A stretch of 36,231 nucleotides of DNA from a virus (Duplodnaviria; Caudoviricetes): IMG/VR virus record IMGVR_UViG_3300025015_000079, positions 1 to 36,231 of that record; one strand, 5' to 3'. The notes under the pieces are model-generated. The model was not told the origin of the DNA. It saw nothing but the letters and a program-made list of their open reading frames with translations, and ran no database searches. Positions 1 through 36,231 of this stretch are shown here, one piece after another. Made by a program: the position numbers and the translations under genes. How positions within the stretch are numbered: the stretch's first letter is position 1; each line of letters begins with the position of its first letter.

Positions 1-253
1 GCTGGCATTGAACGCTATCCGCCTCTCGAGTTGGCCCGGAGAATCCGTCCTAGATCCGTTTATGGGTACGGGGACCGTCCTTCGCGCAGCTAAGGATCTC
101 GGACGCAAAGCCATCGGAATCGAGATCAACGAGGCGTATTGCGAGACGGCCGCAAATCGAATGCGGCAAGCGACGATGTTCGAGAACGCCCCTGCGATGC
201 CCGCCACGGTGGGCGCGGCGCAGCTGAGCATGCTGTCTGGAGGGAGCGAGTGA
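1..253 (+). CDS. DNA methyltransferase (N6-A/N4-C family), C-terminal part, truncated by the window edge
   Basis: SAM-binding motif VLDPFMGTGT followed by GRKAIGIEINEAYCETAANR. Confidence 0.9.
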   Translation, partial: LALNAIRLSSWPGESVLDPFMGTGTVLRAAKDLGRKAIGIEINEAYCETAANRMRQATMFENAPAMPATVGAAQLSMLSGGSE

Positions 254-336
254 GCACGACGAGACGGACCTTCAAGTACCGCATCTATCCCACGGCGGCT
301 CAGGCTATTGTGTTGGATCGTTGGTTGTGGCTGTGA
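250..336 (+). pseudogene. 28-aa remnant matching the N-terminal HTH of IS605-family TnpB
   Basis: VSTTRRTFKYRIYPTAAQAIVLDRWL resembles the TnpB start (RTFKYRIYPTxxQ...L); GTGA overlap upstream, GGAGG RBS, TGATG overlap downstream. Confidence 0.65.
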
Positions 337-554
337 TGCACAAGAACTTGCGCAATGCCGGCACGATCCTGAACGCTGCGCTGGCAAACGCCGTCGCGCG
401 GTCGCTTAACCACCTTCCCGGCGCGTGGCGGGACTGGGGCGTGATGAAGTCGTCGACGTGCCAGCGATGCCGTGCCTACGCCGTTGAAAGAACTGATGAC
501 GGCCTCGGCGTGACAGGACCAATGACGGTCGAGAAGTGTGGAGGGAAGAAGTAG
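336..554 (+). CDS. hypothetical protein with CxxC
   Basis: ATG overlaps upstream TGA; CQRC motif. Confidence 0.6.
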   Translation: MHKNLRNAGTILNAALANAVARSLNHLPGAWRDWGVMKSSTCQRCRAYAVERTDDGLGVTGPMTVEKCGGKK

Positions 555-719
555 ATGGCTGAGGTTTGTTCAGCTTGCGGTAAGAAGGTCGATATGACGA
601 TGTCATTCAGCGCGTCAGGTCCGGGCATCACGAAGCGGGAGCCGACGCCGCCTATCTGCCAGCCGTGCTTCAAGAAACGCACCGCCGCGCTACTGGCGAA
701 ACTGCGAGGGAAGAAGTGA
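555..719 (+). CDS. 54-aa Zn-finger protein (not in ORF track)
   Basis: MAEVCSACGKK...ICQPCFKK; abuts upstream TAG and overlaps next GTG. Confidence 0.65.
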   Translation: MAEVCSACGKKVDMTMSFSASGPGITKREPTPPICQPCFKKRTAALLAKLRGKK

Positions 720-898
720 ACGACGCAGAGCGTGACGCCCTTGTGAGATCGCATCTCACGATGGTCGAGTGGTACGTGCAGGACCAGGGCGAATTTCTTG
801 GGACAGTCGGCGCGATCAACGCCGCGCATCGGGAGGTCGAGGCCGTGCAGATGATCGACGCCGTGCTCGGGAAGTGTCCTGAGGCGACGGCCACATGA
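716..898 (+). CDS. hypothetical protein
   Basis: GTGA and ATGA coupling on both sides. Confidence 0.55.
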   Translation: MNDAERDALVRSHLTMVEWYVQDQGEFLGTVGAINAAHREVEAVQMIDAVLGKCPEATAT

Positions 899-1707
899 CG
901 GCACTCCGCGTGTTGTCGATGGGCTGGGGCCGTCAGACGTGGACGCTGGCCGCGATGATGGCGCTCGGCGAGCTGCCGCGCGTCGATTTCATCGTTCACG
1001 CCGACACGACCCACGAGCGCGAGGCCACCTACGCCTTCCGGCGCCAGTGGGAGCCGTGGCTGGGCGAGCACGGGCTGAAGGTCGTGACGGTTAGGGAACC
1101 CGTTACGACCCCCGTGCAGGTGTGGCGCAGTAAGACGGACGGCGTGATGATCCCGGCGTTCACCAGCGACCGTGAGACGGGCGAAGCGGGACAGGTTGGC
1201 CGACAGTGCACGATGATGTGGAAAGTGCGGCCGATCCGCCGCTTCATCCGCGAGGAGTTGGACCGGCGCAAGATTCAAGTGACCCCCGGCGTCGTCGAGT
1301 CGTGGCAGGGCATCTCACTAGACGAGTTTCAGCGGATGCGATCAAGCGACGTTGGGTACATCACGAACGTGTACCCGCTCGTCGATCGTCAGATGTCCCT
1401 CTCGGACTGCGTTACCTGGCTGGCATCGCGTTCCCTGCCGATTCCGCCGAAGTCGGCATGTGTGTTCTGTCCGTTCCACAAACTCGCTGACTGGCGAGCC
1501 CAGAAACGGGCGGGCGGCTCGGACTGGACCGAGGCGCTTGCGGTGGACAGCCTTATTCGCGAGAAGCGCACCAAGATGACGCTCTACGTCCATCCCGCCC
1601 GCAAGCCGCTGGCCGAGGCTGTCGCAATTCCCGAGGACTTCGGGGCGAGCCAGGCGACGTTGTTCGGCGAGGAAAACGCCTGTGATTCCGGGTACTGCAT
1701 GACATGA
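895..1707 (+). CDS. PAPS-reductase-like / adenine nucleotide alpha-hydrolase family protein
   Basis: PP-loop-like VLSMGWGRQT, HADT, QCT, GISLDE, YPL, PPKSACVFCPFH, terminal CDSGYC. Confidence 0.75.
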   Translation: MTALRVLSMGWGRQTWTLAAMMALGELPRVDFIVHADTTHEREATYAFRRQWEPWLGEHGLKVVTVREPVTTPVQVWRSKTDGVMIPAFTSDRETGEAGQVGRQCTMMWKVRPIRRFIREELDRRKIQVTPGVVESWQGISLDEFQRMRSSDVGYITNVYPLVDRQMSLSDCVTWLASRSLPIPPKSACVFCPFHKLADWRAQKRAGGSDWTEALAVDSLIREKRTKMTLYVHPARKPLAEAVAIPEDFGASQATLFGEENACDSGYCMT

Positions 1708-2162
1708 AACTCACCTTCACCGTGCGCTCGATTCCAGTGGCGTGGTCAAGGACCCGCATTGCGTGGAACCCGACCACTGGTGCCGTCCGCCCCTTCAACC
1801 GGGCGCAAATGACCGACTACGGGCACCTGGTGGCAACCGCGGCCGCCATCGCCGCCCGCGAGCAGGGATGGCGCATGGTGCCTCAGGGCGTGCCCGTGAC
1901 GCTCACGGTGACCGCGTACCTGCCGATCCCGGCGAGCACGAGCAAGCGGAAGGCTCTCGCGATGATCGGGACGCCGTGTACTGTCAAGCCCGATCTGGAG
2001 AACGTCGCGTACAAGCTGATCGCAGACGTGCTCCAGAAACCGGACGGCAGAAGGCCGCGGGCCGGGGTGATCTTCGACGACGGCCAGATATGGCGGGGCG
2101 TGATCGAGAAGTATTGGACGCGGGTAGAGGATGCAAGGGTGGTCGTGGAGGTAGAGGCGTGA
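1704..2162 (+). CDS. rusA: RusA-family Holliday junction resolvase
   Basis: KPDLEN..K...D and IFDDGQI catalytic motifs; YLPIPAS-SK. Confidence 0.85.
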   Translation: MKLTFTVRSIPVAWSRTRIAWNPTTGAVRPFNRAQMTDYGHLVATAAAIAAREQGWRMVPQGVPVTLTVTAYLPIPASTSKRKALAMIGTPCTVKPDLENVAYKLIADVLQKPDGRRPRAGVIFDDGQIWRGVIEKYWTRVEDARVVVEVEA

Positions 2163-2536
2163 AGGAATTTGATCTTGGAACCGTTCTGTCGATCACACAT
2201 GATCGGCTGTTGGCCCCGAAAGGCATTGATGGCGTCTACGAAATCCTCAACTACATGACGAACTCGGAATTGTGGACACACCAACTACCGAACGCCGCCC
2301 GTAAATGCGCCCCGGTGATCTTCGGACAACATCCGTGGCTCCGAGACGTGTCCGTGGATGGAATTGTCCACGACAACTGGCAGGAACGAATGGCCGCGCT
2401 CAAGGCGGCGCATGGCGACACCGTCGCACTCGAACCGCTGCCGCCCGACGACCACCTGACAACGAACCCATTCCGAGACCTGCCGGAAGGCGTGCCCGTG
2501 ATTCCGGTCATCGTGGATGGGGAGACGCCCGCATGA
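2159..2536 (+). CDS. conserved phage hypothetical protein
   Basis: GTGA overlap; FDLGTVLSITHDRLL...VYEILNYMT...LWTHQLP reads as a globular protein. Confidence 0.7.
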   Translation: MKEFDLGTVLSITHDRLLAPKGIDGVYEILNYMTNSELWTHQLPNAARKCAPVIFGQHPWLRDVSVDGIVHDNWQERMAALKAAHGDTVALEPLPPDDHLTTNPFRDLPEGVPVIPVIVDGETPA

Positions 2537-2685
2537 CGACAGAGACCGTGATCGACAGCGAGCACATCGACATCGGCGCGTGTGCGGCAGACAGCCAGTG
2601 CCGGTACTGCCCCGCGTGCGGCGGCGTCTGGCGGCACGCTGATTCAGGACGCCACGTATGCCGCAAGGAGGCTCCGGATGCCTGA
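2533..2685 (+). CDS. small Cys-rich protein
   Basis: ATGA overlap, GGAG RBS, CPACGG. Confidence 0.55.
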   Translation: MTTETVIDSEHIDIGACAADSQCRYCPACGGVWRHADSGRHVCRKEAPDA

Positions 2686-3025
2686 GACAGAGAAGGCCCC
2701 CAGCAAGGAAGCGCTGGCACGAGCTGACGCCATCGTGGCGACCTACAAAATCGTCGCCGCCGCGGTGCGCCGACGGCATCTTGTAGACAATCTGGCGAGG
2801 GAGCTAGAGGCGTTCGCGGCCGGGGCGCGCATGCAGGAAGTTGACCGCACGATTGTCGATCTAGCGGCCTTGGTGACCGACCGCGACGCCCTCCGCGAGC
2901 GCAACCGGGCGCTGGTGGCGGCGCTGCGAGCGATCGCCGATGGCGAGGTGGGCGTTCGCCTGATAGCCCGCGCTGCGCTGGCCGCGGACGCCAAGGCCGG
3001 GGAGGACGCAGATGACCAACGCTGA
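2678..3025 (+). CDS. hypothetical coiled-coil protein
   Basis: AAGGAGG RBS; Ala/Leu/Arg heptad pattern. Confidence 0.6.
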   Translation: MPETEKAPSKEALARADAIVATYKIVAAAVRRRHLVDNLARELEAFAAGARMQEVDRTIVDLAALVTDRDALRERNRALVAALRAIADGEVGVRLIARAALAADAKAGEDADDQR

Positions 3026-3164
3026 CCCGCTGATTGAGCGATACGAGCGGCTGTCGATTGGCGACACGATGGTTCGAGACGGCCACGAACTCATGTGGGA
3101 CGGCGGACAGTGGAAGCACTCGCCGGACTGCCACGACGACGCGCCAGATGGGATTGAGGTATGA
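3012..3164 (+). CDS. 50-aa hypothetical protein (not in ORF track)
   Basis: GGAGG RBS; MTNADPLIERYERLSIGD...; ends in ATGA overlap. Confidence 0.55.
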   Translation: MTNADPLIERYERLSIGDTMVRDGHELMWDGGQWKHSPDCHDDAPDGIEV

Positions 3165-3742
3165 CCACCACCACCGCCGCCCTGATCGCTGAGGCCAAGC
3201 GGCTAGACGCCGAGGCGACGCCGGGACCGTGGGTCGTCAACGAGAATGACGACGACCGTATCGTGCAGCCCGGTATCACTCGAAAAGGTGACGGCACACC
3301 GAAACGGTTACGCAGACGAGACATGCCAATCGTAGCGATAACGCCGGATGGAGCCTGCGGTGACCCTGAGTGCTGTTCACAGGGGGAATCACTGTCGGTG
3401 TTCCCTGCCGACGCCGCCTTCATCGCCCGTTCCCGCACGCTGCTCCCGCAACTGGCCGACGCACTCGTGGCACTAGAGGGCCAAAGTGCAGCACGACTAG
3501 CAGGTTGGAACAACGAGGCCATCCGTAGGCAGGACGCGGAGGCGAGGCTGGCGAAGGTGCTACCGCTGGCAGTCGACACCATCCAAGTAGTCCGCGGTGG
3601 AGAGTGGGTCGGCGGTAAACGGTGCCGCTCTTGTTACGCAGAATGGGCAGACGGTTACACGTCCCAAGGCCATGCCTACAGCGAGCCGCGGACATGCGCC
3701 CCCGACTGCCCCGCACGCCCGATGGAGCCGACCGATGGATAA
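3161..3742 (+). CDS. Ead/Ea22-like protein
   Basis: AEATPGPW ... DAAFIARSR..LP.L signature; C-terminal CxxC...C. Confidence 0.65.
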   Translation: MTTTTAALIAEAKRLDAEATPGPWVVNENDDDRIVQPGITRKGDGTPKRLRRRDMPIVAITPDGACGDPECCSQGESLSVFPADAAFIARSRTLLPQLADALVALEGQSAARLAGWNNEAIRRQDAEARLAKVLPLAVDTIQVVRGGEWVGGKRCRSCYAEWADGYTSQGHAYSEPRTCAPDCPARPMEPTDG

Positions 3743-4535
3743 GCGTCAACAATTCGTGCGCGCCGTGGCTGATCTTGCCGCGTCGCTCTACGACTTCCAT
3801 GAGCGATGGGGATTCGGCAGCTTCAACCCCCGCGACCTTCGAGACGTGTTCGCAGAGCGATACCGGATTCTCGACGAGGAAATCCTTGAATTCCGTATCG
3901 AGATCGACGCAGACCATCGAAGGCGTGCCGCTGAGGAAATCGCCGATGTGCTATTCGCGGCTTTAGGGGATGCAGAACTTCTGACCGACGACGCGATCAC
4001 GGCCCTGCACATCGTCGCCGCCAAGAATCGGGCCAAGACTATGAAGACCCACGCCGTCGCTCCATCCGGCAAGTTGCTCCCGCTGGCCGATGACAAGGCT
4101 GCCAAGTGGGCCGGGATGGAGGATGCCCGCGCCGCCGCAATCGAACGAGACGGTAAGCAGTGCAGGCACGAGTACCGCTACTACCCGACAGACAGGGAAA
4201 AGTGGTGCCACAAATGCCGCTTGACCTTCGCGATGGTGGCGCAAGACGCAGGACGCCCCGATGACTACCGCTAGCGCACGCCCGATGGAGCCGGGGACGT
4301 GAGCACCAGCAGATGCCCGTTCTGCGGTAACGCCGGGTGGATACTCGATAGCCGCACCGACCGTTACCCGATCAGCCTCGAATTGATCGCCTGTATTTAC
4401 CCGGAATGTTCCGTGAGCGGGCGAGCGGTCGCGCAACTATCCGTCATTGGCCCCAAGTTCACGTCGGTGGCCGAACACCCCACGGAAGGGTATGTGATGA
4501 GCCTGTCGAAGCCGTTGAGCGCACGCCCGATGGAG
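3712..4535 (+). repeat. three direct repeats CGCACGCCCGATGGAG(CCG) at gene junctions
   Basis: 19-bp identical copies at 3712-3730 and 4275-4293, 16-bp copy at 4520-4535; each includes the GGAG RBS of the next gene. Confidence 0.85.
3735..4274 (+). CDS. MazG-like nucleotide pyrophosphohydrolase with C-terminal Zn ribbon
   Basis: DFHERWG, LDEEILEF, EEIADVLF, VAAKN acidic metal-binding pattern; CRH...CHKC tail. Confidence 0.7.
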   Translation: MDKRQQFVRAVADLAASLYDFHERWGFGSFNPRDLRDVFAERYRILDEEILEFRIEIDADHRRRAAEEIADVLFAALGDAELLTDDAITALHIVAAKNRAKTMKTHAVAPSGKLLPLADDKAAKWAGMEDARAAAIERDGKQCRHEYRYYPTDREKWCHKCRLTFAMVAQDAGRPDDYR

Positions 4536-4544
4536 GACGCATGA
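4299..4544 (+). CDS. hypothetical protein with CPFCG
   Basis: start follows repeat-borne RBS; ATGA overlap downstream. Confidence 0.6.
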   Translation: MSTSRCPFCGNAGWILDSRTDRYPISLELIACIYPECSVSGRAVAQLSVIGPKFTSVAEHPTEGYVMSLSKPLSARPMEDA

Positions 4545-4684
4545 CGAGCTTTACCGATCCCGTGACGATGCCTTTATGGGTGCTGCTATTAGCGGGCATC
4601 GCTTTCAGCTTTGCGTCGGCCGTGGTTAACGAGATCATTGGGGCGATACGCCGCTATCTACACGGAGACGACGTCCATGCCTGA
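4541..4684 (+). CDS. small single-TM membrane protein
   Basis: LWVLLLAGIAFSFASAVV; GGAGG RBS. Confidence 0.6.
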   Translation: MTSFTDPVTMPLWVLLLAGIAFSFASAVVNEIIGAIRRYLHGDDVHA

Positions 4685-4994
4685 GCCCACGCCCACCCGC
4701 GTCCAGCGTCGTCGGACGAAAGGCTGGCGTATGCCGCCGAACACGGTGTATGTCGGGCGTCCGTCGAAGTGGGGCAACCGCTACGAGGTAGGCACGATTG
4801 TGCCAGCCGCGAGCGATCTACCGATTCCCAACCGTGAGACAGCCAAGATTCTCTATGAGGACTTGGTAATCCGTTACGACCGCGTTCTAGAGGCCGAAGC
4901 TATCCTGGAACTGCACGGTAAGAATCTCGCCTGCTGGTGCCCGCTCGACGAGCCCTGCCACGCCGACGTTCTACTGGAGATCGCTAATGCCTGA
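4677..4994 (+). CDS. DUF4326 family protein
   Basis: VYVGRPSKWGN ... LHGKNLACWCP..PCHADVLLEIAN. Confidence 0.85.
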   Translation: MPEPTPTRVQRRRTKGWRMPPNTVYVGRPSKWGNRYEVGTIVPAASDLPIPNRETAKILYEDLVIRYDRVLEAEAILELHGKNLACWCPLDEPCHADVLLEIANA

Positions 4995-5178
4995 CACGAA
5001 GCCCACGCCCACGGTGGTAGACAGCGACCGCAAGATCGCCCGCACGTGGTATCGCACAGGCCGCGGCATCTCCATCGGCAGCGTCACGGACATGATGGCC
5101 GAGATCGCCGCGGCTCGTGAGGCGTGGGGCGTGCCCCGCGAGGTGTTTCAGGCCGCGACGCAAATCACTGACCGATGA
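4987..5178 (+). CDS. hypothetical protein
   Basis: GGAG RBS, overlap with upstream stop. Confidence 0.5.
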   Translation: MPDTKPTPTVVDSDRKIARTWYRTGRGISIGSVTDMMAEIAAAREAWGVPREVFQAATQITDR

Positions 5179-5194
5179 AATCACCGAGGCCGCG

Positions 5195-5374
5195 ATGGCT
5201 ACGGCCCACCGCGCCGACGCGGTCGCCGCGCTCGTGGAGGCGGGACAGCGATTCGTCGAAAACGATTCGTGGTGCGCGAGCCTAGCGGCCCACGATGCCA
5301 CGCAGGCAGATTGCGCCTGCGGCTACGTGGCGTTGCGCGCCGCCCTGGAGCGCGTGAAGGGAGAGAGCGAGTGA
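5195..5374 (+). CDS. hypothetical protein
   Basis: GAGG RBS before ATG 5195; H....DCACG motif; GTGA overlap downstream. Confidence 0.5.
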   Translation: MATAHRADAVAALVEAGQRFVENDSWCASLAAHDATQADCACGYVALRAALERVKGESE

Positions 5375-5604
5375 CACGAATCAGCGAGGCCGACCTCTCC
5401 CACGCCGCGTTGCGCCAGACCGTCCACGGCAACTGGTACATCGCGGCGAACGATGGCAGCGGCCTCGAATGGGGCTACTTCGACTCGCAGGGCGCTGCCC
5501 TTACCTTCGTCGGCAAGTATGCACGTCGTATGTCTGCGCTATCCGTGGAGTTGCGACGGCTTGGGCTGTCGGTGGCGTCGGCGACGCCGGAGAAGGCGCG
5601 CTAA
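5371..5604 (+). CDS. hypothetical protein, last gene of the + operon
   Basis: GTGA overlap; its stop overlaps the convergent tatC stop. Confidence 0.55.
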   Translation: MTRISEADLSHAALRQTVHGNWYIAANDGSGLEWGYFDSQGAALTFVGKYARRMSALSVELRRLGLSVASATPEKAR

Positions 5605-6569
5605 GGCTTCGTGGAGCGCGCGAGGTCCGCCGCCCTCGTAATCACCTCACGCGCCCACCTGACCGCCCTGTCCAGCCACGCCTGCACCTCGACAGGCAAG
5701 CGGCCGTCCCAGACGAACACGATCACGTAGGCCAGCCCGCCGAGCGCCAGCGCCAGCAGCACCGCGAGCACGAGCCAGCGCCGCCGCCAGACCCCGGCCA
5801 CCACCGCCTTAGCCTTCTGCGCGCACGTCCTGTGACCCGCCTCCCGTGGCCGCGCCAGCCACGCACCGATCAGCCCGACCTCGTACAGCACGAAGATCGG
5901 ACCCGCCATCATCGCCTGATTCACGGGGTCGAACGTGGGGGTCAGGATCGCGCCCAGGATGAGGGCCGCTACGAAGACGTACCACCTGAGCCCCCTGAGT
6001 TGCCGGGATGAGGTGAGTCGCATCTTCGCCAGCAGGAACATCGCCAGCGGTATCTGGAACACGACGCCCATCCAGAAGGTCAGCGCCCACAGGAGTCTCA
6101 GGTACTCCGTGATAGCGATCAACGGGACCGCGACTCCATTGCCGAAGCTGAGCAGGAACCTCAGTCCGGTGGGGAGCATCACGTAGTAGGCGAACGCGGC
6201 CCCGACGATCCAGCACGCGAGGGCCACGGGGATGAATATGCGGATGAACCGCCGAACGTGAGACGGAATCCACTGGCTTACGAGGGTGTAGAGACTGATC
6301 GCCGCGACCGGGAGCGCAGCGATAACCCCTCCCCGCATGGAAACATAGAGCGTAGCGCCGAACATCTCTGTCGGCGCGATGAAGATTGGCAGCCCCTCGT
6401 AAGGGGAGAGCATTCCCCCGGCCGGGACGAGCAGGAACTGATAGATAGCCTCGCGGAACTGCCAGGTTGCGCTACTGCCGAGCCCGAAGGCTGCGAAGAC
6501 AATCCAGCAGCGCCAGTGGAGGCGCTTGCCGAAGCGACGGCCCGCGTCCCAGCCAGGGACGCTCGGCAT
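5601..6569 (-). CDS. tatC: TatC-family twin-arginine translocase subunit, divergent, with an extra C-terminal TM helix
   Basis: six-TM TatC pattern: LIFIAPTEMF-like loop, GAAFAYYVMLP..LRFLL, ITEYL, GVVFQIP, AILTPTFDPVNQ...P...LYEVG. Confidence 0.93.
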   Translation of the reverse strand: MPSVPGWDAGRRFGKRLHWRCWIVFAAFGLGSSATWQFREAIYQFLLVPAGGMLSPYEGLPIFIAPTEMFGATLYVSMRGGVIAALPVAAISLYTLVSQWIPSHVRRFIRIFIPVALACWIVGAAFAYYVMLPTGLRFLLSFGNGVAVPLIAITEYLRLLWALTFWMGVVFQIPLAMFLLAKMRLTSSRQLRGLRWYVFVAALILGAILTPTFDPVNQAMMAGPIFVLYEVGLIGAWLARPREAGHRTCAQKAKAVVAGVWRRRWLVLAVLLALALGGLAYVIVFVWDGRLPVEVQAWLDRAVRWAREVITRAADLARSTKP

Positions 6570-6706
6570 TAGGACGCCGAGGGCTTGTCAGCCTTCTTGA
6601 AGCGGCTGAGGAACTTCCGGCTGGAGCTGATCGCGACGGCCAGGATCAGAAAAGCGGCGATGCAGCCGACGATTATCAGAAGTTCTTGAGGACCCATACC
6701 GAACAT
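6569..6706 (-). CDS. tatA: 45-aa TatA/TatB-like single-TM protein (not in ORF track)
   Basis: MFGMGPQELLIIVGCIAAFLILAVAISSSRKFLSRFKKADKPSAS; AGGAG RBS; TAATG overlap with tatC start; lacks the FG hinge. Confidence 0.7.
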   Translation of the reverse strand: MFGMGPQELLIIVGCIAAFLILAVAISSSRKFLSRFKKADKPSAS

Positions 6707-6717
6707 CTTGCACTCTC

Positions 6718-6951
6718 CTACAGGCGCTCAAGCATCTTGAGCACACTACTTGAACGCATCCGCCGCACCATGCCGTGCATGCCGGCCTTTGTCGTGATCG
6801 CCGTCCACGTGAGGATTCCGACACCCGCCTGTGCCAGATCGGGCACGAGGCCGGTCGCCTCCCCGAAAAGGTACTTCGTCCCCCGCACCGCGACGAACGA
6901 GCCAAAGATGGAGACGAAGATGATACGTAGGAGCCAGCCCAGCGGTGACAT
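6718..6951 (-). CDS. 77-aa two-TM membrane protein (holin-like topology)
   Basis: LGWLLRIIFVSIFGSFVAV and a second hydrophobic stretch LAQAGVGILTWTAI; basic C-terminus. Confidence 0.55.
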   Translation of the reverse strand: MSPLGWLLRIIFVSIFGSFVAVRGTKYLFGEATGLVPDLAQAGVGILTWTAITTKAGMHGMVRRMRSSSVLKMLERL

Positions 6952-6955
6952 TCGG

Positions 6956-7243
6956 CTACGCCTTCTTGTCCTCAAGCCCATCCAGGACACCTCGAATCAT
7001 CCCAGCGCCCTTACGGAGATAGTGCTCGCCCATGATCTTGATCGGCTGGAACCCCGCCTTCTTGGCGCGCTCGAAGACGTCGCGGAGCTCTTCACGGAAC
7101 TCCTCTGGGGTCGTGGGCAAAGACCGCACCGCCTTGGTCTCGGACTTCGCCTCCCCAGCCGGTACAGCCACAGGCTCGACTGCTGCGGGGGGGGCCGGTG
7201 CCTCCGCGGTCGCGGTCTTCGTCGTCGCGTCAGCCTTCACCAT
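6956..7243 (-). CDS. hypothetical protein (Ala/Pro-rich N-terminus, amphipathic C-terminus)
   Basis: AAGGGA RBS; typical codon usage. Confidence 0.7.
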   Translation of the reverse strand: MVKADATTKTATAEAPAPPAAVEPVAVPAGEAKSETKAVRSLPTTPEEFREELRDVFERAKKAGFQPIKIMGEHYLRKGAGMIRGVLDGLEDKKA

Positions 7244-7272
7244 AGGAATGTCCCTTCTGAGTCACAGCGCAC

Positions 7273-7278
7273 ATTGTA
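7273..7278 (-). promoter_or_regulatory. candidate -10 box for the four-gene tat cassette
   Basis: TACAAT in a 50-bp intergenic gap; no good -35. Confidence 0.35.
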
Positions 7279-7293
7279 TAGGTGTTGGCGCGA

Positions 7294-7473
7294 CTAGGCC
7301 GCTGGCGTATCGGCCGCGGCTGGCTTCGGGCACTTCGCATGCTCGGCTTGGGTCTCCACGTACTGCCGCGTGAGAGAGGCGTTCACCATCTTGAGGTTGG
7401 TGTTCTCGTCCTGAAGGCTGCGGATCACCGCGTGCAAGTCCTGCGCGGTCACGTTGATCGTGTTCTGTGACAT
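7294..7473 (-). CDS. 59-aa coiled-coil protein (not in ORF track)
   Basis: MSQNTINVTAQDLHAVIRSLQDENTNLK...; starts 2 nt after the upstream stop. Confidence 0.6.
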   Translation of the reverse strand: MSQNTINVTAQDLHAVIRSLQDENTNLKMVNASLTRQYVETQAEHAKCPKPAAADTPAA

Positions 7474-7475
7474 CT

Positions 7476-7760
7476 TTACCCCTCGTACGCGCTGGGTGAT
7501 GCGACGGCCTGCCGGGCGACGCGGAACTCGTAAGCCAAGACCTCCTCCGACACGACCTTGTAGATGTACGAGGCCGCGTCGTTAGCGTCGGGACGACCGA
7601 CAGGCCAAGCACCGCCGCCCGGATAGGGCTGTGTCGCTTTGAGGAAGTCTTGCAGCCTCGTTAGTGCTCCGTTGCCAACAGTCTTTCCACCGGGATAGGC
7701 GAGGTTGTCAGCGCGAGCGGGAAAGCTGGTCGCTTCCTTGATTTGCGTGTTCGTCGCCAT
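7476..7760 (-). CDS. hypothetical protein (tail-associated position)
   Basis: AGGAG RBS; follows the fibre gene. Confidence 0.7.
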   Translation of the reverse strand: MATNTQIKEATSFPARADNLAYPGGKTVGNGALTRLQDFLKATQPYPGGGAWPVGRPDANDAASYIYKVVSEEVLAYEFRVARQAVASPSAYEG

Positions 7761-7769
7761 ATCGTTCTC

Positions 7770-8879
7770 CTACGCCTTGGTCGGGTACACGGTGAAGTAG
7801 TACGGCGTGCCGCCGATGTCGATCTCGATGTCGAGCTGCGTACCGCTGAGGGCGGAGGCGGAGGCGTTCTTGAGGTTCTTGAGGACCATGCCGCTTGCGC
7901 CGGTTCCGGACGAACCCAACACCGCACTGGCCCTTGCTATCGAGTTGCCTGCAGCGTCCCACCGCCAGACCTCGCGGATGCCGTCAGGGTTTCCGCCACC
8001 CGGATGCGTGCGGACCACGACCGCGGCCCCAATGTCGCTTGTAGCAGGGGACGCGTCATCAACCTCGAAGATGATGTCGGCAAGGGTCGTAACGTAGTCG
8101 GTTCCATCGTCCGCGACTGCCCGAAGCACGCCGAGAATGTCGTCGTCCGCGACGATGGTGAAAGAGCCGATAGTCGCGTTCCGTGATTTCACAAAGTAGG
8201 CGACAGGGCCATTAACGTCCGCAGACCACCGCCCAAGTATCGTGGACGCATCCGCCGCGGCTGTCCCTAGGACTTGCACCTCCGACGTGTCGCCAGCGGC
8301 AGACACCTGCGCCGTGTGGCCGACGATCAGGCCGTACCCGTTGGCAACCGAGATGTCGCCCGTAAAGCCGTGATAGCCGGTCCCGACAACAAGCGAGTTG
8401 TAAAGCTGGTTCGTGCCGTCGTACTGGATGGTCGCGTCGCCGCCTGTACCAAAAGTCAGCGCGACGCTGTCGTTGAATGTCTTGGCCGCCGTGATCGCTT
8501 GGGCAAGGCCCAGCGTCATCAGCGTGTCGGTGCCCGTGATGACCGGCAGGTTGAGCTGGCGGTCCGCGGTGATCGCACCGGGCACGATGTCGTAATCAAA
8601 AGTGAAGGCAGGATTGCGAACACGAAGCGTCTGGACTTCCAGTGCCGTGAACTGCGCCGACGCGTCGTACATGTGCCAGCGGACACTTGAGCCGTTCGTG
8701 ATCCGAACGTCGTAACGCCCCTCGGTCGCGTGCGAGAACGCCCAGTAGCCGTTCGCGTCGGTGGTCGTCGTCGCGAGCACCGGCGTCGTGGTGTTGCGGG
8801 CCAATAAATCAACAGTTGCCCCCTCGATAGGAACACCCGCATTTGTAAAGAGGAACGAAGCCAGTAATTGCGTCGCCAT
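7770..8879 (-). CDS. tail fibre/spike-like virion protein
   Basis: N-terminal prealbumin-like motif GVPIEGATV...TTTDANGYWAF; Gly/Thr/Ala-rich beta repeats; position after tail genes. Confidence 0.65.
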   Translation of the reverse strand: MATQLLASFLFTNAGVPIEGATVDLLARNTTTPVLATTTTDANGYWAFSHATEGRYDVRITNGSSVRWHMYDASAQFTALEVQTLRVRNPAFTFDYDIVPGAITADRQLNLPVITGTDTLMTLGLAQAITAAKTFNDSVALTFGTGGDATIQYDGTNQLYNSLVVGTGYHGFTGDISVANGYGLIVGHTAQVSAAGDTSEVQVLGTAAADASTILGRWSADVNGPVAYFVKSRNATIGSFTIVADDDILGVLRAVADDGTDYVTTLADIIFEVDDASPATSDIGAAVVVRTHPGGGNPDGIREVWRWDAAGNSIARASAVLGSSGTGASGMVLKNLKNASASALSGTQLDIEIDIGGTPYYFTVYPTKA

Positions 8880-8880
8880 G

Positions 8881-9462
8881 TTAAGGACCTACTTCTCCAA
8901 GAACATCGACTCCTGAGGCGCCCCGCGAGCCAGGCATTGTTGATACACAGCCAGATCGCCCGCAGACGCATTCACAACGCGCCTGCTTCCAAGAACCGTG
9001 CTGCCGCTGTCTGCGCTTCCGTCCCGATAACGCAGTGCAGGCACGGCAATGCCTTCTGCCAGCACGCGTGACATATGTGTTGGCATCGTCGAAAGGATGT
9101 CCGCGTAGGCAGTGCGTTTTAAGTCGCCAGAAATCGCTAAGAACCTGACTAGACTTGCCGCGGCGATTATTCTCAGCGCGTGTAACGGGTTCTAGGTGTG
9201 CCGGATTGACACAGGCACGAACGCGACAGAGATGATCTATTTCAAGGCCCGCAGCGATCGGCCCGACTAGAAGTTCATAGCTGACCCGATGCGCCTTCTG
9301 GGTTCTTGATAACTTCCGCCCGCCCCCGCTTCGAATCACTCCATAACCGTCATTCACGTTATCTTTGGCACCACGCCATATCCAACAGGAACTTCCATTC
9401 CACAGGGGGCCGGTTTTCTCGACCATTGCCCGGAAGCGTGCCTCTAACGTTTGCGTTGCCAA
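8881..9462 (-). CDS. HNH homing endonuclease
   Basis: CWIW..GYG..AHRVSY...IDHLCRVRACVNPAHLEPVTRAEN; KTHCLRGH..CRAC; more AT-rich than flanks. Confidence 0.92.
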   Translation of the reverse strand: MATQTLEARFRAMVEKTGPLWNGSSCWIWRGAKDNVNDGYGVIRSGGGRKLSRTQKAHRVSYELLVGPIAAGLEIDHLCRVRACVNPAHLEPVTRAENNRRGKSSQVLSDFWRLKTHCLRGHPFDDANTYVTRAGRRHCRACTALSGRKRRQRQHGSWKQARCECVCGRSGCVSTMPGSRGASGVDVLGEVGP

Positions 9463-9463
9463 G

Positions 9464-9772
9464 CTAAGACCTCACGATCGCGACCCAGTCGATGCGGTCG
9501 TTATTGACAGTGGCGTCGGCGTAGAACGTACTTAGCGGGACCGAGCCCTCGCCAAAGTCCAGTGACAGGTGCGCTATTGGGCGGGCGGCTACCGGGATCT
9601 CGAACTCCCAACTATTCGTAGCCAGCGCCACGTCAGACAACCCGATGAACATGCGCCCCGTGTTCCCAGCGCGCGTCTGGAACTGGATCTTCTTCACCTG
9701 GTCAGCCGTGGCGCTGAGCTGCACGCGAGTCGTCGCCGTCGAGACCTGAGTCGAGCCAAAGATCACCCTCAT
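9464..9772 (-). CDS. small virion structural protein (putative)
   Basis: beta-rich; within the tail cluster. Confidence 0.6.
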   Translation of the reverse strand: MRVIFGSTQVSTATTRVQLSATADQVKKIQFQTRAGNTGRMFIGLSDVALATNSWEFEIPVAARPIAHLSLDFGEGSVPLSTFYADATVNNDRIDWVAIVRS

Positions 9773-11653
9773 CTAAGCCTCAATGCACGTCACGGTGGAT
9801 TTCCCCCGTTCGTCGTGCCCGGTAGCCTCAAGGCCCGTGGCCTGCACCACGTCGACGTAGTAGTTGCGATCCCCACCGGAGTCGTCGCGGAACGTCAACT
9901 CGACCAGCGTCGTGGTCTCCACAGCGGTAATCAGGGCGGCGCGCCGTTCTGCGGGCGACCGTCCGCCGTAGACGGGCACGGTGAAGTCGATCTCGAACTC
10001 ATGGCCGTACTTCGCCGGCAGTTTCTTGCGGTAGATCAGCGCCATCGACAGCACGTCGGGCTTTAGCGTCGTGGTCGAACCACGAGCGAGCGCGACCCTG
10101 AAGCGGATCGCCCGGAAGTCCGTGCCTGTGGGCGTTGACGAGTCGGGAAACAGGTAACTCGTGACGCCATTGGAGGAGATCACGCCCAACTGCGTGTAGG
10201 AGGCCGAGTAGTTCGAGCCGTAGGAGATCGTGGCCGTCTCGGTCGCCGTGGCCCCGGCAAGCTCAACCCGTAGTTCAAGGGCCGTCTTGGTGACTTCGAT
10301 CTGGCCTGCGTCGAACCACGGCGTCTCGTGTTCGGCTGAGGCCGCGTAGGCGAACGTTGTGATCTCGTTCGGGTTCACGATGTCCCGCGGGATCGACATG
10401 TAGTAGATGCGCTGGTTGTGCGCCCACCACAGGCGATAGGTCGAGTAGGCGTTCGAGACATGGGCGTAGGTGATCGCCGCTGCGTTTTCCCCGCCGAGCC
10501 ACTTGACTTCCCACGCCCCGCCATCCCAGCCCAGGATGTGAGAGAAGCCCGTGTCGACGTCGATCACGTCGGCCGCGTTCGGCGCGTTCTCTGCGCTGAA
10601 GTCGTCAAACTCGCCGGGCGCGGTCGTGGCGTCGAAGATCGCCAGAAGCTCGTTGGGCGTCGAGAGTAGTTGGCGAATGACGCCGCGCTTGTCCGAGGGC
10701 AAGCCGTCGTCGCGGTCCGGCCCCATGACGGAGACGGCCGCGCCCGGCCCCTCACCTGCCCCGTAGCGGTGGATGCCGTTGCCGGACGAGTAGTACAGGG
10801 CGTCGCGCCAGCGGGCAAACCCCTTGCCGCTGTCGGGATGCGGGGGGATCGCCAACTCCACCTCGTGGAACACCCCGTTGTCGTTGTCGTAGGCGTAGGG
10901 GCCGTAGGTGGTCGCCGCGTACAGGGCCAGCGTGCCGTCTGCGAGGCGGCCAACCTCAAGGTTGGTCACGGAGTTGTTGGGCAAGGGAAGCTGGCCCGCG
11001 TTCGTTTCTGTCCCGATGGCGGTCGAGAACCAGAGTTGGCCTGTGAAGTCGATCCCCCACAGGCGATCGTCCCAGTAGGAAAGGAACTGCGTGTCCTTCG
11101 TGTCGTCGTTGAAGGAAGCGCCGTCGCTTGTGTAGGTATAGCCGCCGGGGGTTCCGGAGGTCACGAAGGCCAGATAGACGGTCCCGCCCATGCGAAACGT
11201 GATGGCGTCGGTCGCTATGGCGGGCAGGGTCGCAAGCGAGCTACCCCACGAGTCCGTCGTGTTGTTGTACTTGCGAACGTCGGTGCCAAAGGCGGCGTAG
11301 ATCTCGGAAGCCAGCTCCCCGATGGCCCCGACCGTGAAGACGCCGGTGACGCCGGACGCGGCCGTGGTGGTGGCAAGGGCAGGCGGTACAAGGTGGCCGT
11401 GGTAGCGCAACTGGCAAGTCGACCACCACGCACGATTTACTTGATCCGGCGTCCGCATCTTGTTGAGGCCGATGCCGTCGCGCCAGTTGTTCATCACGAG
11501 CACAGAGGCGCGCCGCTGGGAGTCGTAGCGGTAGTCGCCCGTGACCTGCTTTTCCGGGTATATCGAGGCGAGCGCCGACTTCACGCCGCCCGTGATGGGA
11601 TGAGGAACAGAGTTCAGCAGGACTTCGCCGGATTTCGCAACCGCTCCTGGCAT
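9773..11653 (-). CDS. tail nozzle/stabilisation-like beta-propeller protein
   Basis: 626 aa, beta-rich; WDDRLWG..LWFS and ETPWFDAG...K motifs seen in podovirus tail hub proteins; follows adaptor. Confidence 0.6.
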   Translation of the reverse strand: MPGAVAKSGEVLLNSVPHPITGGVKSALASIYPEKQVTGDYRYDSQRRASVLVMNNWRDGIGLNKMRTPDQVNRAWWSTCQLRYHGHLVPPALATTTAASGVTGVFTVGAIGELASEIYAAFGTDVRKYNNTTDSWGSSLATLPAIATDAITFRMGGTVYLAFVTSGTPGGYTYTSDGASFNDDTKDTQFLSYWDDRLWGIDFTGQLWFSTAIGTETNAGQLPLPNNSVTNLEVGRLADGTLALYAATTYGPYAYDNDNGVFHEVELAIPPHPDSGKGFARWRDALYYSSGNGIHRYGAGEGPGAAVSVMGPDRDDGLPSDKRGVIRQLLSTPNELLAIFDATTAPGEFDDFSAENAPNAADVIDVDTGFSHILGWDGGAWEVKWLGGENAAAITYAHVSNAYSTYRLWWAHNQRIYYMSIPRDIVNPNEITTFAYAASAEHETPWFDAGQIEVTKTALELRVELAGATATETATISYGSNYSASYTQLGVISSNGVTSYLFPDSSTPTGTDFRAIRFRVALARGSTTTLKPDVLSMALIYRKKLPAKYGHEFEIDFTVPVYGGRSPAERRAALITAVETTTLVELTFRDDSGGDRNYYVDVVQATGLEATGHDERGKSTVTCIEA

Positions 11654-12925
11654 CTAACTGACGACCCTCATGCCCGGAGTCCACGGGAGTGCGGCCTTCG
11701 CTTGGTCTGCGCGCTTGCCCCAGTAGGAGGCAAGGGAACGCAGCGCGTCGGGATCGGTCGATGGGCCGCCGCCTTGAGAAAGCAAGGTGCGTTCAGTGGC
11801 GCGGGCGATCACGAAGTCGTCGTCAATGGTGTTCGCGGTCGCATCCGCCGTGAGGAGGGACGGTGTGTTGCCGCCCGTGAGCTTCAACAGGCGACTGGGT
11901 GGAGCGTGGCGGAACACGAGATCGCGGGTGTTCTCCTCGGCCCGCCAGTTGTTGCGGTCCATGAGAACCCATGAGGCCGTCGAGTCGAGGACCCCCCGAA
12001 CGTCCGAGATCCAGACGGTGTTCGCCGCGATGTTCACGGCGGCGTTCAGGGCGACACTGATGATGGCGGTGTCGAGTTCGGGATTCCCAAGCGCGACCCG
12101 CACGAACGTCCACGTATCCGCGGCCAGTGCGGGGATCGAGAGGGTTTCGAGCGCAGAGACCGCGAGCGCCGTGTCGTCGAGCAGCAGCGTGAAGTCGCCC
12201 GCGGCGGTCGCGGTGGTGGACTTGACCCAGAACTCCACGTAGTCGTACCCGGACAGGTCGAGTGATGTGATCGCCTTCGAGGACACAACGCCGGTCGTGA
12301 AGCCCCCGGCGATGGTGAACTTGTTGGACGCGCCCCCAACCTTGTAGTCCTCGGTATCGACGACGCGGGTGACGTTTGCGGGAGCCGCCGCTTCGTCCCA
12401 CTCGGTCGCGGCGTCGTGGATCACCGTGCTCTCGACGGACCTGCGCGTGTACACCCCTGAGATCGCTGTGAGGGTGCTGGGAACGTCAAAGCGCGTCTGT
12501 CGGCCGTCGCCGTGGAGCGCAAGGCTCTCGACAGGCACGAAGGCCAGCCCCGTGACCTCGATGATCGCCTGGTTGATGTACTCGTTCACGATCTCGGGGT
12601 GGAGTTCGAGACCGGACTTCCCGATGAGCTGGAACGTGTCGTTGGCCGCGGTCGCGTCTGTGAGCGCGGGCGCGATGGTCAGCGTGGTCACGCTCGCGGC
12701 CACAGACGATGCGGTAACGGTTCGCAGCAGGTTGGCGTTGTTGGCTCCCGACGTGGGCCAGATGCGCCAGCCGCGGTAGTCGTCGGACGCGCCCAGCGCG
12801 AGCTGGTTCGTCACGACCGTCGTCGTCGTCCCGGTGGCCGAGGCGGTGATCTCGATGATCGCGCCGCAGTTATACAAAACCGAGGCACGGAGTTGTCTTC
12901 GGGTTCTCGCCGCCAAAACTGGCAT
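11654..12925 (-). CDS. head-tail adaptor-like protein with inserted carbohydrate-binding-like domain
   Basis: TRxxLR start, NEYINQAI helix, helical C-terminus; internal LDLSGYDYVEFWVKS...WTFVRV...VWISDVR beta-sandwich. Confidence 0.55.
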   Translation of the reverse strand: MPVLAARTRRQLRASVLYNCGAIIEITASATGTTTTVVTNQLALGASDDYRGWRIWPTSGANNANLLRTVTASSVAASVTTLTIAPALTDATAANDTFQLIGKSGLELHPEIVNEYINQAIIEVTGLAFVPVESLALHGDGRQTRFDVPSTLTAISGVYTRRSVESTVIHDAATEWDEAAAPANVTRVVDTEDYKVGGASNKFTIAGGFTTGVVSSKAITSLDLSGYDYVEFWVKSTTATAAGDFTLLLDDTALAVSALETLSIPALAADTWTFVRVALGNPELDTAIISVALNAAVNIAANTVWISDVRGVLDSTASWVLMDRNNWRAEENTRDLVFRHAPPSRLLKLTGGNTPSLLTADATANTIDDDFVIARATERTLLSQGGGPSTDPDALRSLASYWGKRADQAKAALPWTPGMRVVS

Positions 12926-13510
12926 CTAGGCCCGCTCTTCTAGATACTGAATCGCTTTGCGTATTCGTGGAAGGCTGTCGCCCAACCATCCAAGTGCCCT
13001 GTTGCAGTTGTCGCAGAGCAGGCCACGAACACGGCCCGTTGAGTGGTCGTGGTCTACTGACAGACATCGCCCACGGTGACGCCGTTGGCCCCGCTGACCG
13101 CCTCCGCAAATAGCACAGACACCATTCTGTTCAGCCAACATACGGGCGTAGTCCGCCTCAGTGATGCCAAAGCGGGAGACCAAGTCGGCAGCCCGGCGCT
13201 TGTCTTTAATGCGCTGGTAATACTCCCTACTGTGCTGACTGGTTCGAAGTTTCTGATCTGCCGAATAGGCGTCTTTTGTAGCTGCTTCGGGGTGCAATTC
13301 GCACCAACGAATAAAGGACATCACCGGTGTCTTGCCAGTTAGGGCGTGACGACGCTTACGGGCTCGCTCACGAGCCTCATTACGAATCCCCTCTGGGTCA
13401 GTTTCTCGACGCGCTTGGTAATGGGCTTTCGCGCGGGCGCGCATGGTCTCCCGATTGCGGGCGTAGTAGCTCTTCCACCAAGCCTGCCGTTTAGCCGTTA
13501 GGTTTGGCAT
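12926..13510 (-). CDS. endonuclease VII-type HNH nuclease
   Basis: YARMLAEQNGVCAICG...VDHDHSTGRVRGLLCDNCNRALG; more AT-rich than flanks. Confidence 0.92.
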   Translation of the reverse strand: MPNLTAKRQAWWKSYYARNRETMRARAKAHYQARRETDPEGIRNEARERARKRRHALTGKTPVMSFIRWCELHPEAATKDAYSADQKLRTSQHSREYYQRIKDKRRAADLVSRFGITEADYARMLAEQNGVCAICGGGQRGQRRHRGRCLSVDHDHSTGRVRGLLCDNCNRALGWLGDSLPRIRKAIQYLEERA

Positions 13511-13514
13511 GGGG

Positions 13515-14405
13515 TTAGAGCGCCAGTGCTCTGCGTCCTACGTTATAGAGCCGGGCGACCTGATCCGCGGTAAGGGCGATCTGGGTGAAGAAGGGGCCAA
13601 GCGGCCCGCCCGCCATCGTTCCGTCGAAGAAGTTGGCGTTTTCGGTGTCGCCCAGCTCTACAACCGATGTGGTGTCCCGCAGAGACGTGAAGTTGGCGTC
13701 GTCCGTGTCGGTGCTCGCGACCACCGCGCCATCTTGATAGAGGTTGATACCCGAGGCGTTCGCTGACCCGTCGTAGGTCGCGACCACGAAGACCCACGCG
13801 TTCTGAGACAGCGCATCGTCAGCCGCGGAGTCAATCGTGGCGTTCGGGGTCGTAGCGTCGGTTTCGTCCGAGAGGATGAGTTGGAGTTGGTCTGAGGCGT
13901 TGAGAATGAATCGCCACTCTCGCAGGTCCCCGGTCGCCGTGTACTTCGACAGGATGGCGGAGTTTGTGGCGTCCACCATGTTGACCCACGCCCCAACGCT
14001 AAAAGCTCCTGCGGCCCGTGACCAGTAGGCGTTGTCAGGGCTGTCCGCTTCGTTCGCCGCGCCATCGAACCGCAGAATGGGAATGACGCCCTGGTAACTG
14101 CCGGGACTCCCGAGGTTCAGGGCGGTGGTCCAACCACTCGGCGCCGAACTCCATGTAAAGGTCGCGTTGACGCCCGTGGACGTGGCTCGCTGAGTCGTAA
14201 ACGTGGTGGCTGAGGGCGTGCCGTGGTAGGCGTCGGCGAACGGCAGAATGGTGGCCGTCGTACCCAGAAGGCCGTAGACGGCTTCGTAGAGGGCAGCGTG
14301 GCGGGCCGCGTTCTCCTGCCAGCGATCCCCGTAGGTCGTTGCCGGACTCGTGAGGAGTCTGCGGTAGCCAAAGGGCCGGTAGACGGGGCCGTCATGTCCA
14401 GGCAT
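13515..14405 (-). CDS. LamG/concanavalin-A-like virion protein
   Basis: LRFDG, FSVGAWV, ILSK, WVFVVATYDG, LYQDG, FFDG. Confidence 0.85.
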   Translation of the reverse strand: MPGHDGPVYRPFGYRRLLTSPATTYGDRWQENAARHAALYEAVYGLLGTTATILPFADAYHGTPSATTFTTQRATSTGVNATFTWSSAPSGWTTALNLGSPGSYQGVIPILRFDGAANEADSPDNAYWSRAAGAFSVGAWVNMVDATNSAILSKYTATGDLREWRFILNASDQLQLILSDETDATTPNATIDSAADDALSQNAWVFVVATYDGSANASGINLYQDGAVVASTDTDDANFTSLRDTTSVVELGDTENANFFDGTMAGGPLGPFFTQIALTADQVARLYNVGRRALAL

Positions 14406-14407
14406 GG

Positions 14408-14794
14408 CTACCCCGCTACCTTGCTGAAGTACTCGACGTCGAGCGCGGCGTCAGTCACGCTCTGCCGTATCGCCCGGAAGTGCTGTATCTCGCTCCGTGA
14501 CTTGAGGAGGATGATGTCTCCCGGATCGGCCTGAATGCCTCGTGTGGAAGTGGGCGGATCGCCCGGACTCCGCGTGAACACGACGCTGGCAGTCCTCACG
14601 TAGATTTCTGCCGCGTGCGCCTCGTCGGGAGGGCTGGTGAGCGGAACTGCCGCGGTGCTCACGGCGAGGCCCCATTCGTTCTGGGTCAGCGCGAGACGCT
14701 CGGCGGTATCAAAAACCTCTACGGGGAGCGGGGCGTCCTTCGTGACGAACTCGCCGGGACGCCCGTCTGCGTCCGAGTGCCTGATGAGCACCAC
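14408..14794 (-). CDS. virion structural protein (putative)
   Basis: AAGGA RBS; PTSTRGI...GDIILL....I..FRAI...LDVEY. Confidence 0.65.
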   Translation of the reverse strand: MVLIRHSDADGRPGEFVTKDAPLPVEVFDTAERLALTQNEWGLAVSTAAVPLTSPPDEAHAAEIYVRTASVVFTRSPGDPPTSTRGIQADPGDIILLKSRSEIQHFRAIRQSVTDAALDVEYFSKVAG

Positions 14795-14852
14795 TACACA
14801 TTCCTTTCTGCCCTGTCGGGCGCGGGAGAAGCTACCCCGCTATTCGATTGTG

Positions 14853-15533
14853 CTAAGTACGGGCCACGATCACGTCGCCGGTGTCGAACTCGGCCCACTT
14901 CACGGAGAACAGGACTTCGTTGTCCACGTTGCCCACGATGACGTAGATCAGGAGCGACGCGGGTCCGATGAGGATGGGCGGCGTGAACTGCTTGGCCGAC
15001 CAGTGCGCCAGGCTCATGTTCCCGCTGTCGCCAAGGGCGGCCTGGTCGATCCGCCTGAACCAGATGGTGTCGTCGTCGGTGTTCGCAGAGGCGACGATCT
15101 GGGTGGAACCTGAGTAAGCGGAGGTTGACGAGGTACTGGGGTCGTCCTTCGCCATGTTGACGGGAGTGAGCGCGCCGCCGCCCGACGAGTACCTGACTCC
15201 GTCGTCGGTGCTGATACGGCACAGCCAGTCGCCCGCCGTTCCTGTGCCCTCGACGCCCAGCAGGACTTCCAGGGGGATGATGGTCGTGCCAGAGGGCACG
15301 TCGACCAAGATGGACGGGTTGACGTTGTCGGACCCCGGCGAGGTTTCGCCACAGAGGTCGCCTGTTTCCTGAACCGCGTGCGAGATGTTGAACACGTTGC
15401 CGTCGATGGCAAGCTGTGTCATCCAGTCGGGAACCACGAGCTCGCCGCGGCGGTTGCCACGCGCCAGCACCGGCTGCCCCTCACCTACGGCGTCGTAGGT
15501 GTTCTGCCTCATGCGAAGACGGATGTCGCTCAT
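14853..15533 (-). CDS. virion protein, paralogue C
   Basis: shares RQ...NRRGELV..W...LAxxGxVF...IIPL...P.L.GPASL....W.EF with 16129-17508. Confidence 0.75.
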   Translation of the reverse strand: MSDIRLRMRQNTYDAVGEGQPVLARGNRRGELVVPDWMTQLAIDGNVFNISHAVQETGDLCGETSPGSDNVNPSILVDVPSGTTIIPLEVLLGVEGTGTAGDWLCRISTDDGVRYSSGGGALTPVNMAKDDPSTSSTSAYSGSTQIVASANTDDDTIWFRRIDQAALGDSGNMSLAHWSAKQFTPPILIGPASLLIYVIVGNVDNEVLFSVKWAEFDTGDVIVART

Positions 15534-15575
15534 GTCGGTTTCTCCTCTATTTCTTGTGGAGTCTTTTGGCCGGGG

Positions 15576-15743
15576 CTACTGCTTCCGCGAAGACGCAAAG
15601 AGCTTCTTCTTCGGAGGCTCCGGGGCGGGGGCTTCGTGTACGTGGCTTTGCGCCGCGACACCTTCAAGGCGCGCCGTCAGCGCCGTCACCTGCTGCTTCA
15701 GCTCGGCCACGTCACTCACGAGTTGGTTCTTTACAGCGTCCAT
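15576..15743 (-). CDS. 55-aa coiled-coil protein (not in ORF track)
   Basis: AGGAG RBS; MDAVKNQLVSDVAELKQQVTALTARLE... Confidence 0.65.
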   Translation of the reverse strand: MDAVKNQLVSDVAELKQQVTALTARLEGVAAQSHVHEAPAPEPPKKKLFASSRKQ

Positions 15744-15774
15744 AGTCGGATGCTCCTGTTACGTAGCTTGGAGG

Positions 15775-16128
15775 TCATGCCGTGATTTCCTCTAGATCCA
15801 TCTGGACGGTCAGGTCGCGGGCGGTCCCTCCGCTATCCGCGGTCAGGACGGCCAGGGTGATGACCGCGCCCTCGTCCAGCATGTTTGAGGTGTAGATCAC
15901 ATCGCGGTCGTGCATCTCGGTGTTCCCCTTGACCACGCTGGGCTTGGTCGCAGAGAACAGGGAAGTTCCGTCTTCCCGGATGTCGAAGATCAGGTTCGAT
16001 CCACTGGGCGCGTTTTCTACCTGTGCCCACACGTGGGTCACCTTGTAGTTGCTGTCCATACGGAAGGCTGGCGCCGTAGACCGTGTGCCCACGGCGCCCG
16101 CGATGAACCATGTGAGCGTCTTGCTCAT
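15775..16128 (-). CDS. virion structural protein (putative)
   Basis: APSGSNLIFDI..DGTSLF...DLTV beta-sandwich pattern. Confidence 0.65.
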   Translation of the reverse strand: MSKTLTWFIAGAVGTRSTAPAFRMDSNYKVTHVWAQVENAPSGSNLIFDIREDGTSLFSATKPSVVKGNTEMHDRDVIYTSNMLDEGAVITLAVLTADSGGTARDLTVQMDLEEITA

Positions 16129-16842
16129 CTAGCGAATCTCGTCCGAGCTGAACTCGGCCCAAGTCGCCACCACGAACCCGGTGTTGCCCGCGGCCGTACC
16201 GCTGCCGACTGCTATGGCGATCGTGCCGGGAGCAGTCACCAGAGGCGCGTTCCCGTGGGTCAGCGCAGACCACTCGTAGAGGGTCCGGGGGGCCAGCGTT
16301 ACGTCCTGGTTGCTCGACGGATAGCCGCTCCGGTAGAACTCGTCCACGCCGGACTGCGTGTTGCCCACAGCCGAGTAGAGCGACTGGACTTGAGCGGCCG
16401 AGCCGCCGCGAAAGCCGTTGACGAAGTTGTTGACGTAGCCGCTCACCGTGGTCAGCGGGTTGGCCGCGAGCGCAGTCGACGTGCCCGTTCCAATGTCCAC
16501 GTTGGACGCATAGAACACAACCTCGTTGATCGTGGCGGCAGCAGCGGCCTCGAACACGATCCCCAAGTAGACCGGCATGAACACCTTGCCGGAGCCCGCG
16601 ACGTTCCGAATGGCGATCTCGGCGTCCTCAAGCACGAGAGCCGTCTGAGATGCGCCGAAGAACGTGACAGGCGCGGAGATCGAGCCCAGGTAGGCTGTGA
16701 ACAGCTTGCCTTCAAGGGCCAGCGAGATCAGCCACGGCATCGTGACGACTTCGCCGCGCCGATTGACACGAATCGGCGTCTTGGTGCCGTCCGAGCCTGC
16801 GGACGGGACGGACGTTTGTCTTACGGCAGTAATTGCGCCCAT
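16129..16842 (-). CDS. virion protein, paralogue B
   Basis: colinear with and strongly similar to 16852-17508. Confidence 0.8.
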   Translation of the reverse strand: MGAITAVRQTSVPSAGSDGTKTPIRVNRRGEVVTMPWLISLALEGKLFTAYLGSISAPVTFFGASQTALVLEDAEIAIRNVAGSGKVFMPVYLGIVFEAAAAATINEVVFYASNVDIGTGTSTALAANPLTTVSGYVNNFVNGFRGGSAAQVQSLYSAVGNTQSGVDEFYRSGYPSSNQDVTLAPRTLYEWSALTHGNAPLVTAPGTIAIAVGSGTAAGNTGFVVATWAEFSSDEIR

Positions 16843-16851
16843 GTCGTCCTC

Positions 16852-17508
16852 CTACGCCAACTCGGTGGCGGTGAACTCGGCCCAGGTGATCGTCGCGAAA
16901 CCTGTCTGAGAGGTCGCTGCGCCGGAGCTGATGATGAGCGACGCCGGACCCTTCAGGATCGGGGCGTTGCCCTGTACCAGGTAGCTCCACTCGTAGAGCG
17001 GCCGGGGCGTCAGGGTCAAGGACGCGTCGGTCGGGTAGCCGGAGCGGTAGAACTCAAGGGCGCTGGTGTAGGCCGCCGAGTCGCCGGAGTAGATGGAGTC
17101 CACCTCGCAGGCGGTGCTCACGGTCGAGCCGCGCAGCATGTTGACCGGCGTGATCGCGGTTCCGTTGGTTCGCAGGATGTCGTTGGCCGTGCAGGAGAAC
17201 GCGACCTCGTTGACACCCGCGCCGCCCTGCGTTTCGAAGTAGAGCGCCATGTAGAGCGGGATGATGATCGTGGACGAGGATGGCACCTTGACCGCAAGCT
17301 GCGGCCGTCGCACCACGATTGCCGTGCCGACGAGCGTCACGGGGGCCGAGATCGTGCCCGCGTTTGCCGTGAACACCTTGCCCTCAAGAACGAGGGAGGT
17401 GTACCAGGGCATTGTGACCAGCTCGCCGCGCCGGTTGACTCTTAGGTCTACCGCCGCCGCCTCTGCGTTGGCCGGAACCGAGGTTTGCCGAACTACCGCG
17501 ATGCTCAT
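16852..17508 (-). CDS. virion protein, paralogue A
   Basis: VRQTSVP...RVNRRGELVTMPW...EFYRSGYP...LYEWS...GNAP...TWAEF shared with paralogue B. Confidence 0.8.
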   Translation of the reverse strand: MSIAVVRQTSVPANAEAAAVDLRVNRRGELVTMPWYTSLVLEGKVFTANAGTISAPVTLVGTAIVVRRPQLAVKVPSSSTIIIPLYMALYFETQGGAGVNEVAFSCTANDILRTNGTAITPVNMLRGSTVSTACEVDSIYSGDSAAYTSALEFYRSGYPTDASLTLTPRPLYEWSYLVQGNAPILKGPASLIISSGAATSQTGFATITWAEFTATELA

Positions 17509-17568
17509 GTCTTCCCTTTCTCCAGCCGTTATTAGACGGCTATGGAATGGTCCTGAACTGACGCTTTT

Positions 17569-18411
17569 CTACGTCGGAACCGTACGGAACTGCCATGCGT
17601 TCCAGTAGTCGAGGCTCAGGGTCTTGCTGGTGGCGTTCCTGGCCTCCACGTACACCCATGGGGTCAAGAGGACGTTGCTGTTCGGCCCCTGCGGGTCTGC
17701 GCCCCCGCCGATGGCGCTCGAACCCACCTCAGGGCCGAAAGTCATCAGGCCAGCCTCGGTGAACCGCCTGAATACAACAGCGCACTGGTTGTTGGCGCTG
17801 TCGTTCCGCAGCAGTTCCACCATGAGCCATTCGTTGGTCGCGGCAACGGGGTCTATGCCGGCCTCGACGGTAGCCATTGGCGAGGTGTCGCCGTTGTTGG
17901 CCGCCACCCCTTCCCATCCAACGCCTGAGTCGCTGGTGTCGAACACCCACAGGGCGCAGTCGGTGGCGTTGAATGTCGGAGTCGCCTTGACGTTCACGGC
18001 TCCCGGATCGGTGGCTACGTCCGTGAACCCCACCTCGATCTTGACGCCCGTGATGACGTCCACGGCGAGAAGCGCCACCATGACGCAGCTGCGGTCTCCC
18101 CGGAAGGCCAGGCCCGTAGAAAGCTCGGAGCTCGCGGTGCTGTTGCCTGCCGTGCCCGTCACGAAGTCGCAGACCCCGTTGAGGGTGTCGGCGGTGATGA
18201 CCGGTGAGGCGGCAGACGCACCACCGCCGTTTGCCACGGTGTAGATGTCGGTGCGAAGGGTGTCGCCCAGGAAATCGTCGCCCCCAGGAAGCATTTGCAC
18301 CACGTTCAGAGAGTGCTGCTCGATGAACGGATACAGACGGCTGTACCCCATCACCCTTCGAAGGGCAGGGGCGAACCTCATATCGGGCTTTGTGCTATTG
18401 CTGATCGGCAT
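17569..18411 (-). CDS. virion structural protein (beta-sandwich, possible capsid decoration)
   Basis: DDFLGD start and LSLDYW end; downstream of capsid; AAGGGAAG RBS. Confidence 0.6.
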   Translation of the reverse strand: MPISNSTKPDMRFAPALRRVMGYSRLYPFIEQHSLNVVQMLPGGDDFLGDTLRTDIYTVANGGGASAASPVITADTLNGVCDFVTGTAGNSTASSELSTGLAFRGDRSCVMVALLAVDVITGVKIEVGFTDVATDPGAVNVKATPTFNATDCALWVFDTSDSGVGWEGVAANNGDTSPMATVEAGIDPVAATNEWLMVELLRNDSANNQCAVVFRRFTEAGLMTFGPEVGSSAIGGGADPQGPNSNVLLTPWVYVEARNATSKTLSLDYWNAWQFRTVPT

Positions 18412-18477
18412 CTGACTTCCCTTTCTTCGGCATCCCCGCCGTGGGCGGGACCGCTACGTTCGGGTTAGAACCTTGAG

Positions 18478-19233
18478 TTAGACGGGCTGCGCTGTCTTTT
18501 CCCACTTCCGGTGTTTGCCGCCGCGCTTGTGGAGGTTCTCGCCGCCCTTCCGGTAGACGCCCCCGCACTCGCAGGTCACGTCCATCGCGACCCTCGCCTC
18601 AAGCTCGGCGATCCGCTTCAGGAGTTCGTCTTGCGACGGCATCGCGGGCGCAGGAGCCACAGGCGCGTTGACCTTGTTCATCGCCTCTGCCAGCGCCTTG
18701 CCGAGGCTGGTCCCGGTCCGCACGTCACCGAGAGGCTCGGTGTGCGCCACGGACTGGTGCTGCTCGCGTGCTTGCGCGGTCGGCATCTTGCGGTTGCAGA
18801 AGTCGCAGATGAACGGGCCGATGAGTTCCTTCGGGACGTCGGCGAGTTGGGGAAACTCCACACGCTGCGCCCCTCGCCAGCAGTTCGCCGTGTGAGAGCG
18901 GTGGAACTGGGTGAGGTGCTGGCGGCAGCGCGGCACCAGGGGCGGGTCGATGTAGAGGCCGGTCTGAAGAATCTGATCGACGGACATTTCCTTCGCGCCG
19001 CCGAACATGAACAGCCCCTCGAAGGGGTGGTTCGCCGTGTACGCGCCCATGTCGAACGCGCCGTACGCGTCCAGAGACACCCAGCCATGCTCGACGTAGC
19101 GGAGCTTTTCGAGCCGCGTGATGGGCGAGATGGTGATCCAGCCGTTCGGCTGCCGGTAGTAGCCGAACGTCGGCTGAATCCGCCGTCCCAGCTCGGACGA
19201 GACGGGGTCTGAGACTTCATGGGCCAGTGTCAT
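18478..19233 (-). CDS. hypothetical protein with C2H2-like Zn fingers
   Basis: CDFC-x12-H-x4-H and CECG...H.....H; ATGA overlap. Confidence 0.7.
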   Translation of the reverse strand: MTLAHEVSDPVSSELGRRIQPTFGYYRQPNGWITISPITRLEKLRYVEHGWVSLDAYGAFDMGAYTANHPFEGLFMFGGAKEMSVDQILQTGLYIDPPLVPRCRQHLTQFHRSHTANCWRGAQRVEFPQLADVPKELIGPFICDFCNRKMPTAQAREQHQSVAHTEPLGDVRTGTSLGKALAEAMNKVNAPVAPAPAMPSQDELLKRIAELEARVAMDVTCECGGVYRKGGENLHKRGGKHRKWEKTAQPV

Positions 19234-19655
19234 TCAAGTTCCTCTTCGTGTGCGTCGGCCCGTTCGGTCAGGATTTGCTCTCGGCTGAACACGGCCGCGA
19301 TCTCGTACTCGAAGTAGTCAGAAGCAGCGAGCGAAGGTACGAACGAGACGCCGGTATCGCCGTCGTCCAGAAAGCGTTCGCCCCTCGCGACCCGTGGCAG
19401 CATCTCTCTGGCCGTTGGCGTGCGCCGGGGGCGGATCGTTACTGGCTCGACCATCGGGAACGGCCCGGTCATCTTGAAGCCGTGACTCTCGACGTGCTCC
19501 CACCCCTGCTTGTGCATGTCGCGCACGAACTGCTCCGCGACCTTCACCTTTTCCCGGTCCAGCCTGAAAGGCGGCGGGTACGGCTCGATCTTGAAGCGAC
19601 AGCGCAACCTGTAAGGCTTGCGGTCCAGGGTGGGACGGACGATGAGCGTGGTCAC
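19230..19655 (-). CDS. hypothetical protein
   Basis: GTG overlaps capsid TAG; the upstream part of the track ORF is an off-frame shadow of the capsid gene. Confidence 0.65.
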   Translation of the reverse strand: MTTLIVRPTLDRKPYRLRCRFKIEPYPPPFRLDREKVKVAEQFVRDMHKQGWEHVESHGFKMTGPFPMVEPVTIRPRRTPTAREMLPRVARGERFLDDGDTGVSFVPSLAASDYFEYEIAAVFSREQILTERADAHEEELE

Positions 19656-20527
19656 TACTTGAGGCTCTGCAAACGGACCCCGTGGAGCTTCGCGGTCGTC
19701 GTGACCGCTGCGCCCTCGTCGGCTTCCTCGCGTTCGAAGACGCCGTAGATTTGGTCGGTGGCGAGCACCCACGCCTTCGCGAGCGGGGAGAACCACGCGT
19801 CCTGCTTGGGCTGCTTCTTGACGATCTTGAAGAAGTGGTCCCCGGCCCAGATGTGGCCGCTGGAGTTGGGGGCCGTCCCGACCGTCAGGGGCGAGGCGTA
19901 GAACGTCGACTGGTAGACCTTGCCGATCTGGGCCTCGTGCAGCGCGTTGCCGCCCGTGTCGCCGTTGTAGAGCGCCTGGATGAACTTCTCGACCTTGAGC
20001 ATGCCACCCCAGCACCCAGGCGAAACGACGCCCTTGTAGGGCGACATCCCGGACGAGTCCTGAAGGTACTGCCACGCGCGGATGAAGTTGTCGTCCGTCA
20101 TCTCAGCACCGAGGGTCCCGACCGTCTGGGTCGTGTTGTCGTCGAGGAGAGCGGCGGCGGCGACATCCTGTGCGCGCCCGAGGGCGTAGGACGCGGCCGT
20201 GGTGTACTCGGCGCGGATGTCGTACTTCGACATGACTTCCGCGAAGTCCTCGATCTCCTGCGCCACGATCTGGTGCGTCGAGACCGTGAACGTCTGCTCG
20301 CTTTCGGTGATCGCCTCGGGCGTCGCGTCTGAACCCGCCGACTTCGTGTTGGCGGTCAGGTTGTGGCGTGCCGGCAGATGGAACACGTCGCCGCTTCCAG
20401 TCATCCTGCCGGACCAGTCGGAGAACAGGCCCGCGATCACGAGCTTGAACTCGACGGCTCTGTTAAGCTCAGCACTCCAAATTTCGTCGATGAACTTATC
20501 TGCGGTGGTGCCAGTTACGTTTGCGAT
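19655..20527 (-). CDS. major capsid protein (HK97 fold, P22-coat/N4-gp56-like), apparent ATC start
   Basis: ANVTGTTADKFIDEIWS, GDVFHLP, IEDFAEV.SKYDIRAEY...SYALGRAQD, GKVY, DQIYGV; follows scaffold; AAGGAG 6 nt before ATC at 20527. Confidence 0.85.
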   Translation of the reverse strand: MANVTGTTADKFIDEIWSAELNRAVEFKLVIAGLFSDWSGRMTGSGDVFHLPARHNLTANTKSAGSDATPEAITESEQTFTVSTHQIVAQEIEDFAEVMSKYDIRAEYTTAASYALGRAQDVAAAALLDDNTTQTVGTLGAEMTDDNFIRAWQYLQDSSGMSPYKGVVSPGCWGGMLKVEKFIQALYNGDTGGNALHEAQIGKVYQSTFYASPLTVGTAPNSSGHIWAGDHFFKIVKKQPKQDAWFSPLAKAWVLATDQIYGVFEREEADEGAAVTTTAKLHGVRLQSLK

Positions 20528-20545
20528 CGGAGTCTCCTTTTTGGC

Positions 20546-21277
20546 CTAGCCCTGTGCCATGCGCTGGGCGACGTACCTGTCGATCTCTGCCGCAGTTGGC
20601 AGCGGCCCCTTGCCCTTGAGAGCCGCGATGTAGTCCGAGGAGCCGGGCTGCGCCGTGACCCCCGGAGCCGAGAACGTTTGCGGCGGCACGAGCTTCTTCT
20701 TCACCTCGGCGAGCTCGGCCCTGAGCTTTGCGACCTCGGACTGCGTTTCCGTCTGGGCCTTCACGCGCTGGGCCGCCTGCTCCATTGCCTGCGGGGTCGG
20801 CAGGTTCATGAGCATCCGAGGGTCGACGCCGTGTTCCTTGCCGATCTCGAACGCGGCGTTGATCTGCCCCTCGCGAAACCGTGCTTGCTGGTACTCACGC
20901 TGCGCCTGTTGGCCCTCGCGCCTCGCGACGTAATCGGCCTGCTCAGGCGTAAGACCCTGTTCGGTCTGAAGGCGTTGCGCGTACCGCGTGGTCTCCTCGT
21001 GGAGGGCGCGCATGTCTTCCTGGCTACGCGCTTCTGCGCGCTCTCGTTCGAGGGTCGCGATGTACTCGCGCATCTCGGGCGAGACCGCAGGCGCAGGGGG
21101 AGGTGTCTCTGCGCCTGTAGCCTCGGGCGCGGCAGCGACCGCGGGAACGGCGTCTGTGGATGCAGGGGTTGCCGGTTCGACAACCGCGTCGGGTGCCGGT
21201 GACAAGGCGGCGGGCGGTGCGGGCGAGTCTGCAGGCGGGGCGACCACCGTGGGGTCTTGTATGGTCGTGTCGAGCAT
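20546..21277 (-). CDS. capsid scaffolding protein (putative)
   Basis: Pro/Ala-rich N-terminus, charged coiled coils; directly upstream of capsid; GGGGAG RBS. Confidence 0.7.
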   Translation of the reverse strand: MLDTTIQDPTVVAPPADSPAPPAALSPAPDAVVEPATPASTDAVPAVAAAPEATGAETPPPAPAVSPEMREYIATLERERAEARSQEDMRALHEETTRYAQRLQTEQGLTPEQADYVARREGQQAQREYQQARFREGQINAAFEIGKEHGVDPRMLMNLPTPQAMEQAAQRVKAQTETQSEVAKLRAELAEVKKKLVPPQTFSAPGVTAQPGSSDYIAALKGKGPLPTAAEIDRYVAQRMAQG

Positions 21278-21289
21278 GAACTCCCCTTA

Positions 21290-21372
21290 CAAAACAAATG
21301 GCCCCGGCTCCCCCGGCGCAGAAACGCGCACGCGGAAGTCGGGGCCACCATTGGGCCACTCGTAAATGTGGC
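21290..21372 (-). promoter_or_regulatory. structured leader copy 1 (Com-type box, bulged hairpin, U tract)
   Basis: GAGTGGCCC..GTGGCCCC; stem 21300-21346 with CGU bulge; ATTTGTTTTG; homologous to 31038-31111. Confidence 0.7.
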
Positions 21373-21376
21373 GTTA

Positions 21377-21406
21377 AGCCTAGTTTGTGCGGTTACTCCC
21401 TGTCAA
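21377..21406 (-). promoter_or_regulatory. sigma70-type promoter for scaffold/capsid operon
   Basis: TTGACA-18 nt-TAGGCT. Confidence 0.7.
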
Positions 21407-21424
21407 CATGAACGCGCGCGAGCG

Positions 21425-21679
21425 TTACCGGGTGAAACTCGCCATGCTTGTCGCAATCATGTTGTCTTTGATCTGTCTCGTCGCGTCCGCGATAAGGCGA
21501 TCAATCTGCGCGTTCCTGTCCGATAACGCTCGCTCAGTCGCCCGCGCCGTGGTGCGGCCGGGCGTTGTCAAAGGCGTCTGTTCAGACGGCCCGGAGAACA
21601 CCGCCCACGACAGCGCCGCGCTCCACGCGAGACTCACGATTAACCCGATCACGAGGAGTTTCAGCAGCAATTTGTCCAC
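21425..21679 (-). CDS. N-terminally membrane-anchored small protein
   Basis: GGAGG RBS before GTG; LLLKLLVIGLIVSLAWSAALSWAVF followed by a helical segment. Confidence 0.55.
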   Translation of the reverse strand: MDKLLLKLLVIGLIVSLAWSAALSWAVFSGPSEQTPLTTPGRTTARATERALSDRNAQIDRLIADATRQIKDNMIATSMASFTR

Positions 21680-21821
21680 GGGCTTCCTCCCCCACGGACC
21701 TGACCACGACTGCCGATTCTCCCACAATGATGTTCACGGTTCCACATCGGCACTTGATGATGCCGCGCCCCTCGATGAACTCCATGAGTTTGTGATTGCA
21801 GGACTTGCACCGGATCGTCAC
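21582..21821 (-). CDS. com: Com-like Zn-ribbon RNA-binding regulator
   Basis: IRCKSCNHKLM......IKC-RCGTVN matches the Mu Com family pattern; GTGA overlap with upstream gene. Confidence 0.7.
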   Translation of the reverse strand: MTIRCKSCNHKLMEFIEGRGIIKCRCGTVNIIVGESAVVVRSVGEEARGQIAAETPRDRVNRESRVERGAVVGGVLRAV

Positions 21822-24800
21822 CGCGTTTTCCCCGACACGAACGGCTCGCCCAACTGCTGCGCGAAGTAGCGACGGAGCGCGATGTGGGGGGCACTGTCGA
21901 AGTCGCGAACCGCAAGGCTCTTTACGTCCGCGGACTTGATGTTGTTCTGCCTCATGAGAGTCAGGGCGTGGGCCTTGGCCGCGCCGGTCGACAACGAACT
22001 GATCTCGCCAGCGATGAACAGCTTCGCCTCGATCTGGGGGTTGCGCTTGCGGTACGCGTCCCGCGTCGGCACCCTCTTGGCCGCCGCCTCGCGCGCGTTC
22101 GTGGGCAAGCCCTGGTATTCCTTGAACTCGTCTTGCCACCGCACACTCGCGGCGTACGCGGGATCGTCTGGCAGGTAGTTGGTGCCCATGAACTGCGAGG
22201 CGACTTCCTGCACGACCTCGCCCGCGGTCGCCCCCTGTCGGACCTGTTCGGCCGCGCCGCCCACAGTCAGGGGGGCCGCGCCTTCAAGGGCGTATTCGAG
22301 CGATTGCAGGATGTTGACGGGGAAGTTCTCGGTGCGGATCGGCCGGCCGTAGTAGTCCTTGTTCAGAATCTCGTCGTAGGCGATACGAATGGCCGGTCCC
22401 ATCTTGCCCTTGGCGAACCGTTCTAGCCCAACGAACGGCATCGGGATCGGACGGTCGACCCCGGCGACCTTGACCTCTCGCGGTGCCACGGCGCGAATGA
22501 TGCCACGGAACGGGCCGCCGAGACCTACGCGAGCGCCGTTCGGGAGCACCAGTGACATGAACTTCCCAGAGTTGGGATCGAGCGAGTCCTTCACCGCCTG
22601 TTCGACGTCCAGCCCGTGGGTCTGGGCGTGGTAGGTGTTCGACATGATCGCAATGGCCTCGACGGTCGCGACCAGGGTAAGGACGCGCTTGACCGCGAAC
22701 CGTTCGGACTGCGTGATCGTCTGCTTGGTCCCGATCTTCACCAGCCCTTTGACCGCGTCGTTCATCAGCGCGGCCGGTTGCGTCAGGAACGACACGGACG
22801 TGAGCGCGGCGCGATAGTGGGCGGCGTCGGCCGACGACTGGCCGAGCCTGCGGTAGTTCGAGCGCGGAATGATCTTCGTGGCGTCGTCGCCCGCGACCGC
22901 CATCGCCTGCTCGGGCGAGAGGCCGTGCTTCACCGCCGCCTGATAGGAGTTCTCGAACACGTCCTTCTGGAGTCGTGTGATCGGCCGGTAGAGGGCTTCG
23001 TTCCACTTGACCCAGCCTTTCCCGGCCTTCGGGATCTTCCCGATGAAGCCGGTCGCGAACTCCAGATCGACCCCGCCCAGCGGGTTGATGCCAGTCGCGG
23101 CCGTGAACCGCTGCCAGCTTTCAGGATTCGCCTTCATGTCCGCGAGCATCCCGGCCTGTGTGAGTCCGCCCTTACCCTGGGCGACGAATCGAGACGTGCC
23201 GATGGGATCGGAGAGCCATGAGGTCGCGCCCTGTATCGAGATCGGCGACAGGTCGCCGCCGAACGCGGTCGCACGCACGTTGTCGATGAAACGCACGATG
23301 GGGTTCTGCGACTTCTTCAGAAGCTCCGTGACCTGATCGGCCTCCTTGACCGGGAAGTAACGATAGATGCCATCCTGCACGAACACGTAGGGCTTTAGGT
23401 TCGCGACCTCCCACGCGGGACGGAGCGCGGCTATCGCGGCCTTGGCCTGCGCGACTTCCTCCTTGAGGTCCTTGAAGTCCTTGCCGAAGTTCGGGCCTTT
23501 CCTGCCTACCGCGTCCGCGCCGACCATTGGGTTCAGGTCAGCCTGAAGCGTCGCGAGGTCCGCGGGATCGAGCGGAGATTGCGCGAACGTGTCGACCGCC
23601 TCGGCCTGTTTCCCACCGATACGGTTCGCGGTCGCACGCAGCGATGTGAGCCGCTTCTGGAGAATTTCCATCTTGGCGGCCAGTTCCGGGTGCGTCTCCT
23701 GTATGACCTGCAGCCGCGTCTTGCCGCCGAGTCCTTCGGTGAGGACACGGTGCCCCGACCCGTAGGCGAGCGTCATGTCGTTGGCCGCCAGCAGACTCGA
23801 CACGGTCGTCTCAGGGCGGAACTCAGGATCGTGCGCCCAGCGGTCCGCAGCGGTGGCATACACGCGGGTCTTGGTGCGGCCTCGCAGAAGCGCGCCCCGT
23901 TCGCCGCCCGCCATCGCGAGTGCGGTTTCCTCGATGTCCACGCTCGGCAGATGGACCCCGCCCGGTTCTACCGGGAACTCCCCGATATCCAGTCCGTAGG
24001 AACTCTTGACGCCGTTGAATGCCGCCGAGCGTTCGGCCTGAATCGCGCCGAGCACGGCCTTCTGGGTTGGCGAGAGCGAGTAGAGAGAAGGCCGCGCCAT
24101 GATGTCGGCCAGCGTGCCGACGTAGGGGTACTTGGCCTGTTCCGGCGTGCCGCGGAACGCGACGCCCGCGGGCTTGAAGTCGCGCGTTCCACTCGCGCCC
24201 TTCCCAAAGGCGGCGTCGAGCTGGGCCAGATGGCCGATGCGGGTTTGCTGCAACGCGGTGTCGACCTTGCCCTGAGCGAGTCCTTCCCCCACCCACCCTG
24301 CCGTCATTCCTTCCGGCTGGTCCAGCCTGGGCTGCGCTCGGTGGACGGCTTGCTTGACGCCAGGTACGAGATCCGCGATGCGGGTGACGATCCCCGGACG
24401 GTCTCGCTGCACGATGGCGCGGGCCTGCGAGAGCGTCTCGTTCACGCCGGAATGTCCGGGCGGGATGAGTGTGGGCTGCGATGGCGGGGTCGCGCCCGCG
24501 GGCGGGACAGCCGCGGCCGGGGGAACACCGGGAGGTGGACGGCCAGCGGGTGGCGGCGCAGTAGGCGGTGGCGCGGGCGGGGCAGCGGCACCCTGTTGGC
24601 TCACGACAACCGGCGCCTGTTTTCCCCGTTGAACAGTCGTCTGCCATGCGACTCCGGGCGGGGCGGCGGCTGGCGGGGCCGCCCGAAGTGTCACATTCTG
24701 CATTGGCACATTGAGCGGCTGACTTGGTTGGTAAAGAGACTTGATGCTTGCCCGAACCGCCCGGCCAGCGCCCGGAAGATCAAAACCTTTCGGCGCGGCA

Positions 24801-26251
24801 GATTGCACCCACGCGAGGATTTCAGGGTGGCGTACGGACGCACCCGGATTCGTGACGATGTAGACGGCCTTGTCAAAATCCGACTCGAAGCGTGGCTCGA
24901 CGTCCCGATATCGAGGCCGCGACGTGGCAACCGAACGCGGTGCGGACAGCGGCCTTGCAGGCGGGGAGGACGCCGCCTGTTCCGTCAAGGCCGCCGCCGC
25001 GGGCGCGGAAGGAGTTTGGCGTGCTGCGCGCGCCTGAGCGATCCGGTCTGCTTCGCTCGCCGCGATCTCAGACAGTGGCGCTTGAGCCATCCGCGGCTGC
25101 TCGGCTGCGCCGCGGGCTACCTGTCCCGGACCCATCTCGCCGCCGAAGCCTGCCTGCGCGGTCGGGCCGCCAGTCGTGAACTTCTCAAGGGCTGACGGCT
25201 CATATTTGGCAAGAACTTTGGCGACTTCCTGACGCCGCCGCGCAAGGTGTGAAGTCCCTCGATACCGTTCCTCGAAGGCTTGGATGCGGGCCGTGTCTTC
25301 GGGAGAGACCACGCTACCGGGACGCAATCCCGTTGCGGGATCGGCTGGTCCATACAGGTAGTCACGCGCGCCGACAAGTTCATCCTCAGACAGGCGCACG
25401 CGCGGACCCTGGACCCCATACAGCCGCCGCTCTATTGGCGCAAGGTCCTCGTAGATCAGCGGCTTCGTCACGCGCTTGGCAGCCGGTGGCAGCAGCACAT
25501 TCCCGACGTTCGCCTGCCCCATGCCCTCGGCGAGCCCTACGGCTCCCTTCGTCGCGCCCCTGACCGCGCCCGGCGCGGCCTGTATGGCCCCGCCCGCCAG
25601 CACGCCGCCTGCAAGACTGGCCCCAAGGCCCACCGCCGTTTTTGCTGGGTCCGGCCAGTCGGCAGGCAGTCGTTTCACGGTCTCTTGCCCAGCGCCCACC
25701 GCGCCAAGTCCAATCGCTTCCTCTGCCGCCAGCCTGACCGGGAACGGGCCGCGCACAACCGGCTCGGCGACGCGGGCGAGGAACCGGGCCGCCGCACCCC
25801 CGCCCCGAAGCGAGGCCGCGGCTGTAGGCCCAAGGCCAGCCGTTATGGCCTGTAGCTCAAGGTCCGCAGGGCTGGTAAGTTGCCGGGCGTAACCCGCGAC
25901 GGTACGCAACGGTCCTTCTGGGACATGCTCAAGGGCCGATTCGGGCACAAGTGGCTCAAATGACGGCCTGCGCGGCCGAAGTTGCGGAACGAAGGTTTGG
26001 AGCGCGGCGATGATCGGCGACGTCGTGAAGCCTCGCGGGCGTCTTTCCACTGGCGCACTCGGTGGCTGTGCGGGATCGGGGGATGCGATCCGCTGCGCTT
26101 CGGCTTCCGCCTCGGCATCGGCCAGCGCGATCAACTCTTCCCGCGACAGTCCGCGGCGGGCCATCTGGGGGCGCGTGTCGGACTCAAGGCCCAGCGCGAT
26201 GCGGCGACGGCGGCGCTTCTCGTCTTCCCACGCTGCGAACGGCGAGACCAT
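21818..26251 (-). CDS. large internal virion/ejection protein (putative), 1477 aa
   Basis: size; Gly/Ala hydrophobic segments; Pro-rich linkers; C-terminal NKDYYGRPI motif common in podovirus ejection proteins. Confidence 0.6.
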   Translation of the reverse strand: MVSPFAAWEDEKRRRRRIALGLESDTRPQMARRGLSREELIALADAEAEAEAQRIASPDPAQPPSAPVERRPRGFTTSPIIAALQTFVPQLRPRRPSFEPLVPESALEHVPEGPLRTVAGYARQLTSPADLELQAITAGLGPTAAASLRGGGAAARFLARVAEPVVRGPFPVRLAAEEAIGLGAVGAGQETVKRLPADWPDPAKTAVGLGASLAGGVLAGGAIQAAPGAVRGATKGAVGLAEGMGQANVGNVLLPPAAKRVTKPLIYEDLAPIERRLYGVQGPRVRLSEDELVGARDYLYGPADPATGLRPGSVVSPEDTARIQAFEERYRGTSHLARRRQEVAKVLAKYEPSALEKFTTGGPTAQAGFGGEMGPGQVARGAAEQPRMAQAPLSEIAASEADRIAQARAARQTPSAPAAAALTEQAASSPPARPLSAPRSVATSRPRYRDVEPRFESDFDKAVYIVTNPGASVRHPEILAWVQSAAPKGFDLPGAGRAVRASIKSLYQPSQPLNVPMQNVTLRAAPPAAAPPGVAWQTTVQRGKQAPVVVSQQGAAAPPAPPPTAPPPAGRPPPGVPPAAAVPPAGATPPSQPTLIPPGHSGVNETLSQARAIVQRDRPGIVTRIADLVPGVKQAVHRAQPRLDQPEGMTAGWVGEGLAQGKVDTALQQTRIGHLAQLDAAFGKGASGTRDFKPAGVAFRGTPEQAKYPYVGTLADIMARPSLYSLSPTQKAVLGAIQAERSAAFNGVKSSYGLDIGEFPVEPGGVHLPSVDIEETALAMAGGERGALLRGRTKTRVYATAADRWAHDPEFRPETTVSSLLAANDMTLAYGSGHRVLTEGLGGKTRLQVIQETHPELAAKMEILQKRLTSLRATANRIGGKQAEAVDTFAQSPLDPADLATLQADLNPMVGADAVGRKGPNFGKDFKDLKEEVAQAKAAIAALRPAWEVANLKPYVFVQDGIYRYFPVKEADQVTELLKKSQNPIVRFIDNVRATAFGGDLSPISIQGATSWLSDPIGTSRFVAQGKGGLTQAGMLADMKANPESWQRFTAATGINPLGGVDLEFATGFIGKIPKAGKGWVKWNEALYRPITRLQKDVFENSYQAAVKHGLSPEQAMAVAGDDATKIIPRSNYRRLGQSSADAAHYRAALTSVSFLTQPAALMNDAVKGLVKIGTKQTITQSERFAVKRVLTLVATVEAIAIMSNTYHAQTHGLDVEQAVKDSLDPNSGKFMSLVLPNGARVGLGGPFRGIIRAVAPREVKVAGVDRPIPMPFVGLERFAKGKMGPAIRIAYDEILNKDYYGRPIRTENFPVNILQSLEYALEGAAPLTVGGAAEQVRQGATAGEVVQEVASQFMGTNYLPDDPAYAASVRWQDEFKEYQGLPTNAREAAAKRVPTRDAYRKRNPQIEAKLFIAGEISSLSTGAAKAHALTLMRQNNIKSADVKSLAVRDFDSAPHIALRRYFAQQLGEPFVSGKTR

Positions 26252-26593
26252 CTAAAGCCCCGGACGTTGCGTGCCGTAGTTGAACTGTGTCGGCGGGTTG
26301 AAGCGGGCCGCGCCCTGCCTGCGCTGCCCCTGGTTCATCCAGTCCTGTGACGCGCCGCCTTGCGGGGAGAAGTAGTCGCCCAGAAAGTCGGTCCAGTTGA
26401 AGTTCGACGGGTCCTGCCCGCCACGCGCCATCTGCCCGATCCGTCCCATGAACTGGTTCTGGACTGCCTGAAACTGCTGGTCGAAGAACCGCTTCTGGTT
26501 GGGCGAGCGCGCCTGGTCCCGATACGAGAAGTACCCGACCTCGGGCACCTCGTTCAAGAACGCGTCAAATACGTTGAACGGATCTGCGGGCAT
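26252..26593 (-). CDS. small putative ejection protein
   Basis: Gln/Phe/Gly-rich; AGGAG RBS. Confidence 0.55.
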   Translation of the reverse strand: MPADPFNVFDAFLNEVPEVGYFSYRDQARSPNQKRFFDQQFQAVQNQFMGRIGQMARGGQDPSNFNWTDFLGDYFSPQGGASQDWMNQGQRRQGAARFNPPTQFNYGTQRPGL

Positions 26594-26602
26594 CGAAGAC
26601 TC

Positions 26603-27400
26603 CTAGATGCCGAATCGCTTCTGCAAGATGTTTCTCATGAACCCGTACGTGTTGGGAGCCTCGAATCCTTCGGGACTCGCCATGTACTGCCGCTCCAGGT
26701 CCGGCACCCTATTGGCGAGCGCCTCGCCAAAGAACTGCCCACGCTTGGCTCGCAAGCGCGCGGCCACCAACTGATCCCACGCGTCTTTCCCTATCGACTC
26801 CCTCGCCTGGGCCGCGGCCCCTTGGTCGCTGCTCCCCAGAAGATTCTCGTAGCCCGTGTTGAGATCCTGACGCGCCCCCATGAGTCCCCGTGCGCTCAGG
26901 TAGTCCTCGAAGGTCCGTTCGGGGTTGGCGGCGCTGCCGAGCTTGAACGCGGCGAGCGTAGGTGCGTACTGGCGTTCTTGCCACGCCTGGAAGGGCGACT
27001 CGCCGAACGCGGGGATGTTGAACTTATTGGCAAACTGGCCGCTGAACTGTTCGAGCTCGTCAAGCTGCCGTTGTCTTGGCACCGTGCCGCCACCGCCCTC
27101 TCCGTAAGACGTGTACTGCCCGAAGGGGTTGTGGGAGCCGGTATAGCCACTGGACGGTTGCCCAGACGGCTGCGTCTGGTCGCTCGCCAGTCCCGCGCTC
27201 GACCACTGGTCCGCGAACGAGCCGCCTGAGCCGGCCTGGATGACCGGGATTCCAGGTGCTTGGGCGTCGAGGCCCGGACCGGACGGCGGCGGCACGGTCT
27301 CGCCGGTCTGCTGGAACGTGATCGTGGCCGCTTGCTGCGCGGTCGGGGCGTAGACCTGCTGCTGGCCCCGCGACGTGTTGACGACCCACCACATAGCCAT
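26603..27400 (-). CDS. putative ejection protein
   Basis: Gln/Gly/Ser-rich; AGGAG RBS; follows portal. Confidence 0.55.
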   Translation of the reverse strand: MAMWWVVNTSRGQQQVYAPTAQQAATITFQQTGETVPPPSGPGLDAQAPGIPVIQAGSGGSFADQWSSAGLASDQTQPSGQPSSGYTGSHNPFGQYTSYGEGGGGTVPRQRQLDELEQFSGQFANKFNIPAFGESPFQAWQERQYAPTLAAFKLGSAANPERTFEDYLSARGLMGARQDLNTGYENLLGSSDQGAAAQARESIGKDAWDQLVAARLRAKRGQFFGEALANRVPDLERQYMASPEGFEAPNTYGFMRNILQKRFGI

Positions 27401-27409
27401 CGTGATCTC

Positions 27410-29305
27410 CTATGCGCTCTGTCCACGAGCGCCCGGACGCGGGGTATTCGGGGCCACCATAGCGGGGCCGTTGTTGGAAGTCTCTGGCTGCGGCGGTCCG
27501 CCCTTCATAGCCTCTGGCGATACCTGCGGCAACGCCCCCTTGGGCCTCGCGGGCTGCCCGCCGCCTTCGCCTGCTGGAGCACCGCCCTCGCCATCGGGCG
27601 GCAGCATGCCCCACTTCTGCATCATGAGGTGTATGTACTCTAAGCGGTACATGTTAGCGGTCACCATGTCACCGCGTTCAGCCGCGGCCGAGCCGAGCGT
27701 GTACAACTGCGCCTCTGGAAGCCCGGACTGCGCCTTCTGGGTTCGCATCTTGTCGATGGCCTGATTCGAGTCCTGGAGTTGAAGCACCTGATCGAGGATA
27801 TCGACGTCTGCAAGCAACTCGGTTTGCTTCGCCGTCAGGGCCATCTGCCACTTGCCCTGATCGTCCTGAGGCAGGTGGCTCGTGAGCTCGACTTCGTAGT
27901 CGCAACTCGCCTGAAGCATCTCGGGGTGAATGAGCTGGCTGAAATACTGGCGGTGGGAGTCGCGACCGGAAAGCTTTACCCCCTCGAACGCGCCGGTCAT
28001 GAACTGGTCGTAGAGCAAGTTCACGATCTGGGTGTGGATCGCGGTCATTGCCTGCAAGCGCGAGCTGAGGACGGTTTCGGTGGCCTGCCGAAGCTGGGTG
28101 ATGGCGAAACCTGAGAGTTGGAAGGGCGTCTCGCCGTAGATCGAGTGAGGAAGCGTGGCGCGCTGCCACTCGCCGTCCACGGCCACCATGTAGGCCCCAG
28201 ACTCCTGCGCCATCTTCTGCAGGTCCAGCGTGTAGATTTTCTCGCCCGTGCGGGTGGCGATCTCGGTGCCCTGCTTGAAGGGGTCGTCGGGCAGGGTCTT
28301 GTTGCCCTGCTGGGACTCTGTGACCACGGTCTGCCGACGAGCGCGGGCGACGATCTCCAGCATGATCGACATGATGTCGTTGCGCTTTTCGGCAATGTCT
28401 CTGACCGCGGCGAAGACTGATTCCCCAACGTCCGCAATCAGGTTGGAGAACGCCTCTGATTGCAGCAAGGGCGCCGGGCCAACAAGGGCCAGGTAGACAG
28501 GGGGGCGCGGCGAGCCGTGGAGGGTGGGGGGCTTGAGCGTCTCGTTGTCCGTGACGACTTGATTGACGAATCCGTCGTAGAAGTCGTAGGTCCAGACCCC
28601 CGAACGCTCGGCGTCGGTCGTTGAGTCTTTGCCGGCGAATACCATCGCGGCAGCCGCGGGACCGTACTCGGAACGAATCTGGGCGCGGGTCTTCTTGATC
28701 TTGTAGCACGCCCACGCGAGACCATCCGGGCCAACCCCCCAGTGGATGTTGAGGGGATCCCACGCCGTGATGTCCGCGTAGGTCGAGCCGTCCGGTCTCT
28801 TGACCAGCAGACACCGGCCTCCAACGTACCCGCCCCGGATAGTGATGTGGGTGGCCTGCGCGTCCTGAATCGTCGGCTGCATGAGGCTTTTGAGCCGTTC
28901 GTCGGCCTGCCGCAGAAGCCCGATCGCGAACCGCTCCTTGTGGTCGTCGACATCGGGAGCGTGCGACCCGGCCTCGATGTGGGGAACGCGGGTCATAAGC
29001 TCGGCAGTCGACAGCCACGAAATGATCTTGTCCGCGAACACTTTTGGCATGTTCGAGGTGTAGCGGGCGTAGTTCTCAAGGGGCTCGTTGGTCACCGGGT
29101 CGCGGTTGACGTGAGCGGTGAGCCGGTAGAGGCGGTAGTCGCGGTCCATGCGGTCGCGCATGGGCTGGACGTCCTTCTCGTGGGTGTTGGTGAGCTCGAT
29201 GACCTCGGCGCGCGAGTACATCTGGATCGGCGGGGGCGGCGCTTCCCCCAGAGGCATGACCGCGGTCTGCCCCATGTCCATCGGCGGCGCGCCGTTTTGC
29301 ATCAT
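27410..29305 (-). CDS. portal protein
   Basis: 631 aa directly after TerL; WDPLNI, SGFAITQL, YEVEL..LPQD, Pro/Gly-rich tail as in P22-like portals. Confidence 0.8.
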   Translation of the reverse strand: MMQNGAPPMDMGQTAVMPLGEAPPPPIQMYSRAEVIELTNTHEKDVQPMRDRMDRDYRLYRLTAHVNRDPVTNEPLENYARYTSNMPKVFADKIISWLSTAELMTRVPHIEAGSHAPDVDDHKERFAIGLLRQADERLKSLMQPTIQDAQATHITIRGGYVGGRCLLVKRPDGSTYADITAWDPLNIHWGVGPDGLAWACYKIKKTRAQIRSEYGPAAAAMVFAGKDSTTDAERSGVWTYDFYDGFVNQVVTDNETLKPPTLHGSPRPPVYLALVGPAPLLQSEAFSNLIADVGESVFAAVRDIAEKRNDIMSIMLEIVARARRQTVVTESQQGNKTLPDDPFKQGTEIATRTGEKIYTLDLQKMAQESGAYMVAVDGEWQRATLPHSIYGETPFQLSGFAITQLRQATETVLSSRLQAMTAIHTQIVNLLYDQFMTGAFEGVKLSGRDSHRQYFSQLIHPEMLQASCDYEVELTSHLPQDDQGKWQMALTAKQTELLADVDILDQVLQLQDSNQAIDKMRTQKAQSGLPEAQLYTLGSAAAERGDMVTANMYRLEYIHLMMQKWGMLPPDGEGGAPAGEGGGQPARPKGALPQVSPEAMKGGPPQPETSNNGPAMVAPNTPRPGARGQSA

Positions 29306-29311
29306 CGCGGG

Positions 29312-30811
29312 TTACCCAAGCTCGAACTGTCGCCGGAGGCCATTGGAACGCTTGGCAGAGCCCCCGCCGTGACGTTTCATCGTGAAGTGCTCACTTTCGC
29401 CGTAATGGACGAGGCCGAAGTGCTGCACGATTCCGTAGATGGTCGCCTTGATGCCGTCGTTGTACTTGTCGTCGGGGTCTCCGGGAATCACGTTCCCCTC
29501 CCGGTCCGTCTTGTGGGAATAAATCTCCCACCGCGGGGTTTCGTAGAACGGGCTGGGATAGGCTCCAAGTTCAGAAAGCACGCCCTTGCAGCGCGGATCG
29601 AACACGATTCCCGGCTCGCCGGTAAGGGGGTTGACCTTGAGGAACGTTTTCAGGCGTTCGGTGCCCTCGTCGATGCCGACTTTGACGCCCATCGTGGCGA
29701 GTTGGGTCTTGGCGAGCCAGATTTCGGCTACTGAGTGCGTTCCCTGGTGCTGCTCGGCGTAGTTCGGGTCGATCACGAGGGTCTTGTGGGGGTTTTTCCA
29801 CCACGGGCGGCTCATGCAGATGGCAATGATGTCGTCGGTGGTCTTCCCGCGCTCGAAAACCTCATCTTTCATCTGAATTTGCCCGTTCGGGGCCATCTGG
29901 GCGATCTCGACCGCGTAGGGGTGGTTGTAGCCGGGGTCGGTCCAGATGTAGAGGGGCAATTCGGGGTCGTAGATGAGGTCGCGAATGTGGATGTGGGCGC
30001 GGAACTCGTCGGCAAACACCGCGCCCTTCGGGGCTGCCACCTCGCCCATGATGCGTTCGAGGAAGAACGCGTCGGACGACTCGCGCTTGAGGAGCTGAAT
30101 CTTCGGGTCGTTGACGCCGCCGGGGTACACGTGCTTGTTGGTCGGCGAGGGTAAGACGAAGCTCTGCTGTTCTTCGGTGCCGTGCTTCCAGCTCGCGGCC
30201 ATGCCGGGATACCAGCCAGCGGAGCCGTACTCGTAGGTTCCCGACATGTGCAGCCAGCCGCCGGAGGCGGTGACGCGTTCGAGGCACTTGAAGTAAGTGT
30301 CCAGGTCGATCTGTGACGCCTCGCACACGATGATCCCGTGGGGCGAGAACATCGCGAGGGTGCGGGGGTCTTTACCCGACTTGGTCTCGACGATCATGAA
30401 GGGCTTTTTGTCGTCTTTGGCGTCCTTGGCGTTCAGGTGAATGACGATGCGGCCGGGGTCGACGCGCTTGGAGTCGTCGACCGCGTAGCCCAGCCTACGG
30501 AAGTTCTCGATGATGTAGTTCCACTCGGCCCGCACCCTCTCGTAATCGGCGGCCACCAGCCAGTACAGGAGGGTCGCGCCGGGGTTGCGGTGCCTGTCCT
30601 CGTAGACGTGGATGACATGGGAGGCAGCGGCGGAACGCGACTTGCCCGCTTGGCCCCCTCCGACGACCAGCACGAACCGCTTGCGGCAGCGCAGGATGGC
30701 GGCCTGATCTGGGCCGGTAGGCTCGAAGCCGATCATCTTGAGGAGGAGCGCGGACGCGGGGCCCAGCCTCCACGGGTCTGCGATCGGCGCAGGGGCTACG
30801 GCGGTGGTCAC
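29312..30811 (-). CDS. terL: terminase large subunit
   Basis: Walker A GGGQAGKS, variant Walker B IIVCEAS, SGT coupling motif, nuclease WTDPGY, IDP, DKYND; GTGA overlap at start. Confidence 0.88.
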   Translation of the reverse strand: MTTAVAPAPIADPWRLGPASALLLKMIGFEPTGPDQAAILRCRKRFVLVVGGGQAGKSRSAAASHVIHVYEDRHRNPGATLLYWLVAADYERVRAEWNYIIENFRRLGYAVDDSKRVDPGRIVIHLNAKDAKDDKKPFMIVETKSGKDPRTLAMFSPHGIIVCEASQIDLDTYFKCLERVTASGGWLHMSGTYEYGSAGWYPGMAASWKHGTEEQQSFVLPSPTNKHVYPGGVNDPKIQLLKRESSDAFFLERIMGEVAAPKGAVFADEFRAHIHIRDLIYDPELPLYIWTDPGYNHPYAVEIAQMAPNGQIQMKDEVFERGKTTDDIIAICMSRPWWKNPHKTLVIDPNYAEQHQGTHSVAEIWLAKTQLATMGVKVGIDEGTERLKTFLKVNPLTGEPGIVFDPRCKGVLSELGAYPSPFYETPRWEIYSHKTDREGNVIPGDPDDKYNDGIKATIYGIVQHFGLVHYGESEHFTMKRHGGGSAKRSNGLRRQFELG

Positions 30812-31023
30812 GAGACGCGCGACTCCGCTTCCGCCCACGGACCGATGAACTTCCCCTGTGTTCGATGGCAGCGGGAGCACTCAATGCCGCCGTCATAGAG
30901 GGCAAGGGCGCAGGCAGGCAGTACCGCCATGTGGCGGAACTCACACCATCCGCACTCCACCCAGCCCGCGAAGTAGCCGTGGACGTCCTCGACGGCTCCG
31001 GTGCAGGTTGCGTCTGGGTCCAC
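30808..31023 (-). CDS. small Zn-ribbon protein
   Basis: GGGAG RBS; CGWC...CSRC. Confidence 0.6.
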   Translation of the reverse strand: MDPDATCTGAVEDVHGYFAGWVECGWCEFRHMAVLPACALALYDGGIECSRCHRTQGKFIGPWAEAESRVS

Positions 31024-31037
31024 GAAAAAGGCTCCCT

Positions 31038-31124
31038 GAAACACAAAAGCCCCAATCCGGCGCACAGGGCGCACGCGAATTGGGGCCACGACGGGCACTC
31101 GCGAAATTGGCTACTACGCTACCA
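31038..31124 (-). promoter_or_regulatory. extended -10 plus structured leader copy 2
   Basis: TGgTAGCGT (-10 at 31116-31121); GAGTGCCC..GTGGCCCC; stem 31049-31086 with CGU bulge; TTTTGTGTTT. Confidence 0.65.
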
Positions 31125-31142
31125 CGAACGCACTCCTACTCG

Positions 31143-31418
31143 TTACGGGAGAGACTGGAATCCGCTGATGTTCACTTTCCCCGTGGCGGAGGCGGTCGTT
31201 TTGATACCGAATTGCTGGACGGCCTCGTCGTTCCCGTATACGCCGTGCTCGGTTACCCAGGCCATAGCCCCGCCAGAGAACTCGACAAAGTGAGCGCCCG
31301 GCTCGTAGACGTAGTTGGGGTTCGGGGTCGGCGCAGGACCGATCAGCGTCCATTGCAGCCCCTTTGCGTCGTACCAGCAGTCGTCCTCGGAGTTGAAGTA
31401 GGGGCGCTCGTCAGTCAT
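31143..31418 (-). CDS. hypothetical protein
   Basis: ATG overlaps the upstream small ORF. Confidence 0.55.
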   Translation of the reverse strand: MTDERPYFNSEDDCWYDAKGLQWTLIGPAPTPNPNYVYEPGAHFVEFSGGAMAWVTEHGVYGNDEAVQQFGIKTTASATGKVNISGFQSLP

Positions 31419-31557
31419 CTGGTTGCCACAAGTTGTGAACGTCGCAATACCACCAGTAGCCGGTCGCTTTCGTCGCCAGAATGCTATCTGGAAGCGGGCC
31501 GCGCATTCCACAGCGTCGTCGTCCGAACAGCCAGTGCCAGAGACGGCGGAGGGTCAT
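31411..31557 (-). CDS. 48-aa hypothetical protein (not in ORF track)
   Basis: ATGA overlap; MTLRRLWHWLFGRRRC... Confidence 0.45.
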   Translation of the reverse strand: MTLRRLWHWLFGRRRCGMRGPLPDSILATKATGYWWYCDVHNLWQPDD

Positions 31558-32015
31558 CGCGGTAGCGACTCCAAGATGCGCCGCCACCACGGGGTCTGTC
31601 GGCGGTACGCCTCGTCGTCGCTTCGCCTTGCAGCCAGCCGCTTCGCCCTAGCCATCTCGACCGTCTCGACTTCGATCTCGTCGCCCTGAATCGTCACCGT
31701 CTCGGACCCGTTGATGACCTCGATACGGCACTTGTTGTATCCCGCAAGGGGAAGCACGAAATACCCGTTCGGGTCGGTAACCGCCGTGGCGCGGACTGGC
31801 CACGTCGTCACTGCTTCTGGGAGGGTCAGGGTGGCAGTAGTCGTTCCGTTACTGAAAACCACCTGCGATCGACGTCGTAACTGGAGGCGCCCGACGTAAT
31901 ACCAATTCTCAGGCGGCGTCTCCGGCATACAGTCGACCTGCAACGCGGTGATCTCGCCCCACTCGTACCCTTCAGGCGGCGGCGGCAACCCCTCAATGGC
32001 CTGCTTCGCCGTCAC
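31554..32015 (-). CDS. hypothetical protein
   Basis: GTGA overlap; TDPNGYF motif. Confidence 0.55.
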   Translation of the reverse strand: MTAKQAIEGLPPPPEGYEWGEITALQVDCMPETPPENWYYVGRLQLRRRSQVVFSNGTTTATLTLPEAVTTWPVRATAVTDPNGYFVLPLAGYNKCRIEVINGSETVTIQGDEIEVETVEMARAKRLAARRSDDEAYRRQTPWWRRILESLPR

Positions 32016-32350
32016 GCCTGATGCGTCCCCTGAACGCCACGCTTCTCCCGCTCCACGCGCCGAGCGTAGAGCCAGTGAAGCGCCTCTTCGAGCTTCGTGA
32101 TCGCCAACGCGTTCTCCCGGCACGCAAACTTGCCAGAAGCGGCCTTCTGGTAGAACTCCAACCGCTGCCGCGCCGCCTCGATCACGTCGTCCACGAACGC
32201 CCCGTTCGGCGCCCCAGGACCCTCCGGCGCCCGCCCCAGCGGCCCCTCCTGCCAGCGCACCGACAACCCGATCCCCGACACCAGACCCCCAGTCGGATTG
32301 CCCCCAGCGTCCACCTGGTTCTCGACCAGCAGCTTGTTACGCTCCCACAT
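32012..32350 (-). CDS. tad1: Tad1-like anti-Thoeris/anti-CBASS nucleotide sponge
   Basis: WQEGP...NG....VIEAARQRLEFYQ...FACRENALAITKLEEALHWL..R...REKRGVQGT matches the Tad1 pattern FQxG..G..DRL..FQ..F..REN..A.T..EEAL.W...R...R..R.V.GT. Confidence 0.8.
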   Translation of the reverse strand: MWERNKLLVENQVDAGGNPTGGLVSGIGLSVRWQEGPLGRAPEGPGAPNGAFVDDVIEAARQRLEFYQKAASGKFACRENALAITKLEEALHWLYARRVEREKRGVQGTHQA

Positions 32351-32351
32351 C

Positions 32352-32594
32352 TCACTTCCCCTTTCGGCTCTTCGCCGTCACTTCTCCCTCGTTGCGCGGA
32401 CGCAGTTCTGACTCGATGCGAGCCTTGAACTCACCGTCCGGCGTACAGGCCCTCGGCAAACACACACCGCACAAGTCGAGGGAACCCTCCTTCGTATGCG
32501 AATCCCGATCATCCGAAAGCGTCCTGATCTCCAGACTGCCATGGAGGCCAGGTCCAATATCGCGGCCACACAGATCGCACAACATGACGTCCAC
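32352..32594 (-). CDS. small Zn-finger protein
   Basis: CDLCG...DLCGVC. Confidence 0.6.
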   Translation of the reverse strand: MDVMLCDLCGRDIGPGLHGSLEIRTLSDDRDSHTKEGSLDLCGVCLPRACTPDGEFKARIESELRPRNEGEVTAKSRKGK

Positions 32595-32599
32595 GATAG

Positions 32600-33019
32600 C
32601 TACTTCCCCCTCGACTTCGCCTTCCGACACTTCGGGGAACACGTCACAGGCCACGGCCCACGCTTAGGCTTCTCAATCTTCCCGCCACAGACAGAACATT
32701 TCCCCTGAGTACCCCCGGCAGGATTCGAACCTGCATCGTCGGAAGCTAAACGCTTGCCGGGTCCTGCCCGTTGAACGACGTGGGCACGCTTCGATCCCCG
32801 CGCCTGAGAGGAAGCCGGGCTGCTTACGGTCGGTGTAGCTAGCTTGGGCGCAGGGAAGTCCTGTTCGGTATCCCTTGAGCCCACTTCCCGACCCTTCCAC
32901 CCTCGACGCTTGCTCCCAGGCGCAGATACCGAAGCCGCCCCACGACTACCCTTGCAGCCCTCATGCCTCGTGTGAAACCCGCCACACGGCGGATAGCGCC
33001 AACAGGGAGGCTTCTTCAC
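32600..33019 (-). CDS. Cys-cluster protein containing a tRNA-like segment
   Basis: GTGA overlap; N-terminal C..C...H...C and C-terminal CSVCG...TCSPKCR. Confidence 0.55.
   Translation of the reverse strand: MKKPPCWRYPPCGGFHTRHEGCKGSRGAASVSAPGSKRRGWKGREVGSRDTEQDFPAPKLATPTVSSPASSQARGSKRAHVVQRAGPGKRLASDDAGSNPAGGTQGKCSVCGGKIEKPKRGPWPVTCSPKCRKAKSRGK
32710..32785 (-). tRNA. tRNA-like element with atypical anticodon arm (pseudo-tRNA)
   Basis: acceptor GCCCACG/CGGGGGT; D arm GTTC-AACGGGCA-GGAC; perfect T arm GCAGG-TTCGAAT-CCTGC; 20-nt anticodon arm; no CCA. Confidence 0.6.
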
Positions 33020-33225
33020 CCTGCCGCGACCCTCGGAGCCACATGCACCCCACTAACGCACTCAGGACACCGCTCCCCTGCCGCCGACCACGTCCAGCCC
33101 TCAGCCTTCACCTCAGCCAGCGCACCCTCAAGCAACCCCTCGTTAACCTGATAGGCCGTACACCGGCAGTCTCGCTCACTCTTGTCCGAGGAACAGTCAC
33201 AGTGGATGACCAACTCTACCGACAT
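33016..33225 (-). CDS. small Cys-rich protein
   Basis: CDC...C.C...EGW......CPEC. Confidence 0.6.
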   Translation of the reverse strand: MSVELVIHCDCSSDKSERDCRCTAYQVNEGLLEGALAEVKAEGWTWSAAGERCPECVSGVHVAPRVAAG

Positions 33226-33319
33226 ACCAATTACTGTGACAGAAACCCGTGACAGACACAATACCCGTGACAGTCACAGGTAACCGCGAAAGCCGTGACG
33301 CTGGCAGGAAACCCGTGAC
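33196..33319. repeat. cluster of C(C/T)GTGAC heptamers
   Basis: CCGTGAC at 33247, 33265, 33293, 33313; CTGTGAC at 33234; inverted GTCACAG at 33196 and 33273. Confidence 0.75.
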
Positions 33320-33404
33320 GGAGGCTTCCAGGCCCGCCAAAGTGGCGCAGGATCCCTATACCCGCCCCGGCGCGCACGCAAGCCTGACGGGGTGCCGCGC
33401 ACCC

Positions 33405-33962
33405 TCACCCGTCGCCCGGCCCACCAGCCTCGCCCTCGCGTGCGCGTGGTTCCTCTGACGCGGGCGCGAGCGCTGGTAGCTGGAGAGCGTCGCGTACCTC
33501 GCCCTCCACGGTCACCGTCGCCGTCTCAGGTAGCTGGCGTGCGGCCATCTGCAGCCCCATAGCCATCGCAAGGTGCTCCGTGAGTATCCGCGTGCGCTCT
33601 GCCTGGTCGTCGGTACGCGGCTCCAGGATGCCGAGGTGACGGCCCCAGAGCTCTAGGGCACGCAGCGCGTTGGCCTGATCGCCGACGCGTGAGCCTTCTG
33701 CGGCTTGCTGGTAGCGTGCTGTGAGCTCGGTTCTCCAGCGGTCCGCGGTCATTTCGGTAATCGCGAGCGCGCGGGCGCGACCGTCTTGGATGGCTTTGGC
33801 TACGATTGGGACCTTTGCGATCTTCGATGCGTAGCTGGTGAGGTTACGCGACGTGGCTTTGTAGCCTGCTTGGCGTGCTGCGTCGACGTAGGGGAGGCCA
33901 GCGATAACGGCGAGGACGAACTGTTGCTGGCGAGGGTTGAGGGTTTTAGCGTGGGCGGCCAT
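33405..33962 (-). CDS. terS: terminase small subunit
   Basis: LNPRQQQF......DAARQAGY....ASK...P.V..AI ... ALRALELWGRHLGI. Confidence 0.85.
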   Translation of the reverse strand: MAAHAKTLNPRQQQFVLAVIAGLPYVDAARQAGYKATSRNLTSYASKIAKVPIVAKAIQDGRARALAITEMTADRWRTELTARYQQAAEGSRVGDQANALRALELWGRHLGILEPRTDDQAERTRILTEHLAMAMGLQMAARQLPETATVTVEGEVRDALQLPALAPASEEPRAREGEAGGPGDG

Positions 33963-34298
33963 GATGGCGAGAAGTTTACGACAGCGGGAAAGCCTTCGCC
34001 CGCTTCGCGGCGCGACTTCCCCTTTCCTCCGTAGGTTCCAATGGTCCACGGGGGTTTCGTGTCGCAATTCGTCTGTGCTGGCCGTGGTTAATTCGGGCCA
34101 GGTGACGCCAGCGATGCGGTTTGCCGAGCTGGACGGCTGATCGAGGGAGACCTATGTGCGCGGCGAGTCCTCGACCGTTTGGATTGCTTGGAGCGGTAGC
34201 GTCATCGCGGGCGGATCACAGCGCATGCGCTCCCCGACGCTCGGACTACCGCGCCGACAGTCTACTCGTTCCCACCCCTGAAGCACACCCACAAGCTA

Positions 34299-34327
34299 TT
34301 GCATAGGTGTTGTGTCGCTGTTAGTCT
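34299..34327 (+). promoter_or_regulatory. sigma70-type early promoter
   Basis: TTGCAT-17 nt-TAGTCT with extended TG. Confidence 0.55.
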
Positions 34328-34360
34328 TCTCTCATGGATTCATTCACGGGAGGTTCTGAG

Positions 34361-34642
34361 ATGAAGCATGCAGAGATCGCCGCCAACGCTCGCAAGCCCT
34401 ACGCTGACGCACTTCGGGTTGCCACCGACGCTCTGTATTCCATCCTCAACGTCGAGGGTCCTGCGATGGCAGGCGGCAGGCTCGGCGCATGGAACGGTGT
34501 TGACGTCGCGTGGCATTTCGACAAAGTGCGAGGGGCCATCAACCGCATTGAAGGCAACCCCAGCAAATCGCGACCGTGCGCGGACTGCGACTCAGGCGCA
34601 CCGAATATCCCACCGCACGAATGCACGAAATACGACGCCTAG
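34361..34642 (+). CDS. hypothetical protein
   Basis: GGGAGG RBS (alternative leaderless start at 34334); C-terminal CxxC..H.C. Confidence 0.6.
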   Translation: MKHAEIAANARKPYADALRVATDALYSILNVEGPAMAGGRLGAWNGVDVAWHFDKVRGAINRIEGNPSKSRPCADCDSGAPNIPPHECTKYDA

Positions 34643-34710
34643 CACGCGAAACCGCTAGCCGCGGTCCGCAGGTATCCCCTGCGCTGACGAGTCGCACACG
34701 GGAGAACAGA

Positions 34711-35118
34711 ATGGTTACCGACACAGTCACCATCGACCAGTTCATTGACAACAACGGAATCACGATCAAGGCCAAGTCCGTCGACCGCAACCCTCACATG
34801 TCCGACACGGACATGGACCACTGGAAGTGTGTGCTAGCCCGCCCCGGTAAGCGAATGACCGTCACCTTTTCGAAGGGCTACGGACACAACGGCGCGGAAC
34901 CAACCGCGGCCGAGGTCCTCGACTGCCTCGCGTCTGACGCGGCCGGACTCGACAACTCCCGCAACTTTGAGGACTGGTGTTCCGAGTACGGGTACAACGA
35001 GGACAGCCGGACAGCCTGGCGCACCTACAAGACGGTCGTGCATGAGGCCGTGCGCTTGCGTCACTTCCTGCTCGACGGCCTTTACGACCAGCTCCTGTAC
35101 CAAGTCGAACGCCAGTAA
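34711..35118 (+). CDS. conserved phage early protein
   Basis: GGAG RBS; EPT..EVLDCL.SDA....FEDWCSEYGY..DSR.A..TY. Confidence 0.7.
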   Translation: MVTDTVTIDQFIDNNGITIKAKSVDRNPHMSDTDMDHWKCVLARPGKRMTVTFSKGYGHNGAEPTAAEVLDCLASDAAGLDNSRNFEDWCSEYGYNEDSRTAWRTYKTVVHEAVRLRHFLLDGLYDQLLYQVERQ

Positions 35119-35197
35119 CTTCCCTCATGCCAGCGCGCCGGTCTCCCGTGCCGGCCGCTGGCTCCCACCAGCTCACGGGAGACGTGAGGGAACGACG

Positions 35198-35551
35198 ATG
35201 ACCACGGTGACTGATAGCAAGCGCCGCACTGGGCGGACGTACCGCATGCTCGTCGCCGCGATTGATGAAGCCCGCAAGGGTAAGTACGTGATGGTGTTCG
35301 CTGCCAGCCAAGCGCAGGCCGAAGCCCTCCAGAAACAAGCCGCGGAGCTAACGGGAACGAAACCGTACGCGACCAAGATCGCCGTTGATGACGGAGAGAT
35401 CACATTCGAGTCTGTTACTGGCGGTCAGTGGGATTGGGATTTGTGGCGAGCCCGCGGCGCGTTTCCAACAATCCCGGTCTACGTTGACCACCACGCGATT
35501 GAAAACCGCTACGCCAAGGCCCTTGCGGAATGGACGCGGTGGGACGCATGA
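35198..35551 (+). CDS. hypothetical protein with degenerate P-loop-like start
   Basis: GAGG RBS; RRTGRT..ML and YVDH motifs. Confidence 0.6.
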   Translation: MTTVTDSKRRTGRTYRMLVAAIDEARKGKYVMVFAASQAQAEALQKQAAELTGTKPYATKIAVDDGEITFESVTGGQWDWDLWRARGAFPTIPVYVDHHAIENRYAKALAEWTRWDA

Positions 35552-35793
35552 CCCCCTGGACCCCGGCCCGCATCCGCGCCCTGCGCGAGCATGCACGCCT
35601 CACCCAGCGAGACCTCGCAGAACTCTGCCGCGTCTCCGAGGCCGCCGTGTGGTTCTGGGAGGCTGGCAGGCGCGACCCCAACGTGTTCTCACAGCGGCAG
35701 CTAGACATCGTGGCGAGACGGCAGAAGTTCGCGCTTGACACCAGTGACGGGGAGCGGCAAAGTGATGGCGTCGCTTCCCGTGAGATTGTATGA
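35548..35793 (+). CDS. XRE-family HTH regulator
   Basis: IRALRE...LTQRDLAELCRVSEAAVWFWEAGRRDP. Confidence 0.88.
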   Translation: MTPWTPARIRALREHARLTQRDLAELCRVSEAAVWFWEAGRRDPNVFSQRQLDIVARRQKFALDTSDGERQSDGVASREIV

Positions 35794-35828
35794 TTCAGGT
35801 GTTCACCACCCGGCGCAAGCCGGTGCAG

Positions 35829-35890
35829 CGGGCTACCCGTCCTTACATCTCACGATGGGGGGCGACGCGGGTAGCCCGTCCTGTTTTCTG
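35829..35890 (+). terminator. long stem-loop followed by a weak T tract
   Basis: perfect 11-bp inverted repeat CGGGCTACCCG (35829-35839) / CGGGTAGCCCG (35868-35878), then TCCTGTTTTCT. Confidence 0.4.
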
Positions 35891-36231
35891 GGGCTACTCG
35901 CAACCTGGCCCGAAGGTTGTCGGGTGGGGCGGAAACCTCAGGGCGCTGGCATACCGTACAGGGGCTAACCGGCGAGCTGCACAGGTTTCGTACAGCGGGA
36001 GAACATAGTCCCAGACCGTCGAAGCTGACGAAGGGCCGCGGAAATCCGGTGACTCCCGTCGCCGTCGTGAAACCGCCTGCCGATCCCCTGGGGGGAAGGG
36101 GGGGCGTGTTCCTAGAACTTAGGGCTCCCGTACTTGCGCCCGAACAACGCGCCACTACGAGAGCGAACGGTAGTGGAAACACCGTACCGAGTCCGACGAC
36201 CAAACGGCGCGGACCAACGTGCAGATGCCGG

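Follow-up and report, generated by a model that had tools for sequence, protein, structure and literature searches.

The window, by which we mean the whole stretch of 36,231 nucleotides analyzed here, is an entire virus record (IMG/VR IMGVR_UViG_3300025015_000079). The record is linear and ~93% complete by CheckV, hence a few kb are possibly absent. Sequencing runs in which the window was seen came from groundwater and soil, with no RNA run among those listed. PHROG profile matches placed the terminase, major head, and tail-fibre genes in one minus-strand operon and, with the terminase/portal region as context, the window can be taken as a bona fide tailed phage. Four genes in the order A-B-C-tatC, co-directional with the virion operon, close it after the tail/fibre genes, both here and in the viral loci inspected. 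The features discussed below are as follows.

6956-7243, minus strand: gene A, 95 aa, first gene of the cassette; predicted soluble orphan
6718-6951, minus strand: gene B, 77 aa; hairpin of two helices predicted in the membrane, then a basic amphipathic tail
6569-6706, minus strand: gene C, 45 aa; one predicted TM helix, TatA/B-shaped, TAATG coupling to tatC
5601-6569, minus strand: tatC, 322 aa; PF00902 profile and TatC fold
5601-5855, minus strand: C-terminal extension of TatC, ~84 aa; Arg/Trp-rich helices and an extra predicted TM
7273-7278, minus strand: candidate -10 hexamer TACAAT (weak), upstream of gene A
7770-8879, minus strand: tail fibre gene by PHROG match (E 1.3e-15), located upstream of the cassette
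9773-11653, minus strand: 626-aa conserved protein, given a role from its position in the virion operon; anchor for finding relatives
19655-20440: major head protein (phrog_267, E 2.6e-18)
27410-30811, minus strand: presumed portal and large terminase, start of the late operon (terminase phrog_2, E 1.7e-11; portal by position only)

The sequence-only reading had placed four open reading frames at the end of the virion operon, and their coordinates and an independent codon-usage gene caller, which also picked all four, agree with it. It had further pointed to a TAATG overlap and a TACAAT hexamer; both are present, the stop/start overlap of C and tatC being read directly at 6567-6571, but TACAAT has no -35 partner and a consensus sigma-70 scan returned zero promoter-like sites. 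Upstream of A, -10-like hexamers occurred in 15 of 45 nonredundant loci, compared with a shuffle mean of 8 and maximum of 15, using a self-chosen motif set. A promoter of its own is possible for the cassette in a subset of loci, and with it expression would not be confined to the late programme.

The GC3 of tatC (0.86) was similar to that of neighbouring virion genes. Contigs from other runs, even in depth, bridged tatC and gene A (5770-7175) as well as gene A and the fibre gene (7215-7973), although none of those listed covered the whole 10 kb. Chimeric assembly, named beforehand as counting against a phage-borne module, was not seen and is unlikely, given these bridging contigs and a gene order that recurs in many independent contigs.

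The proposed identity of the 322-aa protein was upheld by profile search (PF00902, E 4.8e-41) and by fold, with an AlphaFold model (pLDDT 84) matching solved TatC in Foldseek (E 3e-9), including 4b4a (E 3.3e-9, TM 0.79 by target), 9e01, and 9dzz. Sequence comparison against solved TatC structures likewise recognized it. The protein scored 124 bits, under the NCBIfam equivalog cut-off of 133 bits, and matched a function-unknown PHROG (phrog_36238, E 2.9e-15). On profile and model, then, it is TatC with a predicted intact six-helix fold, and it shares the signature TPTxDxxNQ, common to phage and Dehalococcoidia TatC.

Distribution and selection of the cassette

A single-sequence tatC scan of viral contigs gave no matches. 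An alignment query returned 13 IMG/VR loci, at least 575 confirmed metagenome stretches, and 311 genome stretches, the best 80 of each of the latter two being used. Besides the window record, a TatC protein search found ~90 relatives at 42-65% identity, none on a contig longer than 47 kb, and the next matches were named Chloroflexota/Dehalococcoidia/SAR202 TatCs at 36-43% identity. Metagenome contigs were assigned as phage-type by clade and cassette; for many, the length does not suffice to establish a viral origin, and the counts include near-copies. As far as such assignments go, the carriers are a widespread group of environmental bacterial viruses.

For the 62 phage-type loci with an upstream stretch of 900 nt or more, A and B preceded tatC in all and C in 57; A, B, and C were in order in these 57, while the other five had A and B only. 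A-B-C was found beside none of the 78 cellular tatC loci. Two cassette carriers are complete genomes with direct terminal repeats. Carriers varied in GC content (48-64%), and four of them have no more than three genes besides the cassette in common with the window; the cassette is therefore common to phages otherwise nearly unrelated to the window, as with host-envelope modules.

The TatC phylogeny accorded with the claim of a phage-encoded module, the phage-type proteins forming one viral clade. In a 69-row maximum-likelihood tree, 40 phage-type rows fell on one side of a 100/100 branch, nearest to Dehalococcoidia TatC, and a quick tree gave the phage-type clade a stem of 0.97. The cellular rows were only Dehalococcoidia and E. 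coli, so the tree alone leaves the donor unfixed. Pooled dN/dS over disjoint pairs was 0.21 for TatC (27 pairs), 0.32 for A (13), 0.15 for B (15), and 0.19 for C (22). All four cassette genes are under purifying selection, and neutral decay, which had been set beforehand as speaking against the module, was not seen (dN/dS 0.15-0.32). From its gene content and substitution pattern, the cassette reads as a conserved viral module that is selected, mobile, and part of the late operon.

Phage-type TatC and its partner genes

Residues were aligned to E. coli TatC for 92 phage-type and 78 cellular proteins, with four fragments shorter than 200 aa dropped and near-copies counted. The window equivalents of E. 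coli H12, E15, F94, and E103 are F13, R16, L96, and V105. E15 was found in none of the 92 phage-type proteins (R or K in 88) and in all 78 cellular ones, F94 in one (L in 90) compared with 77 of 78, E103 in 15 compared with 78, H12 in at most one compared with 78, and K73 in nine compared with 72. The trend held when 90 database relatives were aligned separately: F94 was kept in 12 of them and H12 in four. Kept in phage-type TatC were T208 (91/92), D211 (92/92), Q215 (77/92), and E170 (77/92), the window retaining the TatA/B polar cluster as T210 and Q218 and the D211 equivalent as D214. The M205 position is Ala in phage and Dehalococcoidia TatC alike. In E. coli, the signal is bound at F94 and E103, and residue 8 of TatA/B touches T208/Q215 (PMC5577447), while D211 is proposed to drive potential-dependent movement of TM5/6 (PMC13673990). 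Phage TatC is thus predicted to be signal-blind, having lost the twin-arginine site and retained the TatA/B dock and D211. With its signal site gone, it presumably cannot be a normal twin-arginine exporter of folded substrates. Among the 27 window proteins screened, none combined a twin-arginine motif with a hydrophobic signal.

Phage-type TatC also differs at its ends. The C-terminal tail had a median length of 53 aa and net charge of +10 (81 phage-type rows) compared with 17 aa and +4 (76 cellular rows), and an extra TM was predicted in 24 of the 81, at residues 266-284 in the window. The modelled window tail forms helices at 249-288 and 293-319 and is basic and Trp-rich. Median charge of the N-terminal segment was +5 in phage-type proteins compared with +1 in cells. 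A role for this segment as a twin-arginine signal mimic was considered and dropped, as its spacing misfits the consensus.

The product of gene A is predicted to be soluble; its N-terminus is acidic/Ala-Pro and of low complexity, and two helical stretches towards the C-terminus are conserved. It had no Pfam, PHROG, or NCBIfam match and no catalytic features; 260 database relatives were found at E ≤ 0.001, and no Pfam domain was present among the 120 listed. The sequence-only reading of gene B as a two-TM protein was partly sustained: a hydropathy scan gave a single clear TM helix (residues 4-22), but the model (pLDDT 67) gives a helical hairpin (3-30 and 37-56) whose second helix is less hydrophobic. 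At 50% clustering its family came to 127 representatives, none of them a fusion or longer than 103 aa. No family was common to the 111 members scanned and no holin was present among the 25 families listed out of 31; there was no PHROG match, no BFVD fold match at E ≤ 0.001, and no usable match in an Atlas search. Five weak matches in 401 Dehalococcoidia genomes (E 7e-5 to 6e-4) were treated as chance, three having internal stops and the rest lying in much longer frames. Gene B is a candidate pore-forming subunit. A complex prediction for TatC with B scored 0.00 and, its controls not being folded, was given no weight.

Gene C has a predicted TM helix at residues 9-27, preceded by Glu8 in the window, and a short basic tail; the Glu is nearly invariant across 41 members. 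It occupies the position of the host tatB (host order tatB-tatC). An N-terminal TM helix with a polar residue ahead of it (E8/Q8) is a TatA/B trait that gene C shows. The earlier description of a TatA/B-like protein held for shape, but not for homology, with PF02416 matching none of the 41 members at E ≤ 1 and none of five phage records in a six-frame scan. Profile-profile probability was 27% to host TatA and 3% to TatB, and the tail is without the TatA F/L-G hinge and amphipathic-helix signature. On these comparisons, gene C is TatA/B-shaped only, and TatA/B membership is not statistically supported. TatA/B homology of A or B was also tested and was not significant, and neither B nor C as a family had holin homology.

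The cassette slot in related phages and the host

Relatives of the 626-aa protein numbered 225 viral loci, of which 80 were used. The cassette was absent in 15 of the 16 loci with at least 6 kb downstream, and tatC was absent anywhere in all ten cassette-free whole records, seven of them near-complete; the cassette is hence accessory in this phage family. The expected synteny stood among carriers, with A-B-C-tatC in 57 of 62, but did not extend to close relatives, most of which are without the cassette. In relatives, the same slot carries other small membrane proteins, the alternative module consisting of H, a 50-aa two-TM protein, and M, a membrane-anchored protein. Among loci with at least 4.5 kb downstream (n = 27), 17 had H and/or M, one had the TatC cassette, nine had neither, and none had both. 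H or M was found in none of 11 TatC phage records, and one of 25 TatC contigs (L132) had a weak H match (26 bits). At the level of gene content, these counts show that the TatC cassette and the putatively holin-like H/M module replace each other and almost never co-occur. Of four H proteins scanned against lambda-S holins, one matched PF05106 at E 2.7e-4, below the cut-off, and phrog_785 at E 1.3e-3; an Atlas search with M returned only unnamed clusters. Proposed likenesses of H to B/C, of a further slot protein (Z) to A/B, and of the TatC tail to the N-terminus of M were rejected (HH probability <2%).

The reported absence of a recognizable endolysin was borne out in the window, where none was found among 58 ORFs (Pfam, PHROGs) nor in six-frame scans for six lysin families. 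PF01510, PF00959, PF01464, PF13539, and PF01520 matched none of the 11 TatC phage records; the PF05838 scan was uninformative, its control being blank, and other lysin families were covered by gene-level scans only. No endolysin was present among the 126 proteins of three complete genomes, nor in ten cassette-free relatives scanned for two families. The link to the cassette that had been suggested did not hold, since cassette-free relatives lack an endolysin too and its absence does not single out the cassette. This family-wide absence is consistent with a host without peptidoglycan. Integrase was found in one of 11 TatC records and in none of the five near-complete ones, and the function of the cassette is therefore probably exerted within the lytic cycle.

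Of the best 80 among 311 genome loci, 79 were in Chloroflexota/Dehalococcoidia records, namely the 78 cellular TatCs and one 3.5-kb phage-type contig, and the remaining one was a phage-type contig in a Planctomycetaceae MAG. When the 626-aa protein was searched in 401 Dehalococcoidia genomes, one strong match (48% identical) was found, in an integrated, syntenic prophage flanked by host genes on a 1.36-Mb contig of genome G123. This prophage links the family to Dehalococcoidia independently of tatC. In G123, no murA scored over the cut-off and one weak Mur-ligase-domain match was found, while another Dehalococcoidia genome, G015, had a strong Mur ligase match. Peptidoglycan loss has been reported for most of Dehalococcoidia, with genes lost in orders 10-25, alongside an S-layer envelope in SAR202, and some Dehalococcoidia retain peptidoglycan (PMC10284905, PMC11994032). 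Given the latter, the wall-less state of the window phage's own host is only inferred. The cassette phages likely infect wall-less Chloroflexota. The sequence-only proposal that a phage whose host lacks peptidoglycan has retained and repurposed a module derived from Tat is supported by synteny, dN/dS, the single clade, the Dehalococcoidia link, and the missing endolysin.

Candidate functions of the cassette

The phage set shares with bacterial TatABC (E. coli; Dehalococcoidia tatB-tatC with a convergent tatA) the TatC fold, the T208/Q215 cluster, D211, and a Glu-bearing single-TM protein encoded directly upstream. Unlike its bacterial counterpart, phage TatC is virus-encoded, lacks H12, E15, K73, F94, and mostly E103, and carries a basic C-terminal extension, and its set has no recognizable TatA/TatB, two orphan partners, and no twin-arginine cargo among the proteins screened. 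Holin and pinholin cassettes, such as those of lambda (S) and phage 21 (S), fill the slot at the end of the late operon with small membrane proteins whose tails are basic. The phage set has this slot and such proteins in common with them, and in relatives the slot holds a weakly lambda-S-like protein; however, it has no endolysin or recognized spanin, B and C belong to no holin family, and a translocase subunit has been captured. The closest parallel to a conserved TatC that is blind to signals is haloarchaeal TatCt, which is conserved despite loss of F94 and E103 but is a cellular 14-TM fusion beside a signal-competent TatC (PMC13673990). In contrast, the phage protein consists of one TatC unit, and no signal-competent TatC is encoded elsewhere in the phage genome. 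Bacterial second TatCs, as described in the same review, retain the signal site (PMC13673990).

The explanation we favour, tentatively and at a little less than an even chance, is that a domesticated, signal-blind TatC and its three small partners act as a signal-independent membrane-breaching complex that replaces holin plus lysin and releases progeny. Phages of peptidoglycan-less Dehalococcoidia may, with about the same reservation, have made the host Tat receptor into a lysis machine that opens a TatA-type lesion without a substrate. TatA assemblies destabilize membranes (PMC13673990). In such a machine, gene C would dock its Glu on the T208/Q215 cluster of TatC in the manner of TatB, B and/or host TatA would oligomerize at TatC-C, and the trigger or timer would be gene A or the basic TatC tail instead of a signal peptide. 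The normally transient Tat lesion would thereby turn lethal and could be enough to burst an S-layer-only cell. The slot and the apparent exchange with a holin-like module count in favour of lysis, as do the position at the end of the virion operon, the conserved order, selection, the single clade, the Dehalococcoidia link, and loss of the signal site with the dock and D211 kept. Counting against it are the nine of 27 relatives without any recognized slot module, the sub-threshold holin match of H in one of four, the weak H match in one TatC contig, the lack of holin homology in B and C, the possible promoter of the cassette, and the one integrase-bearing TatC record of 11. In E. coli, TatC F94A/E103A does not bind signal peptide and locks Tat at rest without substrate-induced TatA assembly (PMC5577447). 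A signal-blind TatC would by default be inert or inhibitory, and lysis by the cassette would hence need an extra trigger.

The same mutant lends itself to a different reading, in which signal-blind TatC acts as a dominant-negative jammer, joining host TatBC or absorbing host TatA/TatB to stop Tat export. The resting-locked E. coli protein still binds TatA and TatB (PMC5577447), resembling the phage combination of F94/E103 loss with a kept polar cluster, and signal-blind TatC halves partnering a normal TatC have been proposed for haloarchaea (PMC13673990); a possible promoter in a subset of loci and the accessory nature of the cassette would also fit. Even so, we regard jamming as unlikely, as the phage's own TatA/B-shaped C would occupy the dock rather than leave it free, the two further orphans kept in 62 of 62 loci exceed what a sink requires, and the late-operon place and exchange with a holin-like module go unexplained. 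Nor does its purpose, whether host takeover or superinfection exclusion, for example through removal of a Tat-exported receptor, seem likely, as integration is rare among these phages and a search of the 401 Dehalococcoidia genomes turned up no convincing gene B. Recent decaying host capture or a chimeric assembly is extremely improbable and is refuted: tatC is normally cellular and 14 GenBank "phage" records match at 23-31% identity, but these include bacterial whole-genome contigs and were set aside as probable host DNA, whereas the cassette TatC forms one viral clade on a long stem, with dN/dS of 0.15-0.32, two direct-terminal-repeat genomes, a GC3 (0.86) like that of its virion neighbours, and bridging contigs from other runs.

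Retention of the TatC fold, D211 (92/92), and E170 (77/92) might instead indicate a private exporter, in which TatC with C (and B) would make up an orthogonal translocase and a re-wired, basic face would recognize one folded phage cargo. The change of E15 to R/K in 88 of 92, the N-terminal charge of +5 compared with +1 in cells, and the acidic N-terminal region of gene A agree with such a face. We nevertheless consider export quite unlikely, with no twin-arginine plus hydrophobic signal in the 27 window proteins screened, no conserved enzyme-like cargo in the cassette, and a gene C tail that is short and without the TatA hinge/amphipathic-helix signature. The candidate cargos would be acidic A, which is without catalytic features, or a fibre/depolymerase attacking the S-layer from inside or blocking receptors outside. 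A membrane role outside Tat chemistry, such as an insertase or scaffold serving B and C, a membrane anchor in virion assembly, or exclusion of competing phage DNA, would suit the orphan status of A, B, and C and a TatC whose amphipathic tail is long and which has an extra TM in 24 of 81 rows. It is very unlikely, however, as the TatA/B dock and D211 are strictly kept, which speaks for continued Tat-like mechanics.

Whether lysis device, Tat inhibitor, or orthogonal exporter, the cassette would in each case make up a Tat system encoded by a virus, for which the literature searched gave no description; if the lysis reading is true, it would represent a new phage lysis class and a natural substrate-uncoupled Tat translocon. 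How tailed phages exit bacteria without peptidoglycan is poorly known, and the cassette and its holin-like replacement module are concrete candidates, in phages linked to SAR202/Dehalococcoidia, hosts that abound in the subsurface and the dark ocean. In Tat research, the 92 natural TatCs (near-copies included) in which the signal site is gone and the dock and D211 are kept constitute a natural experiment bearing on how a bound signal brings about TatA assembly and opens the membrane. The cassette is real, conserved, and apparently undescribed. A 2026 review of Tat does not contain the words "virus" or "viral" (PMC13673990), and our literature search, covering the main text of openly accessible papers, found no description of the cassette and, of TatC in a virus, only one figure legend (PMC10564846). 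That legend, to Fig. 6, annotates TatC (PF00902) in a circular marine virus; of the two viruses in the paper, a circular marine one, which may or may not be the TatC bearer, was linked to Porticoccus by k-mers only (PMC10564846).

An alternative module at the end of the virion operon

The slot that closes the virion operon, occupied by the TatC cassette (A-B-C-tatC) in some phages, holds an alternative, previously undescribed module in related phages, consisting of H and M and often also including Z.

H/M/Z module: 3.2-7.5 kb 3' of the gene encoding the conserved 626-aa virion-operon protein, at loci L221, L226, L229, L236, L245, L250, L266, L271, L272 and L212

H (50 aa) has two transmembrane (TM) segments and, in one of four, a weak likeness to the lambda S holin, M (270-440 aa) is membrane anchored and matched no family, and Z (70 aa) is amphipathic. 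We consider the module a candidate lysis cassette without an endolysin. Z was also located 3' of tatC in two of the 11 TatC phage records (L002, +1546; L007, +1576), providing an additional tie between the TatC cassette and the alternative module.

Among TatC phages, locus L005 carries two insertions between B and C, an HNH-like ORF of 190 aa and a gene of 65 aa, with the cassette otherwise unbroken. In one sub-lineage (L007, L132, L141, L152, L156 and L161), the gene B product is shortened to 49 aa and has just one TM helix.

Occurrence in genome records

Phage-type tatC was present in just two of the best 80 genome loci. One (L014, G013:C52) is a 29-kb contig, assigned to a Planctomycetaceae MAG, on which the 626-aa gene is present as well; it is probably a phage contig mis-binned into that MAG. 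The other (L015) is a 3.5-kb contig from a Chloroflexota MAG. A Dehalococcoidia genome contained an integrated prophage of the same family as the window phage.

G123:C4, about 784000-824000 (loci L285-L287): integrated prophage

Its terminase, presumed portal and 626-aa protein share 45%, 32% and 48% identity, respectively, with those of the window, and it encodes an integrase. The tatC cassette is absent from this prophage, the slot being occupied by genes for a 92-aa and a 44-aa two-TM protein.

Other genes of the window and of TatC phages

Further ORFs in the window included two homing-type endonuclease genes inserted in the tail region, both with low GC3.

8881-9462: HNH homing-type endonuclease gene, GC3 0.51
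12926-13510: endonuclease VII homing-type gene, GC3 0.58
32012-32350: 112-aa protein matching the hairpin domain of Acb2/Tad1 below threshold (E 1.8e-5)
21425-21679 and 4541-4684: two small ORFs, each with a hydrophobic stretch

The 112-aa product is possibly a nucleotide sponge against host defence. The two small ORFs had no family match and are possible lysis genes.

The virion operons of TatC phages G005 (L181:3272-8954) and G004 (L184:15533 onward) include sugar-modification genes, those of G005 encoding NeuB (E 2e-72), a nucleotide-sugar epimerase and a methyltransferase. The sugar-modification genes of both phages may be connected with the glycosylated S-layer of the host.

Follow-up and report, generated by a model that had tools for sequence, protein, structure and literature searches.

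A phage TatC without the twin-arginine pocket, in a conserved cassette that may serve endolysin-free lysis of wall-less Dehalococcoidia

Introduction

The closest described relatives of the phage TatC analysed here are canonical TatC proteins (PF00902) of TatABC and TatAC systems, the nearest of them encoded in tatB-tatC pairs of Dehalococcoidia and SAR202. A cryo-EM paper (PMC13323110) assigns signal recognition to H12, E15, F94, Y100 and E103 and describes T208 and Q215 as contacts of TatB E8. In E. coli, signal binding is reported to trigger TatA recruitment, which F94A/E103A blocks, and TatB F13Y to render TatA assembly substrate-independent and insensitive to F94A/E103A (PMC10092561). Hydrophobic signals are reported to bypass TatC F94D and E103K in the same organism (10.1101/135103), where TatA helices are described as weakening membranes (PMC9424591).

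Natural TatC proteins with an altered pocket have precedents. According to a 2026 review (PMC13673990), pocket-less TatC occurs in haloarchaea only, and Chloroflexota TatC paralogues retain the site. The haloarchaeal protein, TatCt, lacks F94/E103 and is still needed; it is a chromosomal 14-TM tandem fusion paired with the pocket-bearing TatCo for normal export (PMC13673990). In Naegleria mitochondrial TatC, F94 is likewise replaced, but divergence extends throughout the protein, E170 is also missing and there is no TatA (PMC6251230). The sections of the 2026 review drawn on here contain no passage on phage-encoded Tat.

The phage protein shares with canonical TatC the six-TM fold, the T208/D211/Q215 cluster and a small TatA/B-like gene directly upstream. 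Unlike canonical TatC, it lacks H12, E15, F94 and E103 and has a basic N-terminal face and a long basic C-terminal tail; its putative partner, orf3, lacks the hinge and the long amphipathic helix, two extra genes accompany the pair, and the whole set is phage-borne. In contrast to TatCt, it is a single protein encoded on a phage, in a cassette without a pocket-bearing partner, and in contrast to the Naegleria protein, its loss is local and its core conserved. The TatB F13Y mutant and the F94D/E103K suppressors resemble it in that Tat assembles or works pocket-free, but they are laboratory mutants, and the passages describing them (PMC10092561; 10.1101/135103) report no lysis. Holin-endolysin cassettes, represented by the PHROG 785 gene of sister phages, share with our locus the slot after the tail genes and the small membrane proteins, but here no endolysin or spanin is recognised, and profile comparison showed no homology of orf2 or orf3 to the holin-like peptide. 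At the protein level the phage TatC is best seen as a variant, since TatCt sets a precedent; at the system level, the open-access papers listed in our literature searches included no description of a phage-borne Tat-derived cassette.

Results

The window encodes a full-length TatC that has lost its pocket

The window, meaning the whole stretch of DNA analysed, is a 36,231-base virus record of a tailed phage; at 36.2 kb, against up to 47.1 kb for contigs encoding the same protein, it may lack part of the genome. Its minus strand encodes terminase subunits and a tail fibre protein, its plus strand replication proteins (Pfam, PHROGs), and the tatC gene is the final minus-strand gene ahead of the convergent early genes. 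Elsewhere on the minus strand, HNH and endonuclease VII genes are inserted between tail genes (8881-9462 and 12926-13510), and 14853-15533, 16129-16842 and 16852-17508 are occupied by three paralogues from the virion region, about 220-237 residues long and without a family. The product of 32012-32350 (minus strand) is a possible anti-defence nucleotide sponge, since PF24729, the Acb2/Tad1 hairpin domain, matches it weakly and below cut-off (E=1.8e-5). The tatC gene comprises the following parts:

5601..6569, minus strand: phage TatC, 322 residues, without the twin-arginine pocket (Pfam, AlphaFold, Foldseek, alignments)
6507..6542, minus strand: N-terminal pocket segment, residues 10-21 (H12 to F13, E15 to R16)
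6249..6299, minus strand: TM2-TM3 loop, residues 91-107 (F94 to L96, P97 to Q99, Y100 to P102, E103 to V105)
5856..5987, minus strand: TM5-TM6 hairpin with the polar cluster T210, P211, D214, Q218 and E230 kept; the region of lowest dN/dS
5601..5843, minus strand: C-terminal extension with Arg/Trp-rich amphipathic helices and, in the window, an extra hydrophobic helix

That the protein belongs to the TatC family is clear from its match to PF00902 (E=4.8e-41, 141 bits against a cut-off of 25). Its AlphaFold model (pLDDT 87) has the TatC fold with six TM helices, and Foldseek relates this model to the TatC structures 4b4a and 9e01 with E-values of 2e-9 and 7e-9 and a probability of 1.0. It also weakly matches PHROG 36238 (E=2.9e-15), a group without an annotated function. 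The first-pass annotation had set the gene at 5850..6569; the true reading frame extends to 5601, and the shorter range cuts off a basic C-terminal extension of 80 residues. The additional hydrophobic helix of this extension occurs in 19 of 111 relatives in the clade described below.

With E. coli TatC taken from NC_000913.3 as the numbering reference, H12 corresponds to F13, E15 to R16, F94 to L96, P97 to Q99, Y100 to P102 and E103 to V105, so that none of the residues that make up the twin-arginine-recognising pocket (H12, E15, F94, Y100, E103) is present. The polar cluster for TatA/B docking is retained, with T210, D214 and Q218 in place of T208, D211 and Q215, and E230 corresponds to E227; the position of E170 is occupied by Q172. 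These assignments bear out both the replacements initially read by eye (H12 to F, E15 to R, F94 to L, P97 to Q, E103 to V) and the statement that the T208/D211/Q215 equivalents and LYE are intact in an open frame. Three alignments agree, and an alignment artefact as the cause of the pocket loss was rejected. Identity to the donor TatC is about 43%, and core identity to canonical TatC reaches 44%.

The changes are strongly clustered. The cellular relatives have 46 columns that are at least 85% conserved. Eleven of these lie within the pocket segments (E. coli 9-20 and 89-105); the window deviates at 9 of them and at 3 of the other 35 (Fisher p=9e-6). The clade as a whole has lost 7 of the 11 and 2 of the 35 (p=1.8e-4, an indicative value, since the sequences are related).

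Pocket loss is a family trait of single origin

A protein search returned 145 matches among 7,998 scored candidates, and in the best 120 of these the first 90, the window's own protein included, are pocket-less, the last 30 canonical. A single-sequence scan of viral contigs gave no match, but an alignment of 70 of these proteins used as the query found 20 IMG/VR loci and at least 560 confirmed metagenome stretches, 80 of which were kept; the annotated phage collection contributed just 12 distant matches (23-31% identity). The best 80 cellular TatC loci in species genomes (44 of 64 parts scanned) have Dehalococcoidia, SAR202 and Chloroflexota on top. Dropping sequences more than 90% identical reduced the phage-type set from 190 to 112 proteins and the cellular set from 109 to 85. 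The 20 IMG/VR loci are directly labelled as phage, whereas for bare proteins the label is deduced from clade membership; neighbours match phage genes in 26 of the 30 metagenome loci of at least 4 kb, and cellular loci in 1 of 80.

Across these sets the pocket is lost clade-wide. H12 is present in 4/93 phage-type versus 84/84 cellular sequences, E15 in 0/94 versus 82/84, F94 in 13/110 versus 84/85 and E103 in 4/109 versus 81/85, which amounts to 0-12% of the phage-type proteins against 95-100% of the nearest cellular TatCs. None of the four residues is left in 76 of 92 clade members, whereas 80 of 84 cellular proteins keep all four. The docking residues behave differently: T208 is kept in 112/112 and D211 in 111/112, while Q215 (78/111 in the clade, 63/85 in cells) and E170 as Glu (94/112 and 71/85) are about as frequent as in cells, and P48 is kept in 106/106 clade sequences. 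As a trait of the clade, the pocket loss covers H12, E15, F94 and E103 but not P97, which 92 of 110 members retain and whose change to Gln is nearly private to the window. A one-residue insertion before D211 and Ala at 205 are common to the window and its cellular donors, in which Y100 is unconserved as well. The net charge of the N-terminal pocket segment is +4.9 in the clade and +1.1 in cellular TatC, and the residues that replace positions 100 and 103 vary within the clade rather than being re-fixed.

Two groups show other combinations. In a phage subgroup (L004, L019, L064, L071, L074, L075, L077, L078) E103 is present and H12, E15 and F94 are lost. Three long, distant cellular Chloroflexota TatCs (L173, L176, L181; TatC near the locus centre) carry E103S and, where covered, E15A, a separate partial pocket loss that runs contrary to what the consulted part of the 2026 review (PMC13673990) states for Chloroflexota paralogues.

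In a quick tree (37 of 103 phage-type and 36 of 63 cellular rows), the pocket-less proteins form one branch (SH-aLRT 100), which stands next to Dehalococcoidia when other bacteria serve as the outgroup. TatC was captured once, likely from Dehalococcoidia. Core dN/dS is 0.21 over 35 clade pairs and 0.24 over 17 cellular pairs; by region, the loop has 0.30 in the clade versus 0.21 in cells and TM5-6 0.165 versus 0.15, and the clade's C-terminal extension has 0.38. A host gene acquired by chance and now decaying might be suspected from the values for loop and extension, slightly above that of the core. Yet such a gene would hardly leave at least 90 protein clusters of one origin, a window protein with a pN/pS of 0.15 relative to its relative L022, and a conserved cassette, so that we regard chance acquisition as scarcely credible and random decay as refuted. 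Since the pocket residues are gone while dN/dS stays near 0.2, their loss is not decay but a family trait of single origin under purifying selection. Selective loss, already surmised from the window alone, is supported in that the nearest cellular TatCs do not share the substitutions and the changes cluster in the pocket segments.

The phage TatC closes a conserved four-gene cassette

The cassette has a fixed order, orf1, orf2, orf3 and tatC, with all genes co-oriented and tatC last:

7770..8879, minus strand: tail fibre gene (PHROGs), upstream of the cassette, at the end of the virion-gene block
6956..7243, minus strand: orf1, 95 residues, acidic low-complexity N-terminus and conserved amphipathic helices, without a known family
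6718..6951, minus strand: orf2, basic membrane protein of about 77 residues with two hydrophobic segments, without a known family
6569..6706, minus strand: orf3, single-TM peptide of 45 residues with a TatA/B-like N-terminus and E8

The likely start of orf2 is 6951, its longest frame beginning at 6990, and in the window the orf3 stop overlaps the tatC start. By HMM, all three orfs are found in 35 of the 47 loci with more than 1,150 bases upstream, orf1 plus orf2 in 41 and at least one in all; none occurs in the best 80 cellular loci, where tatB precedes tatC. Searches with orf2 gave no usable Atlas match and two chance-level matches in 401 Dehalococcoidia genomes. In several loci (L007, L057, L070, L073, L080, L083, L010-L016) orf2 seems split into two overlapping frames, possibly by a programmed frameshift or a true split.

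The window orf3 starts like TatB, and among 34 aligned orf3 peptides E8 is the sole near-invariant residue, with an acidic residue inside the first 12 in 32 of 34. Like TatA/B/E proteins (PF02416), orf3 has a polar residue at position 8, ahead of an N-terminal TM helix; the remaining hallmarks, namely a 12-residue TM, a Gly-Pro hinge, a long amphipathic helix and a profile match, are missing. No orf3 matches Pfam, whereas donor TatB controls do, and alignment to the donor TatB profile covers only 13 columns (HH probability 47%). Gly-Pro is invariant in donor TatB and missing from orf3, and the uncharged run is about 21 residues (21.5) in orf3 versus 13 in TatB; therefore, the short-helix thinning mechanism may not apply. 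A complex prediction of phage TatC (5-243) with orf3 scored 0.00, the partner fold being uncertain, and speaks neither for nor against an interaction. The near-invariance of E8 matches the polar cluster kept by the phage TatC, and orf3 may be a truncated TatA/B filling the docking site.

Might the cassette be a private translocase or insertase, a minimal TatAC serving one cargo with a hydrophobic, arginine-free signal (orf2 being a candidate) or binding the acidic orf1 (mean net charge -4.9) on its basic face? The retention of E170 and P48 would suit such a function, as would the pocket turning basic alongside an acidic orf1 and the reported bypass of F94D and E103K by hydrophobic signals (10.1101/135103). 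Nevertheless, we found no conserved exported folded protein common to the cassette genomes; among 487 called genes there were three twin-arginine-like motifs, and no hydrophobic signal came after any of them. Because such cargo does not accompany the cassette and positions 100 and 103 are variable, the suggestion that the pocket was re-specified is weak, and we consider a private translocase quite unlikely. If orf2 were both the cargo and the lytic agent, this reading would merge with the one that we prefer, a membrane-breaching lysis module.

The cassette occupies a lysis-type slot

In seven fetched genomes the cassette adjoins tail genes. All are podo-like except the sipho-like G004, which has portal, protease, major tail and tail completion genes, and also an integrase. 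The cassette thus lies at the end of the late genes, the position expected of a lysis cassette. No holin, endolysin or spanin family was found in 52 window ORFs (Pfam and PHROGs), in 149 ORFs of G001, G005 and G006 (Pfam) or in 149 ORFs mostly from G002, G009 and G004 (PHROGs), all taken from our own gene caller, in scans that remote families could escape.

Sister phages, sought with a tail gene, fill the slot differently. The best 80 of 208 sister loci, many of which end before the slot, include 3 with tatC, 17 with a two-TM peptide of 50-60 residues and 18 with a membrane-anchored beta-solenoid protein. Of 15 two-TM peptides, eight have a match in PHROG 785, "holin", with E-values up to 0.05 and 2.8e-6 at best, a modest result given that small two-TM peptides easily match holin profiles; the other 7 have no match, and in Pfam the peptides stay below cut-off. 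The beta-solenoid gene is present in 0/100 tatC loci and in none of the cassette genomes. Conversely, tatC is found in 0/10 sister records that were searched over their full length, including four holin-type genomes of 92-100% completeness, with a profile that does find TatC in the Dehalococcoidia genome G147. In this slot, therefore, the cassette is swapped with the holin-like module.

A small amphipathic gene occurs beside both module types; in several sisters the slot is taken by different small membrane genes or contains neither module. When orf2, orf3, the holin-like gene and the amphipathic gene were compared as profiles, no likeness emerged. The beta-solenoid protein, predicted to consist of helices and a beta-solenoid, had no significant structural match and no Atlas match; a visible likeness of the phage TatC tail to its N-terminus was rejected as not significant. 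The sister module (L210:16766-16939 and 18040-19317; L217, L225, L256, L276, L277 and others), with its holin-like peptide, beta-solenoid and amphipathic protein, lacks an endolysin and is a candidate second lysis system for wall-less or S-layer hosts.

The holin-like gene and the cassette co-occur only once, in L057. There the holin-like gene (4585-4683), about 220 bases before orf1, has two internal deletions removing both TM segments, while the cassette is intact. This remnant may reflect general decay, because the region, which also has a short duplication, is without the tail fibre gene.

The end of the late operon also gathers unrelated extra genes such as DedA/VTT. In 25 loci (for example, L003:8932-9495, minus strand), tatC is immediately followed by a convergent membrane gene with a DedA/VTT domain (PF09335); the window has no such gene. 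Membrane morons are frequently found at operon ends, a location typical of them. Accordingly, one could see the cassette as a non-lytic moron for superinfection exclusion or host fitness that changes membrane or surface properties, and the DedA/VTT neighbours and the G004 integrase would agree with this. We hold it to be very unlikely: the genes of the cassette are tightly spaced and run in the same direction as the late genes, a scan, admittedly a weak test, found no sigma-70-like promoter at the cassette, and on this view no candidate lysis gene would remain in the genomes that carry it.

The host is probably a wall-less member of the Dehalococcoidia

No endolysin was found in the sister genomes either (137 ORFs). 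As this absence is lineage-wide and includes holin-type sisters, it bears on the host and not on the cassette. None of the 26 genomes holding the nearest TatCs (completeness not given) has murA over cut-off, whereas 4/4 other Chloroflexota do. Peptidoglycan loss is described for Dehalococcoidales and the marine radiation (PMC10284905), and cultured SAR202 are reported to have no peptidoglycan and an S-layer-like coat (PMC10444878).

A prophage with the same virion genes was present in 1 of 401 genomes of the class:

G147:C4:about 787000-817000 (L287-L289), integrated: prophage of this lineage

It lies on a 1.36-Mb contig of a Dehalococcoidia genome that is without murA and has a single TatC elsewhere and no cassette; the prophage slot contains neither module. 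Beside the slot are genes that we take, by resemblance, to be toxin-antitoxin-like. The window phage thus likely infects a wall-less member of the Dehalococcoidia, a host identity deduced from these relationships. Cassette, slot and host lineage are additions to what the first-pass annotation had covered.

Discussion

The presence of a holin-like gene in the same slot of related phages suggests that the cassette breaks the host membrane and releases the phage. Judging from this context, we favour, with slightly better than even confidence, the view that it is a lysis module derived from Tat that breaches the membrane of peptidoglycan-less hosts without needing a signal. The cassette would be expressed late, and the phage TatC, free of the twin-arginine pocket, would join orf2 and orf3 in a complex that needs no signal, and orf3 would use its E8 to dock on TM5/TM6. 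Either the cassette's own helices (orf2 and the basic C-terminal tail) or host TatA, recruited without a trigger, might then disrupt the membrane, and orf1 would be a soluble timing or assembly factor. Where only a membrane has to be opened and there is no wall to cut, a phage could retain the scaffold while dispensing with the trigger. Several points count against such a lysis module: the E. coli data (PMC10092561) describe loss of F94/E103 by itself as blocking assembly, not activating it; orf3, by its sequence, would make a poor TatA; and the G147 prophage and some sisters carry neither module.

The first-pass annotation had offered two functions, a decoy sequestering host TatA/TatB and a substrate-independent pore nucleator. 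The latter idea, as substrate-independent membrane breaching, fits the lysis slot and the swap with the holin-like gene. As a decoy or poison, phage TatC and orf3 would enter host TatBC trimers or absorb TatA/B, so that respiratory, envelope or defence proteins would no longer be exported, which could weaken the envelope and cause lysis. The fully kept docking hairpin, the lost pocket and the roughly 43% identity to donor TatC would all suit this role; inactive Tat subunits are reported to be dominant-negative in E. coli (PMC9424591), and TatCt has been proposed to act pocket-less in mixed complexes (PMC13673990). But a pure decoy fits less well, because the phage supplies an E8-bearing TatA/B-like peptide and two conserved genes: orf1, orf2 and the peptide would be unneeded, the peptide would occupy the very site meant to trap TatA/B, and the exchange with a holin-like module would be unexplained. 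We therefore deem a decoy unlikely.

How tailed phages leave peptidoglycan-less bacteria is barely known, and both the deep ocean and groundwater are rich in SAR202 and Dehalococcoidia. The chances appear evenly balanced that phages of these wall-less hosts have turned Tat export into an endolysin-free lysis device that replaces the holin module. The phage family offers two interchangeable, endolysin-free candidate lysis modules, and in more than 100 natural sequences signal recognition is uncoupled from TatA/B docking. A signal-free complex could help probe the still-debated membrane-weakening step of Tat. If our interpretation is true, phage lysis systems would gain a new class, and the cassette would be a Tat that is "always assembled" in nature.
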